From contig JANMLN010000151.1 in NCBI GenBank assembly GCA_031372565.1, positions 1 to 64,000 of the forward strand: a stretch of DNA of 64,000 nt. Reading direction: 5' to 3'. A program made the position numbers and the translations under genes. This DNA comes from Gemmatimonadota bacterium (GTDB lineage: Bacteria; Gemmatimonadota; Gemmatimonadetes; Gemmatimonadales; Gemmatimonadaceae). The notes beneath the pieces were generated by a model. It worked only from the letters and a program-made list of their open reading frames with translations, was not told where the DNA came from and made no database searches. Shown here piece after piece: positions 1-64,000 of this stretch; position 1 is the stretch's first letter; every line of letters begins with the position of its first letter.

Positions 1-366
1 CGGCCACTGGCCGCTCAAGCGCACCAAGTGGACGACCTCCGCTTCGATTGTCTCAAGATCCTGGTCGGACAGAGAAGGTTCCGCAGCGTACCACACCCAG
101 AGCGAGATCTCCTTCACGTGGTGGCGAAAGCGATAGCCGTAGTAGCCACCTCGGCCTGAGGCCTTCCAACCGAAACGCAGGCGGCTCCGAAGCGCTTGCT
201 TCGTGACGCCGACGTACACAACGCGGCCCGCTAATGCGAAGACGTACAGTTTGGGGCCTTTCGCTGAGGCACGTCCTCGGAACGGCGCTCTCCCGCCCGG
301 CGTAGTCACTTGGAAATCGCCTTCGGTGACCGCTAGCTCGAAGCGATCCGGTTCGGAGAGCAACAA
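1..366 (-). CDS. Integron cassette ORF, GIY-YIG-like nuclease domain protein (3' end outside window)
   Basis: Manual translation from TTG at 366: MLLSEPDRFELAVTEGDFQVTTPGGRAPFRGRASAKGPKLYVFALAGRVVYVGVTKQALRSRLRFGW...DLETIEAEVVHLVRLSGQWP. Open to base 1. KLYVF-x-VYVGVT-x-LRSRL...E resembles the GIY-YIG motif. Starts 11 nt after an attC core site. Confidence 0.7.
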   Translation of the reverse strand, partial: MLLSEPDRFELAVTEGDFQVTTPGGRAPFRGRASAKGPKLYVFALAGRVVYVGVTKQALRSRLRFGWKASGRGGYYGYRFRHHVKEISLWVWYAAEPSLSDQDLETIEAEVVHLVRLSGQWP

Positions 367-377
367 TGCTTGGGCCT

Positions 378-483
378 TCCTAACGTTCAAGGTTCAGCTG
401 CAGAGCCATTCAATAAAATGGCGCGGCGCGAAGCGCCGTGCCATCCTCCATAGCGGCTCTGTCAGTTGCAACCGGCGTTAGGA
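378..483 (-). mobile_element. attC recombination site 1
   Basis: Minus strand: TCCTAAC-GCCG-GTTGCAAC-TGAC...GCTGAAC-CTTGAAC-GTTAGGA. Long imperfect palindrome with two extrahelical bases. Confidence 0.9.
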
Positions 484-508
484 AACCGGGCGCCAGCTGC
501 TCGGGGAC

Positions 509-784
509 CTATAGCGGCCATTTGATGACGGCCTCGGCGAGAATCTCGTCGAAAGGTCGCGAACGCTTGCGGTGCTCGCTCGCGACGAAGAGCACCCTCT
601 CGGCGAACGCGTAGTTGTTGTCTTGGAGCTCCTTCGACACGCCGAAGTACTTTCTGGCCTGAGCGAACGAGACGCGACCTCCTCGTAGAAACGAATGATG
701 CAGGCGCGATAGCTGATCACGCGTCAATCGCTCGGACTCGAGATAGCTGAGAGATTCGCGTAGACGATCGGCCTTCGATGTCAA
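509..784 (-). CDS. Integron cassette ORF, hypothetical protein (91 aa)
   Basis: Fills the space between attC2 and attC1. TTG start 9 nt after the GTTAGGC core. Confidence 0.7.
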   Translation of the reverse strand: MTSKADRLRESLSYLESERLTRDQLSRLHHSFLRGGRVSFAQARKYFGVSKELQDNNYAFAERVLFVASEHRKRSRPFDEILAEAVIKWPL

Positions 785-793
785 TTCGTGGTT

Positions 794-908
794 GCCTAAC
801 GTTCAAGGTTGAGCTGCGGGACCATCGGACGAGTATGCCGCTGGCGTGTGCAGCGAGCAAGGTCGCGGTAGGGCGACTTGGCCCCGTCAGCTCCAACCAG
901 CGTTAGGC
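794..908 (-). mobile_element. attC recombination site 2
   Basis: Minus strand: GCCTAAC-GCTG-GTTGGAGC-TGAC...GCTCAAC-CTTGAAC-GTTAGGC. The hicB stop codon TAA lies inside the R'' box. Confidence 0.9.
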
Positions 909-1115
909 CGCGACCTCGACGGAGACGGCATAGCTCGAAGGCGCCGGCAGCGCGGCCCCATCCTCGCGCAGGCCCTCGAGATGAAAGGCGATCGCGTCGC
1001 GGATGCTCGCCTCGACGTCGTCCCGCGTTGCGCCGGTGGCAATGCAGCCGGGCACATCGGGCGAGTAGGCGGAGAAGCCGGTCTCGGTCTGTTCGACAAT
1101 CACGAGGAGCTTCAT
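903..1115 (-). CDS. hicB: HicB family antitoxin (short, no C-terminal DNA-binding domain)
   Basis: FSAYSPDVPGCIATGATRDDVEASIRDAIAFHLEG is a typical HicB motif. ATGA overlap with hicA. Confidence 0.9.
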   Translation of the reverse strand: MKLLVIVEQTETGFSAYSPDVPGCIATGATRDDVEASIRDAIAFHLEGLREDGAALPAPSSYAVSVEVAA

Positions 1116-1300
1116 GTCTTGAGTCCTGCCTGCTTGAGGATGCTATTCAGAGTGCCTGGCGCGACATCGTCATTCGGCTTGCCAGCGACCGTGACGAGGC
1201 CGGGCTTGGTCGGATGGCGATACTGCTCGTGGCTGCCGCGCGTCCGAGCGAGCATCCAGCCGTCATCGCGCAGGAGCCGGAGCAGATCGCGGATCTTCAC
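1112..1300 (-). CDS. hicA: HicA family mRNA interferase toxin
   Basis: DGW...RGSHEQYRHPTKPGLVTV...GTLNSILKQAGL, with the catalytic GSH motif. Confidence 0.92.
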   Translation of the reverse strand: MKIRDLLRLLRDDGWMLARTRGSHEQYRHPTKPGLVTVAGKPNDDVAPGTLNSILKQAGLKT

Positions 1301-1306
1301 CTACGG

Positions 1307-1335
1307 AGTTTGACGAGTCCGCGTGAGGAAGGCAA
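1307..1335 (-). promoter_or_regulatory. Putative sigma70 promoter of the hicAB cassette (probably leaderless)
   Basis: Minus strand TTGCCT-N17-CAAACT, then 6 nt to the hicA GTG. No clear Shine-Dalgarno. Confidence 0.55.
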
Positions 1336-1350
1336 GCGCTTCACGGGGCT

Positions 1351-1457
1351 GCCTAACGTACAAGGTTCAGCTGCGGAGCCATATCAACAAAATGGCGCGG
1401 CGCGAAGCGCCGTGCCATCCTCCGCAGCGGCTCCGTCAGTTGCAACCGGCGTTAGGG
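1351..1457 (-). mobile_element. attC recombination site 3
   Basis: Minus strand: CCCTAAC-GCCG-GTTGCAAC-TGAC...GCTGAAC-CTTGTAC-GTTAGGC. Near-identical to attC1, with a compensatory stem change. Confidence 0.9.
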
Positions 1458-1474
1458 CGCGGACCGGGAAGTGG

Positions 1475-1903
1475 CTATTCGTCGTGCTCACTCAGGTGCG
1501 CGCGGATCAAGGGGTCGTCGTCCGCGATATGGTCGATGATGTGGAAGACATCTTCCAGCCGTGGGTGGGCGAGTGCGGCATCGCGGGAAAGCACTTCGCC
1601 CATGATCTCGACGTGCTGCCAGGGAGACTCGCTCCGTTCAAGCACTCGTGCGGCCCTACCCTCTGGATTGACCGATAGCTCGAGCGCGACAGCCACGCGA
1701 CTACTGGGTGGGGCGTCGTCCGCCCAGTCGCCCACGCTGACGAGTGTGCTCACTGCTGGCGGCCGGTGGCCCTCGGTGAAGCGGACGTAGTATATGGCAT
1801 AGGCACTCCCGTCCTCGGACACGTATCCAGTCCGCGTGAGGACCTGCGCACCGCAACACGAACACGGCCGCGATCGCGGCTCCGCGAGTTCGAGAGTGAT
1901 CAT
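1475..1903 (-). CDS. Integron cassette ORF, hypothetical protein with N-terminal CSCCG motif (142 aa)
   Basis: First cassette of the array. ATG 13 nt after the GTTAGGG core; ends just before attC3. Confidence 0.8.
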   Translation of the reverse strand: MITLELAEPRSRPCSCCGAQVLTRTGYVSEDGSAYAIYYVRFTEGHRPPAVSTLVSVGDWADDAPPSSRVAVALELSVNPEGRAARVLERSESPWQHVEIMGEVLSRDAALAHPRLEDVFHIIDHIADDDPLIRAHLSEHDE

Positions 1904-1916
1904 CTGGCTCGGGTCG

Positions 1917-1991
1917 CCCTAACGTGTATTCAACAGCAACTCCCCACCTAGTTCCCGAACGCGCCTTTCGATCAGCTTCCTAATCCCTAAC
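1917..1991 (-). mobile_element. attI-like site with upstream core-like direct repeats
   Basis: Minus strand ...GTTGCTGTTGAATACAC-GTTAGGG. The core has no attC palindrome partner. Extra GTTAGGG/ATTAGGA/ACTAGGT motifs at 1985-1991, 1978-1984 and 1946-1952. Confidence 0.6.
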
Positions 1992-2273
1992 CTTTCCTCT
2001 ACGCGACCGCCCGGCAAGTACCCGCCACACTCCGGCTTGTAACACGCGCCGAGCACCACCTAACTCCGCCGCTCGGCCGCGAACGCGCTGCCTAGTTCGG
2101 CCACCGCGACGCCCTGTGCCGCCACTGAGCCTGGCCCAGCTGCACATCCCAAACGTGAGCCGCCCCCCGGACAGCCGCCCCCCCCACCCCGCTGGACGCC
2201 TCCCCCCCCAACCCGTAGCGTTGCCACCACCCGAACCACCGCTCCGCCGCTCGCCACACCCTCGGCCGCCTCA

Positions 2274-3386
2274 ATGCGCATCACCCGCATCCTCGCCTAC
2301 CGCGCGCTCCTCCCACTCCACGAAACCACCTACAAGTGGTCGGGCGGAAAGTCGGTCACCACCTTCGACTCCACCGTCGTTCGCGTCGAAACCGACACGG
2401 GCCTCGTCGGCCACGGCGAAGTCTGCCCACTCGGGCCCTTCTACCTGCCCGCGTACGCCGATGGCGTGCGCGCAGGCATCCGCGAACTCGGGCCACACCT
2501 CATCGGCGCCGATCCACGCGAGCTCGCCAAGCTCAATCGCCTCATGGACGCCGCGCTCAAGGGGCACCCGTACGTCAAGAGCGGTATCGACATCGCCTGC
2601 TGGGATATCCTCGGCCAGGTCGCCAACATGCCCGTCTGCGAACTGCTCGGCGGACGCTACGGCCACGACGTCCACCTCTATCGCGCCATCTCACAGGAGT
2701 CGCCCGAAGTCATGGCCGCGCGCGTCGCCGAGTATCGCGCGATGGGCTATCGCCGCTTTCAGCTCAAGGTAGGCGGTGATCCCGACGTCGATATCGAACG
2801 CATCCGCGCGGTCGCGGCACAACTGGAATCCGGCGATCGACTGATCGCCGATGCCAACACCGGGTGGGTCCAGCACGAAGCGGTGCGCGTCGCCAAGGCG
2901 GTGCGCGACATCGACGTCTACATCGAGCAGCCCTGTCTCACCTACGAAGAGTGCCTCGCGGTGCGCCGCCAGATTCCGCATCCCTTCGTGCTCGACGAGA
3001 ACATCGACGATCTGGGCATGCTGCTGCGCGGCAAGGCGGACCTCGCCATGGATGTCGTCAATCTCAAGATCAGCAAGCTCGGCGGACTCACCAAGACCAG
3101 GCAGGCACGCGACCTCTGCGTCTCGATGGGCATCGGCATGACGATCGAAGACTCGTGGGGCGGCGACATCGCCACGGCAGCCATCGCGCACATGGCCCAC
3201 AGCACGCCCACCGAATTCCTCTTCACCACCACGGACTTCAACAGCTACGGACCGGTGAGCATCGCCACCGGCGCGCCGCAGCGCGTGAACGGACGCATGG
3301 CGGCATCCACCGCGCCGGGGTTGGGCATTCAGCCGCGCATGGACGTGCTGGGCGCGCCGCTCGTCACCGTCGACAAGGGCGCCTAG
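2274..3386 (+). CDS. Enolase superfamily (mandelate racemase/MLE) enzyme, hydroxyproline(-betaine) epimerase/dehydratase-like
   Basis: FQLKVG, DAN, EQP, DE and NLKISKLGG motifs. Confidence 0.85.
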
Positions 3387-3398
3387 CGCCAACCACCG

Positions 3399-4685
3399 CT
3401 ACCGATCCGTCAGCGCCGCATACACCAACTTCTTGACCTCGCGCTCCAACGGCGTCACGCGAAACGGCGCGGTCTGTGTCATCACCAGTCCCACGATGTC
3501 GTTCTTCGGGTCGACCCAGAAGAAGGTGTTGTAGATCCCCGACCAGCCGAAGCTCCCCGCCGCACTCGAGACGAACGTGTTCGGCTGTGTGGTCTGCACG
3601 GTCACGCCAAGTCCGAAACCGTAGCCCGGCGCACCGTTGTACGGTGCGGGCACACTCTGCGGTGGCACCAGCCAGTCGCGCGTCATCTGCGCCACCGTCT
3701 CCGCCTTGAGAATGCGCGTGCCGTCCAGCGTGCCGCCGTTGAGCAGCATCTGGGCGAAGCGCAGGTAATCCTCCGCCGTCGACACGAGCCCGCCGCCGCC
3801 CATGAAGAAGCGCGCCGACTCGTCCTGGAATGATTGCGTGTCATCCGACAGCGTCACCCTCACTCGGCGGTCCGCGCCCACCGTATGCAGCGCTGCCACG
3901 CGGGCCTTTTGCGCTGCTTCGATGTGAAAGCCCGAGTTGCGCATGCCGAGCGGCTTGAAGATGCGCTCGCGCAACACGACATCGAATGACTGGCCCGCTG
4001 CCACTTCGATCACGCGCCCGAGGACATCAAGCCCGGCCGAATAGCTCCACCGTTCGCCCGGCTGGAAGAGCAGGGGGAACCGCGCGACCGAGTCGGCGAA
4101 GAAGGCGATCGTCCTGGAAGGATCGTACACCTTGCCCGCCTTCCAGATGGAGTCGCTCCACGTGTTGAAGAGGATGTAGCCGAGCCCCGACGTGTGCGAC
4201 ATGAGCTGCGCGACCGTGATCGGGCTGGTCGCAGCCACGGTCTGCGGAGCGAGCGCACCACCGCCCGTGTACACACGAACATTCGCGAACGCCGGGATGT
4301 ACTTGGACACCGGATCATCAAGCCTGAGCTTCCCGGCATCAACCAGCTGCAACGCGGCCACGGTGGTGACGGGCTTGGACATGCTCGCGATGCGAAAGAC
4401 GGCGTCGGTCGTGAGAGGCGCCGCGCCATCCACGTTCATCTTTCCCACCGCCTGCGCGTGCACGAGCTTGCCGTGTCGCGCCACCACGGTCACGATCCCC
4501 GCGTAGCGACCAGAGTCGATGTTCGCCTGCATGGCCGGCAGAAGCTTCGCGAGCGCCTCCGACGAGAAGCCAGCCTGCTCCGGCGTGGCGCGCGGTAGCC
4601 ACTGGGCGGCGGCGCGCGCAGGGTCCGCCGCGAGCACCAGCAGCGCGGGCACGGCCACGCGCGTGAACGATTGCAGCGATCGCAT
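3399..4685 (-). CDS. Secreted serine hydrolase, beta-lactamase family
   Basis: Signal peptide, FRIASMSK (SxxK), LMSHTSG, PGERWSYS, FGWSG. Start set at MRSLQS. Confidence 0.88.
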   Translation of the reverse strand: MRSLQSFTRVAVPALLVLAADPARAAAQWLPRATPEQAGFSSEALAKLLPAMQANIDSGRYAGIVTVVARHGKLVHAQAVGKMNVDGAAPLTTDAVFRIASMSKPVTTVAALQLVDAGKLRLDDPVSKYIPAFANVRVYTGGGALAPQTVAATSPITVAQLMSHTSGLGYILFNTWSDSIWKAGKVYDPSRTIAFFADSVARFPLLFQPGERWSYSAGLDVLGRVIEVAAGQSFDVVLRERIFKPLGMRNSGFHIEAAQKARVAALHTVGADRRVRVTLSDDTQSFQDESARFFMGGGGLVSTAEDYLRFAQMLLNGGTLDGTRILKAETVAQMTRDWLVPPQSVPAPYNGAPGYGFGLGVTVQTTQPNTFVSSAAGSFGWSGIYNTFFWVDPKNDIVGLVMTQTAPFRVTPLEREVKKLVYAALTDR

Positions 4686-4773
4686 GCCGACCAACCGGGT
4701 GAGAGTGAGCGGATGATGAGGCCGCGCAACGTGCAGCGCCAGTGGTCCGCACAGCATCATGCGCCGCGGCATC

Positions 4774-7737
4774 CTACAGAAACGGCTGATACCTCGGCTT
4801 CCACAGCCGGTCATACGTGATGCCCACGCGCAGCTGCGCCGAGAAGCCCGGCTTGCTCGTCTGTGGCACCTTCCCCTGGAACAGGTACAGGTCAGCCGCC
4901 ACCGACAGCGACAACTCATCCACCAGCGGAATGAGCAGTTCGTGCACCATGTTCTCGCGCAGCCCCAGGTGGCTCGCGTTGTCGGCCGCCGAGGGAAACA
5001 GGTAGGTGATGTCGTTCCGCAGGCGGTACGTCACCCCGGTGATCGACGAGATGCCGGGGACCGCACCCAGCCGCCACTCGAACTGCGCCACCGACTGGAA
5101 GCCATACTGCAAGTTGGGCCGGCCGAAGTCGTTCTCGATCGCAAGTGCCAGCTCGGCGCGGCGAATCACGGGCCCGGGCATCAACAGGTAACCGCCGCTC
5201 GCCCGCACGGCCATCTTGCGGTTGTTGTCGCGCCCGCTCGTGATGTCGATCGTGGGGGTGAACTCGGTGTTCAGCAATCCGCGCACGAACAGGTGCGGTT
5301 CGCCTGCCGTCGCCACCCGCCGCGATGGCCTGAGCGTCACGTCCAACCGGATGTCGTTGGTCAACGTGCTCACATCCTCGCGACCCGCGCTGAAGATCCC
5401 CTGCCGCGAGTAAGCGAGCGAGAGTCCCACATCGGTCGCGGTGGTCGCGCGTTCATGCGTCATCAGGACGCGTCCGGTGAAGCCGGCCATCCACACATTG
5501 CGCGCCGTGACGCGTGCGTCCGGTACGGCGCCGTAGTCGCCTTGCGTGGTCACCTGATTGGCCGAGGCCCAGAGCGTGGGTCGGTCGAAGATGAAGCTCA
5601 GCAGGCTCACGTACGGTTGGTCCGGCGCAATCAGCGCGGCCACGGCATCGATCTGCTCGTCGCCCTTGGCGCGCGCACGAATGCGCTTGAGTTCGCCATA
5701 CACGAGATCACGGATCGCCAAGGGCTGTGCGCCGCGCATGGGTTCCAGCGTCCCATCCGCGTCCTGCACGAAGGTGCGACGCACGCGACGCCCGCGCGAC
5801 AGACTCTTGAACCGCGCCCCCTCGAAGAGCACGTCGCTCGTCGCCATGCGATAGTAGGTCTGGTCATCGATCTTGTGCCCTTGCACGGTGCCCGCAACCG
5901 CGTCGAAGCCGCTCGTGGCCAACTCGCCGCGCACATCCTCGCGCAGCGCGGCCCTCAGATCCGCGCCGGTGATGTCGAGCAGGACGATCTGATCTTCCGT
6001 CCAGAGCCACTCGTCGATCTCGTTCTCGTGCAGCTTGCCGATGAGCGGCGGAAACTGCTCGAGCCGGCGGATCACGGCGACCTCGGTCTGGCCGCGCAAC
6101 CGGACCAGCCGCGCCATGAACGCTTCCCACATCGCCTTCGACATGCGCCCCTGTCGCGTCACCGCATCAACCTCGCGCAACTCGGGATGGCGGTCGGCCA
6201 GGTTCACGAAGGCGGGGAACATGAGCTCACCACGCGGGCGGCGGTTGAGCGTCGCGCGACCCGTGATCTCCCGGACGAGCGCGGTATCGGCCGGGATCTG
6301 GTCGGTCACGGCCGCGATGCGATGCGACACCGCCGAGAGATGCAGTGCACCGCTGCGCGCGATCGTGCCTGGGTCCGTGCGTGCGGCGTCGGTGGCCGCG
6401 CGACTCCGAACGCTCCGCCGGAACTCGAGATCGAGCTGTCCCACACTCAGTCCGTTGGCCGCACTCCGCGCGATGAGCGCTGGCGGCCCCGGCCGCGCAA
6501 AGGGACGATCCGGCAACTCCACGCGCACCTGCGCCGCTTCCGGCGCCCAGCGCACCGGCATGTCGGCCACGATCGCATCGATCCCGGGGACCTCATCACC
6601 CAACGCGGCGTTGTCGAGCGGATCCATGTTCGACAGGGCGACAATCGCGTCGACCCCCGCCGCACGCAGCCGCGCCACTTCGCGTCGTGCCGCGATCGCC
6701 GGGGCCTCGAAGATGAAGTCGCCCAGGCGCGCGCGCGGCAAACCGTCGCGTGCACGCAGGTTGACGAGCCCGATGAGTCCCACGCGCATGCCGTTGGCCT
6801 CGATGATCCGGCTCGGCACGAACACCGACGAATCCTTCGTGCGCACGTTGGCCGCAAGGAGCACCACGCCCGGCGTCTCGCGGGTGATCTCGCCGAGCGC
6901 TGCGGCGCCGAGCGACAACTCGAATGCGTACGGCACGAGGGTGCCGTAGCCCAGCCGCGCGAGGGCAAGCTGGTTGAGCCGTGCGCGCTCGGCGCGTGAA
7001 AGCTCGATATCGCTCTCCTGATGACCGAGATCGACGGTGATCACCGCGCTTCCACGGGCACGCGCCGCCGCGGCCATCGACGTGACGAGCGTCGCGCGCG
7101 GCCCAAGCTCGCCGAGGTTGAGCGGGAGCTCGAAGAGTCGCGAGTCCAGCACGTCGATCCGGTTCATCTCGCCAGCGCCCCATGCGTCGGCGTCTGACGG
7201 CCAGACGGCGCCCGGCTGCTCGACGATGTAGACGCGATAGTCGTCCGGCGTTCGCAGCCGCGACACGCGCACACGTGTTGGCACGAGGTCCGGAAAGTCC
7301 GTGCTCCGCCGCGGATTCTGGTCGAGCATCGCGAGCAGGTCGGGCTGCGGACGCCACGGGTCCTGCAGCAGGAGCACATTGGCGCTCACGAGCGCGCGCA
7401 CGGTGTCGATCCGTTCGGCCTCGGCGCGTTGCGCGATGATCCACGGCAGCTCGTCGCCGCGCGGTTCCTCACCCGAGAAGAAGACCACGATGCCCGGCGT
7501 GCGCCACGCCAGGTGGCTGACCAGCTTGAAGGGCTGTCCTTCCGTCGCGGCCTGTTGCGTGAGGAGCTCGTGCTCTTCCTGGGCGCGCCGCGCACCGAGC
7601 GCGCCGAGGCTGCGTCCTGTGTAGACGATCGTCACGCGCACCGTGTCGCGGGGCAGCTGCGCCTCGGCGGCTCGTGGAGGCGAGAGCGAGGCGACTGCGA
7701 GAAGGATGGCGAGCGCGAACGACGACGGTCGTGCCAC
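4774..7737 (-). CDS. Secreted protein with a degenerate 5'-nucleotidase-like region and a probable C-terminal beta-barrel
   Basis: Signal peptide. LLAANV, RIIEANGMRVGLIGL, LRAAGVDAIVALS, VPGIDAIV and IVLLDITGADL resemble the 5'-nucleotidase scaffold. The C-terminal ~270 aa show alternating amphipathic strands. Confidence 0.65.
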   Translation of the reverse strand: MARPSSFALAILLAVASLSPPRAAEAQLPRDTVRVTIVYTGRSLGALGARRAQEEHELLTQQAATEGQPFKLVSHLAWRTPGIVVFFSGEEPRGDELPWIIAQRAEAERIDTVRALVSANVLLLQDPWRPQPDLLAMLDQNPRRSTDFPDLVPTRVRVSRLRTPDDYRVYIVEQPGAVWPSDADAWGAGEMNRIDVLDSRLFELPLNLGELGPRATLVTSMAAAARARGSAVITVDLGHQESDIELSRAERARLNQLALARLGYGTLVPYAFELSLGAAALGEITRETPGVVLLAANVRTKDSSVFVPSRIIEANGMRVGLIGLVNLRARDGLPRARLGDFIFEAPAIAARREVARLRAAGVDAIVALSNMDPLDNAALGDEVPGIDAIVADMPVRWAPEAAQVRVELPDRPFARPGPPALIARSAANGLSVGQLDLEFRRSVRSRAATDAARTDPGTIARSGALHLSAVSHRIAAVTDQIPADTALVREITGRATLNRRPRGELMFPAFVNLADRHPELREVDAVTRQGRMSKAMWEAFMARLVRLRGQTEVAVIRRLEQFPPLIGKLHENEIDEWLWTEDQIVLLDITGADLRAALREDVRGELATSGFDAVAGTVQGHKIDDQTYYRMATSDVLFEGARFKSLSRGRRVRRTFVQDADGTLEPMRGAQPLAIRDLVYGELKRIRARAKGDEQIDAVAALIAPDQPYVSLLSFIFDRPTLWASANQVTTQGDYGAVPDARVTARNVWMAGFTGRVLMTHERATTATDVGLSLAYSRQGIFSAGREDVSTLTNDIRLDVTLRPSRRVATAGEPHLFVRGLLNTEFTPTIDITSGRDNNRKMAVRASGGYLLMPGPVIRRAELALAIENDFGRPNLQYGFQSVAQFEWRLGAVPGISSITGVTYRLRNDITYLFPSAADNASHLGLRENMVHELLIPLVDELSLSVAADLYLFQGKVPQTSKPGFSAQLRVGITYDRLWKPRYQPFL

Positions 7738-7765
7738 GGCGGGAAACAGTCGGGAGGGCGTGGGT

Positions 7766-9055
7766 CTACAGCCTGGCGAATGGCTGCTCGAGACTCGGAC
7801 TCGGCGGCGTCAGCAACTCGGCGCCGTTCTCCGTGATCACCATGTCGTCCTCGAGTCGCACGCCGAACTCGCCGGGGATATAGATGCCCGGCTCGTCGGA
7901 GAAGACCATGCCCGGTTCGAGCAGCCGCGTGTTGCCACGCACGAGGTACGGCCACTCGTGGCCGTCCATGCCCATGCCATGCCCAACGCGGTGGAGGAAG
8001 TACTTGTAGTCGGGGCCGTACCCAGCGTCGGTCACGACCTTGCGGGCCGCGGCGTCGACGGCTTCGCAGGCGACGCCAGGGCGCGCGGCCTTGAGCGCTG
8101 CGGCCTGCGCGCGGTACACGATGTCGAACACGTCCTTCATCTTCTGCGTCGGCTTGCCGAGCACGAAGGTGCGCGAGATATCGGAGGTGTAGCCCTCCAC
8201 GCGGCAGCCGCCGTCCATGAGCAGGATGCTGCCTTCGCGCACAACCTGCGGTGTGACCGATCCGTGCGGTAGCGCGGCGTACTTGCCCACCTGCACGCCG
8301 GCGCTGCCCGCGAAGCCGAGCTGCGTATGTGCGGCGCTCACGAGCTTCGCGAAGTCGTCTTGCGTCATCCCTTCCTTGAGCGACTTCCAGGCGGCCTCGT
8401 ACGCCATGTGCGTGACCTTGGAGGCGAGGCGCATGAGCTGCACTTCGTGCGCGTCCTTGGTCATGCGACAACCAGCCGTGACCGGCGTTGCGCTCACGAC
8501 GGTGATGCCGGGCAGGTGCGCGGTTCCGTCGGCGAAGACAAAGCGCACCGTCTCCTCTGCACCGACCGTGGCGGTCGAGAGTCCGCGCGCGCGCAGCCCC
8601 TTGGCGATCAGCTCCCACGGGCTCTCGTGCTCCTCCCAGGCGAGCACCTCGGCGTCGGTGCCGAGCGGCCCCTGCCGAGCCTGCTCCATCGCACGCTCTT
8701 CCTCGAACTTGGGGGTGACGAGGAACGGGGTGCCGGATGCGGGGATGAGGGTCGCCAGCATCCGCTCGGAGAGACCCCAGCGGATGCCCGTGAAGTATTC
8801 CATCGACGTGCCGCCGTTGAGCATCAGCACGTCGATGTTGTTGGCCTTCATCAGGCGGCGTGCCTTCTCGATGCGGGCGCGGCGCTCGTCGTTGGTGATC
8901 GGCTTGGCCAGCGCGCGCTGCGACTTGAGCGCCTTGATCGCGGGCGGGAGGCTGTCGCGCCCACCCTGCTGGGCGGGCAGGGCGTCGGGCCGAAGCGCGA
9001 GCGCAGCGGCGGTCGCGGCTGCGGAGGTGCCGAGGAAGGAACGACGGGACGACAT
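7766..9055 (-). CDS. Xaa-Pro peptidase (M24B), Tat-exported
   Basis: SRRSFL Tat motif; DGG, SDISRT, HRVGHGMG, EPGIY, GVRLED. Confidence 0.92.
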   Translation of the reverse strand: MSSRRSFLGTSAAATAAALALRPDALPAQQGGRDSLPPAIKALKSQRALAKPITNDERRARIEKARRLMKANNIDVLMLNGGTSMEYFTGIRWGLSERMLATLIPASGTPFLVTPKFEEERAMEQARQGPLGTDAEVLAWEEHESPWELIAKGLRARGLSTATVGAEETVRFVFADGTAHLPGITVVSATPVTAGCRMTKDAHEVQLMRLASKVTHMAYEAAWKSLKEGMTQDDFAKLVSAAHTQLGFAGSAGVQVGKYAALPHGSVTPQVVREGSILLMDGGCRVEGYTSDISRTFVLGKPTQKMKDVFDIVYRAQAAALKAARPGVACEAVDAAARKVVTDAGYGPDYKYFLHRVGHGMGMDGHEWPYLVRGNTRLLEPGMVFSDEPGIYIPGEFGVRLEDDMVITENGAELLTPPSPSLEQPFARL

Positions 9056-9203
9056 GTGCTGGCCTCTTGGAGCGAAACGGTGGAGCGGGAATCTCCCCCA
9101 TGGCGACGGACGCGGCTAGGGGTCGAGCGAGGCGCTGCGCGATCGGCGCTTGTGCCCAGTATCGGCTCGTCGCACTTTGGCAGCTCACCTCGTGAGCAGC
9201 CGC

Positions 9204-11207
9204 ATGACATATCGCATCACGCGTCGCATGACCGTCCGCGCCATTGGCGTTCTGGGCCTCTCGTTCGTGGTCAGCTGTGGTCGCGCCTCTGCGCCGCCTG
9301 CAGAGGGGGCCGACGCCGACGGTTTCTCGACGCCAACGACGATCACGGCCGCGCTCAACGGCAAAGCCCGCGAGGTGTCAGGGCGAGACGAGCCACAGGA
9401 TCGCGCCGACGCGACGCGTGGACGCATTGCCTCGGCCGACACGCTCCGCGTGCCGTCCCGGAGCGGTCCGTTGCTCTGGGATGCGCCGTCGTTCGCCTTC
9501 CTCAAGGGCGACGCGCCCGCCTCGGTGCATCCCGGTCTCTGGCGCCATGCGCAACTCAACAGCATGCGCGGGCTATTCAAGGTGACCGAGGGGGTCTGGC
9601 AGCTGCGTGGCTTCGACCTGGCTAACCTGACGCTCATCGAGGGCAAGACCGGATGGATCGTCGTCGATCCGCTCACGAGCACCGAGACGGCGCGTGCCGC
9701 GATGGCGTTTGCTGCGGCGCACTTCGGCGCGCGTAGCGTATCCGCCGTGATCTTCACGCACAGTCACGTCGATCACTTCGGCGGCGTGCTCGGTGTCGTG
9801 AGCGCGGCCGAGGCCCGTGCACGCCAGCTCCCCGTAGTCGCGCCTGCAGGCTTCCTCGAGGAAGCCACGAGCGAGAACGTGCTGGTGGGGAATGCGATGG
9901 CTCGACGCGCGATGTTCCAGTTCGGCAATGGGCTGCCGCGGTCGGCGCGTGGCACCATCGATGCCGGCATCGGACAGGCGGTGTCGGCCGGTACGGTCGG
10001 CGTGCTCGCGCCGACCGTGCTGATCACGCGCACGCCGCAGGAAGTCACGCTCGACGGCGTGCGCTTCACCTTCATGAACACCCCCGCGAGCGAGGCGCCG
10101 GCCGAGCTGATGTTCTACCTGCCGGAGCAGAAGGCGTTCTGCAGCGCGGAGCTGGTGACGCGCAGCATGCACAACCTGTACACGCTTCGCGGCGCCAAGG
10201 TACGGGATGCGCTCAAGTGGGCGGGGTACATCGACGACGCGCTCGATCGCTTTCCGGGTGCGGACGTGCTCTTCAGCGTGCACGGGTGGCCGGCGTGGGG
10301 GCGCGACACGGTCCGGCAGCTGATGGCGAACCAGCGTGACGTGTACCGTTCGATTCACGACCAGTCGGTGCGGCTCATCAATGCGGGCAATACCCCGGGC
10401 GAAGTGGCGGCACAGGCGCAGCTGCCGGCCGCGCTCGAGGCTGACGTCCGGTCACGCGGCTACTACGGAACGCTGAAGCAGAACAGTCGCGCGATCTACC
10501 AGCACTACATCGGCTGGTATGACGGTGTGCCCGCGCATCTCGACCCGCTCCCGCCGACCGAGGCGGCCACGCGGTACGTGGCGCTCATGGGTGGCGCGGA
10601 GCAGATCGTGACGGCCGCGCGCGGGGCGTTCGACAAGGGCGAGTATCGCTGGACGGCCGAGCTGCTGACGCACGTCGTGTTCGCGGAGCCCGGTCATGCG
10701 GGCGCGCGCGCCCTGCTGGCGCAGGCGTACGATCAGCTGGGGTATCAGTCGGAGTCGGCCGTGTGGCGCAACGAGTACCTGTCCGGCGCGTACGAGCTTC
10801 GGCACGGGAGCCCGACGCGTGGCATCGATCGCGCCCGGTTGAGCGACATGCTGAACGAGACGCCGGTCGAGCGATTTCTCGAAGCGATGGCTGGTAACCT
10901 GAACGGCGCGAAGGCGGCGGATGCCGACCTCACGATCAACCTTGTCTTCCGCGACGTGCGAGCGACGTACGTGCTCAACGTGTCGCGCGGCGTGCTGCAC
11001 TTCCGCCGAGGCGATGCGGACCCGAAGGCGACCGCGACACTGAGTCTCACGCGACCACTGTTCGTGCAGATGATGATCGGGCAGGCCGGCGCCAAGGAGC
11101 TCTTCCTTGGTCGTGACGCAACGATCACGGGGAGCAAGCTGGACGTCGTGCGCTTCTTCAGCCTGCTCGACAAGCCATCGGCCACGTTCAATATCGTCGA
11201 ACCCTAG
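9204..11207 (+). CDS. Alkyl/aryl sulfatase (SdsA1/BDS1 type, MBL fold with dimerisation and SCP2-like domains)
   Basis: THSHVDHFGG, HNLYTLRGAKVRDA, RGYYGT, IGWYDG. Lipobox-like VVSC. Confidence 0.9.
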   Translation: MTYRITRRMTVRAIGVLGLSFVVSCGRASAPPAEGADADGFSTPTTITAALNGKAREVSGRDEPQDRADATRGRIASADTLRVPSRSGPLLWDAPSFAFLKGDAPASVHPGLWRHAQLNSMRGLFKVTEGVWQLRGFDLANLTLIEGKTGWIVVDPLTSTETARAAMAFAAAHFGARSVSAVIFTHSHVDHFGGVLGVVSAAEARARQLPVVAPAGFLEEATSENVLVGNAMARRAMFQFGNGLPRSARGTIDAGIGQAVSAGTVGVLAPTVLITRTPQEVTLDGVRFTFMNTPASEAPAELMFYLPEQKAFCSAELVTRSMHNLYTLRGAKVRDALKWAGYIDDALDRFPGADVLFSVHGWPAWGRDTVRQLMANQRDVYRSIHDQSVRLINAGNTPGEVAAQAQLPAALEADVRSRGYYGTLKQNSRAIYQHYIGWYDGVPAHLDPLPPTEAATRYVALMGGAEQIVTAARGAFDKGEYRWTAELLTHVVFAEPGHAGARALLAQAYDQLGYQSESAVWRNEYLSGAYELRHGSPTRGIDRARLSDMLNETPVERFLEAMAGNLNGAKAADADLTINLVFRDVRATYVLNVSRGVLHFRRGDADPKATATLSLTRPLFVQMMIGQAGAKELFLGRDATITGSKLDVVRFFSLLDKPSATFNIVEP

Positions 11208-11211
11208 CAAA

Positions 11212-11263
11212 CGTCGTCCTGAGCAAAGCTGCTGTCGTCCTGAGCAAAGCGAAGGACCTGCTT
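11212..11263 (+). repeat. REP-like palindromic element (one partial and one full copy)
   Basis: CGTCGTCCTGAGCAAAGC followed by TGTCGTCCTGAGCAAAGCGAAGGACCTGCTT. Same family as 25012-25114. Confidence 0.8.
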
Positions 11264-11295
11264 GTAGCAGTCAGCCGCCCAGGCGACATTCCCCC

Positions 11296-11739
11296 ATGCC
11301 CATCGCCCACACCCCAACCACCCCAACCCCCCGCCGCGCCTTCACGCTCATCGAACTGATGATCGTCATCGTCATCATCGGGATCCTCGCGGCCATCGCC
11401 GTGCCCAAGTTCACGAGCAACCGCGGGACCGCGTACGTCACGCAGATGAAGAGCGATCTGCGCAACCTGGCCACGGCCCAGGAAGGGTATTACCAGGATT
11501 GGCAGGTGTACGCATCGGCGAGCGCGACGAGTCTGGTCAACAAGGCGGGGGCCGTGCTCTGGACGCCGACTACCGGCACCACGCTGGTTGGCTCGGGGAC
11601 CGCAGGCAGCGCGACGGGTTGGAATGCGCAGGTGCGCCATGCGGGTTCGACGCAGAGCTGTTCGCTGTACTTCGGCACGGGCGGCACCGGCGCGTTCGCC
11701 TCGTCGGGACAGGCCGCGGGCGACGTCACCTGTTACTGA
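11296..11739 (+). CDS. Type IV pilin-like protein 1
   Basis: RRA|FTLIELMIVIVIIGILAAIAVPKF prepilin motif. C-terminal Cys pair ending GDVTCY. Confidence 0.9.
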   Translation: MPIAHTPTTPTPRRAFTLIELMIVIVIIGILAAIAVPKFTSNRGTAYVTQMKSDLRNLATAQEGYYQDWQVYASASATSLVNKAGAVLWTPTTGTTLVGSGTAGSATGWNAQVRHAGSTQSCSLYFGTGGTGAFASSGQAAGDVTCY

Positions 11740-12016
11740 GGCCCGTCGTACTCGCGTGCGCTGCGACGCATTGGTGATCCACGACGCAAAGCACGCTCCG
11801 GCGATTCGCCATGAAAGCGGCAGTTCTCGACCGTGCGCCGTCGTGCATCCGGCCCGTCGGGCGGTCCCGTGCGACAGACGTTTATCGCCCCCGTTCCCGT
11901 CGATATAGCGCCACGGTTCGGTCGCCCAGCGCCCGTGGGCGCCCGTGCCCCGCCCGGTGTTGGCATGACTGTGCAAGGGAGCAAGACCGCGTGCCGTTCG
12001 GGTTCCCGAGCGGTGT

Positions 12017-12032
12017 CGGCACGCAACGTGCA
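12017..12032 (+). promoter_or_regulatory. Putative sigma54 (-24/-12) promoter for pilin 2
   Basis: CGGCACGCAACGTGCA has GG-N10-GC spacing and is close to TGGCACGNNNNTTGCA. It lies about 90 nt upstream of the pilin ATG. Confidence 0.6.
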
Positions 12033-12124
12033 TGTCCTCCGCATGAACGCCACTGCGCACGATCTCGCGATCCCGCTCTAGATTACCAATCGCGATGCTC
12101 GCCCCCTCGCGGAGTTCCGTCTTC

Positions 12125-12538
12125 ATGCGTCGTACTGGCTTTACCCTGATCGAACTGTTGATCGTCGTGGTCATCATCGGCATTCTCGCCGCGATCGCCA
12201 TTCCGAAGTTCAGTAGCAGTCGCGAGAAGGCATGGATCACGCAGATCAAGTCGGACCTGCGCAATCTCGCAACGGCACAGGAGACGTACTTCCAGGACTA
12301 CCAGACGTACGCGACCGCGACGGTGGCGGGGCTCACGAGTGCCAGCGGACTCAGCACCTGGAAGCCGACCACCGGCACGTTCGTGATCGCCGGCGGCACG
12401 GCGGGTGGCGTCAATGGATGGAATGCCCAGATCGGCCATCCCGGCACGACGCAGACCTGCTCGCTCTGGCAGGGTTCCGCTGGCACCGGCGTCTTTCTCG
12501 GATCAGGACAGCAGGAAGGCGACGTCACCTGCTACTAG
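12125..12538 (+). CDS. Type IV pilin-like protein 2
   Basis: MRRTG|FTLIELLIVVVIIGILAAIAIPKF. GGAG upstream. Ends GDVTCY. Confidence 0.92.
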   Translation: MRRTGFTLIELLIVVVIIGILAAIAIPKFSSSREKAWITQIKSDLRNLATAQETYFQDYQTYATATVAGLTSASGLSTWKPTTGTFVIAGGTAGGVNGWNAQIGHPGTTQTCSLWQGSAGTGVFLGSGQQEGDVTCY

Positions 12539-12554
12539 CGCCGCGCGGCGGTGC

Positions 12555-13517
12555 TCAGAACCGCTGCAGGTCCTTCGCCGAAACCACCGTGCCGCGGAAC
12601 GTCGCGCGCACCTCGGCCAGCAGCTGATCGTCCGTCACGCCGAAGTGAAGTTGATGATACAGCACGAGGAGTCGCGGCCGAGCGGCCGTGGCCATGCGTC
12701 CCAGTTGCGTGGCTGAGGTGTGCGCCTGCGCGTGATAGGGCTGTCGCGACGCGGGGATGGTGCGGAAGCCCGAGTCCGAGTACACCTCGTGAATCAGCAC
12801 GTCGCACCCGTTGCACTCGCGAGCGATCGCGTCGTTCGCGCGCGCATCGCCACTCAGCACGATCGTGCGGTCCGGCGTGGTGATCCGATATCCGAACGCC
12901 TGCTTCCACTGGCTGTGCGGCACGTTGAACGCGCGCACCGTCACGCGCGCGTCGCGATAGATCTCCCCCTCGACGATCTCGTGCACGACCGCGCGATAGC
13001 CGTCCCGCGATGGCCCCCCCGCGCTGTTGATCCGCTCGCGGATGTCGAGGGCGTTGCCGCGTTCGATGCCGCTGGCGAGCTCCTTCGTGCCACGCGGCCC
13101 ATAGAGCGCCAAGGGCGTCGACCGCCCCTGGATCCACGGCGTGAACATCACGTCGTTGAGCCCCATGCTGTGATCAGAGTGCAGGTGAGTGAGGAAGAGC
13201 ATGCCAAGCCGTGGCGCACGCAGCGCAGGCAGCCCCTCACGCGCGGCGGCGGTGGCGCGTCGCACGATGCCGACGCCGGCGTCGAACAGGTAGGCGACCG
13301 AATCGACCACGATCGCCACGCCCGGGCCCATGCGCTCCGGATCGGGAATCGGGGTGCCGGTCCCGAGCATGACGATCGTGGTGCGGCCGGCCGACGGGGA
13401 TTGGGCGCGCGTCGACGTCGGCAGCGCGACGTCGGCGATGAGTGCCGCGAGCAGGACCCCGCGCACGCTCAACGTGCGCACAGTCGGGACGCCACGGTCC
13501 AGCACCGGTTGACGCAT
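12555..13517 (-). CDS. Secreted MBL-fold hydrolase, RNase Z/arylsulfatase-like
   Basis: MLGTGTP, FDAG, THLHSDH, SGD, HE and AHTS motifs. Start uncertain. Confidence 0.85.
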   Translation of the reverse strand: MRQPVLDRGVPTVRTLSVRGVLLAALIADVALPTSTRAQSPSAGRTTIVMLGTGTPIPDPERMGPGVAIVVDSVAYLFDAGVGIVRRATAAAREGLPALRAPRLGMLFLTHLHSDHSMGLNDVMFTPWIQGRSTPLALYGPRGTKELASGIERGNALDIRERINSAGGPSRDGYRAVVHEIVEGEIYRDARVTVRAFNVPHSQWKQAFGYRITTPDRTIVLSGDARANDAIARECNGCDVLIHEVYSDSGFRTIPASRQPYHAQAHTSATQLGRMATAARPRLLVLYHQLHFGVTDDQLLAEVRATFRGTVVSAKDLQRF

Positions 13518-13524
13518 CTGACGA

Positions 13525-14082
13525 TCAACTCCTGGGAAGACGAAGCGGATCAGTGGCTCGCGTGTGCCAACTGCGCGTTGCATCGCGCGCGACCGTCACG
13601 CGCCACGCACTACGACAATGCTCGCCGCAGGCGCGCGCCACGATCAGCGTCGCCGCGTTCCGGTCCGCCTCGTCGCGCTTCACGGCGGTCAGCTCCACGA
13701 GTCCACTGCTGCCGGCGTACGTGTCGAACCAGCCAGCCCACGCATCGGCATGCGCGCGAAAGTGCGCGTCAAGCTCGGCGACGCCGAGTACGGTGACCGG
13801 GATGCCCATGCGCAGTGCGGTGACATCCGGCGCGCTGAGCGCGAGCGAGTCTGACGCATCATCAACCCCTGGCAGCACGCCCAGCGTGAGAGCGTCCCGG
13901 CGCGCGCCCAGGTAGATCACGAGCTGACGCGCCCCTTCACGTTCGACAAAGAGCGTCGTGAGCGCCGCGCGCTGGATGGCGGCCACGTCCGCGGGAGCAA
14001 GCGCACCAGCATTTTCATCACATGCGGCCGCGAGCAGGAAAGTCGCGCTCAGTGCGGCGCACCACGTCGAGTGCCGGCGCAG
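13525..14082 (-). CDS. Hypothetical protein, probable lipoprotein (start uncertain)
   Basis: The frame is open upstream of the called GTG (13986) and encodes LRRHSTWCAALSATFLLAAA|C. ACGEHC motif near the C-terminus. Confidence 0.6.
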   Translation of the reverse strand: MRRHSTWCAALSATFLLAAACDENAGALAPADVAAIQRAALTTLFVEREGARQLVIYLGARRDALTLGVLPGVDDASDSLALSAPDVTALRMGIPVTVLGVAELDAHFRAHADAWAGWFDTYAGSSGLVELTAVKRDEADRNAATLIVARACGEHCRSAWRVTVARDATRSWHTRATDPLRLPRS

Positions 14083-14085
14083 CGG

Positions 14086-14265
14086 TCAATCCCCCCGCGC
14101 CCCGCGCAGCTCCGCCTTCTCGCGGAAGGTGAACGAGCGTCCGCACTGCGTGCAGATGAAGTTGCCCGTGCGCTCGCCCAGATCGTACTCCTTGGCAAAC
14201 GCCGGATGTTCGCAGGGCTTGTCACCCCACTCCTGTTGCAGAACGACGGCGCGCTTGCGTTGCAC
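14086..14265 (-). CDS. Small 59-aa protein with a CxH...CxxC putative Zn site (absent from the ORF track)
   Basis: MQRKRAVVLQQEWGDKPCEHPAFAKEYDLGERTGNFICTQCGRSFTFREKAELRGARGD. Strong GGGAGGT ribosome-binding site 6 nt before the GTG. Confidence 0.8.
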   Translation of the reverse strand: MQRKRAVVLQQEWGDKPCEHPAFAKEYDLGERTGNFICTQCGRSFTFREKAELRGARGD

Positions 14266-14387
14266 GACGGTACCTCCCGAATCGACAAGACACGAGCCTG
14301 TGGTACGAGAAGGATACTGTGCGGGCGGTACTGCCGTGTCCGGCAGGTGTGCCGCAGCGCGTTTGTCTTTCGCTCAGGACGCCAGCA

Positions 14388-16034
14388 TCATGGTGCGACA
14401 AGCATCTGGCGCACGTCGTCCGGCAACACCCCCGTCAGCTCCCAGCGCAGCAGCGATGCGGGCACCAGCCCCGCCGCGTTGATCTCGTCCAGCATGGTGC
14501 GCATCCGGAACTTGTCGCCGAGCTGCGCCTTCCGCTCGGCGAACAGCCGGTCCATCTGCGTCTTGCCGGTCACGTAGGCCGTGCCGTACCCGGGTTGCCG
14601 CAGATACAGGTGCTGCTCGTGGTACACGAGGTTCCCCTTGAGACTCAGCCAACCGCGCGGCGTGTTCTCGCTGGCGTACTTCGACGCCTGCTCGATCGAG
14701 TACCCCTGTCCCTGCATCAACAGATCGCCGAGGGCGCGCGCGGCGCGTTCGGCCAACAGGATGTACACCAGTTCGCGCGAACGCGGGCTGCCATCGAACA
14801 GCCCGGTCTGCATCGCGACCTCTTCCCAACCCGTCGCGAACCCCTCGGTGCGCGTGACGAAGATGTTGTACAGCAACGCCCCACGCCGGATCGGATCGGC
14901 GTGCGGCGCGTTGACCATGAACCCCAGGTCGAACCAGTGGTAGCCGTGCGTGCGCATGACCACCGGGTCGCGGTAGTCCACTTCGGTGAAGAACTCACGC
15001 GGACCCGCCGAGTAGCGGCCGATGCGCGCGCGCAGCGCCGCATCCATCCACGGTGCCACGGTCATGATGTCCCGCCGCTTGAGCCACGCCATGTACGCGG
15101 TGACGCCCGCGCCGAAGCGCCGGGTGTGCTCCGCAGCGTTCGAGATGATCGGGAGCGGCGGCCGCGCCGCGTTGTGCGCTTCCTCGAACGCCATCGCCGA
15201 CTGCGAGCGTGCCAACTCGCGCTCCATGAGCTGCATCACGTCCCGGTAGGACATCGGCAGCAGCTGCACGTGCCGCAGATACCAGTCGTAGTTCGCAATG
15301 CCGATCCCCGAGGGCCCGGTCCGCTTGGCCGACTCCGCCTCCACCCACTGCGCGAACTCGGTCGTCGCCTGTTGTGCGCGGCGGACGTCTGCGGCGAGTG
15401 TGCCGGGGGCATTCGCAACACGTGGCGCGAGCGCGTCGAGCGCCTTGACCTGATCGCGGAGCGCCTTGGCCCCGTAGGTCCAGAGGTCGTGCCCGGTGCC
15501 GACCAGGTTGCGCCGCGCCTGCGCCAGCAACGCGGGCACGACGCGGATCCCCGAATCCATGCGTGCGGCTGCGGCGGCGGACAACGGCCAGCTGTTCTGC
15601 CACACTTCCACTGCGGCGTCGGCAAAGGGCCCCTCGCGCGCTGGCTGGTCACTCTGTTCGTCGAACACGGTCACGTAGAAGCTCGGATCATTGGCCCACG
15701 GCCGGAGCACGCGGTGATCGAAGTCGAGGCCGTTCATCTCGGCTCGCACGACATGCCAGTCCACCTGTTGACGCGCGCTCCAGCCCGTCGTGTCGATCGC
15801 GCGCAGCCGCTGCTGCATGGCAGGCAGCGCCCGCTGCTGCGTGGCCATCGCTCCCACGGTGTAGTCCGGCACGCCGTCGATGCGTGCCGGGCGCTGAAAG
15901 GCGCGCCATTCGGCAAAGAGCGTCGTGAGGGCGTCGAACGAGGCCGGGCGCTGGCCGTGGGCCAACGCGGGAGCGATGGTGCTGGCGGCCAGGATGAACA
16001 GAGCCGCGAACAGGGAACGGGGGGCAGGGCGCAT
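14388..16034 (-). CDS. DUF885-like secreted protein
   Basis: Signal peptide; TEGFATGWE and QPGYGTAYVTGK motifs. Confidence 0.75.
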   Translation of the reverse strand: MRPAPRSLFAALFILAASTIAPALAHGQRPASFDALTTLFAEWRAFQRPARIDGVPDYTVGAMATQQRALPAMQQRLRAIDTTGWSARQQVDWHVVRAEMNGLDFDHRVLRPWANDPSFYVTVFDEQSDQPAREGPFADAAVEVWQNSWPLSAAAAARMDSGIRVVPALLAQARRNLVGTGHDLWTYGAKALRDQVKALDALAPRVANAPGTLAADVRRAQQATTEFAQWVEAESAKRTGPSGIGIANYDWYLRHVQLLPMSYRDVMQLMERELARSQSAMAFEEAHNAARPPLPIISNAAEHTRRFGAGVTAYMAWLKRRDIMTVAPWMDAALRARIGRYSAGPREFFTEVDYRDPVVMRTHGYHWFDLGFMVNAPHADPIRRGALLYNIFVTRTEGFATGWEEVAMQTGLFDGSPRSRELVYILLAERAARALGDLLMQGQGYSIEQASKYASENTPRGWLSLKGNLVYHEQHLYLRQPGYGTAYVTGKTQMDRLFAERKAQLGDKFRMRTMLDEINAAGLVPASLLRWELTGVLPDDVRQMLVAP

Positions 16035-16160
16035 GCGACCGGGGCGGTGAAGGGATGCGCAAAGATGCCGCGCGTGAAGGTGAAGTCGCAATGAGGACCG
16101 CACTGGAAACAGCCGCGCGAGCGGCACATCTTGCAGGTCACTTCAGGGGAGCACCGCCCG

Positions 16161-17102
16161 ATGGACGGCAATATCCGCAGTCTGCATCATGTCACCGCCA
16201 CCGTGGCGGGCGCGCAGCCCGACCTCGATTTCTACGTGGGACTGCTCGGACAACGACTGGTCAAGAAGACGGTCAACTTCGACAATCCCGGCGTCTACCA
16301 CTTCTACTACGGCGACGAGCGCGGCACCCCGGGCACGATCATGACCACCTTTCCCTACGCGGGCAAGGGAGTGCGGCAAGGGGTGAAGGGAGCGGGGCAG
16401 ATCACCGTCACGTCGTTCTCGGCGCCGCAGGCATCGTTGCCCTTCTGGCGCGAGCGGTTGCGCGCGTACGGTGTGCCCTTCGTCGACCAAGGCACTGCCT
16501 TCGGTGAGGATGCGATTGCGTTCGATGATCCGTCCGGACTCGGCATCCGCCTGGTCGGTACCGATGCCGACGCGCGCGCTCCATGGACCGGCGCCGGCAT
16601 CGACGCAGCGCATGCGATCCGCGGCATTCACAGCGTGTCGCTGCTCGTGCGCGACCCCATGCGCACCTCGGCACTCCTCGCGGATCTGCTCGACGGCACC
16701 GTGGTGAACGAGACGGAGGGCGCGCTGCGTGTCGGGATCAGCGGTCAGGCGCCAGGGCAGTTGGTTGAACTCGTGCAGGCACGCGATGAAGCGCTCGGCG
16801 TCAACGGCCTCGGCACGGTACATCACGTGGCCTTTGCCGCCGCCGACGATGCCGCGCAGCTGCAGGTGCGCGCCGAGGTCGCTGCGCGTGGCATCCCCGT
16901 GACGCCCGTGCTCGATCGGCAGTACTTCCACTCGATCTACTTTCGCGAACCGAACGACGTGTTGTTCGAAGTCGCGACCAATCCGCCCGGCTTCACGGTT
17001 GACGAACCGCTTGATGCGCTCGGACTCGCCCTCAAGCTCCCGGCGCAGGAAGAGGTGCGCAGGGCGGCCATTGAACAGCTGCTTCCGCCGGTGACCTACT
17101 GA
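16161..17102 (+). CDS. Ring-cleaving dioxygenase, glyoxalase family (MhqO/PcpA-like)
   Basis: LHHVTA, LVKKTVNFDNP, YHFYYGD, GTVHHVAF, DRQYFHSIYFREP. Confidence 0.92.
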   Translation: MDGNIRSLHHVTATVAGAQPDLDFYVGLLGQRLVKKTVNFDNPGVYHFYYGDERGTPGTIMTTFPYAGKGVRQGVKGAGQITVTSFSAPQASLPFWRERLRAYGVPFVDQGTAFGEDAIAFDDPSGLGIRLVGTDADARAPWTGAGIDAAHAIRGIHSVSLLVRDPMRTSALLADLLDGTVVNETEGALRVGISGQAPGQLVELVQARDEALGVNGLGTVHHVAFAAADDAAQLQVRAEVAARGIPVTPVLDRQYFHSIYFREPNDVLFEVATNPPGFTVDEPLDALGLALKLPAQEEVRRAAIEQLLPPVTY

Positions 17103-17713
17103 TGGTGACGCAGGGAGTTCCGCTGCATGAAGCGAAGGTGGCCGTGATCATGGTGCACGGCCGCAACGCTGCGCCGGCCAACATTCTCACGATCGCGCCA
17201 GCCCTCAACACCTCACGCACCGCGTTTCTGGCACCGGCGGCAGCGGGTGGCGCGTGGTATCCGAAAGGGTTCATGGCGCCGACGGCCGAGAACGAGCCGG
17301 GCATCACCCATGGCATTGCATCGGTGCATGCGTGCATCGACGAGGCCGTGGCGGCGGGTGTACCTGCGGATCGCATCGTGCTGCTCGGCTTCTCGCAGGG
17401 TGCCTGCCTCGCGGGCACCGCAGCCGTGCGGCGCCCCGCGCGATATGGCGGTGTCGTCATGTACTCGGGCGGCCTCATCGGACCGCCCGGCACCGCGTGG
17501 CCCACGACGGGGGACCTGGCCGGCACGCCGGTCTTCCTCGGCTGCAGCGACGTGGATTCGCACATTCCGGCGGGCCGCGTGCGCGAGAGCGCTGCGCACT
17601 TCGAGCGCATGGGCGCGGCCGTCACCATGCGGTTGTACCCCGGCATGGGGCACCTGGTGAGCGAGGACGAGATCGAGTGGACGCGCGCGCTGCTGGTGTC
17701 ATTGGATGGGTAG
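17102..17713 (+). CDS. Phospholipase/carboxylesterase (alpha/beta hydrolase)
   Basis: HGR, GFSQG, DSHIP and YPGMGH motifs. TGATG coupling to the dioxygenase. Confidence 0.9.
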   Translation: MVTQGVPLHEAKVAVIMVHGRNAAPANILTIAPALNTSRTAFLAPAAAGGAWYPKGFMAPTAENEPGITHGIASVHACIDEAVAAGVPADRIVLLGFSQGACLAGTAAVRRPARYGGVVMYSGGLIGPPGTAWPTTGDLAGTPVFLGCSDVDSHIPAGRVRESAAHFERMGAAVTMRLYPGMGHLVSEDEIEWTRALLVSLDG

Positions 17714-17746
17714 CCACACCGTGCGGACGCAGCGCCGTGCAGCCGC

Positions 17747-18736
<990 letters not shown>

Positions 18737-18806
18737 GGGACGGGGCGTCGTGAGGAGGGAGGCGGTGACGCGCCTCCATGACGGAACGTACCGACCCGCC
18801 GTCGTG

Positions 18807-19928
18807 TCAGTCTTGCGTAAGCTTCCGGGCGATCTCGCCGATGCGCTCCAGCGCCTTCCGCACCTTGTCCGCCGGATACCCAACGGTCACGCGCAGGTGG
18901 TGCTCGGCGCCCAGCAGGCTGCCCGGCGCGACCAGCACGCTGCCTTCGGCGCGGATCCGCTCGGCCAGCGTGAGCGAATTGAGCGCGAGATGGCTGCGCA
19001 CGAATGCGATGGCCGTGGCCTGCGACGCCACGTGCGTGAAGCGCCCGCCTTGCTGCGCCAACCACTCGGCGAGCACCGCATGACCGTCACGCGTGAGGCG
19101 CTGCTGCCGGTCGAACAGCCAGCGGCGCTTCTCCGGCAGGAGCGCGATCTCCGCCATGGTCATGCTCGGCGCTGCTGCCGCGATGACGGCATACTCGTGT
19201 CGGCGCCAGAGCGCCTCGGTCACGTCGGGCGCGGCCACGATCCAGCCGAGCCGAAGTCCGGCCAAGCCGTATGCCTTCGAGAGCGAGTTGGTGCAGATGA
19301 CGCGATCATAGCGTCCGAAGAACGACGGCGTTTCGGGCGCGTTGCCGTGTTCGGTACCGGCATACACCTCGTCGGCATGCAGCCAGGCTCCGACGCGCGC
19401 GCAGGCATTGACGATGCGCTGCATCTCCGCTTCCGTGAAGATCGAGCCGGTCGGATTGTTCGGGTTCACCACCGACACGAGCTTGGTGCGGGGCGTGACG
19501 AGCGTGTCGAGCAGGTCGAGGCGCGCACGCCATCCGTTGTCGGGATCGAGTGGCAGCTCGCGTACGGTGCAGCCCGCGCCGTGCGCCAGCCCCCACACCT
19601 GTCGATAGCCCGGCGACATCACGACCACTTCGTCGCCCGGCTCGAGGAGCGTCTGACAGATCATGCTGTTGGCCTGCGCAGCGCCGACGGTCACGAGCAC
19701 ATGCGCTGGCGTGGCACCCGGGTAGAGCGCGGCAATCCGCTCGCGGAGCAGCGTGGTCCCGTTCACTTCGGGATAGAAGAGTCCCGTGTCGAGGACCTGC
19801 TGCTGCTCATCGGGGGTGAGCCATTCGCGCGTGCTGAGGCACTGCACGCTCGAGTCCGCGAGGTTCATCTCGACCGTGCGCTCCCAGCGCGACTGGTACT
19901 CCTCGAGTTCGAACGGCTGAAACGGCAT
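18807..19928 (-). CDS. PLP-dependent aminotransferase class I/II
   Basis: [26 protein letters not shown]. Confidence 0.92.
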
Positions 19929-20067
19929 GGGACACACGGGTGAGTCGGAGCGCAGGGTCGGCCGGCGGCATCCGGTCGTCGCGCACCCGGAATATGACCC
20001 CGAGCGGTGGTTGCGCCACCGCGCGACGCGCGGGAAGTTCTGGGACCTGTCCCTTCGAGGCACTCCC

Positions 20068-21687
20068 GTGTTCCATCTACCGATCGTCGCACTCCTGCTC
20101 GCCGTCCCGCCCATGCTCGACGGCTACCAGCGGCAACCGCTGGACGTCCAGCACTACCGCTTCTCGCTGACGCTCGCGGACAGTACCGACCGGATCGTTG
20201 GACGCGCCGTCGTGCGCATGCGGCTGCTGGCCGCCGGGTTGAGCACGGTCTCGCTCGACCTCGCGAGCGTGACGCCAGAGCGGCAAGGGCGCGGCATGCG
20301 TGTGCAGGGAGTGTCGGTGGGCGGCACCGCACGACCCTTCGTGCACACGGGCGACAAGCTCGCGATCACGTTGGCCGCTCCTTCGACAGCAGGCCAGGTG
20401 GTGGAACTCGAGGTGTCGTACGCGGGCATCCCCGCCGATGGGTTGCTGATCAAGCCCACCCCGCACGGCGACCGTGCCTTCTTCTCGGACGATTGGCCCG
20501 ACAAGGCGCATCAGTGGTTGCCGACCATCGATCACATTGCCGACAAGGCAACGATGGAGATGGACGTCGTCGCGCCCGCGCACTACCAGGTCATCTCCAA
20601 CGGTCGACGGATGGAGCAGACCGACCTGGCCGATGGCACGCGCCGCACGATCTGGCGCGAGTCGGTGCCCATCGCGCCCTGGCTCTACGTGCTCGGCGTG
20701 GCGCGCTTCGCGGTGCAGCACGTGACGGAGTATCGCGGTATTCCGATCGAGACGTGGGTCTTTGCGGCGGATCGCGACGCGGGCTTCCACGACTTTGCCG
20801 AGCCCACTCCCGATGCGCTTGCGTTCTACTCCGAACGGATCGGGCCGTTCAGCTACGAGAAGCTGGCCAATGTGCAGTCGACCTCGGCGGCAGGCGGCAT
20901 GGAGGCCGCGTCGGCCATCTTCTATGCGACCGGCAGCGTGAGCGGCACGCGCAACTTGCGTTGGCGCAACGTCGTCATCCACGAGATCGCGCACCAATGG
21001 TTCGGCAATGCGATCACGGAGAACGACTGGAACGATGTGTGGCTGAGCGAGGGGTTCGCCACGTACTTCACGCTGCTCTTCATCGAGCATGCCTACGGAC
21101 GCGACGAGTTCGCCGAGGGGCTGCGCACCTCGCGGTTGCGGATTGCCGAGCTGGACGCGAAGCTGCCGAACTACCGCGTCGTGCACGAGAATCTGGTCAA
21201 CATGGCCGACGTGACCACCCGCCTCACCTACGAGAAGGGGGCCTGGGTGCTGCACATGCTGCGACAGGCCATGGGAGACGATCGTTTCTGGGCCGGGATC
21301 CGCGCCTACCATGCTCGCTATCGCGACGCGACCGCGAGCACGGCAGACTTCCGTGCCGAGATGGAGGCGGTGGCCGGGCAGGACCTGCGGCCCTACTTCG
21401 ACCAGTGGCTGTATCGCGGCGGGATCCCGAAGCTCGAGGGAAGCTGGAGCTGGAACGCGCGGACCAAGCGCGTGGAGATCGAGCTCCGTCAGGTGCAGCC
21501 CGGTGCGCCGTTCACGATGCCGCTCGAGATCGGGATCACGGAGCCTGGTGCAACGGCGCGCGTCGAGAAGCTCCAGCTCACGGGAGCCGTCGTGCGCGAT
21601 TCGTTCCGCGCCGAGCAGGCGCCGACGGCGCTGGTGCTCGATCCGAACGTGCGTGCGCTGTTCAGTGGCGCGTTGGTGAAGCGCTGA
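20068..21687 (+). CDS. M1 family aminopeptidase
   Basis: GGME, HEIAHQWFG...WLSEGFATY, YEKGA. Confidence 0.92.
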   Translation: MFHLPIVALLLAVPPMLDGYQRQPLDVQHYRFSLTLADSTDRIVGRAVVRMRLLAAGLSTVSLDLASVTPERQGRGMRVQGVSVGGTARPFVHTGDKLAITLAAPSTAGQVVELEVSYAGIPADGLLIKPTPHGDRAFFSDDWPDKAHQWLPTIDHIADKATMEMDVVAPAHYQVISNGRRMEQTDLADGTRRTIWRESVPIAPWLYVLGVARFAVQHVTEYRGIPIETWVFAADRDAGFHDFAEPTPDALAFYSERIGPFSYEKLANVQSTSAAGGMEAASAIFYATGSVSGTRNLRWRNVVIHEIAHQWFGNAITENDWNDVWLSEGFATYFTLLFIEHAYGRDEFAEGLRTSRLRIAELDAKLPNYRVVHENLVNMADVTTRLTYEKGAWVLHMLRQAMGDDRFWAGIRAYHARYRDATASTADFRAEMEAVAGQDLRPYFDQWLYRGGIPKLEGSWSWNARTKRVEIELRQVQPGAPFTMPLEIGITEPGATARVEKLQLTGAVVRDSFRAEQAPTALVLDPNVRALFSGALVKR

Positions 21688-21751
21688 GGAAGATCCGCGC
21701 GGTCAGCGTCACGGAGTACGCGCGATGCAGGCCTCGAGCGTGCTCGTCGGG

Positions 21752-22237
21752 TCAGTCACGAAGCTCGACTTCGCCCTCGATCTCCACCGGAATGTCCCAT
21801 GGCAGCTCCGCCATGCCGACCGCGCTGCGACTGTGTGCGCCGACCTCGGGGCCGAACAGTTCGAGAATGAGCTCCGACGCACCGTTGATCACGCTCGGCT
21901 GCCGATTGAAGCCGGGCGCAGAGTTGACCATGCCGAACAGCTTGCCCCACGCGGCGATCCGATCGAGATCGCCGAGGGCGCGTTGCAGGCTGCCGAGCAT
22001 GGAGAGGGCGGTGAGGCGCGCCGCGACATAGCCCTGTTCCACCGTGAGATCTCGCCCAACCTTGCCGAGAGGCTCCGCGTCGGTGCCGTCGGGGTTCTGG
22101 GGGCCATGGCCGGCGATCAGCGCGCGGTGTCCGATGATGCGCACCGACCGGAAGGGCAGGATGACGCCCGGTGGTGGCGCCATCGGTGGCGGCAGGACGA
22201 GTCCGAGCGCGGCAAGCTTCGATTCGATCTTCGACAT
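21752..22237 (-). CDS. RidA/YjgF family protein
   Basis: VINGASEL...GAHSRSAVGMAELP...PVEIE. Confidence 0.9.
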   Translation of the reverse strand: MSKIESKLAALGLVLPPPMAPPPGVILPFRSVRIIGHRALIAGHGPQNPDGTDAEPLGKVGRDLTVEQGYVAARLTALSMLGSLQRALGDLDRIAAWGKLFGMVNSAPGFNRQPSVINGASELILELFGPEVGAHSRSAVGMAELPWDIPVEIEGEVELRD

Positions 22238-22458
22238 CGTGGGCGACGGGTGAGGGCGGATGGTGTCCCGGAAGGTAGACCGGCGATGACGGCGGGTCGC
22301 GGGATGGCGGCGCCCGGCGCGGCACCGCACATTCTGCCATCGGTTCGGGGCAGTGCGCAACGCTCCGCGGCCGCGCCGCGTACACGACGGCAATCGCTCG
22401 CCCGACGCGGGCAGGCAGACGCCAACAGACCGCAGACACTCGACGACACGAGGCCCAG

Positions 22459-24012
22459 ATGAAGACGCAGTATGCCGACGGAGCGAACGATCCCGAGCAT
22501 GAGGTGAGCCGTCGAGAGTTCCTGGGCACCGCCATGGCCGGATCGGCTGCACTCGCACTGGGCCCGACGGTCGCTCCGGTGGTCCTCGCGCCCGACGACA
22601 AGGATGCGGTGATGGCGGCGGTTGCGCCGCAGCACGCGCAGACGCTCAAGATGCTGCAGGACTGGATTGCACTGCCGTCGATCGCGGCCGAGAATCGCAA
22701 CTATCCGCAGGGCCCCGAGTACATGGCGAAGCTTGCGCGCGAGGCCGGCTTCCAGAACGTCGAGCTGGTGCCGACCAAGGCGGGGCATGCGGGTGTGTTT
22801 GCCACGCTCGATGCCGGCGCGAAGACGACGCTCGCGATCTACATGATGTACGACGTCAAGCAGTACGATCCCGCCGAGTGGAGTTCACCGCCGCTTGAAG
22901 GGCGACTCGTGGACAGGCCGGGAGTCGGCAAGATCATCGTCGGGCGAGGCGCCACGAATTCCAAGGGCCCGCAGATGGCCTGCCTGGCCGCCTTTCACGC
23001 CTTCAAGGCGGCCGGCAAGAAGCTGCCGATCAACATCGTGCTCGTGTGCGAGGGTCAGGAAGAGATCGGTTCGCCGAATTTCAGCGAAGTCGTGTTCAAG
23101 CCGGAGGTGAAGGCGGCGCTCGAGAAGTGCGTCGGCATCATCATTCCACTGGGCAATCAGGGGCTCGACGGCGCGGTCACGATCAACCTCGGCTCCAAGG
23201 GGGTCTGCGAGCTGGAGTTGGTGGCGAGCGGTGAGAAGTGGGGTCGCGGGCCGGTCAAGGACCTGCACTCGAGCTATGAAGCGCAGGTGGATAGCCCGGT
23301 GTGGCATCTCGTGCAGGCGCTCAACTCGCTCGTGAAGGCGGATGGCCACACGCCGGCGATCGAGGGGTTCTTCGACAAGGTGCGCCCGCTCTCGGCGGTG
23401 CAGAAGAAGATCCTCGCCGATGCGATTCCCAGGAAGAACGAAGCCGCGACCAAGCGTGGCATGGGCATCAGCAAGGTGTTTGGCGATGAACCGTGGGCTG
23501 CCTCGCTCGAGCGGCTGGTCACGCAGCCGACGATCAACATTCAGGGATTGGTGGGCGGTTACACGGGGCCGGGCGGCAAGACGATCCTCCCGCACAAGGC
23601 GGTCGCCAAGATCGACATGCGGCTCGTGCCTGACATGACCAAGGAGGGGACGCTCGCGCTGCTCAAGGCGCATCTGGTCAAGCACGGCTTCGGCGACATC
23701 GAAGTCAACGTGAGCGGTGGGTACGATCCAACCCAGACCGATCCCGACGCGCGGCTGGTCAAGGCGCAGGTGGCGGCGTACCAGAAGGCTGGTATCGATC
23801 CGCTGCTCTGGCCGCGACTGGCCGGCTCCTGGCCGGGGGTCACCTTTACCGGTGCGCCACTCAAGCTCGCGGCTGGTCAGTATGGCTTGGGCCATGGCAA
23901 CGGCGCGCACGCACCGGATGAGTATTGGCTCATCGAGTCGGCGAACCCCAAGGTGGCCGGGATGGATGGCGCGGTGAAGTCGTTCGTCGAGCTGTTCTAT
24001 CAGATCGCGTAA
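22459..24012 (+). CDS. M20/M25/M40 family peptidase, Tat-exported
   Basis: SRREFL, YDVK, GRGATNSKG, EGQEEIGS, AHAPDEY. Confidence 0.9.
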   Translation: MKTQYADGANDPEHEVSRREFLGTAMAGSAALALGPTVAPVVLAPDDKDAVMAAVAPQHAQTLKMLQDWIALPSIAAENRNYPQGPEYMAKLAREAGFQNVELVPTKAGHAGVFATLDAGAKTTLAIYMMYDVKQYDPAEWSSPPLEGRLVDRPGVGKIIVGRGATNSKGPQMACLAAFHAFKAAGKKLPINIVLVCEGQEEIGSPNFSEVVFKPEVKAALEKCVGIIIPLGNQGLDGAVTINLGSKGVCELELVASGEKWGRGPVKDLHSSYEAQVDSPVWHLVQALNSLVKADGHTPAIEGFFDKVRPLSAVQKKILADAIPRKNEAATKRGMGISKVFGDEPWAASLERLVTQPTINIQGLVGGYTGPGGKTILPHKAVAKIDMRLVPDMTKEGTLALLKAHLVKHGFGDIEVNVSGGYDPTQTDPDARLVKAQVAAYQKAGIDPLLWPRLAGSWPGVTFTGAPLKLAAGQYGLGHGNGAHAPDEYWLIESANPKVAGMDGAVKSFVELFYQIA

Positions 24013-24044
24013 GACAGTCTCTTCGCTCACCGGTCACGCCGCAC

Positions 24045-25022
24045 ATGCCCGCACTCGACGCCGTTCGTCCGATCACGCTCGCTGACATCGAAGCGGCGCG
24101 CGATCGCATTGCGGGCACGGTGATTCGCACGCCGCTGGTGCGACTCGACGCGGGCCCCGGTGCGCCGGAGATCTGGCTCAAGCTCGAGAATCTGCAGCCG
24201 ACCAACGCCTACAAGTTGCGAGGGGCGGCCAACGCGGTGGCCATGCTGACGCCAGCTGAACGTGCGCGTGGTGTGTGGACCATCAGTGCGGGAAACGCGG
24301 GGCAGGGGATCGCGTACGCCGCGCTCAAGGCAGGTATTCCGTGCACTGTGGTGGTCATCGAGACCGCGCCGCAGGCCAAGATCGACCGGATGCGCGCGTT
24401 GGGCGCCACCCTCGTGCCGGTGCGCTACGACCGCGCCTGGCAGGCGCTCGACGAGCGGTCGTATCCGGGAGTCGACGGGACGTTCATTCATCCGTTCGAT
24501 GACGACGCCTTCATCGCTGGTCACGGGACAATGGGACTCGAGATCCTCGAGGACTTGCCCACCGTGACGGCGGTGATCGCCGGTATTGGCGGCGGTGGCC
24601 TGGTGGTGGGCGTCGGCAGTGCCATCAAGGCGCTGCAGCCGAGCGTGAAGATGTTCGGTGCGGAGCCCGAGACGGCCGCGCCGATGGCGCTCTCGCTCGA
24701 GCAGGGATCGCCGCAGAAGTATGCGGCGTGGCAGCAGTCGTTCGTGGATGGTGCGGGCGGACAGTCCGTCTTTCCGCGCATGTGGGAACGGATGCGGCCC
24801 GTGATCGACGGCAGTCTCGTCGTGTCGCTCGACGAGGTGAAGCGAGCGATGCGCATGATGGCCGAGAAGGCGCGTGTCGTGTCCGAGGGCGCTGGCGCGC
24901 TGCCCTTGGCTGCCGCGCTCTCTGGTCAGGCCGCGGCCGGGCCGATCGTGTGCGTGGTGAGCGGTGGGAACATCGACCTCGCGAAATACATCGAGATCAT
25001 CGGCGCCCCGTCGTCATCCTGA
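24045..25022 (+). CDS. PLP-dependent threonine/serine dehydratase family protein
   Basis: LKLENLQPTNAYKLRGA, SAGN, GGGGL, SGGN. Confidence 0.9.
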   Translation: MPALDAVRPITLADIEAARDRIAGTVIRTPLVRLDAGPGAPEIWLKLENLQPTNAYKLRGAANAVAMLTPAERARGVWTISAGNAGQGIAYAALKAGIPCTVVVIETAPQAKIDRMRALGATLVPVRYDRAWQALDERSYPGVDGTFIHPFDDDAFIAGHGTMGLEILEDLPTVTAVIAGIGGGGLVVGVGSAIKALQPSVKMFGAEPETAAPMALSLEQGSPQKYAAWQQSFVDGAGGQSVFPRMWERMRPVIDGSLVVSLDEVKRAMRMMAEKARVVSEGAGALPLAAALSGQAAAGPIVCVVSGGNIDLAKYIEIIGAPSSS

Positions 25023-25114
25023 GCCCCCCCGTCGTCCTGAGCGAAGCGAAGGACCTGCTTCTCCTCCTCATCTCCCCCGTCGTCCTGAGCGAAGCGAAGG
25101 ACCTGCTTCTCCTC
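25012..25114 (+). repeat. Tandem REP-like palindromic elements (one partial and two full copies, 48-bp period)
   Basis: CCCCCGTCGTCCTGAGCGAAGCGAAGGACCTGCTTCTCCTC at 25026-25066 and 25074-25114, between convergent genes. Confidence 0.85.
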
Positions 25115-25118
25115 GTCG

Positions 25119-26720
25119 CTACAACATCGTCCCCACATGCACCGCCACCGCGCGGTTCGCACCCAGCGAGAAGCTGACAGCGCCTCCCACCGAGACCGTC
25201 ACGCTCGTGCCCGCGCACACCAGACCGCTCTTCCCGCCCGTGATCACGTCACAATAGACCCCCGGCGCGAGTCCCGTCGGCGTCGCAACCGTCACCGCCG
25301 TGTTCTCGCGATTGATCGCGACAAACCCCATCGTGCCACGCGAGAACGCGATCGCGTTACTGCCGTTGTCCCACCAACGGTTCTGATCGGTGCCGGCCAC
25401 GACCTTCCGGAACGCGACCATGCGGAGCAGGTGCGGGTCACGATGCTCGCACACCCAGTTACCGATGACCGCCGTCTCCAGCGCCGATGCGCACGTCACC
25501 GGCAGGATCTGCCCGCCGCCGTCTGAGGGCGGACCCATCTCGCGTCCGAACTGTGTCGACCGGTCGAATGTGTAGCTCGACATCAGCGAGGGAAAGCCGT
25601 ACGGCTGCGCCAGCAAGAAGACATTGGCGAGACGGAACGTGTCGCCGGCGCGCCAGCTGACGCCATTGCCGGACCGCTGCGTGTCATGATTCTCGAGGAA
25701 GATGACCGCCTTGTTGCTGGCCATGATCCCCCACGCGGTGGGAGAGAACTGATTGCCCGGCGTGCCGTTCGGATTGAGCTGGAAGAGCTTCTGCCCACCA
25801 AGTCCCGTGAACTTGTCGCCGAGCCCCGTGGTCGTGAATTCGGTGATGTCCGACGCGCCGCCGGACGAGTAGCCGACGCCGAAGTAGTCGCGTGTACCGA
25901 TCGCTTCGCCGCCGCCGGCAATCACCTCGAGGAAGACGTAGGGGCGCGGGCGCCCGTCCGCCACCGCGTCCTGGTTCACGCGCACAATGATCGAGTCGAG
26001 TTCGACCTGCTGCATGTGCTTGGCCGCGTCGATGCGGAAGCCCACGACCCCCATCCGCGCCAGACTCGTGAGGTAGTCCGCGATCTTCGCGCGTACGCTG
26101 GCCGAGCCGGTGTTGAGATCGGGCAGTCCCAGCAGCTCGCAGTCCTGTACGTTGGCCGCAATGCGGTAGTCCGTCACCGTGCATGGCGCATGAAAGTCGG
26201 TCGGCGCGTACAACCCCGGGTAGCTGTACTTGGTATACGCGGTGCCGTTGCTCCCCGTCCCCGGGCTGGGAAAGTTCGTCATGTGATTGATCACGGCATC
26301 GACGATGATCCCGACCCCCGCATTCTTGCAGCGCGTGACCATCTGCTGGAACTCGGCCCCCGTGCCCGATCGACTGCGCGCCACCGTGTAGCTCACGGGC
26401 TGGTACCGTTGGCTCCAGGTGCCGCTCGCCTGCACGCTGTGCTCCTGCGGCGGACTGATCTGCACCGCGTACACGCCAGCGGGGCCGAGCACGTTCTCGC
26501 ACTCGGATGCGATGTCGAGCCAGCGCCATTCGAACAGGTGCACGAAGACGTCGCCGGCGTCCGCATGGCCGGTGGGGCGATACAGCTGCGGCAGGGCGGG
26601 CCGCCCGGGCGGGAAGCTGATCGCGCCGGTTGGCGCCGTGTCGTCGCCACAGGACACCGTGAAGACGAGGTGCGCAACGGTCAGCGCGCGCGTCATGTGG
26701 TACGAAACGATCGATGTCAT
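25119..26720 (-). CDS. Alpha-amylase, GH13 (probable lipoprotein)
   Basis: VHLFEW, RYQPVSY, DAVINH, GFRIDAAKH, EV, NHD, WVCEHR; TVSC lipobox. Confidence 0.92.
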   Translation of the reverse strand: MTSIVSYHMTRALTVAHLVFTVSCGDDTAPTGAISFPPGRPALPQLYRPTGHADAGDVFVHLFEWRWLDIASECENVLGPAGVYAVQISPPQEHSVQASGTWSQRYQPVSYTVARSRSGTGAEFQQMVTRCKNAGVGIIVDAVINHMTNFPSPGTGSNGTAYTKYSYPGLYAPTDFHAPCTVTDYRIAANVQDCELLGLPDLNTGSASVRAKIADYLTSLARMGVVGFRIDAAKHMQQVELDSIIVRVNQDAVADGRPRPYVFLEVIAGGGEAIGTRDYFGVGYSSGGASDITEFTTTGLGDKFTGLGGQKLFQLNPNGTPGNQFSPTAWGIMASNKAVIFLENHDTQRSGNGVSWRAGDTFRLANVFLLAQPYGFPSLMSSYTFDRSTQFGREMGPPSDGGGQILPVTCASALETAVIGNWVCEHRDPHLLRMVAFRKVVAGTDQNRWWDNGSNAIAFSRGTMGFVAINRENTAVTVATPTGLAPGVYCDVITGGKSGLVCAGTSVTVSVGGAVSFSLGANRAVAVHVGTML

Positions 26721-26761
26721 GGTGCCTGCAGGGGTCGGATGATGATGTCCGCGGCGCGCGG

Positions 26762-28435
26762 CTACTGGCGGCATGGCGCGTGCGGGTCGGTGGGCGCAGG
26801 GACATCCCGTTTCGGCCGCTGCGGCATGTTGCCGATCGCGAGCGCGGCTGCGTACACCATGCGCGTGACGCGCGCCATGTCGGGATAGCTGATGTACTGC
26901 GCCTCGTCGGTGACCTGATGGTAATCGAGGTGCTCGCCGCGCGAGATCGCGAGTGCCGGGATGCCGTATCGGGCGTAGTTGTAGTGGTCGGCGCGACAGT
27001 AATACTGCAGCGGGTGCCCGGGCTGGTCGAACGTGTAATCGAAGCGGAACGGAACCGGCTGGCGCGCGTTGACGGCCTCCAGCGTATCGCCGAACTCGCG
27101 CGAGATGCGACGCGCACCGACCACCTCGAGGTACTGTGGCGTGCCGGCGCCAGTCCCGTTCACCGGAAAGTCGTCCGCCTTGCCGCGCCCGATCATGTCC
27201 TCGTCGATCTCCGCAACGATCGAGTCGAGCGGGACCGTCGGATGATCGGTGAACCAGGCCGAACCGAAGAGCCCCGCTTCCTCTGCCACGTGATTGACGA
27301 ACAGGATCGAACGGCGCGGACGCGCGCCGGTGCGCGCGAGCGCCTCGGCAACCTCCAGCAGCCCCACGGTGCCCGATCCATCGTCGTCGGCGCCATTGCG
27401 AATCGAGTCGAGGCGCGGCGGATGCAGGCGTCGCAGACTGTCGAGCAGGGCACGAATGCGCACCCACTCGGCGGCCGACGGCGGACGCACCGGCGAATCG
27501 GCCCCCATCGGACGGATCACGCGATTGAACGCGCGCACCGAATCGTGATCCACCGGCGCATGATCGAAGCCGACATGGTCGTTGTGTGCCGTGAGCGCGA
27601 GATACTGACCGGCGAGCGCAGGATCGCTCCCGCGCAGGATCGCGACGACGTTGCGCGCCGGATGCGCCATCGGGACGCGCGCAAAGTCGAGCCGCCCGCT
27701 CAGGGAGCGGCCAACCGTGCCCACCGAGAGCGTCGCAGGATCGCTGCCAAACAACTTCCTGGCTGCCGCGCGCGAGAGCCAGATGCTCGGCAGCAGCGTG
27801 GGGATGCGTGACGTGTCCACGACGGGCCGTCCTTCGCGCATGGTCGCGATGATCTCCGGGGGCGCGTCGTCCAGCACCACGAGCGCCACGGCTGCTGCGC
27901 CGCGCCAGCGCGCCCCCGAGACGATCACCTGACGCAGGGAGGCGCCCGTGGGCAGGTCGAACACCACGACCTTCCCCGCGCTCTGAGCCGGCGCGATCCA
28001 GCCCGTGCTGTCGGTGGCGCGCCCGGCATACACCACAGGCACTCCCGTCAGGACGGCCGCCGGCGCGTAGGCCTGCCTCGGCAGGAACTCGTCGCCCAGT
28101 CTGAGTGAGGCGCCATCGACGGTGAGACGCGACTGCGGATCGACCTTGAGCGTGTACATCGGGACCGTCTGGAAGTACGTGCCGTTGTCGCCCGCGGGCT
28201 CAAGACCGAGCCGCTTGAACTCTGCGGCCACGTACGCCGCCGTCTGGAAGTTCCCCCGCGAGCCCGACTCGCGCCCCATCATCGAATCGTCCGCGATGAG
28301 GAACAACCGGAGGCGCAGGTCGTCCTCCGTGATCTCGGGGCGCGTGACGACCGCTGGCGCCGGTGGGCGTCCGGACGTGCACGAGGTCGAGACGACGGCG
28401 AGCGCGCAGAGCACGCGGCAGCGGAGACGCTTCAT
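26762..28435 (-). CDS. M28 family peptidase with PA-like insert
   Basis: TAHNDH, NGADDDGSG, AEEAGLFGS, ADH, DYHQVTDE. Confidence 0.9.
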   Translation of the reverse strand: MKRLRCRVLCALAVVSTSCTSGRPPAPAVVTRPEITEDDLRLRLFLIADDSMMGRESGSRGNFQTAAYVAAEFKRLGLEPAGDNGTYFQTVPMYTLKVDPQSRLTVDGASLRLGDEFLPRQAYAPAAVLTGVPVVYAGRATDSTGWIAPAQSAGKVVVFDLPTGASLRQVIVSGARWRGAAAVALVVLDDAPPEIIATMREGRPVVDTSRIPTLLPSIWLSRAAARKLFGSDPATLSVGTVGRSLSGRLDFARVPMAHPARNVVAILRGSDPALAGQYLALTAHNDHVGFDHAPVDHDSVRAFNRVIRPMGADSPVRPPSAAEWVRIRALLDSLRRLHPPRLDSIRNGADDDGSGTVGLLEVAEALARTGARPRRSILFVNHVAEEAGLFGSAWFTDHPTVPLDSIVAEIDEDMIGRGKADDFPVNGTGAGTPQYLEVVGARRISREFGDTLEAVNARQPVPFRFDYTFDQPGHPLQYYCRADHYNYARYGIPALAISRGEHLDYHQVTDEAQYISYPDMARVTRMVYAAALAIGNMPQRPKRDVPAPTDPHAPCRQ

Positions 28436-28592
28436 GGCAGCGGAGGGTGAGAGTCGCCGAATTCTACGCGCATCGTCCCTCATGCGCGCGCGGGGCAGGC
28501 GTTGCGACTCGGGCCGCACGTGGCCCGCCCGCCGCTGGCGAGCTGCCAAGTCGCTAAACTTCACTCGATCTCACACGACACACTGCCGACTC

Positions 28593-29786
28593 ATGCGTTT
28601 CTCCTCACTGACTCATCGAATCGCCGGCGAAGGCACCGACGCCTGGATCGTTCACGATCTGGCGGTGGAGCGCATTGCCATGGGCGAGGACATCTTCCTC
28701 CTCTCGATCGGCGATCCCGATTTCGATACGCCAGCGCCGATCCGCGCCGCCGCCACGCATGCGCTCGATCACGGGCGCACGCACTACTCGCCGATCCGTG
28801 GCGAGCCCGCGCTGCGCGAGGCGATTGCGCAGCATGCGGAGCGCCTGATCGGCAGCCGCGTGGATCCCGAGCGCGTGATCGTGTTCCCGGGCGCGCAGGC
28901 CGCGCTCTTCGCCGTGGCGCAGTGCCTCTTCGATGCCGGAGACGAAGTCATCGCGCTCGAGCCCGCGTACGTCACCTACGAGGCGGTGCTCGGCGCGCCG
29001 GGTGCGCGCATGGTGCCGGTGTCGCTGCGTCCCGAGGCGCGCTTCCACTTCGAGGTCGACGCGGTCGAACGTGCCATCACGTCGCGGACCCGCGGCCTCA
29101 TCGTGAACTTCCCGCACAATCCGACTGGCGCCTGCCTGACCAAGGCCGAAGCGGAGGCGGTCGCGCGCGTCTGCCGCACGCACGACTTGTGGTGCATCTC
29201 GGACGAGGTCTATGCCTCGCTCAACTTCGGCACGCCGCATGTGAGTCCGTTGGCGGAGCCGGGGATGCACGAACGCAGCGTGCTGATCTCCAGCCTGAGC
29301 AAGTCGCATGCGATGACGGGTTGGCGGTGCGGCTGGGCAATTGCACCGCTCGCGCTGGCCGCGCATCTCGATCATCTCGCGCGCGCCATGTTCTTCGGCG
29401 TGCCGCAGTTCATCCAGGACGCCGCCGCCGTTGCGGTGGCCTCCGGTGGTGAGGATCTCGAGCGCATTCGCGCGTCGTATCAGCGGCGCGCCGAGGTCGT
29501 GGTCGAGGCGCTGGCCGACGCGCCCGGGGTCCGGGTGCGGCTCCCTGACGCGGCGATGTACGTGTTCGCCGACGTGCGTGGCACGGGCCTGGACGGCAAG
29601 CAGTTTGCGCGCGGGCTGCTCGATGCCGAAGGCGTGGCGGTGACGCCGGGTGAAGGGTTCGGTCCCAGTGGCGCGGGACATGTGCGCATGACCCTCGGCG
29701 TCAACGAAGACCGGCTGCGCGAAGCCTGTCGCCGGATCGTGCGCTATGCGGCCAGCATCGCCCAACCCGCCGCCGCCGCACATTGA
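28593..29786 (+). CDS. PLP-dependent aminotransferase class I/II (AruH-like)
   Basis: LSIGDPDFDTP, PHNPTG, DEVY, SLSKSHAMTGWRCGW. Confidence 0.9.
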   Translation: MRFSSLTHRIAGEGTDAWIVHDLAVERIAMGEDIFLLSIGDPDFDTPAPIRAAATHALDHGRTHYSPIRGEPALREAIAQHAERLIGSRVDPERVIVFPGAQAALFAVAQCLFDAGDEVIALEPAYVTYEAVLGAPGARMVPVSLRPEARFHFEVDAVERAITSRTRGLIVNFPHNPTGACLTKAEAEAVARVCRTHDLWCISDEVYASLNFGTPHVSPLAEPGMHERSVLISSLSKSHAMTGWRCGWAIAPLALAAHLDHLARAMFFGVPQFIQDAAAVAVASGGEDLERIRASYQRRAEVVVEALADAPGVRVRLPDAAMYVFADVRGTGLDGKQFARGLLDAEGVAVTPGEGFGPSGAGHVRMTLGVNEDRLREACRRIVRYAASIAQPAAAAH

Positions 29787-29790
29787 ACGA

Positions 29791-31326
29791 TTGACTCGCG
29801 TCCGCGCCCTGACGCATCTCGTTGCCACGCTGCTGTCGGTAGCAGCGGGCGCGGGCGTCTGGCGGCTGACCGCGCCGCCTGGCCCGGGACTCGATCCCGA
29901 TGCGATGAGCTACCTCGGCGCGGCGCAGTCGTGGGTGGCGGACAGCGGCCTGCGCATCCCGGCCGCACCGTGGGACGCGACACAGCCGACCGCGCCGCTC
30001 GCGCATTTTCCTCCGGGTTTCTCGCTGCTGATCGGCACGGGCGTCCGTGCCGGCTTCGCACCGATCGACGCCGCACGCATCGTGGAAGCGGGAGCGGCGA
30101 TGGTGTCGGTCGCCGCCCTGACGCATGCGGTGGCTGTGACCGCCGGCGTGACGGTGGCCGTCGTGTGCATCGCCGTGCTGGCGTTGACGCCCGCCATGCT
30201 CGTCGTGCACGCGTCGGTCCTGTCGGAGCCACTCTTGCTCGCATGCATCGCGGTCACGCTCTGGGTGATGGCGGTCGTGAAGCACGGCGGGAGGCGCATC
30301 CTGCTGTTGGGTGCGCTCGCCGCGTGCGCGATCACGGTGCGCTACGCCGGGGCCGCGCTGGTTCTGGCTGCCATGCTCGATGCGTGGCGCTCGGCGGCGA
30401 CGACGCGTGGGCGCGTGCGCGGTGCGTTGCTGGCGGCGGCGCTTCCGGTGCTGGCGATGCTTGCGTGGACGCTGGGCCGCGCGCGCGATCCCTACGCGGA
30501 ACCCATCCGACAGACGGCGCTCTATCTGGCGGGGTGGGATCGGACGATCACCGAGGGGTGGGTCACGGTGCGTGGATGGCTCGCGCCGGGGGTCGAGTCG
30601 ACGCTCGCTGCGACCGTCGTGGTCATGATCGCCGGCGCGCTGTTCATCGCGCTCGTCGTGGAGCGCCGGCGCGTCGCGTCCGTCATCGCACCTGAGCCTC
30701 CCGGTGTGGAGGCGTCCGCGACGCTGCGCGGGGGGAGTGTGCGCATCGGCGCGTGCTACTTCGCGGTGGTGCTGGCCTCCCGGCTGCTGGCCGATGGCGA
30801 GATCCCGCTGGACGAGCGCTTGCTCGCACCGTTGGGACTCGTCCTGACGGTCGCTGCCATCCTCCTCGTGGCGGAATGGATGCGCGCGGGCCGACCATGG
30901 CGCGTGGTCGCTGTTGCGAGCGTCGGACTCGCGTGGAGCGTCGGCGCGTTCGCGCGTATGCAGTCGGACCTCGGCGAGTATCGCACGGACGGCGGCGACC
31001 TCTCCAGCATGCGATGGCGCACGTCCGCACTCGTCGCGTACACGCGCACGCACGGCGAGCCGCTCTACTCGAACGAGGTGCCGGCGCTCTGGTTTCACAC
31101 TGCTCGCGCCGTGCATGAAGTACCCACCGAACCAGATGAGCGCACCATCGCGGCGTTTCGCGCAAAGCTCGCGCGGGAGAACGGTGCGCTCGTGTCGTGG
31201 GAGTTTGCCGATGCCGACGTGCCGCGGACGGACCGGCTGGTGCAGGGTGCGGGGCTGGTCGCCGTCGTGCACGACTCGACGGGCACCGTCTGGAAGGTGC
31301 CCAGGCCAGCGATCGAGCGGCCGTAG
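29791..31326 (+). CDS. Polytopic membrane protein, GT-C/ArnT-like glycosyltransferase
   Basis: Many transmembrane segments; PDAMSY, HFPPGFSLL, SEPL and VRYAG motifs. Start uncertain. Confidence 0.65.
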   Translation: MTRVRALTHLVATLLSVAAGAGVWRLTAPPGPGLDPDAMSYLGAAQSWVADSGLRIPAAPWDATQPTAPLAHFPPGFSLLIGTGVRAGFAPIDAARIVEAGAAMVSVAALTHAVAVTAGVTVAVVCIAVLALTPAMLVVHASVLSEPLLLACIAVTLWVMAVVKHGGRRILLLGALAACAITVRYAGAALVLAAMLDAWRSAATTRGRVRGALLAAALPVLAMLAWTLGRARDPYAEPIRQTALYLAGWDRTITEGWVTVRGWLAPGVESTLAATVVVMIAGALFIALVVERRRVASVIAPEPPGVEASATLRGGSVRIGACYFAVVLASRLLADGEIPLDERLLAPLGLVLTVAAILLVAEWMRAGRPWRVVAVASVGLAWSVGAFARMQSDLGEYRTDGGDLSSMRWRTSALVAYTRTHGEPLYSNEVPALWFHTARAVHEVPTEPDERTIAAFRAKLARENGALVSWEFADADVPRTDRLVQGAGLVAVVHDSTGTVWKVPRPAIERP

Positions 31327-31415
31327 GCACACGCGCCGACGGGCGGTACGGGTGTGACGCGGAAGCCGGGGAGGCCGGCGCGCGTCGCCGTCCCGACGAC
31401 CGTTCTGGCGCTCGG

Positions 31416-31446
31416 TACTGGACAGTCCAGAATAGACTGTGCAGTA
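31416..31446. promoter_or_regulatory. Operator-like inverted repeat upstream of the PAS-HTH regulator
   Basis: TACTG-G-ACAGTC-N7-GACTGT-G-CAGTA, with a nested CTGGAC-A-GTCCAG. AT-rich and ends 3 nt before the ATG. Confidence 0.65.
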
Positions 31447-31449
31447 TAG

Positions 31450-32127
31450 ATGAGGCCGACCGACCCCGATTCCTGCATGCCGAAGACCACCGCTGCGCGC
31501 CGTCGCCTGCTCGCCCGGACCGTTCCCATGGCGGACGGGTTGGCCGCGCTCCTCTTCCCGTTCGCGGAAGTCGTCGTGCACGATCTGGCAACGCAGACCA
31601 TCGCGCACCTCGTCAACCCGCTCTCGCGGCGCCAGGTCGGCGACGCCACCGCACTCGACGACATCACCTTCGATGACGACGACGGACTCATCGGCCCGTA
31701 CGCAAAGACCAACTGGGACGGTGGCCGCATGCGCGCGATCAGCGTGCTCGTGCGCGACGACACACGCCGCCCCATCGGCGTGGTCTGCGTCAACCTGGCC
31801 ACCTCCGCCTTCGAGCAGGCCCGGGCCACGCTCGAACTCTTCGCACGCGGCGTGGAGGTGAGCCCGCTTCCCGCCAAGCTCTTTCGTGACGACTGGCAGG
31901 AACGGATCCTCGCCTTTCTCCATCCGTGGCTCGAGGCGCGGCAGCTCACCCTGGGACAACTCACGCGCGAACAGAAGCGCGAACTCGTCATCGCCCTCGA
32001 TCGCACGGGCGCCTTCCGCGGCAAGAGCGCCGCGGACTACGTCGCGAACCTGCTCGGTATGGGGCGCGCCACCGTCTTCAACCACCGCAAGGCGGCGCGT
32101 ACGACCGCCGCGAGGACCCGTCGATGA
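31450..32127 (+). CDS. YheO/DauR-like transcriptional regulator (PAS_6 + HTH_22)
   Basis: AEVVVHDL, SRRQVGD, IGPY, VCVN, GAFRGKSAADYVANLLGMGRATVF. Confidence 0.9.
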   Translation: MRPTDPDSCMPKTTAARRRLLARTVPMADGLAALLFPFAEVVVHDLATQTIAHLVNPLSRRQVGDATALDDITFDDDDGLIGPYAKTNWDGGRMRAISVLVRDDTRRPIGVVCVNLATSAFEQARATLELFARGVEVSPLPAKLFRDDWQERILAFLHPWLEARQLTLGQLTREQKRELVIALDRTGAFRGKSAADYVANLLGMGRATVFNHRKAARTTAARTRR

Positions 32128-33848
32128 CTGCTCCCACCGCGCACGATCCGTTCGACTGCGACGTGCTTGTCGTTGGCTCTGGCGCTGCCGGTCTCGCGGC
32201 GGCCGTGAAGGCGGCATCCGATGGACTCACCGTGACCGTGCTCGAGAAGTCGGAGTACTTCGGCGGCTCCACCTGCTACTCGGCCGGGATGGTCTGGATT
32301 CCGGCGAATCGTCAGGCCCAGGCCGCCGGCATCGTCGATAGTCCCGACGCCGCGTTCGCATACCTGGAAGCCGAGGGGGGCGAGCGGCTCCAGCGCGAGG
32401 CGGCGCGCGTCTATGTCGATCACGCCGCCGACATCATGGGATGGTACGAGGACAACACGCACGTGAAGTTCGCCCTCTCCGCCGCGTGGCCCGACTATCA
32501 TCCCGCCTTTCCCGGCAGCTGCCCGGGCGGTCGCGCCCTCGGTCCCATGCCATTCGACGGACGCACGCTGGGCGCGCGTTTCGCCGAGCTTCGTCCGCCG
32601 CTCGCCACGACGATGCTCTTCGGTGGCATGATGGTCGGGCGCGAAGACCTGACCAAGTTCTACACGATCCTCAAGTCGTGGTCGTCCTTCGTGCACGTCG
32701 GCAAGCTGTTCGCACGCTTCTGCGTTGATCGCCTGAGCTACCCGCGCGGCACCCGGCTCTCGAACGGCAATGCGCTCATTGCCGCCTTGGCCCGGTCCGC
32801 ACTGGAGCGCGGCGTGGTGATCCTCACCCAGTCGCCGATGACCGACGTCGTACTCGAGAACGGTCGCGTCACCGGCGTGAAGGTGAAGACCCGAACGAGA
32901 GAACGCGTGGCCCGTGCGCGTCGTGGCGTCCTGTTCGCGAGTGGCGGATTTCCGGCCAACGACGCGATCAAGCGCCGCTTCATGCCGCACCTTGCCGCAG
33001 GCAAGAGCCAGCGCACGCTCACGCCGAGCGCGAATGCCGGCGACGCATTTCTCGTTGGCGAACGGATCTGTATCGACGTGGTCGCGGACCAGACAAGTCC
33101 CGTGTCCTGGACCCCCGTGTCGCTCATGCCGCAACCGGACGGATCGACGATTCCATTCCCGCATTTCAACGATCGTGGCAAGGCCGGCTACATCGCGGTC
33201 GACAAGCGCGGCAAGCGATTCATCAGCGAAGCGCGCTCGTATCATGACTTCTGCCCGGCCATGATAAAGGCATGCGCGAACGATCCCGACGTCTTCTGCT
33301 GGGTGATCTGTGATGATCGCGCCGTCCACCAGTACGGGCTCGGCGCAGCCCCGCCTCCACCGGGACGGCTCGATCCGCATGTGCGCTCGGGCTACATCAA
33401 GCGTGCACCGACGCTCGCCGCACTGGCCGAGCAGTGCGGTATCGATGCTGGCGGCTTGAAGGCGACGGTGGACCGTTGGAACGCGGGCGCCGCGCGTGGG
33501 ATCGACGAAGAGTTCGGCAAGGGCACGGATGTGTACGAACGGTTCAATGGCTCCATCGGCCAGAAGCCGAATCCCTGCGTGGCCCCGATCACGACCGGTC
33601 CCTTCTGGGCGATCCGACTGATCCCCGGTGACCTGGGGAGCTTCGCAGGACTGCGGGCCGACGCGTCGGCGCGAGCGCTCGACACGAACGGCGGGGTGGT
33701 CGACGGTCTCTACATCGCCGGCAACGACGCGGGCGCCTTCATGGCGGGCACCTATCCGGGCGCCGGCACGTCGATCGGGCCGGCGATGGTCTTCGGTTAC
33801 GTGGCGGCCACGCACATGGCTGCCAAGGCCAGCGGAGGCACGGCATGA
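32124..33848 (+). CDS. FAD-dependent oxidoreductase, KstD/fumarate-reductase flavoprotein family
   Basis: VVGSGAAG, GGSTCYSAG, WPDYHP, GLYIAGND, YPGAGTSIGPAMVFGY. ATGA overlap. Confidence 0.88.
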   Translation: MTAPTAHDPFDCDVLVVGSGAAGLAAAVKAASDGLTVTVLEKSEYFGGSTCYSAGMVWIPANRQAQAAGIVDSPDAAFAYLEAEGGERLQREAARVYVDHAADIMGWYEDNTHVKFALSAAWPDYHPAFPGSCPGGRALGPMPFDGRTLGARFAELRPPLATTMLFGGMMVGREDLTKFYTILKSWSSFVHVGKLFARFCVDRLSYPRGTRLSNGNALIAALARSALERGVVILTQSPMTDVVLENGRVTGVKVKTRTRERVARARRGVLFASGGFPANDAIKRRFMPHLAAGKSQRTLTPSANAGDAFLVGERICIDVVADQTSPVSWTPVSLMPQPDGSTIPFPHFNDRGKAGYIAVDKRGKRFISEARSYHDFCPAMIKACANDPDVFCWVICDDRAVHQYGLGAAPPPPGRLDPHVRSGYIKRAPTLAALAEQCGIDAGGLKATVDRWNAGAARGIDEEFGKGTDVYERFNGSIGQKPNPCVAPITTGPFWAIRLIPGDLGSFAGLRADASARALDTNGGVVDGLYIAGNDAGAFMAGTYPGAGTSIGPAMVFGYVAATHMAAKASGGTA

Positions 33849-35215
33849 CCAGCACGCTCACCCCGGAGCAGCGCGATCGGCAGTCGTTGCTGCACCCGCT
33901 CACGATGGTGGGCGATTATGCGGCTGGGAACACGACGCACCGGATCATCGCCAGGGGCGAGGGGGTGCGCGTCATCGACGCGACCGGGCGTTCGGTCATC
34001 GACGGGTTCTCCGGGCTCTACTGTGTCAACGTCGGCTACGGTCGGGACGAGATCGTCGATGCGATGGCCACGCAGTCGCGACAGCTCGCGTTCTACCATG
34101 TGTTCGCCGGTGCGACGCACGAGCCCGCCATCACGCTCGGCGCCAAGCTGCTCGAGCTTGCCGGACCACGCATGAAGCGTGTCTTCTTCGGCCTGTCGGG
34201 CTCCGACGCCAACGAAACGCAGCTCAAGCTGGTCTGGTACACCAACAACATCCTGGGCAAGCCGGCCAAGAAGAAGATCATCGCGCGCAAGCGCGGCTAC
34301 CATGGCGCCACCGTGATGTCGGGGAGCCTCACCGGGCTCTCGTTGTATCACGAGGGCTTCGACCTGCCCTTCGACTTGGTGAAGCACACGACCGCGCCCG
34401 ATCCCTTCTGGGCCGACGAGACCGATCCTGCCGCCTTCGCGCAGCGCTGTGCCGACGATCTCGACCGACTGATCATCGCCGAGGGGCCGGATACGGTGGG
34501 CGCGTTCATCGCGGAGCCGCTGATCGGTACCGGTGGTATCGTTCCGCCTCCGCCCGGGTACTGGGCAGCGATCCAGGCCGTCCTGCGACAGCATGATGTG
34601 CTGCTCATTCTCGATGAAGTGATCACGGCGTTCGGGCGAGTGGGGGCGATGTTCGGCAGCGCGCTGTACGGGATCGAGCCGGATCTCGTGACCGTGGCCA
34701 AGGGGCTCACAAGCGGCTACGCACCGCTGTCGGCGGTGCTCGTGGGCGAGCGCGTGTGGGAGGCGTTGCAGGCGGGGGGCGAGAAGCATGGCATCTTCGG
34801 ACACGGCTACACCTACTCGGCGCATCCCGCGTGCGCGGCAGCGGCGCTCGCCAACATTGCCATCATCGAGCGTGAGCAGCTCTGCGACAATGCGCGCGAT
34901 GTCGGCGCGTACCTCCGAGACGGGTTGCAGGCTCGGCTTGGTGGCCATGCGCACGTCGGCGAGATTCGCGGCGAGGGGATGCTCGCCGCCGTCGAGTTCG
35001 TGGCTGACCGGGCCGCACGGCGCGCGCTCCCGAAGAGCGCCAAGTTCTCGCAACGCGTGTCGGCGCTCTGTCTGGAAGAAGGGGTGCTCGCGCGGCCGAT
35101 GCCCGTGAACGACATCATCGGCCTGGCGCCGCCGCTCATCCTCACGCGCGGCGATGCCGACCTGATCGTCGGCATGGTGGGTCGTGCCGTGGATCGCGCC
35201 ACCGCGGAGCTGTGA
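33845..35215 (+). CDS. Aminotransferase class III
   Basis: SGSDANE, YHG, FIAEP, DEVITAFGR, AKGLTSGYAPLS. Confidence 0.92.
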   Translation: MTSTLTPEQRDRQSLLHPLTMVGDYAAGNTTHRIIARGEGVRVIDATGRSVIDGFSGLYCVNVGYGRDEIVDAMATQSRQLAFYHVFAGATHEPAITLGAKLLELAGPRMKRVFFGLSGSDANETQLKLVWYTNNILGKPAKKKIIARKRGYHGATVMSGSLTGLSLYHEGFDLPFDLVKHTTAPDPFWADETDPAAFAQRCADDLDRLIIAEGPDTVGAFIAEPLIGTGGIVPPPPGYWAAIQAVLRQHDVLLILDEVITAFGRVGAMFGSALYGIEPDLVTVAKGLTSGYAPLSAVLVGERVWEALQAGGEKHGIFGHGYTYSAHPACAAAALANIAIIEREQLCDNARDVGAYLRDGLQARLGGHAHVGEIRGEGMLAAVEFVADRAARRALPKSAKFSQRVSALCLEEGVLARPMPVNDIIGLAPPLILTRGDADLIVGMVGRAVDRATAEL

Positions 35216-35219
35216 CCGG

Positions 35220-36113
35220 ATGCGCTACGCGTTCCACACCTGCGACGTCTTCACCGACACGCGCTTCGGCGGCAACCAGCTGGCGGTCTTTCCGCATGCC
35301 GAGGGGCTCACTGACGAGCAGATGCAGCAGATCGCGCGCGAGTTCAACATCGCGGAGACATCGTTCGTTCTCCCGGGCAGCGGTGCGTTCACGCGGCGCG
35401 TCCGGATCTTCACGCCGACCGTCGAAGTGCCGTTCGCGGGTCATCCGAACGTGGGCACCGCCGCAATCCTCGCCATGCGTGGCGACCTCGGGACCTTCGG
35501 TGACACGTTGGACGTGGTGTTCGACGAGCGTGCCGGGCCGGTGCCGATCACGATCAGACGGCGCGCCAATGCGAGGTTCCGCTGCGATCTGACTGCACCG
35601 GAGCGCCTGTCCATCGGTGGCTCGGCATCGGTGGAGGCCGTGGCCGCGGCGGCATCGGTGAGCGCCGCCGCCGTGCTGACCACCACGCATGCGCCCGTGA
35701 GCGCCTCGGTCGGACTGGGCTTCCTCATGGCCGAGTTGCGTGACGTGGCCACGCTGCAACGCGCGCGTCCAGACATCACCGGCCTGATGCAGCTGGCCGA
35801 GCTCGGGCATCCGTACCTGCACTGCTACGTGCGGAGCGGCGATGACTTCGACCTGCGCGCGCGACAGTTCTCCGCGGCAGATCCGAACATGGAGGATCCT
35901 GCGACCGGAAGCGCCAACGCTGCGCTGGCCGCGCTGCTCGCGCACCACGATGGGCGCGCGGATGGCGACTTCGCATGGCGCATTGCGCAGGGCATCGAGA
36001 TGGGACGGCCCAGCGTGCTCGAGGCACGCGCCGAGAAGCGACGTGGCGTGGTCACGATCGTCACGATCGGCGGCGAGACCGTGCCGGTCACCGAAGGCTT
36101 CCTCGAACTCTGA
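35220..36113 (+). CDS. PhzF family epimerase/isomerase
   Basis: DVFT..FGGNQLAV, EVPFAGHP, EDPATGSA, QGIEMGRPS. Confidence 0.93.
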   Translation: MRYAFHTCDVFTDTRFGGNQLAVFPHAEGLTDEQMQQIAREFNIAETSFVLPGSGAFTRRVRIFTPTVEVPFAGHPNVGTAAILAMRGDLGTFGDTLDVVFDERAGPVPITIRRRANARFRCDLTAPERLSIGGSASVEAVAAAASVSAAAVLTTTHAPVSASVGLGFLMAELRDVATLQRARPDITGLMQLAELGHPYLHCYVRSGDDFDLRARQFSAADPNMEDPATGSANAALAALLAHHDGRADGDFAWRIAQGIEMGRPSVLEARAEKRRGVVTIVTIGGETVPVTEGFLEL

Positions 36114-36121
36114 CGGTATCC

Positions 36122-37444
36122 ATGACGCGTACAGAGGCTCCCATGCAGGCGCCGGCAACGAGTGGTGGCGCGCTCAAGCGCGAGATCGGCGTGCTGGGTG
36201 TGGCGAGCGTGACCATCAACATCATCATGGGATCGGGATTGTTCGTCGTTCCGGCGTTGATGGGCGTCGTCGGTGCATGGGCGCCGGGCGTGATCGCGCT
36301 CTGCGCGCTGGTCATGGGCGCCGTGGCGCTCTGCTTCGCGGAGGCGTCGAGTCGCGTGCCGCAGGCTGGTGGCGTGTACGGCTTCGTGCGCGAGGCGATG
36401 GGACCGATGGCCGGCACCGCGGTCGGAGGCATGGTGTGGCTGTCCGGTACGCTGGCGGCGGCAGGCATTCTCGCGGCGGCCATCGATCAGCTGGCGCCGT
36501 TCGCGCCTGTCATGGGCCAGCCGGTCGCGCGGGCGGTGAGCATTGTCGGGTTCTGCACGCTGGCGGCTTTCATGGCGCTGCGCGGGGCGCGGCAGAGCGC
36601 TCGCGCCATCGAGGTGACGATGGCGCTCAAGTTGACGCCGCTCGTGCTGTTCATCGTGTTCGTGGCGTTCACCCCCGCCGCACCTGCGCCGCCACCCGCC
36701 ACGGTGACGGCGGCGACGATCGGACCGCTGCTGATCCTCGGCATCTACCTCTGTGCGGGACTCGAGGGTGCGACGGTCATGAACGGCGAAGTGCGTGATC
36801 CGACGCGCACCGTACCCGCTGGGCTCTTTGCTGCGCTCGGCGTGTTCGCGGCGGTTGCCATCGCGATCCAACTGGCCGCAGGGCACGCGCTCGGCGCAGA
36901 GCTCGCCACGTCCAAGGCGCCGCTCGTGGCAGCGGCTGCGCGCGTGGGGCCGTGGTTGCCGCCGGTCATGGCGGTGGGTGCGATCGTCTCGATGCTCGGA
37001 TGTGCGGCCGGGCTCGCTGTTGCGAACCCCCGCACCCTGTACGCGCTGGCCACGGACGGCTACCTGCCTGGAGCGCTTGCGCGGGTGCATCCGACGCGTG
37101 GCACGCCCACGATCGCGATCGTCCTTCAGGCCGTGATCGTCGCGAGCATGGCGATTGCCGGTGAGTTCCGCCCGCTGACCATCGCGGCGTCACTCGCATC
37201 GATGGCATGCTACGTCTTCGGTTGCATTGCCGTACTGGTGCTGCGGCGCCGTGGTATCCAGCAGATGGGCAACGTCACAGCGTGGCGCATCACACCGGTG
37301 GCGGCAGTCGTTGCCATCGCAGCAAACCTCGCGATCATCGGCAGCGCGAAGGGGCCGGAGATTGGCGCCTTGGCCATCGCGCTGGCCTTGTCGGCGTCGT
37401 TGGGCCTCCTGCCGCGGCGCGCGGCCATGGTGCGGGCTGCATGA
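36122..37444 (+). CDS. APC family amino acid permease
   Basis: IIMGSGLF, CFAEASSRVPQAGGVY, GEVRDP; about 12 transmembrane segments. Confidence 0.9.
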   Translation: MTRTEAPMQAPATSGGALKREIGVLGVASVTINIIMGSGLFVVPALMGVVGAWAPGVIALCALVMGAVALCFAEASSRVPQAGGVYGFVREAMGPMAGTAVGGMVWLSGTLAAAGILAAAIDQLAPFAPVMGQPVARAVSIVGFCTLAAFMALRGARQSARAIEVTMALKLTPLVLFIVFVAFTPAAPAPPPATVTAATIGPLLILGIYLCAGLEGATVMNGEVRDPTRTVPAGLFAALGVFAAVAIAIQLAAGHALGAELATSKAPLVAAAARVGPWLPPVMAVGAIVSMLGCAAGLAVANPRTLYALATDGYLPGALARVHPTRGTPTIAIVLQAVIVASMAIAGEFRPLTIAASLASMACYVFGCIAVLVLRRRGIQQMGNVTAWRITPVAAVVAIAANLAIIGSAKGPEIGALAIALALSASLGLLPRRAAMVRAA

Positions 37445-39498
37445 GCACGTCCGAGCTGCGCGTCGATGCGCTGCCAGCGCTCTACACCGACGCGACGACT
37501 GTCGCGCCAGGTAACATGGTGCAGGTGATGGCCAGCGGAGACGGTGACGCGCGCCTGAGTCTCGTGCGACTGCGGGGGCTCGTCGGCAGCACGATGCCGA
37601 CGGCGTACGTCGAGGAGAGCGTCGTTCCGGCCACGACGGTACGGCTCGAGGTGCGCGAGGTCCCCATGGGATCGTACGCGTTCACCGAGGCCGGTCCGCA
37701 TGTCGAGCACGGCACGTCGTGGAGCTGGACGCTCCGCATCTTGCCCACGCTCGTGGACCGCGGCGAGCTGCTGCACTGGGGTGATGATGGGCCCAGGCTC
37801 GCCGTGAGGGATGGTCGGCTCGAGGCCAGGTGGGGTGACGTGCCGATCTCCGTTCCGTTGGCAAAGGGGTACTGGCACGAGGTGACGCTGGGATGGGAGC
37901 CCGGGGACGGGCTTGGTCTCGCGGTGCGTCCGGTAGGCGACGGCGCGTGGCATCGAACGGCGTCCGCGCGGCACGGACCCGCACCGTCTCGCTCGATCAG
38001 CGGCGCACTGCACATCGGGCGCGGGTTCAACGGCAAGATCGAGGCGCCGACGTTGCGTGTGGATGGAGCGGTGGTGGCCGCGTGGGACTTCGCGAGCGAG
38101 ATGACGCGGCAGCACGCGCACGGAACAGGGCCTGCGGCGTCGCGGCTGTCGCTCGTGAACGCGCCACGCCGCGCCGTCACGTCGTCCGAATGGGACGGGA
38201 CCGCGCACGATTGGACGCAACGGCCCGCCCACTACGCGGCCATCCACTTCCATGACGATGACCTGGCCGACTGCGCGTGGCCGGTGAGCGCAGAGATCGC
38301 GATCCCGGCGCACCTGCCGAGTGGCATCTACGCCGTGCGGATCGATACGGCGCTCGGCACTGCCCATGCGCCGCTCTTTGTCCGCTCGGTGCGGCCGGCG
38401 AAGGTCGTCTTCGTCGCGTCGACATTCTCGTATCTGGCGTACACGAACAGCGTGTGGGCATCGCCAACCGGCGACGCGCAGGCGCTCGCATATCCGCGTG
38501 ATGCGGGGCTCGCGCGACGATACGGGCTCTCGATGTACTGTCGCCATCGCGATGGGGGTGGGATCGGTCTCGTGTCCATGCGACGCCCCATGCTGCATGC
38601 CACCCCGGGCTTCCTCGGCGAGTCGCACGGTGGCCAGGTCGCCCTGAACGATGACCTCCGGATCATCGCGTGGCTCGACCGGGTCGGCCTTGCCCATGAC
38701 GTCGTGACCGATCACGACTTGCATACGCGCGGACGTGCGGCGCTCGATGGCTACGATGTGATAGTCACGGGAGCGCACCCCGAGTACCAGAGCACCGAGT
38801 CGTTCGATGCGACCGAGGCGTTCGTTGCACGTGGCGGGCGGCTCATGTACATGGGCGGCAACGGCTTCTACTGGCGTGTGTCCACCCTGCCTGACGCACC
38901 GCATGTCATGGAACTGCGGCGCGCGGAGGGGGGAGTCCGCATCTGGTGCGAGCCGGTCGGGGAGTATCACCACCAGTCCGATGGTGGGCTTGGCGGGTTG
39001 TGGCGGCGGATCGGACGTGCGCCCAACCGGTTGCTCGGCGTGGGTTTCAGTGCGCAGGGGAGCGAAGCGGAAACGCGACCGTACGTGCTCACGACCGCGG
39101 CCCGTGATCCCCGCGTGGCGTTTGCGCTGGACGGGGTTGTGGGAGACGAAATCGGGCGGGCAGGGCCGCTTGGTGCGGCGGCCGGCTACGAGACCGATCG
39201 AGCGGACGTCGCGCTGGGCACGCCGCCGCACGCGCTCGTGATTGCACGGTCGACCCCATTCGGCCCGGAGACGCATCCGGTGAACGAGGAGCGACTGACG
39301 CACCAATGGGTCGAGGCCGACGATCCGTTGCGGGCCGACATGACGTTCTACGAGGGGCCGAACGGCGGTGCCGTGTTCGCGACGGGATCGCTGCTCTTCG
39401 CGCTCACACTGACGGAAGCCGACGGCGCGGCGCGGCTCTGCGTGAACGTGCTGCGCCGGTTCGCGGATCCGGCACCGTTCATCATGCCGACGAGCTGA
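37441..39498 (+). CDS. N,N-dimethylformamidase beta-subunit family protein
   Basis: FNGKIEAP, HYAAIHFHDDDL, SYLAY, HPEY, MYMGGNGFYW, GGLWR, RADMTFY. Confidence 0.88.
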   Translation: MSTSELRVDALPALYTDATTVAPGNMVQVMASGDGDARLSLVRLRGLVGSTMPTAYVEESVVPATTVRLEVREVPMGSYAFTEAGPHVEHGTSWSWTLRILPTLVDRGELLHWGDDGPRLAVRDGRLEARWGDVPISVPLAKGYWHEVTLGWEPGDGLGLAVRPVGDGAWHRTASARHGPAPSRSISGALHIGRGFNGKIEAPTLRVDGAVVAAWDFASEMTRQHAHGTGPAASRLSLVNAPRRAVTSSEWDGTAHDWTQRPAHYAAIHFHDDDLADCAWPVSAEIAIPAHLPSGIYAVRIDTALGTAHAPLFVRSVRPAKVVFVASTFSYLAYTNSVWASPTGDAQALAYPRDAGLARRYGLSMYCRHRDGGGIGLVSMRRPMLHATPGFLGESHGGQVALNDDLRIIAWLDRVGLAHDVVTDHDLHTRGRAALDGYDVIVTGAHPEYQSTESFDATEAFVARGGRLMYMGGNGFYWRVSTLPDAPHVMELRRAEGGVRIWCEPVGEYHHQSDGGLGGLWRRIGRAPNRLLGVGFSAQGSEAETRPYVLTTAARDPRVAFALDGVVGDEIGRAGPLGAAAGYETDRADVALGTPPHALVIARSTPFGPETHPVNEERLTHQWVEADDPLRADMTFYEGPNGGAVFATGSLLFALTLTEADGAARLCVNVLRRFADPAPFIMPTS

Positions 39499-39758
39499 GG
39501 CTCACCGGCGTCGCCGAGCGCCGGCCTGCTCCCGCCACGAGTGCCGACGCCGCACCCGCAAGGTGGGCGTACTCCCAACGGGCGATGGCACAAGTCCTCG
39601 GGCGGCCGTACGCTCCGACATGCCGATGACTGCCCGCACCTGCCCTCGCTCGCGGAGCCCGGCATCAGCAACGGCATGACTGATCTGACGGCACTGCGCG
39701 CCGGGCAGCAGGCCAAGCGCGTGCTCGGTTCACCCATCCCCCATATCGGACACCTCCC

Positions 39759-40439
39759 ATGAGCACGAATCTCACTCTGATGCGTCGCCCGCTCTTCGCG
39801 ACCGCTCTCCTTGGCACGGCCCTCGTCTCACTGGGCGGCTGCGCGGCGATGAGCAACAACCCGAACAAGACGAAAGGCGGCGCGATTGGCGCCGCAACCG
39901 GCGCGGGAGTCGGCGCGATCATCGGCAACAACACGGGCTCGACCGCGCGTGGCGCGATCATCGGCGCCGTGGTCGGTGGCGCCGCCGGTGTGATCATCGG
40001 CAACCAGATGGATCAGCAGGCGAAGGAACTCCGTCTCAACATTCCGGGAGCGACCGTCGAGCGTGTGGGCGAAGGGATCAACGTCACCTTCGCGTCGGGC
40101 CTGCTGTTCGACACGGATCGGGACGTGATCAATCCGGGGGCGCAGGCCAACCTGCGCAATCTCGTGGCGAGCATCACCAAGTGGCCGAACACGGCACTCA
40201 TGATCGTCGGGCATACCGATGCCCAGGGGACGACCGAGCACAATCAGATGCTCTCGCAGCGTCGTGCGGATGCAGCGGCGCTGTTCCTGCAGCAGGAGAA
40301 CGTGAACGGCAACCGCCTGCGGACGGCGGGGCGCGGCGAGATGGAACCAGTGGCGAGCAATGACACCGAGTCTGGTCGGTCGCGCAACCGCCGTATCGAG
40401 GTGGCGATCTATTCGAACGCGGCGGCGATGGACAAGTAG
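39759..40439 (+). CDS. OmpA family lipoprotein with glycine zipper (YiaD-like)
   Basis: LGGC lipobox, Gly-zipper, GHTD, LSQRRA, NRRIE. Confidence 0.93.
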   Translation: MSTNLTLMRRPLFATALLGTALVSLGGCAAMSNNPNKTKGGAIGAATGAGVGAIIGNNTGSTARGAIIGAVVGGAAGVIIGNQMDQQAKELRLNIPGATVERVGEGINVTFASGLLFDTDRDVINPGAQANLRNLVASITKWPNTALMIVGHTDAQGTTEHNQMLSQRRADAAALFLQQENVNGNRLRTAGRGEMEPVASNDTESGRSRNRRIEVAIYSNAAAMDK

Positions 40440-40474
40440 GCGCTACCGCCGGATGCACGAGTGCGTCGTGTGGC

Positions 40475-41539
40475 TCAAGGCCGCACGGCGCGCTCGCGCC
40501 GGGCGTCTGCGCTCCGCAGGAACTCTCGTACGTCGCGTACGTTGGCGTCGCGTGCATCCCACGTCGTGATGTGCGCGGCGCCCGTGTACAGGACGAAGCG
40601 CGCACCGGGGATCATGCGTGCATGCGCCTCGACCGTCTTCGGGCCGACCTCATCGAACTCGCCTGCGGTGACCAGCACGGGCACGGTGATCGTGGGAAGC
40701 GCCGCGGTCTGGTCGTACGCCTTGAGCGTACCCGTGACCACAAACTCGTAGGCTCCCTGCATGTGGGCGTACTGTTCTGCGCCGAATGTGGCCATGGTGC
40801 TGTCGAGATCCGCTGGAGCGGGTGTCCGCCACACGAATTTCGCATAGAACTCGTCGGAGGCGGCCTTGAACGCGGGCGCGTCGGGGCTGCCACCTGCCTT
40901 CCATGCCGCAATCGCCTTCTGCGAGGCGTCCGAGAGCTGCATCGTCAATGCGGCGGTCTCTCGCGCATAGGCCTTCCAGTCGAACACCGATCCCGCAAAC
41001 ACGATACCTGCCACCCGATCCGGGTGCGCCTTCCAGTACTCGAGCGCGACGACCGTGCCCCATGACTGGCTGTTGAGATACCACTTGGCGATGCCAAGCG
41101 CGCGCCTGAGCGAATCCAGTTCTTCCACGAAGCGCGGAATGACCATCAGCGTCGTGTCGGTGAGGCGGTCAGACTTGCCGGCGCCCAGTTGGTCGTACCG
41201 GATCACGGGTCGGTCGTCGCCAAGCGCTTCGAATGGCTTGAGGTAGAAGCTCCCGGCGCCCGGCCCGCCGTGGATGAGCACCATCGGCGTTCCGGTGCCG
41301 CTCCCCGACGTCCGGTACCAGATGCGACCACCGCGCACGGGCAGCATGGCCTCACCAGGGCCCAGCTGCGTGGGCATGGTGATGGTGGTGGCCGCCTGTG
41401 GCTGGGCGGCCGGCTTCGTCTCGCCGCCGCACGCGACGACGGCGAGCATGAGCACACCGAGAGCACGCTGGCTGACCGGGCGGATGATGCGATGGGTGAC
41501 GGGACAACACGAGACTGCGGCGCGACGGTCTCCGCCCAT
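40475..41539 (-). CDS. Proline iminopeptidase family hydrolase (probable lipoprotein)
   Basis: HGGPG, YDQLGAGKS, SQSWG, GEFDE; VVAC lipobox. Start uncertain (GAGGAGG before ATG 41539). Confidence 0.88.
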   Translation of the reverse strand: MGGDRRAAVSCCPVTHRIIRPVSQRALGVLMLAVVACGGETKPAAQPQAATTITMPTQLGPGEAMLPVRGGRIWYRTSGSGTGTPMVLIHGGPGAGSFYLKPFEALGDDRPVIRYDQLGAGKSDRLTDTTLMVIPRFVEELDSLRRALGIAKWYLNSQSWGTVVALEYWKAHPDRVAGIVFAGSVFDWKAYARETAALTMQLSDASQKAIAAWKAGGSPDAPAFKAASDEFYAKFVWRTPAPADLDSTMATFGAEQYAHMQGAYEFVVTGTLKAYDQTAALPTITVPVLVTAGEFDEVGPKTVEAHARMIPGARFVLYTGAAHITTWDARDANVRDVREFLRSADARRERAVRP

Positions 41540-41553
41540 GAGCCGGATCCTCC

Positions 41554-42063
41554 TCAGCGCGACTGACGCGCGCGCGTGAGGTGCGGCACGATGCCGATCA
41601 TGCGCTGGAGCTGCATGAGCTGTGCGCGGTGGTGCATCTCGTGCTCCTTCACGCCGAGCAGCATCTCGAAACGCGACTTGGACGACGGGCCCGGCAGGGT
41701 GACCATCTCGTCGAGTTGCGCGGCGGTCATCGCCGCGAGCTTGGTCGCGTACGACTCGCCCCGTTCCTTGAGCGCGGCGACGATCGCGTCCTTGGTCGTG
41801 AGCGTGGCCGACGCCGCGCCGATCTGGCCGAACCAGGCGCCGAACTTCTCGCCGCTGATGTCGTGCAGCTTCTCGACGAAGTGGGCCTGCTCCACCCAGT
41901 GCGTCGCGCACGCCATGTGGGCGATCATCTGCCCAACCGTCATGGTCTCGCTGGCGACCTGCATGCCGTACTTGTCGGCCGGAATCTCTTCGGCGATCTG
42001 GATGGTGTTCGTGCGGACCGTGCGCCAGCTGGAGGCGAGGTGGGACGCGCTGTAGTTCTGCAT
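41554..42063 (-). CDS. DinB family protein
   Basis: QMIAHMA and HEMHHRAQL His triad; GIVP. Confidence 0.9.
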   Translation of the reverse strand: MQNYSASHLASSWRTVRTNTIQIAEEIPADKYGMQVASETMTVGQMIAHMACATHWVEQAHFVEKLHDISGEKFGAWFGQIGAASATLTTKDAIVAALKERGESYATKLAAMTAAQLDEMVTLPGPSSKSRFEMLLGVKEHEMHHRAQLMQLQRMIGIVPHLTRARQSR

Positions 42064-42252
42064 CGGAGTGGCGAGCGAGGCGTGAGGCGTGCAGCGAGCG
42101 ATGACCCACAAACTTCGCACAACCCCCCGGGCGGCGCGATGGGCAGAGCGGCTCGCTGCCACGCCCGTCGCACCTCGAAAGGGGGCCGGCCGGACGCCTT
42201 GATCACGGCCCGCCCCGGTTGTCGCGCGCGCAGGACGCGCATAGCATCCACG

Positions 42253-43578
42253 ATGCCTACTCGCCGCGAGTTTGTCCGTGACGCCGCCCTGCTCTCCGGG
42301 GCCACCCTCGTTGCCGCGCAGGATGCCGGCGCTCAGTCGCTGCGGCCGCCCGCCGCACTGGACCTGCCTCCGCTCGATGCGCCGCCGCTGGGCGCCGCCG
42401 CGTTGGCCGACGACGAGCCGTTCTGGGCGCGGGTCGCCGAGCGGTATCGCGTGACCGATCGGTACACCAACCTCGAGGCCGGTTACTTCGGCATGATGGC
42501 GCAGCCGGTGCTCGAGGCCTACCATCGCCACATTGATCGCGTCAATCGCGAGAGCTCGATCTTCGCCCGGCGCGACTTCCCCGTCATCGCCCAGGGCGCT
42601 CGCATACGCGTGGCCGCGTTCATCGGCGCCAAGCCCACCGAGGTGGCGCTCACGCGCGGGGCGACCGAGGCGCTGCAGGCGCTGATCGGGCAATACAACC
42701 GGCTGAAGCCGGGCGACGCCGTGATGTACGCGGACCTGGACTACAACGCGATGCAGTGGGCCATGAACGCGCTGGCCGCGCGCACGGGCGCGACGGTTGC
42801 GAAGTTGGTGATCCCGGAGCCGGCCACGCGCGAGAGCGTCATCGCCGCCTATGCGCAGGCGATCGATGCGAACCCCCGCACGCGGTTGCTGCTGCTCACG
42901 AGCTGCAACAACAAGACGGGGCTCATGCTCCCGATGCGCGAGATCACCGCGATGGCCAGGGCGCGTGGCATCGACATCGTCGTGGATGCCGCACATTCGT
43001 TCGGACAGGTGCCGCTCACGGTCACGGAGCTGGGCGCCGATTTCGTCGGCGTCAATCTCCACAAGTGGATCGGCGCGCCCGTGGGCGCCGGCGCGATGTA
43101 CATCCGCGAGGACAAGCTGGAGGCGATCGACCGCGCGCATGCCGATGAGAGTGCGCCGCTCACGAGCATCGATAGCCGGATCCACACCGGCACGTCGCCG
43201 TTCTCCACGACGATGACGATCCCCGATGCACTCGACTTCCAGGAAACGATCGGCGTCGAGCGGAAGTCGGCGCGGCTCCGCTACCTGCGGGATCAGTGGG
43301 TGGCAGCGGCGCGCCGCATTCCGGCGGTCACCATCCTGACCCCCGATGAACCGGGGATGGTTGGCGCGCTCACCTCGTTCCGGTTGCACGGGCGCACCGA
43401 CACGGCGTCGAACATCGCGCTCTCGAAGACGCTGGCCGACGAGTTCGGTGTGTTCACCTTCCAGCGAACGGGGCTCGCCAAGGGCGACTGCGTGCGCGTC
43501 ACCGTGGCGCTCTACAACACGCCGAAGGACGGCGAGAAGCTGGTGGCCGCGCTCGCCACGCTGGCGAAGCGCGGCTAG
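42253..43578 (+). CDS. Class V PLP-dependent enzyme, Tat-exported
   Basis: TRREFV Tat motif; GATEA, DAAHSFG, NLHKWIGAP. Confidence 0.9.
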   Translation: MPTRREFVRDAALLSGATLVAAQDAGAQSLRPPAALDLPPLDAPPLGAAALADDEPFWARVAERYRVTDRYTNLEAGYFGMMAQPVLEAYHRHIDRVNRESSIFARRDFPVIAQGARIRVAAFIGAKPTEVALTRGATEALQALIGQYNRLKPGDAVMYADLDYNAMQWAMNALAARTGATVAKLVIPEPATRESVIAAYAQAIDANPRTRLLLLTSCNNKTGLMLPMREITAMARARGIDIVVDAAHSFGQVPLTVTELGADFVGVNLHKWIGAPVGAGAMYIREDKLEAIDRAHADESAPLTSIDSRIHTGTSPFSTTMTIPDALDFQETIGVERKSARLRYLRDQWVAAARRIPAVTILTPDEPGMVGALTSFRLHGRTDTASNIALSKTLADEFGVFTFQRTGLAKGDCVRVTVALYNTPKDGEKLVAALATLAKRG

Positions 43579-43587
43579 CGCGCGCGG

Positions 43588-43896
43588 TCACGCACCAGGC
43601 TGCGGGCCCGCGTATCCCTCGATGATCAGGAAATCGGCGGTGGACACCGGCACGCGGTGCGCCATGGCCGCCTGATAGCCCGGCGAGTTATAGCAGTCGA
43701 GCGCCGCCTGGTACGACGGAAATTCGACGACCACATTGCGCGAGCGCATCGTCCCTTCCGGGTTGTGCGACGTGCCACCGCGCACCAGATAGCGACCACC
43801 GAATGCGGCCACCGGCGGACCGTTGGTGGCGATGTACGCCTGGTACCGATCCATGTCGGCGACATCGATGCGAGCGATCCAGTATCCCTTGGACAT
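43588..43896 (-). CDS. DUF1330 family protein
   Basis: FGGRYLVRGG, VVVEFPSY..A..CYNSPGYQ. Confidence 0.92.
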   Translation of the reverse strand: MSKGYWIARIDVADMDRYQAYIATNGPPVAAFGGRYLVRGGTSHNPEGTMRSRNVVVEFPSYQAALDCYNSPGYQAAMAHRVPVSTADFLIIEGYAGPQPGA

Positions 43897-44049
43897 GATG
43901 AGAGGCTGCGTAAGGGGAGCGCGGGTCGCTCGATCCACGACAGCGGCCCGCGTGCCCGGAATCTTGGTCGCGGTCGCACGCGCTCGGCAAGCGGTGCATG
44001 TGCGCGCATGCGTCTTGGCGCGCGCGTGATCCGAGTGCACCTTGGCTGC

Positions 44050-45138
44050 ATGAGCGAACGGGTCGGACGTCATGGCAGGGCTGCGGTGGTCCAGGCGCCC
44101 TACGGCACGATGCCCAACGGAACCTCCGTGATGGGCTTCACGCTCACCAACGCGCGTGGGCTGCGGGTGCACGCCATCGAGTACGGCGCCATCGTCACCG
44201 CGCTGCACACGCCGGACCGCGCCGGCGATCTGGCCGACATCGTGCTCGGCTACCGTTCGCTCTCCGGCTACCTGAACGACGAGGCGTACATCGGCGCCAT
44301 CGTCGGCCGAGTCGCCAACCGGATTGCCGGCGCCCGGTTCACGCTCGACGGCACAACGCATTCCCTGGCGGCGAACGCGCGGCCGCATGCTCGCCACGGC
44401 GGCGTGACGGGTTTCTCGCGGTGCGTGTGGCAAGGTGCGGTGGCGGCGACCGATGCGGGCGCGTCGGTCACCTTCCGGCACGAGAGCCCGGACGGAGATG
44501 AAGGCTATCCGGGCATGTTGCGTGTGGCCGTCACGTACACGCTCACCGACGATGATGCGCTGGTCATCGACTACGAAGCGACGACGACGCAGGCGACGCC
44601 GGTCAACCTCACCCATCACGCCTACTTCAATCTGGCCGGCCACGGTGCGGGTGATGTCGGCCGACACATCATGCAGATCGACGCGGACCGGTACACGCCG
44701 GTCGATCGGTTGCTCATTCCGACCGGCGTTGTCGCGCCGGTGGCGGGTTCACCGTTCGACTTCCGGATCGCTGCTCCGCTTGGCGCTCGCATCGACGAGG
44801 CGCACGACCAACTCGTGATCGGGCACGGCTACGACCACAACTGGGTGCTCGCCAACGCGGCTGGCGCCCTGCGCTCCGTCGCACGCGTCATCGAGCCGCT
44901 TCGTGGTCGCACCATGGACGTTGCCACCACCGAGCCGGGAGTGCAGCTCTACACCGGGAACTATCTCGATGTGCGTACGGGCGCCAAGGACGGCGCGGTG
45001 TATGCCCCCCGCAGCGGCTTCGCGCTGGAAACGCAGCACTGGCCAGACGCGCCCAACCAGCCCGGGTTCCCGGACGTGACCTTGCGGCCTGGCATGACAG
45101 GCCGGTCCCGCACCGTGTACAGCTTCGGCACCGCATAG
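44050..45138 (+). CDS. galM: Aldose 1-epimerase (galactose mutarotase)
   Basis: GRVANRI, HGG, EGYPG, NLTHHAYFNL, GYDHNW, QLYTGN, ALETQ. Confidence 0.92.
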   Translation: MSERVGRHGRAAVVQAPYGTMPNGTSVMGFTLTNARGLRVHAIEYGAIVTALHTPDRAGDLADIVLGYRSLSGYLNDEAYIGAIVGRVANRIAGARFTLDGTTHSLAANARPHARHGGVTGFSRCVWQGAVAATDAGASVTFRHESPDGDEGYPGMLRVAVTYTLTDDDALVIDYEATTTQATPVNLTHHAYFNLAGHGAGDVGRHIMQIDADRYTPVDRLLIPTGVVAPVAGSPFDFRIAAPLGARIDEAHDQLVIGHGYDHNWVLANAAGALRSVARVIEPLRGRTMDVATTEPGVQLYTGNYLDVRTGAKDGAVYAPRSGFALETQHWPDAPNQPGFPDVTLRPGMTGRSRTVYSFGTA

Positions 45139-45211
45139 GAGTACGACCGGCCACGTGTACGTGACGACGCGCGCCGGAAGCCGGGCGCGCCTGCATCCGG
45201 TCGCGTTGACG

Positions 45212-46597
45212 CTACGGACCGCTGCGCGTGAGCAGCGCGGACCCGTACGTGTTATCGAGTCGGAGCGTCGCCGTTCCCGTGGGTGCGACGCGGATCGTGA
45301 GGCGTGTGTCGTCCGCTTCCCACGTGTCATTGCCGATATAGCGCAATGGCATGTCGCTCGGACGCCGCGGGAGCCTCGCCGAGAGCCCAGTCGCACTCGC
45401 GCTCACCGTGACGGTCAGCATGCTGCTGCGCATGTTGCCGGCGTACTTGCCAGCAAGGGTGGCGAAGGAAGCGGGAAGGGGGCGTGCGTCGCGCGTCGGC
45501 TTGCCGAGGACCGCCTCCACCAGCGACTCCGTGACCGCATTGGCTGACACGGGGCCTGCGGTGTTGAGCAGGACGATGATGACGAGATCCTGTTCGGGAA
45601 AGTACGCCGATTCCGAGAGGAAGCCATTGATCGCGCCGCCATGCTCGATGGTGCGATGTCCGCCAATGGTGTGCACCGCGATCCCCTTGGCGTAGCGGAG
45701 TGGCGACCCGTCGTTGAGCGTGCCGGGGGTGATCATCTCCTGGTACATGGCCGGCGAGAGCACGCGTCCACCGTGCAGGGCGCGGTTCCACGCCACCAGA
45801 TCGCCGGCGGTCGAGCACAGCGAACCCGCCGCGTACGGGTACGTGTGCACGACGAATCCCTTGTTGACCAGGCCGACCGGGCTGAAGTCGTATCCGTGCA
45901 CCTTGCGCTTGATGATCGCGGTTTCGGAGCAGTACCGGCTATCGGCCATCCCCGCCTTGTCGAACAGGCGCTCCTTCACGTAGGCGGCGTAGCTCTTGCC
46001 CGACGCCTTCTCTATGACCAGACCGAGCAGGAAGAAAGCCGAGTTGTTGTAGTCCTCGGCGTCACCGGGTGCGAAGATGAACTTCTCGTTCTTGAAGAGG
46101 GCGACGAGGGAGTCCTTCGGCAGCGAGCGGGTCATGATGTTGCCAAACGCCGCGATCTCGGTGTAGCCCTTGATCCCCGAGGTGTGGTCCAGCAACCGGC
46201 GCAGCGTGACGGTGTAGCCCTGGGTCGGGTAGTCGGGCAGGAACTTCCTGAGATCGTCGTCGAGCGAGAGCTTGCCGTCTTCCTGAAGAGCGAGAATCGC
46301 GGCTGCGGTGAACTGTTTGGTGACCGAACCGATCTCGTAGACGGCGCGCGCCGGCGTCGGCACGTCGAGCTCGAGGTCGGCCATGCCGTAGCCCTTGAGC
46401 GCAATCGTGTCACGTCCCTTGATGACCGCGAGCGACATGCCGGCTGCCCGGCCGTCCTTGAGGTACGACTGTGCGATCGAGTCGATGACGGCGGGGAGCG
46501 CGGCGCGGTCGCGTCCCTGCGCGTGCGCGCTCAGGGCCGTGACAAGCGCGAGCGGAAACACGGCAAGCGTACGCGCGATCGAACGAGTCATCGTCAT
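45212..46597 (-). CDS. Secreted serine hydrolase, beta-lactamase family
   Basis: IGSVTK, LLDHTSG, YNN and HGG motifs; signal peptide. Confidence 0.9.
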   Translation of the reverse strand: MTMTRSIARTLAVFPLALVTALSAHAQGRDRAALPAVIDSIAQSYLKDGRAAGMSLAVIKGRDTIALKGYGMADLELDVPTPARAVYEIGSVTKQFTAAAILALQEDGKLSLDDDLRKFLPDYPTQGYTVTLRRLLDHTSGIKGYTEIAAFGNIMTRSLPKDSLVALFKNEKFIFAPGDAEDYNNSAFFLLGLVIEKASGKSYAAYVKERLFDKAGMADSRYCSETAIIKRKVHGYDFSPVGLVNKGFVVHTYPYAAGSLCSTAGDLVAWNRALHGGRVLSPAMYQEMITPGTLNDGSPLRYAKGIAVHTIGGHRTIEHGGAINGFLSESAYFPEQDLVIIVLLNTAGPVSANAVTESLVEAVLGKPTRDARPLPASFATLAGKYAGNMRSSMLTVTVSASATGLSARLPRRPSDMPLRYIGNDTWEADDTRLTIRVAPTGTATLRLDNTYGSALLTRSGP

Positions 46598-46734
46598 CCC
46601 GGGAGGTTCGGTGTGTGCACAGTGTCGCCCTGCACGATCACGTGCGTGCGGCAGCCCGTCTGGAACGCCGACGTCCCAATCGTACATCCGACAGCCCGGT
46701 CGACGCCATGGCCCGGGCGCATCCCTCGCGTCCG

Positions 46735-48345
46735 TCACGCACGACGCGCGCGATCGGCCTCCCACTCGATGAACGGTCCGTCGAAGTCGACCAGGCGCGT
46801 GCCGTCGAACCACCAGACGCGCGTGGCGACTTCGCGCAGGAAGGCGCGGTCGTGGCTCACGAGCAGCACGGTCCCCTCGTACTCGCCCAGCGCGTCCTCG
46901 AGCACCTCGATGTTCTCGACGTCGAGATGATTCGTGGGCTCGTCGAGTACCAGCAGATTCGCGTTCGACAGCGTCATCAGGGCCAGCGCCATGCGCGCAC
47001 GTTCGCCACCGCTCAGGGAACTGATCTCGCGGAAGACCTCGTCGCCGGTAAAGCCGAACGCACCCAGATGGTTCTGCACCTGACCGCGATTCCAGAGCGG
47101 CCGCTGGGCGTTGATCGCGTCGGAGAGGGACATGCGGAGTGGCAGGTCGGCCAGGTCCTGCCGGAACCAGGCGGGCGTGATCGAGCGGCCCACGTTCGCC
47201 TCACCACCGGCCGGCGTGCGATCGCCAAGAATCGTGGAGATGAAGGACGACTTGCCCGCACCGTTGGGGCCCACGAGCGCCACAAAGTCGTTGCGTCGAA
47301 GCACAGCCGAGAACGGCTCCACGAGCACGCGCCCGGGCACTTCCACTTTCAGTGCGTTGATCGCGATCACCTGGTCGCCGCCGCGTTCCGTGACCTTGAA
47401 CTCGAGCGACATCGCCGCCGGATCGCCCGGCGGAGGCGCCAGACGCGGCAAGCGCTCCAGCCGCTTGCGCTTCCCCTTCGCCTGGAACGAGTTCACCCCT
47501 GCGAGGTTGCGCATGATGTACTCGCTTTCCTTCTTCACGTACGCGCGCTGCTTCTCCAGCTCGCGCTCGCGGGTGAGACGGCGTTCGGCGCGCTGCGGCA
47601 CGAACTGGCTGTAGTTCCCCTTGTACGACTCGCTCGTGCGTGCTTCCACGTGGAGGATGTGCGTGCAGATCGCGTCGAGGAAGGCGCGATCGTGCGACAC
47701 GACAAGCACCGTCTCGTCGGCCTCCGTGAGCCACTCCTGCAGCCAGGTGGTGGTGTCGAGGTCGAGGTGGTTGGTGGGTTCGTCAAGCAGCAGCAAGTCG
47801 GCGGGCGCGATGAGCTGCGCCGCGAGGCCGACACGTCCGCGCTCGCCACCCGAGAGCGACGACACCAGCCGCGATTTCGACTCCTCCGCGTCGAAGCCGA
47901 GCCCTTGGAGCACCGCATCGACACGGGCGTGGTACACGTAGCCCCCGAGATCGGCGAAGCGCTCCTGATCGTGCCCGAACCGTTCGAGCACCTCGTCCGT
48001 GACCCGGTCACCCAGTTCACCCAGTGCCATCGCCTGCTCGGCGATGCTCTGTTCGAGCGCGATCACCTCACGCCACGCCGCCGCACCAGCCTCCCAGACG
48101 GTGGTGGCGCCCTCGAAGGCCCGATGCTGGTCGAGGAGGGCATGCCGAAGTCCCGGCTTGCGCGCGACGCTCCCGGTTGTGGGCTGCAGGTCACCGGTAA
48201 TGACGCTGAAGATCGACGTCTTGCCGGCGCCATTGCGTCCGATGATGCCCCACCGCTCGCCCTCGGCCACGGTGAACGTGATGTTCTTGAGGAGCTCGGT
48301 CGCTCCGAAGGAGATCCCGATGTTGGAACAGGAGAGAAGGGTCAC
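46735..48345 (-). CDS. ABC-F family ATP-binding protein
   Basis: Two ABC domains (GRNGAGKT, GPNGAGKS, LSGGE x2, DEPTNHLD x2), no transmembrane segments. Confidence 0.93.
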   Translation of the reverse strand: MTLLSCSNIGISFGATELLKNITFTVAEGERWGIIGRNGAGKTSIFSVITGDLQPTTGSVARKPGLRHALLDQHRAFEGATTVWEAGAAAWREVIALEQSIAEQAMALGELGDRVTDEVLERFGHDQERFADLGGYVYHARVDAVLQGLGFDAEESKSRLVSSLSGGERGRVGLAAQLIAPADLLLLDEPTNHLDLDTTTWLQEWLTEADETVLVVSHDRAFLDAICTHILHVEARTSESYKGNYSQFVPQRAERRLTRERELEKQRAYVKKESEYIMRNLAGVNSFQAKGKRKRLERLPRLAPPPGDPAAMSLEFKVTERGGDQVIAINALKVEVPGRVLVEPFSAVLRRNDFVALVGPNGAGKSSFISTILGDRTPAGGEANVGRSITPAWFRQDLADLPLRMSLSDAINAQRPLWNRGQVQNHLGAFGFTGDEVFREISSLSGGERARMALALMTLSNANLLVLDEPTNHLDVENIEVLEDALGEYEGTVLLVSHDRAFLREVATRVWWFDGTRLVDFDGPFIEWEADRARRA

Positions 48346-48453
48346 GCGGGCACGGAGGAGTCGGGTGAGATGCGTCGGAGCAAAGGTAAACGCTTCGCGC
48401 GCATCGAAGATCCGGACTGACGGCGTGGCTCGCGAGCGATCAGCCGTCGCTCG

Positions 48454-50904
48454 TCAGCGCACCCACTCGCTCAGCACGCGCCGCGCCGCCGCAAAGTGCG
48501 CGAGCAGCCTCGGATGCTCGGCGCCTCCATACGCCGCAGCCAACGACCTATCGGCCACATCGAGCGCGCGCAGCAGGTCACGTGCAGCGGCAACCTTCGC
48601 ACCGGGCTCCGTGCTGCCCACCCGGTCGATCCACACGGCCCCCGTGTGCGCGAACGCGTACGAATCCATGGCAGGCCACGCGCGCGTGGGCGCGCCGGCC
48701 ACGCGCGCCGCAACCCATCCACCGACTGGAAGCTGCACCGTGCCCGTGTAGCGTTGTGAGCCCGGCGCAGCGAGTCCGCCCAGCTTCTCGACCACCGCAC
48801 CGTTCACGATGATCTCCACGGTGTCGACGGCGACCGCCGAGTGGAGGCCGAGGGTGTACGACGCCGTCCCGCTGCCGCGCTTGATCACCTGGCCCGGTCC
48901 TGCCGTGCCCACGTGAAAGTCGAGCATCGGACCGGTGGACACGACGCTCCGCCCCGCCTTGAGCGCGGCAAAGTAGCTGTTCACATCGCTGGGCTTGTCG
49001 GGATGCACGTACACGCGCGTCGTGCCAATGGCCATCGTGCGGTAGAGATTGTTCATCACGTCCGTCCCGGCCGTGATCGCCATCGGAATGCCGGCGTTGA
49101 GCACGCGGTACCACAGATCGGTCGAGCCGCGTTCGTCGCTCCAGAGGCAGGCGAGTTCGATCGCGTCGAGCTTTCCGAGGACCGCGTCGGCCACGAACCC
49201 CGTGGGAATGCCGCGCGGGTCGTCGGTGGCAAACGGCCCGCTGCCGGACACCGGATGCACGTACGTGTTCAGGCCACCGTGTGCCCTGGCCCACTCGAGC
49301 GCCTCGGCGTTCGGACGATCATCGCGGTCATGCACGTCATATCCCGTCGGCCCCCAGATCCACGGCCAGAAGAGCGCAGTCGCGTTGAGGAGCCCCACAT
49401 GCCCGAAGAAGTGCGAGCGCACCTCCTGACTCCAGATGATCCACGGCTTTGCCTTCACATGCTTGTACGCGAAGAGCGGCTGATCCTCGAAGCGCTGCGC
49501 CAGATTGGCGAGCATCGGCGTCAGCACGTCCAGCTCCTCGGCGAGTCCCATGGTGATGAGCGCATCGGGCTCGAGCACGTACGGGCCGCCATAGTTCAGG
49601 TGGAAGTGATGTTCGCCGGACAGCCAGCCATTGGCGCGCGCGTTCCAGACGGGCGACATGGTGACCGTCACGGTGCGCGTCTCGCCGGATTTGAGGGTGA
49701 CATGCTCGCTCGCCGCTGGCGTGGCGATGCCGCGCACGGCGGTCACGTCGATGTCACCCGCGGGTACCGTGAGGGTCTCCACGCCGTCGCTGTAGAAGAA
49801 GGCGATGCCGTTCTGGCCGTCGAAGCGGATCTGTCCGTTGTCCGGCACCAGCGGATGTCCCTTCATGCCCGTGACGGCCAGTCGTGCGGGCACGGGGACG
49901 CCCGATGCGAGCTTGGTGATGACGCGAAGCTGCGCGGTCGGCGCGTCCCAGTCCCATCGCTTCACGGCGACGTCTTGCGCGACGCCGCCGTTGACGGACA
50001 CGCGCGACAACACCATGTGCTGCTGGGCGTCCGCGTGCGCAAACCAGATCGTGCCGCCGTCGGCGCTGAAGGCCGGCGCGAGCGGGAGCAGCTTGGGTGC
50101 GCGCACGAGCTGCAGCGCGGCGCCGTTCTTGAGCGCGCTGGCGAGGCGCAGTTCGTAGCCCTCCTGCGACGGCCAGGTGAGCGCCAACTGGCGACCATCG
50201 GGATGCAGCGCGGCGCGCGTCATGCTGATGATGCCGCCCGAGGCGAGCAGGATGTCGGCACCGGTCGCGAACGTGACGCGGCGGAGCTGGTCGTCGCCGC
50301 CGCGCGTCTTGGCCAGATACACGAGCGCGGTGCCATCACGCGTCGGCATCGGCTGGAGTTCGTTCACGCCCATCGTGGTGGTGAGCCGCGTGGTCGCGCG
50401 CGTGGCGAGGTCGACCTTCCACAGGTCGAGATCGCCGGCGATGGCAGACGCATAGTAGAGCGCCGTCCCATCGGGGCTGAACGCCGGATCAAGCACGATG
50501 GCGGCGTCACCGACGATGCGCGTCTCGGCGCCCGAGGCGAGATCGATCAGCATGATCGCGAGCGCGCGGCCGTCGTCGCGCACGAAGGCGATGCGGCCGC
50601 CGTCCGGACTCCACGCCGGGCGCGCGTCCATCGCGCCGCCCTTCGTGAGGCGCTTGGCCGTGCCCGATACCGGATCGAACACCCAGAGCCAGCCGCGCGA
50701 TGCGAAGGCGATGCGCTTGCCGTCGGGGGCCGGCGCGGGGTCCATCGGCCCGTTCGTGAGGATCGGGAGCTCGTAGCCCTCGAGGTACACGTGGTGGCTC
50801 AAGCCCGCGATCTTCGGATAGCGGTTGGCCCATTGCGCGGAGATGGGCAGGGCGGCGAGCGTCGCCAGCGCAACGACCAGGACAGAGCGAAGACGCGGAA
50901 TCAT
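48454..50904 (-). CDS. TolB-like beta-propeller fused to a PHP-like (CehA/McbA-type) metallohydrolase
   Basis: Repeated PAWSPDG-type units; GEHHFH, HVG, YVHP, AGTD, RVYV. Confidence 0.8.
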   Translation of the reverse strand: MIPRLRSVLVVALATLAALPISAQWANRYPKIAGLSHHVYLEGYELPILTNGPMDPAPAPDGKRIAFASRGWLWVFDPVSGTAKRLTKGGAMDARPAWSPDGGRIAFVRDDGRALAIMLIDLASGAETRIVGDAAIVLDPAFSPDGTALYYASAIAGDLDLWKVDLATRATTRLTTTMGVNELQPMPTRDGTALVYLAKTRGGDDQLRRVTFATGADILLASGGIISMTRAALHPDGRQLALTWPSQEGYELRLASALKNGAALQLVRAPKLLPLAPAFSADGGTIWFAHADAQQHMVLSRVSVNGGVAQDVAVKRWDWDAPTAQLRVITKLASGVPVPARLAVTGMKGHPLVPDNGQIRFDGQNGIAFFYSDGVETLTVPAGDIDVTAVRGIATPAASEHVTLKSGETRTVTVTMSPVWNARANGWLSGEHHFHLNYGGPYVLEPDALITMGLAEELDVLTPMLANLAQRFEDQPLFAYKHVKAKPWIIWSQEVRSHFFGHVGLLNATALFWPWIWGPTGYDVHDRDDRPNAEALEWARAHGGLNTYVHPVSGSGPFATDDPRGIPTGFVADAVLGKLDAIELACLWSDERGSTDLWYRVLNAGIPMAITAGTDVMNNLYRTMAIGTTRVYVHPDKPSDVNSYFAALKAGRSVVSTGPMLDFHVGTAGPGQVIKRGSGTASYTLGLHSAVAVDTVEIIVNGAVVEKLGGLAAPGSQRYTGTVQLPVGGWVAARVAGAPTRAWPAMDSYAFAHTGAVWIDRVGSTEPGAKVAAARDLLRALDVADRSLAAAYGGAEHPRLLAHFAAARRVLSEWVR

Positions 50905-50939
50905 GACACGGGGTGCGGAGGAATCAGGCGCAGCGAAGC

Positions 50940-51830
50940 TCAGGGACTGACGCGCGTGCCGGTGCCGATGAGATCGTCCTTCGAGTTACGAATCTCGAAC
51001 GACACCGCCTTGCCCTCCTTCGCGGTGAACTCCCACACCATGTCCGAGTCCATCTCCCACACCTTGCCGTCGATGATGATGGCCGTGATGAACCAATCGT
51101 CATTGATGCGCACCATCGGCTGCCCTTGCACGCGACGATACCAGTCGGGGAACGGCGTGTGCGACTGGCGCATGTAGGTGCCGTCGTGCGTGAACGTCAC
51201 GCGCATCACTTTCCTGTCGTTGGGATCGTTCCACGTCCACTCGTAGGTGCCGAGGTACGGCGCGGCGGCGGCGCGCGACACGGGAATGGGATGCGACGGC
51301 TGCACGGTGGCGTTGAGGCTCACGCGCTTGGGGCCCCACGCGAAGAGCAGCTGCACGCCATCGGCGCGCACCTCGGGGAACGACCAGGTCAGGATGTCGG
51401 CGGGCGGCCCCGCCGTCGGGCGCACCGTCCAGCGGACCTGATCCTTTGTCGAGTCCGGCACTTCCATGTGAAAGCGCTGGAAGCGCGGATCGAGGATGAC
51501 GGTCCAGTCACGCGGGCCCACCACGAACCAGACCGAGTACTTGCCCTTCGGTACGGCGTGCCCGTCGAGCGTGGCGTCGCGACTGACCTCGAGGATCGTG
51601 GCCCAGTTGGCGCCGGGGGTCCAGACCTCGCCCATCGTGACCGTCTTGCCAAAGAGCTCGGTGCGTCCGCGCGCCTGCGGGCGGAAGTACGTGATGGTGA
51701 ACACCGTCCCATCGACGGTCTGCGAGACGACCGCTTTCTCGGAGGCGCGGACCTGCGCGCGAAGCTCCTGAACAGTGCCCGCGACACACGCGACCAGCGC
51801 GAGGCCGAGTCGTGCGGTGCGGAAGATCAT
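50940..51830 (-). CDS. DUF2911 domain protein with C-terminal extension
   Basis: ITYFRPQARGR..FG..V..GEVWTPGAN; signal peptide. Confidence 0.85.
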   Translation of the reverse strand: MIFRTARLGLALVACVAGTVQELRAQVRASEKAVVSQTVDGTVFTITYFRPQARGRTELFGKTVTMGEVWTPGANWATILEVSRDATLDGHAVPKGKYSVWFVVGPRDWTVILDPRFQRFHMEVPDSTKDQVRWTVRPTAGPPADILTWSFPEVRADGVQLLFAWGPKRVSLNATVQPSHPIPVSRAAAAPYLGTYEWTWNDPNDRKVMRVTFTHDGTYMRQSHTPFPDWYRRVQGQPMVRINDDWFITAIIIDGKVWEMDSDMVWEFTAKEGKAVSFEIRNSKDDLIGTGTRVSP

Positions 51831-51846
51831 GGGCGTGATCATCGGC

Positions 51847-52269
51847 TCACCCGAACTTCGCATCAATGCCCTTCCGGATCTCGTCGAGCGACTTGCCCGA
51901 CTTGTGCAGCCGGTGCGCCAGTCGCGCCTGCGACTGACAGATCTCGCAGTCGGAGGCCATCATATCCGGCGTCTCGAAGCAGGAGAGGAGCGAGTAATAC
52001 GCCTTGCCATCGGTGCAGCCACACTGGCACTTGATCCCGTCGAGAATGGCGGGAATCTCCCTCGCCTGCTCGAAGGCAGGGATGGCCTTGGGGCTCTTCA
52101 CGAGCTGCGCGTTGGTCGCGATCCTGGCCGCGGACGCGCCAGCCCGTGGCGCGGGGTGTGGGCCTCCCCGTGGCGTGCGGGTGGTGGCGTGCACGGCGGC
52201 GGGGAGCACGGGCACCAGCGCGAGTGCGCTGAGGGAGGAGAGAAACTGACGGCGGGACGGCTGCGGCAT
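51847..52269 (-). CDS. PCYCGC-motif-like Cys-rich protein, Tat-exported
   Basis: SRRQFL; KCQCGC...SLLSCF...CEIC. Confidence 0.8.
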   Translation of the reverse strand: MPQPSRRQFLSSLSALALVPVLPAAVHATTRTPRGGPHPAPRAGASAARIATNAQLVKSPKAIPAFEQAREIPAILDGIKCQCGCTDGKAYYSLLSCFETPDMMASDCEICQSQARLAHRLHKSGKSLDEIRKGIDAKFG

Positions 52270-52360
52270 CGCGGCTCCGGAGCGGAAGAGGCGGCGTCTC
52301 CTGACTCCTGAGAAGGTAGCGCGCGACCGACACATCGCCACCGAGCTTACTGTCTGCCTT

Positions 52361-53978
<1,618 letters not shown>

Positions 53979-54077
53979 CGGAGTCGGTCGTGGAAGTGGG
54001 GCGGGCGGTGCGTGCGCACCGAATCCAGAAAGCTAACGACGCGCGACCCGTCGTTCAGCGTCCCCCGCGCCGGACCG

Positions 54078-54581
54078 TCAGGCTGGTGGAGCGTCGGCGC
54101 CGTACCAGAGGTTCGCCGAGCTCAGCTCCTCGCGTCCACCGGCCTTGAGGTAGACGAAGAGCTGCGTCTTGTACGCGGCCACGCCCATGAGGACCAGGGT
54201 CACCAGAAACGAACCGATGGTCGTCTGCGATCCGTCGAAGTCCGTGAAGGCGTTCCGGAAACGGGTGTCTGGAACGTCGGCGAGCAACGCCTCGTAGCGC
54301 TCCGACTGCGCGTCGATCGCCGCGACGGCCGCGTCGAAATCCAGCGCCTTCGCACCCTCCTCGGCGGCCGTCCAGAGCTCGATGTCGGGCGGCTCGCTGA
54401 GCGCGTACTGCACGAGCGTCGGACCCATCATGCTCAGATAGCGCACCAGCTCGAGCGTACTCCGCTGCTTGGGCGAGGGGCGGTAATCGAGTTTCGCGCG
54501 GTCCACCTTGCCACAGAGGTGCAGCAGGATGCGGACTTCGTGCTGCAGCGAGCTGATGAGTTCGGACTTCGAGAGGACCAT
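54078..54581 (-). CDS. DinB-like hypothetical protein
   Basis: LDYRPSPKQRSTLELVRYL and AYKTQLFVYLKA resemble the DinB fold without the His ligands. Confidence 0.7.
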   Translation of the reverse strand: MVLSKSELISSLQHEVRILLHLCGKVDRAKLDYRPSPKQRSTLELVRYLSMMGPTLVQYALSEPPDIELWTAAEEGAKALDFDAAVAAIDAQSERYEALLADVPDTRFRNAFTDFDGSQTTIGSFLVTLVLMGVAAYKTQLFVYLKAGGREELSSANLWYGADAPPA

Positions 54582-54655
54582 GGAGGGCATTGATCGGCTA
54601 TGGAGTGAGCGTGCCAGCGGGGGCGCCAATCGCGGCGCGCCCCGGTCCCGGGACT

Positions 54656-55135
54656 TCAGCCCGCGTCGCCGATCAGCGCGTCGATGCCGGGCCAGGCCAC
54701 CCCGTTGAAGCGCGCGATCGTGCGGAGATAGTGCAGTCCGTCCTCGCCGAACTGCGCACGCACCACGCCGGCGGCCTTGGCCACCATCTCGGCCGACGTG
54801 TACGGCACCTCGAGCTTCTCGTCGATGGAGCCGCCCTCGTGCTTCACGCCGGCCGCATCGAGAAAGGCGATCTGGATCTCGGGGCGCATCTCGAGGTAGA
54901 GCGACTGCAGGAGATCGATCTCGTCGGAGGCCGACTGCGCATTCAGGCGCACGATCTCGCGGGCCAACTGGTCGCGCGACCAGCCGCTGACGGTCACGGC
55001 GCGAAAGCCGCCGCCCCGCGCCACGATCCGGGCGATGAAGAGCGCGCGGCTTTCCTTGCGCGTGGTGAGCAGGTGCGTGACGATCGCGAGGCGACGGTCC
55101 GCAGGAAGCGAGCGGTAGAGGGATGTCTGGGCCAT
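54656..55135 (-). CDS. Hypothetical protein (159 aa)
   Basis: Coding-like composition; divergent from the fumarase gene. Confidence 0.75.
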   Translation of the reverse strand: MAQTSLYRSLPADRRLAIVTHLLTTRKESRALFIARIVARGGGFRAVTVSGWSRDQLAREIVRLNAQSASDEIDLLQSLYLEMRPEIQIAFLDAAGVKHEGGSIDEKLEVPYTSAEMVAKAAGVVRAQFGEDGLHYLRTIARFNGVAWPGIDALIGDAG

Positions 55136-55230
55136 CTATCAAATCTGGCGAGACGATGGCCGTTATGACATCCCGGGTGCAGCCAGTCCGGCGGGCGACG
55201 CACCACGCCGGGCCCGAGTATCTTGAAAAC

Positions 55231-56754
55231 ATGGCTACCATCCGACAAGACGACTTCATCCAGTCGATCGCCGACGCGCTCCAGCACATCTCCTACTTCC
55301 ACCCGCTGGACTACATCCACGCCCTCGCGGACGCGTACGAGAAGGAGCAGGGCCCCGCGGCCAAGGATGCCATCGCGCAGATCCTGACCAACTCGCGGAT
55401 GTGCGCCGAAGGGCACCGGCCCATCTGCCAAGACACCGGCATCGTCGTGGTCTTTCTCAAGGTCGGGATGAACGTCCGCTGGGACGCGACCATGAGCGTG
55501 CAGGCGATGGTGGACGAAGGGGTGCGCCGCGCGTACCTGCTTCCGGAGAACGTCCTGCGGGCGTCGATCGTGTCGGACCCGGCGTTCGGTCGCAAGAACA
55601 CGCGCGACAACACGCCGGCCGTGGTGCACATGGAGCTCGTGCCCGGTGATGTCGTCGACGTGAAGGTCGCGGCCAAGGGGGGTGGCTCGGAGAACAAGTC
55701 CAAGTTCGCGATGCTCAACCCGAGCGATTCGATCGTGGAGTGGGTGCTCAAGACGGTGCCGCTCATGGGCGCCGGCTGGTGCCCGCCAGGGATGCTCGGC
55801 ATCGGGATTGGCGGATCGGCGGAGAAGGCGATGCTGATGGCCAAGGAGTCGTTGATGGAGCACATCGACATGGCGCAGCTCAAGGAGCGCGGTCCGCAGA
55901 ACAGGATCGAGGAGCTCCGCATCGAGTTGCACGAGAAGGTGAATGCGCTGGGCATCGGTGCCCAGGGACTCGGTGGCCTCAGCACCGTGCTCGACGTCAA
56001 GATCTTCGACTATCCGACGCACGCCGCGTCCAAGCCGATCGCGATGATTCCCAACTGCGCGGCCACCCGGCACGCGCACTTCACGCTCGACGGGAGCGGC
56101 GTTGCGCAGTTGCCCATTCCGAAGCTCTCGGACTGGCCGACCGTGACGTGGAAGCCGGACGTGAACGCCAAGCACGTCGACCTCGACACGCTCACGCGCG
56201 AGGTCGTGACGTCATGGAAGGCGGGCGACCGGTTGCTGCTCAACGGCAAGCTGCTGACCGGGCGCGATGCGGCCCACAAGCGCATCGCCGACCTGTACGC
56301 GAGCGGGGAGGGGCTGCCGGCCGGCGTGGACTTCACGAATCGCGTGATCTACCACGTGGGGCCGGTCGATCCGGTGCGCGATGTAGCCGTCGGCCCCGCG
56401 GGCCCGACGACGGCCACGCGCATGGACAAGTTCACCGAGATGATGCTCGAGAAGACGGGGCTGATCGCGATGATCGGCAAGGCCGAGCGTGGACCGACGG
56501 GGCTCGAGGCGATCCGCAAGCACAAGGCGGCCTACCTGATGGCGGTCGGCGGCGCGGCGTATCTCGTGTCGAAGGCCATCCGGTCGTCACGCGTGGTCGC
56601 GTTCGAGGACCTCGGCATGGAAGCGATCTACGAGTTCGACGTGCACGACATGCCGGTGACGGTCGCGGTGGATGCGGCGGGGTCCAACGTGCACGAGACG
56701 GGACCGCGGGAGTGGGCGGCGAAGATTCGCCAACTGCCGGTGCTCGCGGGGTGA
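55231..56754 (+). CDS. Fumarate hydratase class I (Fe-S)
   Basis: PICQDTG, KGGGSEN, GWCPP, NCAATRH, GPTTATRMD. Confidence 0.95.
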   Translation: MATIRQDDFIQSIADALQHISYFHPLDYIHALADAYEKEQGPAAKDAIAQILTNSRMCAEGHRPICQDTGIVVVFLKVGMNVRWDATMSVQAMVDEGVRRAYLLPENVLRASIVSDPAFGRKNTRDNTPAVVHMELVPGDVVDVKVAAKGGGSENKSKFAMLNPSDSIVEWVLKTVPLMGAGWCPPGMLGIGIGGSAEKAMLMAKESLMEHIDMAQLKERGPQNRIEELRIELHEKVNALGIGAQGLGGLSTVLDVKIFDYPTHAASKPIAMIPNCAATRHAHFTLDGSGVAQLPIPKLSDWPTVTWKPDVNAKHVDLDTLTREVVTSWKAGDRLLLNGKLLTGRDAAHKRIADLYASGEGLPAGVDFTNRVIYHVGPVDPVRDVAVGPAGPTTATRMDKFTEMMLEKTGLIAMIGKAERGPTGLEAIRKHKAAYLMAVGGAAYLVSKAIRSSRVVAFEDLGMEAIYEFDVHDMPVTVAVDAAGSNVHETGPREWAAKIRQLPVLAG

Positions 56755-56794
56755 GCCCTCGGGCGAGGCCGCGGCGCATGCGCGCGCCACGGCC

Positions 56795-57727
56795 TCACCG
56801 CCCCGCGGCTCGCCTCGCTTCGTATGCCGTGAGGTGCGTGTACGCCGCCGCCAGCAATGCGTCGTCAATGCCGTGCGCACGCGCTCGGCGCAGCATCCAC
56901 CCGACGATGTGATCGGCCTCGACCCGGTTGCCCGCCTCGAGATCGCGCAACATCGATGCCGTGAGCGTGCTGCGTTCGTTGGTGAGCACCTTGCGCGCGC
57001 CTGCCGTGGCCTGCGGACGCGGAGCGAACCCTTCGGCCGTCGCGATCGCGATATTGCCCTCGTGCAGCCGGACCGCTGCGTCGTGTCCTCCGTCCGCGCG
57101 CATGATCTCGCCGACGTTGGCGCGGAAGAGGCAGGTGAGGGATGCCAGCGCAGACAACACGACGATCTTCTCCCACATGTCCTGCTCGATGCGGGGCGAC
57201 AACTCGGTGGTGAGCTTGGTCCGCTCGAGCAGCGCGGCGAGCGCCAGGGCCTTGGGCGAGGGCGCAGGCGGAGCGCCCCGTTCGCCGAACACGACGCGCT
57301 GGAACCCCGCCTCATGACGCACGGTGCCATCGGCGTCGAGCGAGACGGCCATCGCGCAGGTGCCACCCCACACGTGCGACGCGCCGAAGCGCGCATCAAG
57401 CGCATCGAGGTGCGCCATGCCGTTGAGCAGCGGGAGCAGCTGACAGCTCCCGTCCATGGCGGGCGCCACATCGGCCATGGCCGACTCCAGGTCGTACGCC
57501 TTGCACGTGAGCAGCGCGACGTCGAAGCCGGGCGTGAGCTTGGCGGCATTCACGGTCTGCACAGGAAAGGCGAGGTCGCCCAACGGGCTGACGACACGCA
57601 GTCCGTCGCGCGCGAGCTGGGCCGCACGGCGTTCGCGCACGAGGAAGGTGACGTCGGCCCCCGCCTCGATCAGCCGAGCCCCGACGTGACCGCCGATACC
57701 CCCCGCGCCGATGATCAGGATGCGCAT
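56795..57727 (-). CDS. panE: 2-dehydropantoate 2-reductase
   Basis: GAGGIGG, CKAYDL, LLNG, MWEK, ASMLRD..G..E. Confidence 0.88.
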   Translation of the reverse strand: MRILIIGAGGIGGHVGARLIEAGADVTFLVRERRAAQLARDGLRVVSPLGDLAFPVQTVNAAKLTPGFDVALLTCKAYDLESAMADVAPAMDGSCQLLPLLNGMAHLDALDARFGASHVWGGTCAMAVSLDADGTVRHEAGFQRVVFGERGAPPAPSPKALALAALLERTKLTTELSPRIEQDMWEKIVVLSALASLTCLFRANVGEIMRADGGHDAAVRLHEGNIAIATAEGFAPRPQATAGARKVLTNERSTLTASMLRDLEAGNRVEADHIVGWMLRRARAHGIDDALLAAAYTHLTAYEARRAAGR

Positions 57728-57728
57728 G

Positions 57729-57968
57729 TCACTCCGTGCGCGTCGAGCGGACATGATCGAGATACATCGCTTCGACCTTCGTGCGCGCCCACGGCGTGCG
57801 GCGCAGGAACTTGAGGCTCGACGACACGCTCGGATCACTCGTGAAGCACTGGATCTTCACGCGCCGCCCCATCCGCTCCCATCCAATCGCGGCCACGAGT
57901 TCATTCAGCATCCGCTCGAGCGTGACGCCGTGCAGCGGATTGGTGGGGTGCGCCTTGGGCGACGTCAT
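57729..57968 (-). CDS. VF530/DUF2132 family protein
   Basis: NPLHGVTLE...CF..DPSVSSSLKFLRRTPWAR.KVE. Confidence 0.92.
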   Translation of the reverse strand: MTSPKAHPTNPLHGVTLERMLNELVAAIGWERMGRRVKIQCFTSDPSVSSSLKFLRRTPWARTKVEAMYLDHVRSTRTE

Positions 57969-58076
57969 GGATGCGCGCGACGGGAAAGGGGCCTCGCGAC
58001 GAGCGAGTGTCCGTCACAACATAGCGGACGACGGGAGACCATCGCGCGGCTCGGCGTGCGTGGCGTGACGTGCGCG

Positions 58077-58286
58077 CTACCGGCCGAGCTTCGGCTTCCA
58101 GAGTGCCGCGTCGACGATCGACCAGAGATGCACGGCCCATCCCAGCAGGAAGAACCAGAGAATGCCCGCCAGCACGAACTGGAAGCCGGCCATGAACACG
58201 CGCCCCTGGATCAGCTGCCCGAGCCCCGGAATGAAGAAGCTGCAGAGGGCCGCAATGACATTGCCTGTGGAGCCTTGACCGCTCAT
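58077..58286 (-). CDS. Small membrane protein (69 aa)
   Basis: GNVIAALCSFFIPGLGQL motif; hydrophobic. Confidence 0.8.
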   Translation of the reverse strand: MSGQGSTGNVIAALCSFFIPGLGQLIQGRVFMAGFQFVLAGILWFFLLGWAVHLWSIVDAALWKPKLGR

Positions 58287-58437
58287 GGAGTGCCTCGAGG
58301 GAAGCGGGGGAGGGGGCCAGCGCGCACAGCAGCACGCGGGGGCCTCCATTCCTACGGGGCGGGCGGGTCCCGTGATTCACTCCGGGCTCGGCGCGGCCGC
58401 CCTTGACCGGAGCGCGGCGGGCCGGGACCTTCTCGCC

Positions 58438-59976
58438 ATGCATTCTCCGCTCCCACTCCGTCGTGCAGCGCGTGCCGTCGCGCTCCTCCTGCTCGCTGCC
58501 CCGGGCGCCCACGCCCAAACCGCGCGGCGCGAGCGCGTCGACATGCTCATCACGGGCGGTGCCGTGGTGACGATGGACCGCGATCGCCGCGTCCTCGACG
58601 ACGGCGCGGTGGCGGTGCGCAAGGACCGCATCGTGGCGGTGGGCACGTCGCGCGAGATCGCGGCGCGCTACACCGCGCCGCAGGTCATCGACGCGCGCCG
58701 CAAGATCATCATGCCGGGCTTGATCGACGGCCACGGCCACGCTGGCCACACCCTGGTCAAGACGCTCGGCATGGATCAGGGCGCCTTCAACGAGGTCACC
58801 GAGAAGATCTATGCGCGGGGCTCGACGGTCGGCTTCTGGCAGGCCGATGGCGCGTTGGCCGCGCTCGAGAAGCTGCGCTTCGGCGTGACCACGTCGCTCG
58901 TGCTCTTCGGCGGCGGCGACAACGTCTGGCGCACCGACCAGACGCGCTACGGCAATGCGTACATGGGCGGCGTGCGTGACGTGGGCGTGCGGTGGATCCT
59001 CGCCGTCGGACCACGGCGCCCACCCTTCCCGCGCACCTACACGCAGTGGGACGGCAATCAGTCCACCGATGTGCCCAGCTCGTTCGACCAGCAGCTCGCC
59101 GTCTCCGAATCCCTCATCACGAAGTGGCATGGCGCGGCGGACGGCCGGCTGCGCATGGCGGTGGTGTATCCCACGGTGAACCCGGCCACGGCGCCGATCA
59201 GCGCCGAGTCCATGCGCGAGCTCAAGGCGCAGGCAGAGGCGACGCGTGCGTTCTCGAAGAAGCACCAACTGCTCTTCGCGCAGGATGGCCACACGCGCGG
59301 TACGGTGCAGTTCGCCAACGACTCGCTCGGCCTGCTCGGTCCGGACGCGATCTTCTCGCACGCGACCGAACTCACGACCGACGAGATCGCGCTGGTGGCG
59401 CGCACGGGCACCAGGATCGTGCACAACCCGAGCGCCATCTACTCCATGCGCGGCCGAGCACCGGTCACGGAGTTGCTCGACGCAGGCGCCACCGTCATGC
59501 TGGGCTCCGATGGCGTGGCGCCCGACCGGAGCTACGACATGTTCCGGCACATGTTCCAGGCGGGGCGCTACCACCGGTTCTTCTTCCGTGATCCGGACGT
59601 GCTCCCCGCGGGCAAGATCCTCGAGATGACGACCGTGGATGCGGCGCGTGCGCTTGGCCTGCAGGACGAGATCGGGGCGCTCGAGCCCGGCAAGAAGGCC
59701 GACATCATCCTCGTCGACCTGTGGCGGCCGCACATGGTACCGATGCAGATGCCGCTGTACCGGCTGGCCTACTTCGCCAACGGCAACGACGTGCACACCG
59801 TGATCGTGGACGGGCGTGTGCTGATGCGCGATCGGAAGGTGTTGAGCGTCAACGAGTCGGGCATTCTGGAGATGGCGCAGCGCGAGAGCGACGCGGCGAT
59901 TGCGCGCACGGGGCTCGGTGGCATGCTCGCCACGCCGCCCGGCTTCTGGGGAAAGACGCACCTGCCGAAGCGGTAG
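58438..59976 (+). CDS. Secreted amidohydrolase, MtaD/SsnA (TRZ/ATZ)-like
   Basis: MPGLIDGHGH, SH, HNP, LGSDG, GALEPGKKAD. Confidence 0.88.
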   Translation: MHSPLPLRRAARAVALLLLAAPGAHAQTARRERVDMLITGGAVVTMDRDRRVLDDGAVAVRKDRIVAVGTSREIAARYTAPQVIDARRKIIMPGLIDGHGHAGHTLVKTLGMDQGAFNEVTEKIYARGSTVGFWQADGALAALEKLRFGVTTSLVLFGGGDNVWRTDQTRYGNAYMGGVRDVGVRWILAVGPRRPPFPRTYTQWDGNQSTDVPSSFDQQLAVSESLITKWHGAADGRLRMAVVYPTVNPATAPISAESMRELKAQAEATRAFSKKHQLLFAQDGHTRGTVQFANDSLGLLGPDAIFSHATELTTDEIALVARTGTRIVHNPSAIYSMRGRAPVTELLDAGATVMLGSDGVAPDRSYDMFRHMFQAGRYHRFFFRDPDVLPAGKILEMTTVDAARALGLQDEIGALEPGKKADIILVDLWRPHMVPMQMPLYRLAYFANGNDVHTVIVDGRVLMRDRKVLSVNESGILEMAQRESDAAIARTGLGGMLATPPGFWGKTHLPKR

Positions 59977-60045
59977 TCGGCGGCCACGGTGCAGGGCGGT
60001 GGCCGACCCGCTGCCATCGCCGCGCCCGTTCGTCATCTTTCCCGG

Positions 60046-61065
60046 ATGACCAGTGCGTCGAACCCGGAGGGCGGAGCACACGCGCCGCGCCGCATCTTCA
60101 TGATCGGGGCCACGGGCACGATTGGCCGCGCCACGGTGCGTGCCCTGGTACGGCACGGGCATGACGTGGTCTGCTTCGTGCGCCCCTCATCGGCGAGCGC
60201 GGTGGCTCAGGCGCGCGCGTCGTCACTCGATGCCCACGTCACGGTGCGCACGGGTGATGTCACCGATGCCGCGTCCGTGGCGCGCGACGGCTTCTGCGGC
60301 GAACGGTTCGACGCCGTGGTCTCGTGCCTCGCGTCACGTACTGGCGGCCCGCGCGATGCCTGGGCCATCGATCATCAGGCGCATCTCGGCGTGCTCGAGG
60401 CCGCCAAGGCTGCCGGCGTCGCGCATTTCGTCCTGCTCTCCGCCATCTGCGTGCAGAAGCCGCTGCTCGAGTTCCAGCGGGCCAAGCTCGCGTTCGAGGC
60501 GGCGCTGGTTGCATCGGGCATCGACTACTCGATCGTGCGCGCGACCGCCTTCTTCAAGTCGCTCTCGGGCCAGATCAAGCGCGTGCAGGCGGGGAAGCCC
60601 TTCCTCGTGTTCGGCGACGGCACCATGACGGCGTGCAAGCCGATCAGCGACGATGATCTGGCCGAATATCTGGCGGGTTGCCTGGATGATCCCTCGCGCC
60701 GCAACCGGATCCTGCCGATCGGGGGGCCGGGACCGGCGCTGACGTCGCGCGCGCAAGGCGAGCAGCTCTTTGCGCTCGCGCAGAAGGAGCCCAAGTTCAC
60801 GCAGGTACCCGTGGCGATGCTCGATGTCATCATCGGGGTGCTTGGCACGCTGGGACGCATCGTTCCGCCGCTGGCGGACAAAGCCGAGTTCGCGCGCATT
60901 GGTCGCTACTATGCGACCGAGTCGATGCTGGTGTGGAACGCGGCAGAAGCGCGGTACGACGCCGATGCCACACCGGAGTTCGGGCACGAAACGCTCGGCC
61001 AGCATCATGCCAAACTGCTGCGCGGCGAACTGGCAGATGACCGCGGCGAGCATGCTGTCTTCTAG
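60046..61065 (+). CDS. bciA: Divinyl (proto)chlorophyllide a 8-vinyl reductase-like atypical SDR
   Basis: GATGTIG, VVSCLASRTG, LLSAICVQKPLLEFQRAKL, TAFFKSL, CKPIS, GRYYATESML. Confidence 0.8.
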   Translation: MTSASNPEGGAHAPRRIFMIGATGTIGRATVRALVRHGHDVVCFVRPSSASAVAQARASSLDAHVTVRTGDVTDAASVARDGFCGERFDAVVSCLASRTGGPRDAWAIDHQAHLGVLEAAKAAGVAHFVLLSAICVQKPLLEFQRAKLAFEAALVASGIDYSIVRATAFFKSLSGQIKRVQAGKPFLVFGDGTMTACKPISDDDLAEYLAGCLDDPSRRNRILPIGGPGPALTSRAQGEQLFALAQKEPKFTQVPVAMLDVIIGVLGTLGRIVPPLADKAEFARIGRYYATESMLVWNAAEARYDADATPEFGHETLGQHHAKLLRGELADDRGEHAVF

Positions 61066-61080
61066 CGCCAACCAGCCATC

Positions 61081-62568
61081 ATGACGTCCACCGTGACTCC
61101 GCACATGACCGCTGCGCCTGGTTGGCGCTTCGACAACAGCTACGCGCGGCTGCCCGCGACGCTCTTTGCGCGCGCGCATCCCGCCTCAGTGCGCGCGCCC
61201 TCAGTTGTCGTGCTGAATCACGCGCTCGCGCGCGAGCTCGGCTTGTCGCTCGACACGTTGACCCCCGACGCAGCGGCTGCGTTGTTCGCGGGGCAGTCCA
61301 TCCCGGACGGTGCCGATCCGATCGCGCAGGCCTACGCCGGCCACCAGTTCGGCGGCTTCACCATGCTGGGCGACGGCCGCGCCATCCTCCTCGGCGAACA
61401 TGTGACCCCCGCGGGCGCGCGCGTGGACATCCAGTTCAAGGGCTCCGGTCCGACGCCGTTCTCGCGTCGTGGCGATGGTCGCGCCGCGCTGGGGCCGATG
61501 CTGCGCGAGTACATCATCAGCGAGGCGATGCACGCGCTCGGCATTCCCACCACGCGGAGTCTCGCGGTGGTCACGACCGGCGAGATGGTGTACCGCGAGG
61601 ATCGATTGCGCGGGGCGGTGCTGACGCGCGTGGCGGCGAGTCATCTGCGCGTCGGGACCTTCCAGTACCTCGGGGCGCAGGGGGACGTCGCCACGTTGCG
61701 CACGCTCGCCGACTACGCGATCGCGCGGCACTATCCGGAGATCGCGGCCGACGCGCAGCCATACCTCGCCCTGCTTCGCGCCGTGATGCAGCGGCAGATG
61801 GCGCTCATCGCACGCTGGCAGTTGGTGGGCTTCGTGCATGGCGTCATGAACACCGACAACATGTCGATCGCGGGCGAGACGATCGACTACGGCCCGTGCG
61901 CCTTCATGGACCGGTATCATCCGGAGACCGTGTTCAGTTCGATCGACGGCTACGGGCGGTACGCGTACGATCAGCAGCCGGCGATCGCCAACTGGAATCT
62001 GGCGCGGTTCGCCGAGGCGCTGTTGCCGCTGTGTGATCCGGAGCCGATCCGGGCGGCGGAGCTGGCGACGGCGGTGTTGGCGGAGGCGCCGTCGCTGTTT
62101 GAACAGGCGTGGCTGGAGGGGATGCGCGCCAAGCTCGGGCTGTCTGGAGCGGATGCGGACGACCTGATGCTCGTGGGTGAGCTGCTCGCCTGGATGCAGG
62201 AGACCAGCGCGGACTTCACGAACACCTTTCGTGCGTTGTCGCTGCCTGCGACGAACGCGGCACCGATCGCGCCGCCCACCGATGCGCGCTTTGGTGCGTG
62301 GCATCAACGCTGGATGTCGCGGGCGACGGCGCACGGCGTGACGGTCGCTCAGGCGCAGGAGCGCATGCGCGCGGCGAATCCGGCGATCATCCCGCGCAAC
62401 CACCGCGTGGAGGCCGCACTCGCGGCCGCGCAGACGGATGACCTGGCGCCGATGCAGCGACTGCTCGCCGACATGGCGGCGCCGTACGACGACCGGCCGC
62501 GCGACCCTGATGGGTTGCAGCCTGCGCCGGAGTCAGCTGCGCATTACCGGACGTTCTGCGGTACCTGA
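61081..62568 (+). CDS. selO: Protein adenylyltransferase SelO/YdiU
   Basis: YAGHQFG, LGDGRA, KGSG.T.FSR.GDGRA, HGVMNTDN, IDYGP, TFCGT. Confidence 0.95.
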   Translation: MTSTVTPHMTAAPGWRFDNSYARLPATLFARAHPASVRAPSVVVLNHALARELGLSLDTLTPDAAAALFAGQSIPDGADPIAQAYAGHQFGGFTMLGDGRAILLGEHVTPAGARVDIQFKGSGPTPFSRRGDGRAALGPMLREYIISEAMHALGIPTTRSLAVVTTGEMVYREDRLRGAVLTRVAASHLRVGTFQYLGAQGDVATLRTLADYAIARHYPEIAADAQPYLALLRAVMQRQMALIARWQLVGFVHGVMNTDNMSIAGETIDYGPCAFMDRYHPETVFSSIDGYGRYAYDQQPAIANWNLARFAEALLPLCDPEPIRAAELATAVLAEAPSLFEQAWLEGMRAKLGLSGADADDLMLVGELLAWMQETSADFTNTFRALSLPATNAAPIAPPTDARFGAWHQRWMSRATAHGVTVAQAQERMRAANPAIIPRNHRVEAALAAAQTDDLAPMQRLLADMAAPYDDRPRDPDGLQPAPESAAHYRTFCGT

Positions 62569-62611
62569 GCGACGGACGCACGTCGCGGGCGCAGCACCGG
62601 CGAACGCGCCG

Positions 62612-63004
62612 CTACGCGTCCTTCGGGCCGTACAACGTCTCGCCGATGACCAGTCCGTGACCATCGGGGGTTTTCACGACCATCTCCCGCAAGCCGTACT
62701 CGCGATTGGTGGGCGGCGATTTCACCAGAGCACCACGTGCCTTGATCTCGGCATGGTACGCATCGACGCCGTCGATCAGCAGATGCACGAACCAGGAGTG
62801 ATTGCCGGTCTGCTCGGCCGAGACCTCGTCGCGGCATTCGCCAAGCATCACGTGGAAGGCATCGCGTGACAGGAAGCGCCAGCCGGGCGAATGGATGTCG
62901 TCTTCGACGAAACCGAGCACGTCGATGTAGTAGCGGGCGGAACGCTCCAGATCCTGCACGGCGAGGACGGAGCGTGCGCGCGTGAAGCGCGGGGCGTCGG
63001 TCAT
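62612..63004 (-). CDS. VOC/glyoxalase family protein
   Basis: LAVQDLERSARYYIDVLGF; YGLREMVVKTPDGH. Confidence 0.88.
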   Translation of the reverse strand: MTDAPRFTRARSVLAVQDLERSARYYIDVLGFVEDDIHSPGWRFLSRDAFHVMLGECRDEVSAEQTGNHSWFVHLLIDGVDAYHAEIKARGALVKSPPTNREYGLREMVVKTPDGHGLVIGETLYGPKDA

Positions 63005-63039
63005 GCGAGAAAGGGCAAAGACGGTGAAGGGGTAGGGCG

Positions 63040-63444
63040 CTACGGAGAAGATGGCGGCGCAGAGCCGTCGCGCGCCATCTGCCATCGCACGATGGCCGCG
63101 ACCATCAGGGCCGCCAGCGCGACGAGATCCACCCGAACCACGCGCGCAACCTCGGGCGTCCCGGCTCCGGTCAGTCGCGCCATCCACAGAAACGTGCCCA
63201 CACTGACCATACCCGCTGCGATGGCGGCCGGCTGCCACGCGGGACGGAAGGCAGCCGCACCGAGGAAGGCGCCCAGGAGTCCGAACAGGACGGCGCGGTG
63301 TCGTAGCAGCAATACCGTCGTGGCGTCGTCCACGCGCACACCATACAGCCGCGCGAGGGCGGGGGCGCCCGCCGCACCAGCCACCGGCAGGAGGTGAATC
63401 AGCGCGAGGGCCAGGAGTACCGTAACGACGATCGCTCGCCTCAT
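63040..63444 (-). CDS. Membrane protein (4 TM)
   Basis: IHLLP...LYGV...LLLRHRAVLFG; ATGA overlap with the upstream gene. Confidence 0.75.
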   Translation of the reverse strand: MRRAIVVTVLLALALIHLLPVAGAAGAPALARLYGVRVDDATTVLLLRHRAVLFGLLGAFLGAAAFRPAWQPAAIAAGMVSVGTFLWMARLTGAGTPEVARVVRVDLVALAALMVAAIVRWQMARDGSAPPSSP

Positions 63445-63866
63445 GCGCCGCTCCGCGCCGCCGTGCCCGCGACACTCGAGCGGCGAGGCCAGAGCAACAG
63501 CACGAACGCGGCCAGAAACCCCGTGTTCGACAGCGCGTTCCAGCCGAATCCCAGCACAAGCGATGCTCCGCTGTCGAGCACGTACCACGCGACGGCGCTT
63601 GCGAGCGCGGCCGAACGAAGCGGAAGTCCGCGCCCAAGCAGCCCCAGGAGCACCCCCCAGCCGAGAGTGAGCGCGCCCGAGATTGCCGCACCGAGCCGCA
63701 TCGCGGGCCCGCCGTCGGTGGGGGTGCCCGCGGTGGCCGCTATCGAGTAGACCGTGACCAGCAGGTCTGGCGCCGCGACGGCCAGCAGCGCGAGCGGGGC
63801 GCCGGTGACGACGAGCAGCGCGCCCAACACGGTGAGGGCACGATCGGGAGTGGGGGCAGTCGACAT
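63441..63866 (-). CDS. Membrane protein (141 aa)
   Basis: Hydrophobic; WYVLDS.AS...N motif. Confidence 0.7.
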   Translation of the reverse strand: MSTAPTPDRALTVLGALLVVTGAPLALLAVAAPDLLVTVYSIAATAGTPTDGGPAMRLGAAISGALTLGWGVLLGLLGRGLPLRSAALASAVAWYVLDSGASLVLGFGWNALSNTGFLAAFVLLLWPRRSSVAGTAARSGA

Positions 63867-64000
63867 GGGGACGAGGGCTGGATGTTGGCCGCACCGCGCC
63901 CGAGCGGGCAGTGCATGGAGCGCAAGCTGCGCGCCCCGGTAACCAGTTTCGATTCCCTCCGAGGGAAGCGCGCCGCACCCCGCGCCCGCTACGATTCGGT

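Follow-up and report, generated by a model that had tools for sequence, protein, structure and literature searches.

The left end of the 64,000-nt window, the whole stretch of Gemmatimonadota DNA analyzed here, raises the question of whether its short repeats and small open reading frames (ORFs) belong to a genuine integron and, if so, how an array with no integrase gene beside it is served. In order to identify attC sites, an nhmmer profile was built from six attC sites of the same genome. Three sites were identified near the left end, all with the minus strand as top strand: attC1 at 379-482 (E 2e-30), attC2 at 795-907 (E 4e-23), and attC3 at 1352-1456 (E 8.2e-32). All three repeats (104-113 bp) start with CCTAAC and end with GTTAGG, and each has an R'' (RYYYAAC-type) core at one end and an R' (GTTRRRY) core at the other. 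The last 73 nt of attC3 are 95% identical to attC1, and the central part of attC2 is longer and different. The sites are interleaved with minus-strand ORFs, which confirms positions 1-1923 as a genuine gene-cassette array; the alternation of three attC sites with co-oriented ORFs that an earlier note on this DNA had described was borne out by the profile search, by folding, and by the strand of the ORFs.

Folded as single-stranded DNA, the plus strand forms long imperfect hairpins at all three attC sites, as the earlier note had predicted for attC bottom strands. Folding energies were -32.0, -29.6, and -31.9 kcal/mol for attC1, attC2, and attC3 (z of -7.3, -3.9, and -5.3), and the numbers of shuffled sequences that folded at least as well were 0, 1, and 0 out of 200, respectively. 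An internal loop follows the R box in the attC fold, and attC1 has two single-base bulges, T462 and C469, situated 6 nt apart on the 3' arm of the plus strand. By the definition given in PMC2727003, the arm with the extrahelical bases is the R''-L'' arm; the minus strand is therefore the top strand and the cassettes are read leftwards. The single-strand architecture is thus canonical, with the plus strand of the window as the recombinogenic bottom strand. A custom structural attC scan also recovered all three sites, but gave two more in 44 kb taken from the rest of the window, and 150 when run over the 4.44-Mb genome; being unspecific, it was used only for sites close downstream of intI stubs. 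The attC sites of the window share 83-90% identity with those downstream of intI in G003 (contig C152) and 90% with one such site in G004 (contig C312), and judged by these identities they form one sequence family with the sites beside intI in the sister species.

Four minus-strand cassettes are wholly or partly present. The first (attI-proximal) cassette encodes a protein of 142 aa (1475-1903). It is followed by a cassette carrying the toxin-antitoxin pair hicA (1112-1300) and hicB (903-1115; both within 903-1300), with Pfam matches to HicA_toxin (E 3.1e-22) and HicB_lk_antitox (E 1e-10), by an ORF of 91 aa (509-784), and by an ORF of which 130 aa are visible (1-390), open at the contig start and with its 3' end and attC on contig C73. 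For the ORFs at 1-390, 509-784, and 1475-1903, neither Pfam nor NCBIfam gave a family with E of 0.01 or lower; a suspected resemblance of ORF 1-390 to GIY-YIG nucleases found no support and was dropped. The earlier note had claimed that the start of each cassette matches its own inverse core beyond 7 bp, and this holds for three of the four. The first cassette has GTTAGGGCG at 1923->1915 and again at 1450-1458, with R''/R' complementarity at 9/9 bases; for another cassette, GTTAGGCAACC against GTTAGGAAACC gives 10/11, and in the cassette running off the edge GTTAGGAAGG against GTTAGGAAGC gives 9/10 of the bases shown. The match of the hicAB cassette is confined to the 7-bp core. Such extended complementarity is the signature of cassettes that have been circular.

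The window starts at base 1 of its contig, C125, and the start is overlapped by 141 identical bases of C73. This contig adds three attC sites, so that the array, as anticipated, continues beyond the left edge and totals at least six. C73 then ends in the terminus of a multi-copy repeat, and this extension of three attC sites and a repeat end leaves no intI just left of the window. The 41-aa terminal ORF of the repeat had no Pfam match, and a provisional assignment to an IS5-type transposase was unsupported.

At the other end of the array, the crossover core GTTAGGG marks the junction with the first cassette (1917-1923, minus strand, crossover G at 1923). Next to it lies a region (1924-2101, minus strand, the end being approximate) homologous to the intI-adjacent attI on contig C195 of the same genome and in G002, G003, and G004. 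In these four genomes, all of one genus, the module occupies precisely the interval from the intI stop codon to the first cassette. Its invariant core lies upstream of the crossover; direct repeats of the YTAGG type recur near -25, -60, -135, and -175, and a block reading ACTTGC is placed near -95. The conservation between the window head and other attI sites stops at GTTAG. Neither strand of 1880-1990 folds (z +0.40 and +0.89). On this comparative evidence the window head is an attI and not an attC, that is, a double-stranded, non-palindromic site ending at G|TT, and the reading of 1917-1923 as an attI core in the earlier note was correct.

The 18-nt attI core and the following GTTAG are identical in C125 and C195. 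With up to two mismatches allowed, the combination was found in five of 41 genomes, all of the same genus, and the reversed control gave 0 matches; in G002, G003, and G004 the 18-nt core lies just 3' of an intI match, within about 300 bp. Against a model of six attI sequences, the window head scored 82 bits (E 1.1e-22), a value that is partly circular because the window is one of the six training sequences, and the C195 site scored 84 bits. In 60 other genomes of the family the model gave only two weak matches (E 0.0015 and 0.0053). The window attI keeps 33 of the 38 columns that are invariant in the four intI-linked sites; of the columns invariant in any three of these it keeps 72-85%, and the left-out true attI sites keep 75-81%. 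Overall identity is low, at only 54% between the C125 and C195 sites over about 184 aligned bases, 48-54% between the orphan site and each intI-linked one, and 43-52% among the intI-linked sites themselves. The orphan attI appears to be complete and to bear no sign of decay. A 23-nt word peculiar to the window attI had 0 matches across the metagenome collection, and seven matches of the 18-nt core were set aside as chance, all lying in DNA of 36-52% GC with neither intI nor attC. Expression from the attI head is unsupported, as 0 sigma-70-like promoters were found in 1-2400, upstream of the first cassette, by a scan that does not cover the promoter types of Gemmatimonadota.

No integron integrase was identified in the window or on C125 as a whole (TIGR02249, no match), and tblastn gave nothing below E 0.02 at the expected place, in agreement with the earlier note; with no intI adjacent to attI, the locus is not a complete integron. 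Some 350 bp beyond the crossover begins a mandelate racemase / muconate lactonizing enzyme family gene of the enolase superfamily (2274-3386, plus strand), which belongs to the chromosomal flank outside the integron. The region upstream of this gene (2191-2273, plus strand) is conserved with G003 and sets the right-hand limit of the integron-derived segment. The comparison with relatives proposed in the earlier note showed that G003, the closest relative, carries an enolase-family gene of 87% DNA identity but lacks any homologue of positions 1-2190 at the matching locus, and that, hicAB excepted, none of the window cassettes could be matched at the DNA level in a search of 40 relatives. Between the attI and this flank, a minus-strand frame of about 31 codons (2092-2184) is possibly a stub of an intI 3' end. 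Its stop falls in the -175 motif, as does that of intI in C195, G002, and G003. Smith-Waterman comparison with shuffles gave a register that was consistent but weak, with z of 1.2 to 6.2 depending on the partner; TIGR02249 did not detect the frame, and in tblastn with four IntI proteins of the genus at permissive settings the best match at the expected place had E 0.024. In the DNA alignment, this stretch falls opposite another part of the G002 tail, in conflict with the Smith-Waterman register.

A search of the genome for an integrase with the IntI-specific insertion, also proposed earlier, yielded a single intact one, on C195. This is the only intI of the window genome above the TIGR02249 cut-off (407.6-407.7 bits against 265). 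Residues 11-321 of its product (P0001) align end to end with residues 8-318 of VchIntIA (2A3V, E 8e-78), and it keeps both the insertion specific to IntI and the catalytic motifs (R, K, HxxR, H, and Y), the marks of an intact integron integrase. The C195 intI adjoins an attI related to that of the window. In G000, G002, G003, G004, and G005 intI is co-oriented with the cassettes and upstream of attI; attI was located 3' of intI in G000, G002, G003, and G004, and same-strand attC sites downstream in G003, G004, and G005. As intI in this genus is transcribed in the direction of attI and the cassettes, a divergent intI is not to be expected where the enolase-family gene lies, and by analogy with this layout the absent intI would be a minus-strand gene ending near 2092. 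Integrons are common in Gemmatimonadota, with intI above the TIGR02249 cut-off in 40 of the 61 genomes searched. Many 5'-truncated intI matches were also seen in relatives, and three of the eight examined have an attC-like site within about 1 kb downstream.

Further attI copies with no intI were identified in G001 (contig C290) and in G002 (three copies, E 5.7e-10 to 9.5e-7). Two of the G002 copies lie in tandem on one 3-kb contig, each directly followed by the start of a toxin-antitoxin gene (an RHH antitoxin, then a BrnT-like toxin; read by eye). The window site, the C290 site, and the three G002 copies are each at a different locus and are absent from the matching locus of the sister species where this could be checked.

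Clusters of attC sites lacking an integron integrase (CALINs) are a published category, for which an origin by intI loss or rearrangement, and mobilization of the cassettes by an integrase encoded elsewhere, have been proposed (PMC4889954, 2016). With three attC sites in 1.1 kb, three more on C73, and no intI nearby, the array is a CALIN by definition (at least two clustered attC sites). An array with no integrase in cis has either lost intI or is served in trans, as the earlier note had put it; the missing cis gene and the intact IntI elsewhere in the genome both stood, and trans service by the C195 enzyme would follow from these by inference. We consider it probable that positions 1-2101 are the attI-proximal end of an intI-less array, a CALIN with an attI head, that arose by intI loss and on which the C195 IntI acts in trans. 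The IntI would bind the folded plus strand of the attC sites, cassettes would be excised as circles by attC x attC recombination, and the circles could be re-inserted at the G|TT of either attI, including that at 1923. By retaining the orphan attI the array could receive cassettes and not only donate them. Its most likely origin is a second integron platform from which a deletion or rearrangement ending near 2185-2190 removed intI, leaving attI and array intact. The cognate integrase alone is said in PMC2095811 to recognize an attI, and, the two attI sites being only 54% identical, the C195 IntI need not recognize the orphan site.

It is also conceivable, though a good deal less probable, that the second integron lost its intI by deletion and is now a frozen relic, its attI and cassettes no longer recombined and its attI looking intact because the loss is recent. 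The possible stub at 2184->2092 directly adjoins the start of homology to the enolase-gene upstream region of G003, truncated intI matches with an attC-like site downstream occur among relatives as described, and no promoter-like site was found in 1-2400. Cassette turnover was not seen either: contigs from four public runs of one study, compared with 1-4200, gave only the assembled arrangement, with an unchanged first cassette at 1923. Both the loose ends at 1456 and an attC-to-attC-like joint (494->1353) were rejected as signs of turnover because other copies of near-identical attC sites can yield them; the joint, with a side of 27 letters in a single contig, was also unreliable as evidence of recombination. 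Against a relic, the evidence for the stub is itself weak, and the same genome encodes an intact IntI and also carries same-family attC sites. Moreover, the orphan attI is about as diverged as the intI-linked sites and yet keeps the conserved columns at the rate of true attI sites, which is not what long neutral decay predicts.

That the head is no functional attI at all seems improbable. On this account it would be a shared non-coding module, such as a promoter/operator or a repeat, that accompanies arrays, and the array would begin at a secondary insertion site. The three G002 copies away from intI, two of them in tandem before toxin-antitoxin genes, do look like a dispersed repeat, and IntI-mediated cassette insertion outside att sites has been documented (10.1101/2022.09.11.507474). 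Against this, the module of the four intI-linked genomes fills precisely the space from intI stop to first cassette, its conservation ends at the G|TTAG crossover, and the 60 other family genomes have nothing comparable beyond the two weak matches. The first cassette after the window head, moreover, can pair over its initial nine bases with its own R'', in keeping with attI x attC insertion. A still smaller chance is left for an artefact of assembly or binning, in which the intI and array contigs stem from different strains or species or the attI-enolase join is chimeric. The genome is metagenome-assembled (201 contigs, 2.0% estimated contamination) with C195 and C125 on separate contigs, and its arrays are fragmented at the ends of multi-copy repeats. 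Independent contig sets from the four runs nevertheless bridge the junction, with no differences: X1 covers 1427-2339 (913 bp, 0 differences) at a depth of 9 against 8.7-10.7 for the flank, and X2, X3, and X4 cover 1427-2180, 1857-2090, and 1807-2014, all four runs being from one study that possibly includes the source sample. The two attI regions share an exact word of only 18 nt, far below the 141-bp overlaps by which contigs were joined, and both contigs have homologues in G003 of the same genus (the C125 enolase-family gene at 87% and the region upstream of intI on C195 at 78-84% DNA identity). C195 and C125 are likely to belong to one cell.

Taken further, the orphan copies suggest, as a tentative possibility, that the integron of this genus is distributed: one IntI would serve several attI-headed arrays scattered over the chromosome, full attI modules would persist or be copied without intI, and the orphan attI would be a working second docking site that takes in cassettes and no mere leftover.

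An intI-less array in a genome with intI elsewhere belongs to the published CALIN category, and the kind is thus already known; integrons are also already listed for Gemmatimonadota (PMC8618304). According to a study of Xanthomonas, CALINs can be mobilized in trans, and in about half of the genomes they lie at loci distant from intI (10.1101/2025.06.18.660453). The window array differs from a CALIN as published in retaining a recognizable and apparently undecayed attI. According to PMC4889954, most integrons have no known attI, and the search for such sites was confined to classes 1-3, so that attI-bearing CALINs would have gone unnoticed there. Delta-attI-type cassettes, which are attI copies or remnants away from the intI-adjacent attI, are reported to be recombination-competent with IntI1 (PMC12901181); as described there, they are remnants inside class 1/2 clinical arrays, whereas the present array is a separate, chromosomal one with a full-length attI region at its head. 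The atypical co-oriented intI of chromosomal integrons in Treponema (PMC3607928) is shared by this Gemmatimonadales genus (G000, G002-G005); the likeness noted is one of layout, Treponema is of another phylum, and the window locus has no intI at all. Sedentary chromosomal integrons, among them the superintegron of Vibrio cholerae, resemble the present arrays in their homogeneous attC sites, as seen for attC1 and attC3, in their toxin-antitoxin cassettes (hicAB in the window, ParE with an antitoxin on contig C119), and in having mostly family-less cassettes. VchIntIA aligns with the C195 integrase over its full length, whereas the orientation of intI is opposite, and the arrays here are interrupted by the ends of insertion sequences and scattered across several small contigs.

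CALINs are mostly regarded as headless cassette stores, attI being unrecognizable outside a few clinical integron classes. Here comparison within a genus allowed the attI to be defined, and it appears that an integrase-less array can keep a complete attI with no sign of decay, and has done so more than once in the genus. [quoted passage not shown] If the site is inert, the locus would be an ordinary CALIN derived by intI loss, in a phylum where integrons are common. The pair of attI sites, 54% identical, offers a concrete means of asking how strictly IntI recognizes attI. Should the orphan attI sites be active, a single integrase could supply several arrays, and the capacity for capturing cassettes would be larger than the count of complete integrons suggests.

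Three attC sites were delimited at the left end of the window (379-482, 795-907 and 1352-1456), each with CCTAAC at the start and GTTAGG at the end. As the earlier note had described, they alternate with co-oriented small open reading frames (ORFs), all on the minus strand: one at 1-390 that is open at the contig end, one at 509-784, the hicB (903-1115) and hicA (1112-1300) cassette genes identified by Pfam, and one at 1475-1903. Single-stranded DNA folding of the + strand gave energies of -32.0, -29.6 and -31.9 kcal/mol for sites 1, 2 and 3 (z -7.3, -3.9 and -5.3), and the repeats thus fold as expected of attC bottom strands. In every fold an internal loop comes after the terminal box, and the 3' arm carries two bulges of one base each, which in site 1 are T462 and C469. 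Since attC is defined as carrying its extrahelical bases in the R''-L'' arm, with the bottom strand as substrate (PMC2727003), the + strand is the attC bottom strand and the cassettes are read on the minus strand, which is the direction of the ORFs. The start of the cassette is complementary to its own R'' past the 7-bp core in three of the four cassettes, not in all four as had been claimed; such complementarity is usual (PMC2727003). Three intrinsic-terminator-like sites were observed on the coding strand in 1-2400, compared with a shuffle mean of 1.6. Terminator-like sites on the minus strand coincide with the central stem-loops of attC 1 (394-437) and attC 3 (1394-1411), in which a GC-rich 5-bp stem with an 8-nt loop is followed by ATTTTRTTGA; these stem-loops could stop transcription between cassettes.

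The absence of an adjacent integrase was also borne out. The integron integrase family model has no match on the contig of the window (C125), and when four congeneric IntI proteins served as tblastn queries, the best match at the expected place was no better than E 0.024. The locus belongs to a published category, the cluster of attC sites lacking an integron integrase (CALIN). Searching the genome for an IntI-type tyrosine recombinase identified a single integron integrase over the family cut-off (407.7 bits, cut-off 265), encoded on the + strand of another contig (C195:34068-35006). Residues 11-321 of this 360-aa protein align with the Vibrio cholerae integrase (PDB 2A3V, E 8e-78), including the integron-specific insertion and the catalytic motifs. 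With a profile made from six of the genome's own attC sites, 14 sites were found genome-wide (E < 1e-5): three each on C125, C73 and C119, two each on C6 and C22 and one on C123, and none on C195.

The head of the array had been proposed to be an attI site, its core at 1917-1923 having no palindromic partner. The first cassette begins at G1923 on the minus strand (GTTAGGGCG), and no fold was found in the sequence upstream of it (z +0.40 and +0.89). An 18-nt word at 1919-1936 (minus strand) recurs ~170 bp 3' of the intI stop on C195, where a core of the GTTAG type comes next and a small ORF begins, 135 bp from the contig end. The two sites are alignable over ~175 bp upstream of the crossover. 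Both have repeats of YTAGG type at about -25, -60, -135 and -175, with an ACTTGC block at about -95. Allowing up to two mismatches, the attI core was found in five of 41 genomes, all of the window's genus (reversed control, 0), and in G002, G003 and G004 it immediately follows the 3' end of intI on the same strand. Conservation among the six attI sites ends at GTTAG, as expected because the right half of attI is replaced by every incoming cassette, and the head is therefore accepted as attI. Three tracts of 6-8 C (G on the minus strand) occur at 2157-2215, in the stretch that separates the attI region from the conserved segment upstream of the enolase-family gene; G-runs are present too in the attI regions of C195 and of the congeneric G001.

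The attI core is followed on the same strand by attC sites of the window's family in G003 and G004, and in G005 attC lies downstream of intI, again on the same strand. From this gene order we conclude that intI in the genus points the same way as the cassettes. The earlier note had expected a divergent intI in place of the enolase-family gene (mandelate racemase/muconate lactonizing family; 2274-3386, + strand, Pfam E 1.1e-43 and 1.1e-18), which starts ~350 bp from the crossover; its observations are thus confirmed and its interpretation supported, with the layout corrected. Co-oriented intI and cassettes, an atypical layout described for Treponema (PMC3607928), are shared by both groups. Integron integrases are common in the order, being over the cut-off in 40 of 61 genomes searched (G000, the window's genome, and G012 counted). 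In three genomes of different genera, intI matches span exactly model positions 189-315 (G037:C83:22307-22687, G048:C316:2479-2859 and G050:C278:17791-18171), in open frames of 128-176 aa; each is followed 0.6-1 kb further along the same strand by an attC-like hairpin. The identical truncation points suggest a conserved short form or a shared alignment boundary, not random decay.

Over ~180 bases before the crossover, pairwise identity among the six attI sites is 39-55% (all 15 pairs). The window and C195 sites are 54% identical, and the former is therefore not a recent copy. Of the 38 columns that do not vary among the four intI-linked sites, 33 are kept in the window attI; for columns invariant in any three of them, the share is 72-85%, compared with 75-81% for true attI sites left out in turn. 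When the six sites were made into a sequence-only covariance model, the window site scored 82 bits and the C195 site 84 bits, both belonging to the training set. Elsewhere in G000 the model gave one weak match (C188, E 0.0086), and in 60 other family genomes no more than two, also weak (E 0.0015 and 0.0053). Among 50 integrase loci of other taxa, 49 had no match, and the one that matched is a same-genus attI. The attI architecture also occurs in G001 (C290:5158-5308, 77 bits), ~60 bp past a gene whose G000 orthologue (C40) directly precedes another gene. No intI was found in the 5.1 kb upstream, the contig ending 160 bp past attI, nor elsewhere in this 79% complete genome. G002 has three more attI-like copies outside the training set and away from intI (E 5.7e-10, 8.6e-7 and 9.5e-7), on two short contigs (C760 and C659). 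Two of them lie in tandem on C760, ~1.2 kb apart, with a toxin-antitoxin gene beginning directly after each; the attC-like hairpin of one cassette there reads GTCAG/CTGAC for GTTAG/CTAAC, and GTCAG also stands at the attI-like head of that cassette. It would be unusual for the core triplet not to be GTT. The second attC cluster of G003 (C171) has no attI match; an attI head is thus not common to all CALINs of the genus.

The array runs on past the left edge, as proposed: C73 shares 141 identical bases with the contig start and contributes three further attC sites. An intI just left of the window, which would have made this a complete integron, is not found on this leftward extension, which terminates in the end of a repeat that the assembly shows beside at least three different flanks. 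Small array contigs start with ends of multi-copy elements: C73 1-141 is also found ahead of two other flanks (C57 and C59), and the start of C119 (1-141), common to C106, encodes the C-terminal end of a transposase of the ISL3 family (Pfam E 1.1e-9). Insertion sequences thus interrupt the arrays and break the assembly. Cassettes at C119 277-2415 encode a glyoxalase/bleomycin-resistance-fold protein, a DUF4287 protein, and a ParE toxin with an 'addiction module' antitoxin, content typical of a sedentary chromosomal integron. A 161-bp copy (92% identity) of window 1185-1345, comprising the hicA 5' part and upstream bases, lies at G000:C4:52553-52713, directly after the start of a probable protein kinase gene (identified by eye). 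This points to a fragment of a cassette at a non-integron site.

The G000 assembly comprises 201 contigs (4.44 Mb, 95.85% complete, 2.01% contamination), and the window is made up of the opening 64,000 bases of C125. Independently assembled contigs from four public runs of one study, possibly including the source sample, cross the attI region with 0 differences (X1, 1427-2339; X2, 1427-2180; X3, 1857-2090; X4, 1807-2014), the X1 contig at depth 9 compared with 8.7-10.7 in the chromosomal flank. These exclude a chimeric join but, as the source sample may be among those of the study, they are not independent biology. In the closest genome found, G003, the enolase-family gene and the next gene show 87% and 81% DNA identity, and the locus has no counterpart of window 1-2190; its intI locus, by contrast, shows synteny with C195, the region upstream of intI being 78-84% identical. 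A DNA search of 41 genomes with window 1-2270 returned only attC-family matches within the genus and hicAB homologues (65-72% identity), the other three cassettes and the head having no match. The array is therefore specific to G000 and its content is not fixed. The enolase-superfamily gene adjoins a gene for a 506-aa serine beta-lactamase-fold protein (PF00144; 3399-4919, minus strand), and in G003 ~1.2 kb of extra DNA separates the two.

Among the origins proposed for CALINs are intI loss and rearrangement, and an integrase encoded at another place in the genome is considered able to mobilise their cassettes (PMC4889954; 10.1101/2025.06.18.660453). One minus-strand frame ends at 2092-2094, within the -175 motif, which is the place of the intI stop in C195, G002 and G003. 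Its last 31 codons lie in one register with the IntI segment past the catalytic tyrosine (Smith-Waterman 35-50; z 1.2, 2.6 and 6.2, residue shuffles), and homology with G003 upstream of the enolase-family gene starts at ~2191. These similarities point weakly to a possible deletion junction near 2185-2190 that would have left an intI stub; the DNA alignment of the attI regions disagrees with the stub register. That a second integron lost its intI by deletion and left an array, attI included, that is no longer recombined stays a live alternative, since the scan of 1-2400 revealed no promoter-like site ahead of the first cassette and the window and C195 attI differ substantially.

The retained attI is the unusual part of this CALIN. 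No CALIN with its own attI is described in the passages of the literature covered by a limited search; the closest report there is of attI remnants inside the arrays of clinical integrons (PMC12901181), whereas here attI heads an integrase-less array. The kind is known and the attI-bearing variant modestly new, one in which the C195 integrase would excise cassettes from the window array and may insert cassettes at G1923.

Follow-up and report, generated by a model that had tools for sequence, protein, structure and literature searches.

The central spacer of an attC site affects the efficiency of its recombination, and the rules for its length have been studied on a few proteobacterial sites. 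As given in the published descriptions, the extrahelical bases of a folded site lie on the R''-L'' arm, the last of them being a T preceded by a 6-bp stem and the first being usually G on the bottom strand, while the unpaired spacer measures "usually five to six bases" per arm. Since the wording is "usually", and since Pereira 2020 allows for spacers of "up to 10 nucleotides", a length of 5-6 nt is typical rather than defining for an attC site. In the curated alignment of IntegronFinder (96 sites, counted by hand), the R''-L'' spacer was 5 nt long in 94/96 sites and 4 nt long in 0/96, whereas the L'-R' spacer had 6 nt in 61 sites, 5 nt in 31 and 7 nt in 2. The first extrahelical base on the bottom strand was C in 22/96 of these sites, and G is therefore the usual but not the defining base. 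An exact combination of 4 nt (R''-L'') and 7 nt (L'-R'), hereafter 4/7, was found by eye in the longer curated list of Cury 2016 for veb-1 alone, whose attC (133 bp) has the spacers actg and ccaaacc. This site is reported to be an inefficient substrate of IntI1; its authors noted that the bulge of the spacer is slightly enlarged and that just one base is extrahelical, leaving the cause open. The integron of Gemmatimonas aurantiaca T-27, from the same phylum as the DNA studied here, comprises intI and three attC sites on one strand. IntegronFinder parsed their spacers as 5/5, 4/5, and 5/5, so the phylum as a whole is not characterized by 4/7, and the sites were weak under the standard model (E 0.075, 0.0096, and 0.0082; IntegronFinder 2016 supplementary table). 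The site with the 4-nt R''-L'' spacer (GAGC) has the L'' GTTGCTGC, as in the related contig L002 described below.

The window, that is, the whole stretch of 64,000 nucleotides that was analyzed, carries the following cassette array, listed in its direction of reading:

Array start, 1917..1952, minus strand: core GTTAGGG at 1917-1923, with TTGAATACAC (1924-1933) before the core on the top strand
Cassette 1, 1475..1903, minus strand: ORF of 142 aa, no Pfam family
Cassette 2, 1112..1300, minus strand: hicA toxin of 62 aa (PF07927, E 3.1e-22)
Cassette 2, 903..1115, minus strand: hicB-like antitoxin of 70 aa (PF15919, E 1e-10)
Cassette 3, 509..784, minus strand: ORF of 91 aa, no Pfam family
Cassette 4, 1..390, minus strand: ORF truncated by the left end of the window, beyond which the array continues

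All ORFs of the array are on the minus strand and each is then followed by a site, the HicAB pair forming one cassette. With the cassette genes in this orientation, the plus strand of the window is the recombining bottom strand. The three sites, with their top-strand letters, were read as follows:

attC1, 378-483, minus strand, 106 nt (TCCTAAC gccg GTTgCAAC ... GCTGAAC cttgaac GTTAGGA): R'' 477-483, spacer 473-476, L'' 465-472; L' 392-398, spacer 385-391, R' 378-384; extrahelical bases at 469 (first) and 462 (second); 121.1 bits under the family model
attC2, 794-908, minus strand, 115 nt (GCCTAAC gctg GTTgGAGC ... GCTCAAC cttgaac GTTAGGC): R'' 902-908, spacer 898-901, L'' 890-897; L' 808-814, spacer 801-807, R' 794-800; extrahelical bases at 894 and 887; 106.8 bits under the family model
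attC3, 1351-1457, minus strand, 107 nt (CCCTAAC gccg GTTgCAAC ... GCTGAAC cttgtac GTTAGGC): R'' 1451-1457, spacer 1447-1450, L'' 1439-1446; L' 1365-1371, spacer 1358-1364, R' 1351-1357; extrahelical bases at 1443 and 1436; 122.5 bits under the family model

The R boxes are complementary in 3/3 sites (nCCTAAC ... GTTAGGn) and keep the AAC/GTT triplet, while R'' begins with T in attC1, G in attC2, and C in attC3, so that the R of the consensus RYYYAAC is present in attC2 only. The inverted repeat formed by L'' and L' is imperfect, its extrahelical bases being confined to the R''-L'' arm. Read on the bottom (plus) strand, the first of them is C (469, 894, and 1443) and the second T (462, 887, and 1436), and the stem has the same order in all three sites, namely 3 bp, an extrahelical base, 6 bp, the extrahelical T, and 7 bp. 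Thus, the last extrahelical base is a T after a 6-bp stem, as published, but the first is C in place of the usual G, and the usual spacer of five to six bases per arm is replaced by 4 + 7 nt (box convention of IntegronFinder). The arm motifs each occurred three times in 64 kb, the expected number being 0 (100 shuffles). The fold of the bottom strand as DNA had z-scores of -7.0, -4.2, and -5.7 for attC1, attC2, and attC3, and its energy, compared with that of the top strand, was -33.3/-28.9, -31.8/-31.8, and -32.9/-28.9 kcal/mol; the bottom strand thus folded better in 2/3 sites, which is the direction described in Nivina 2016. A scan of positions 1-3000 against Rfam (E<=10) gave no attC family, its sole match being a chance microRNA.

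In many respects these are familiar sites. With classical ones (aadA1, aphA15, cmlA; attC_4 alignment) they share R boxes of the RYYYAAC / GTTRRRY type, an L box made of 3 bp, an extrahelical base, and more pairs, a T extruded as the second base 6 bp farther on, a loop that varies, and a place downstream of the cassette ORF; in the L box, their letters (GTTgCAxC / GCTGAAC) are similar to those found in the IMP-1 and VIM-2 sites. They differ from them in having 4/7 instead of 5/5 or 5/6 spacers, in pairing the first spacer base with the last, and in conserving the spacer letters within the family. Compared with the commonest classical layout, the L box lies 1 nt nearer to R'' and 1 nt farther from R', giving 4/7 and not 5/6 with a total that is still 11 nt, which places the extrahelical bases at 15 and 22, not at 16 and 23. 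The spacer ends can be closed by G-C pairs, which leaves a loop of 2 x 5 nt. From veb-1, the window family differs in that the veb-1 site has one extrahelical base, diverged L boxes, and class 1 integrons as carriers; there is no sequence likeness between the two.

The first-pass annotation had described this 4/7 geometry in all three sites, set it against classical spacers of 5 and 5-6 nt, and reported C as the first extrahelical base on the bottom strand, as well as about nine differences between attC1 and attC3 with a compensatory pair among them. Letters and coordinates agree with this account, the classical values match the counts in the curated alignment, and attC1 and attC3 indeed differ in 9 alignment columns, one compensatory pair (A-T vs G-C) being among them; the L box of attC2 also shows compensatory changes relative to attC1 and attC3. 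It had named two ways in which the claim could fail, namely canonical spacers in another register or a 4/7 geometry that is common in curated sets. The second is contradicted by the counts given above (a 4-nt R''-L'' spacer in 0/96 sites, and veb-1 as the sole 4/7 entry of the longer list). As to the first, the geometry would be an artefact of box drawing if another register restored canonical spacers, and the letters do offer some room for this: a second TGAAC adjoins R' (..CTGAACCTTGAAC GTTAGG), so that GTTgCAA of attC1 could pair with the outer copy, and G-C pairs may lengthen both boxes, making counts of 3/6 or 2/5 equally valid. However, pairing with the outer copy yields 4/0, which is not canonical either, and fails in attC2, while 5 nt on the R''-L'' arm requires L'' to begin one base later and leads to 5/8, the second-best parse; no register gave 5/5-6. 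Among 25 family sites, 92.9% of the cells were paired in the register as read, and this fell to 26-44% when the 3' partners were slid by 1-3 columns, which argues against any other register. Moreover, a count from the outer end of R'' puts the first extrahelical base at position 15 under any drawing of the boxes, as against the 16 of the literature. We therefore regard an artefact of register as highly improbable. In the same 25 sites, 9 pairs were altered on both sides, and the observed values were reached by 0/500 shuffles.

No integrase was found in the 64-kb window, either by Pfam among 39 ORFs or in a tblastn search for which three integrases of the family served as queries, and upstream of the first cassette, where the family has its intI, there are 350 nt of non-coding DNA and a divergent gene of the enolase superfamily. 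Cury 2016 defined a CALIN as at least two attC sites without an adjoining integron integrase. The array agrees with this definition: it has three sites, the 62 kb on the side of the family's intI contain no such gene, and the other side is cut off by the end of the window. Window positions 1919-1933 (15 nt) are identical to a junction in the related contig L008, about 170 nt downstream of its intI stop, while farther upstream the homology with L008 was not significant (local score 22; shuffle mean 17.7, maximum 26). From this identity we infer that 1917..1952 is a putative attI-like junction heading the first cassette. It is very probable that the three attC sites close successive cassettes of a chromosomal integron array that has kept this attI-like junction and whose intI was lost or lies apart. 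By analogy with known sites, the bottom strand (the plus strand of the window) would fold into a hairpin in which R' and R'' form a 7-bp R box with its conserved AAC/GTT triplet and L' and L'' form the L box. The L'' arm would extrude two bases, C and then T after 6 bp, that mark the strand, and an integron integrase would bind both boxes and cut in R', so that the cassette would end at G|TTAGG.

The missing integrase, including at the family position upstream of the first cassette, may also mean that the sites are relics that are no longer recombined here and that the array is a frozen CALIN. Transposases (IS481, IS3, and IS30) abutting the arrays of L005, L011, L013, and L016, and half-sites in L001 and L016, fit such decay. 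On the other hand, the R boxes of all three sites are still complementary, the AAC/GTT triplets and the two extrahelical bases are intact, and compensatory pairs are kept; an integrase encoded outside the 64 kb in view could also supply the activity in trans. On balance, relic sites seem rather unlikely to us.

With the three window sites as its basis, model R1 gave 54 matches in related contigs and the window; once the weaker strand at each place had been dropped, 37 sites remained (window + 11 loci). The proposal of a lineage-specific attC family was thereby upheld, as 34 of these sites are in 11 further contigs, 8 of which are labelled Gemmatimonad*; the 11 contigs belong to 9 metagenome-assembled genomes, mostly of Gemmatimonadota. 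Judged by this distribution of the family, the window most probably has a Gemmatimonadota host. A 4/7 parse was obtained for 25/37 sites, and in 35/37 the L'-R' spacer exceeded the R''-L'' spacer by 2 nt or more, although the loci had been gathered with a seed pattern (spacers of 3-6 nt) and a model derived from 4/7 sites, by which like geometry was favoured. A scan with free spacers (2-9 and 2-11 nt) recovered 21 array sites, comprising 17 with 4/7 and one each with 4/8, 5/7, 5/8, and 6/8, plus one probable false match in addition to the 21, and found no canonical site in the family loci. As a control, the same design applied to class 1 loci returned 5/6 or 5/5 for 10/10 sites recovered (the strict scanner found 5 sites, the relaxed one 13 matches, of which 4 inside annotated genes were discarded). 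Matches between the window and the other contigs were confined to the sites, with an identity of about 72-93%, mostly 80-93%, over whole sites, and cassette contents and flanks were unmatched; hence, as in other attC arrays, sites that follow co-oriented ORFs are kept while cassette contents vary. R''-L'' half-sites without a partner arm were seen in L001, L009, L014, and L016 (5730-5755). Pattern matches in L006 and L012 were discarded as chance hits, the surrounding sequence being unrelated, and blastn of attC3 against plasmids and phages gave no match.

The array also resembles sedentary chromosomal integrons, such as those with Vibrio cholerae repeats, in which sites are long (~105 nt) and alike within and between related genomes, cassette contents vary, and a toxin-antitoxin cassette is present. 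It differs from them in lineage, letters, and the split of the spacer, and its full size is beyond view because the window cuts it. For comparison with canonical sites we used a stand-in model (R2) made of five class 1 sites, from which dfrA14, arr-2, and aacA4 were left out after MAFFT alignments of nine and of six class 1 sites had misplaced L boxes. At E<=10, R2 found attC2 in the window (22.8 bits) and did not match attC1 or attC3, but it is too narrow a model to tell an effect of geometry from one of sequence distance, and it also missed several canonical sites: its training sites scored 72-78 bits, held-out canonical ones 57.7, 40.6, 34.2, and 26.6 bits, and arr-2, aacA4, OXA-10, and others were missed. 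Integrons of soil and freshwater phyla may be under-called by models whose training sets are class 1 and class 2 cassettes. The first-pass annotation had proposed that sites of this family may score poorly with standard models, for which the weak E-values of the G. aurantiaca sites are indirect support.

Three of the related contigs have their own integron integrase:

L008, 2298-3398: integron integrase, TIGR02249 409.5 bits
L002, 6362-7429: integron integrase, TIGR02249 371.5 bits
L015, 4926-5867: integron integrase, TIGR02249 407.4 bits

All three are well above the curated TIGR02249 cut-off (265 bits), and the L008 enzyme is colinear with the solved VchIntIA (2a3v; E 2.8e-77, a single one-residue indel). 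Judged by the family model, the enzymes of the relatives are ordinary integron integrases, where the first-pass annotation had suggested that the sites may pair with a distinct integrase. Each intI lies upstream of its own array and on the same strand, so that it is transcribed toward the cassettes; this is the Treponema denticola type of layout, from which the window differs in having no intI. The array of L008 is a close family of that in the window. The arrays of L002 and L015 are diverged, and their integrases share 54-60% identity with each other. An association of the attC family with an integrase was thus seen in L002, L008, and L015, and none is present in the 64-kb window itself.

Within the family the 4/7 layout is kept, and the integrases of this lineage presumably accommodate it. 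It is plausible, though we lean slightly against it, that 4/7 was inherited from a founder repeat and carries no functional meaning, so that IntI1 or VchIntIA would recombine the sites with roughly the efficiency of the cognate enzyme. The core family is very homogeneous in the identities given above, and shared descent could explain its shared geometry; the spacer total of 11 nt equals that of the commonest classical 5+6; and the literature describes spacer sequence as not conserved and attC sites as recombined by several integrases, the range in Pereira 2020 likewise fitting tolerance. Against this stands the L'-R' excess, which is kept in the diverged arrays of L002 and L015 despite other L-box letters and loop lengths and despite the divergence of their integrases. 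Furthermore, as stated in Bouvier 2009, orientation and shape of the spacer bulge alter recombination by orders of magnitude, and the sole curated 4/7 site, veb-1, is the poor IntI1 substrate mentioned above. We consider unlikely a stronger suggestion, namely that the integron integrases of one Gemmatimonadota clade evolved together with attC sites in which the L box has shifted by one nucleotide (extrahelical bases 15/22, L'-R' 2-4 nt longer than R''-L''). If true, it would make the integrase/attC pair largely orthogonal to IntI1 and VchIntIA; integron recombination would then have a second geometry class of natural origin, and with it a direct handle on how the spacer controls synapse architecture.

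The 4/7 attC sites form a lineage-specific family, a genuine though modest variant of a familiar system, with precedents for the 4-nt R''-L'' spacer in G. aurantiaca, tabulated in 2016, and for 4/7 in veb-1; nothing fundamental in the general view of how integrons work is altered by them. With a conserved 4/7 layout, cognate integrases (L008, L002, and L015), and a candidate attI junction, the family offers a natural test case for spacer geometry. Near-identical sites occur in contigs labelled Myxococcales (L005 and L010, from one genome) and Chloroflexi (L016), and it is uncertain whether these labels reflect the host range of the family or the binning of contigs. The transposases found next to arrays in L005, L011, L013, and L016 belong to the IS481, IS3, and IS30 families.

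Positions 1-1925 of the window form one end of an integron cassette array that is read on the minus strand. Its features are given below.

Cassette array at the start of the window
1475-1903, minus strand, cassette ORF
1351-1457, minus strand, palindromic element attC3
1112-1300, minus strand, hicA, in one cassette with hicB
903-1115, minus strand, hicB, in one cassette with hicA
794-908, minus strand, palindromic element attC2
509-784, minus strand, cassette ORF
378-483, minus strand, palindromic element attC1
1-390, minus strand, ORF cut by the window edge

The three palindromic elements close successive cassettes and, since all ORFs of the array lie on the minus strand, this strand is the top strand and the plus strand the bottom one. 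The hicA/hicB toxin-antitoxin pair makes up a single cassette (903-1300), and cassettes of this type are common in chromosomal integron arrays.

On the top strand, every site has a 7-nt R'' with an AAC end, a 4-nt R''-L'' spacer (gccg, gctg and gccg in attC1, attC2 and attC3), an L'' arm reading GTT g CAACTG a ... or GTT g GAGCTG a ..., a loop region of 60-70 nt between the arms, an L' arm (CAGCTGAAC or CAGCTCAAC), a 7-nt L'-R' spacer (cttgaac, cttgaac and cttgtac) and GTTAGGn as R'. On the bottom strand, the L'' arm leaves C and then T unpaired, 6 bp apart, and attC1 and attC3 differ in nine columns, including one compensatory A-T/G-C change. The first-pass annotation, which had given these spacer letters and lengths, a bottom-strand C as the first extrahelical base in all three sites and about nine differences with a compensatory pair, was thus right in every checkable particular. 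Each arm motif occurs three times in the 64 kb and in none of 100 shuffles, and folding of the bottom-strand DNA of the three sites gave z-scores of -7.0, -4.2 and -5.7. The base after the AAC of R' is G, which Bouvier et al. (2009) note as the usual base there. By analogy with known attC sites, the plus (bottom) strand would fold and recombine, and cleavage in R' would end the cassette at G|TTAGG.

Could the spacers become canonical under another pairing register? The 3' arm has two TGAAC words, so an outer register is possible for attC1 and attC3; it was rejected, as it gives 4/0 spacers (R''-L''/L'-R', here and below) and fails for attC2. In an alignment of 25 family sites, i.e., sites resembling those of the window, 92.9% of cells were paired under the stated structure, to which this alignment had been fitted and which it therefore favours, versus 26-44% when the 3' partners were slid by 1-3 columns. 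Changes on both sides affected nine pairs (29 cells), and the observed values were reached in 0 of 500 column shuffles. The slid controls are independent of the fitting, as are the L-box variants of the family (CAACTG/CAGCTG, GAGCTG/CAGCTC, CTGCTG/CAGCAG, GTGCTG/CAGCAC and AAGCTG/CAGCTT). Since G-C pairs are able to close both spacer ends, counts of 3/6 or 2/5 are also possible in the window sites, and neither a slid register nor any other drawing of their boxes produced the 5/5 or 5/6 that the first-pass annotation had named as contrary evidence. The 4/7 geometry totals 11 spacer nucleotides, equal to the commonest 5/6, with the L helix one nucleotide nearer to R''; together with the closing G-C pairs, the 4/7 split makes a small 2 x 5 loop of strong asymmetry. 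Counted from the outer end of R'', the first extrahelical base is at position 15, against 16 in Nivina et al. (2016), who put the last one at 23 or 24. Furthermore, in three diverged sites on relative contigs (L003:3333-3449, L015:14231-14355 and L015:11765-11891), the pair formed by the last R''-L'' and the first L'-R' spacer base is c-g instead of g-c, a hint that four base pairs of the L helix precede the extrahelical base in this lineage.

The 96-site curated alignment on which the IntegronFinder model rests (supplementary file 13 of Cury et al. 2016; counted by hand over the whole file) contains no 4-nt R''-L'' spacer: it is 5 nt long in 94 sites, 8 nt in CARB-4 and 3 nt in gcu41. The L'-R' spacer is 6 nt long in 61 sites, 5 nt in 31, 7 nt in two (gcu29 and gcu35), and 4 and 10 nt in one each, which agrees with the classical 5 and 5-6 nt quoted in the first-pass annotation. 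The longer curated list (file 10, all three parts; 291 sites according to the paper) was read by eye for its case-marked entries, among which SIM, VEB-1, gcu39 and gcu57 have a 4-nt R''-L'' spacer by their marking, as do gcu1, gcu23 and gcu66, where the case marking appears shifted; VEB-1 is the sole 4/7 entry. The geometry is therefore rare in curated sets. The bottom-strand C, by contrast, is ordinary, as 22 of the 96 sites carry a top-strand G in the L'' extrahelical column. Pereira et al. (2020), in the passage available, give spacers of "up to 10 nucleotides". As a parsing control, scanners of the same design were run on class 1 integron arrays from plasmids and parsed eight real sites as 5/6 and two as 5/5; four more relaxed-scan matches were discarded, as they lay inside genes.

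A species-representative genome collection was scanned with the R''-L'' arm pattern, spacers of 3-6 nt being allowed, which yielded 16 loci (L001-L016), 11 with a Gemmatimonad* label. The three window sites served to build a covariance model, which gave 54 matches; with the better strand kept per place, these reduce to 37 sites: those three plus 34 in 11 loci of nine assembled genomes. Eight of these loci are Gemmatimonad-labelled, so that the lineage-specific family proposed at first pass stands as a mostly Gemmatimonad-labelled one; two others come from one "Myxococcales" bin (L005 and L010) and one from a "Chloroflexi" bin (L016). The sites of these three are near-identical to those on Gemmatimonad-labelled contigs, which points to mis-binning or cross-phylum cassette exchange. 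Between the window and the relative contigs the sites alone match (about 72-93% identity in whole-site matches, most 80-93%), with no match in cassette contents or flanks.

Spacers of the 37 sites (rule-based parse; the collection is biased toward 4/7, since seed and model both derive from 4/7 sites)
4/7, 25 sites
5/8, 3 sites, two tied with 4/7
4/8, 2 sites
5/9, 1 site, tied with 4/8
5/7, 2 sites
4/6, 2 sites
4/5, 1 site
5/6, 1 site

An L'-R' spacer exceeding the R''-L'' spacer by 2 nt or more is seen in 35 of the 37 sites versus 4 of the 96 curated ones, and this asymmetry persists, with different L-box letters, in the diverged L002, L003 and L015 arrays. No canonical spacers were present among 21 array sites from a scan free in both spacers. 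A further match of that scan, with 8/10 spacers (window 52788-52943), lies on the strand opposite a release-factor-3-like ORF (52425-53978) and was judged a likely false positive. Half-sites with the family R''-L'' arm followed by unrelated sequence, and no partner arm within 150 nt, were seen at L001:399-427, L016:5726-5755, L009:10001-10027 and L014:635-661. Transposase genes of the IS481, IS3 and IS30 families lie beside or inside arrays (L005:1032-2042, L011:34-1155, L013:10112-11269 and L016:3649-4806), the L011 ORF overlapping an attC site.

A review lists integrons for Gemmatimonadota in the part available, and the IntegronFinder 2016 genome table contains a complete integron of Gemmatimonas aurantiaca T-27, with intI on the same strand as attC. 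Its three sites were parsed as 5/5, 4/5 (spacer GAGC) and 5/5, in contrast to 4/7 in the window; a 4-nt spacer was therefore already tabulated in this phylum, and the literature passages available contained no discussion of it. With tabulated E-values of 0.075, 0.0096 and 0.0082, against 4.9e-07 for a cmlA-type site, the G. aurantiaca sites are seen weakly by the standard model. The 11 taxa for which Ghaly et al. (2021) produced taxon-specific attC models do not include Gemmatimonadetes, a word that is also absent from the main text. No literature on attC structure in Gemmatimonadetes/Gemmatimonadota was found, judged by listings. As a site, attC is of a known kind; the family is new, and its 4/7 variation is minor and conserved, with scattered precedents.

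Three relative contigs encode integron integrases above the TIGR02249 (NCBIfam) cut-off of 265, with 54-60% mutual identity.

Integron integrase genes (TIGR02249)
L002:6362-7429, 371.5 bits
L008:2298-3398, 409.5 bits
L015:4926-5867, 407.4 bits

Each gene precedes its array on the same strand and is transcribed toward the cassettes, a layout described for Treponema denticola (source seen in part) and matching the strand arrangement tabulated for G. aurantiaca. The three attC sites of L008 belong to the close family of the window. The window sites have every attC structural element, sit in a cassette array and belong to a family linked to integron integrases. The L008 enzyme is colinear with VchIntIA (2a3v; residues 13-321 on 10-318, one single-residue indel, E 2.8e-77), so that, at the level of sequence, we see no architectural novelty in the relatives' integrase. 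The veb-1 attC, the one curated 4/7 case, is reported to be an inefficient IntI1 substrate; its authors noted that the spacer bulge is slightly larger and that there is just one extrahelical base, leaving the cause open. Bouvier et al. (2009), as far as available, report that spacer-bulge orientation and pairing state shift recombination by two to four orders of magnitude. The 4/7 geometry may be co-adapted with the integrases of this lineage or simply tolerated by them; tolerance without strong specificity is quite conceivable, if short of an even chance, and genuine orthogonality seems unlikely.

In the 64-kb window itself, neither a Pfam search of 39 ORFs nor tblastn with the enzymes of the three relatives revealed an integrase. 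A GTTAGGG core (1917-1923), which follows TTGAATACAC, opens the first cassette (junction span 1917-1952), and 15 nt of the junction TTGAATACAC|GTTAGGG are identical in L008, some 170 nt past the stop codon of intI; the matching place reads TAATTCTC|GTTAGA in L002 and TAATACTC|GTTATG in L015. Upstream of the shared 15 nt, similarity was not significant. Our reading of the array head is an attI-like junction from which the integrase gene has been lost or moved away. Beyond it lie 350 nt of non-coding DNA (1924-2273) and then a divergent enolase-superfamily gene (2274-3386). Within the non-coding part, positions 2140-2230 are of low complexity and rich in G/C homopolymers, with runs of 7-8 C.
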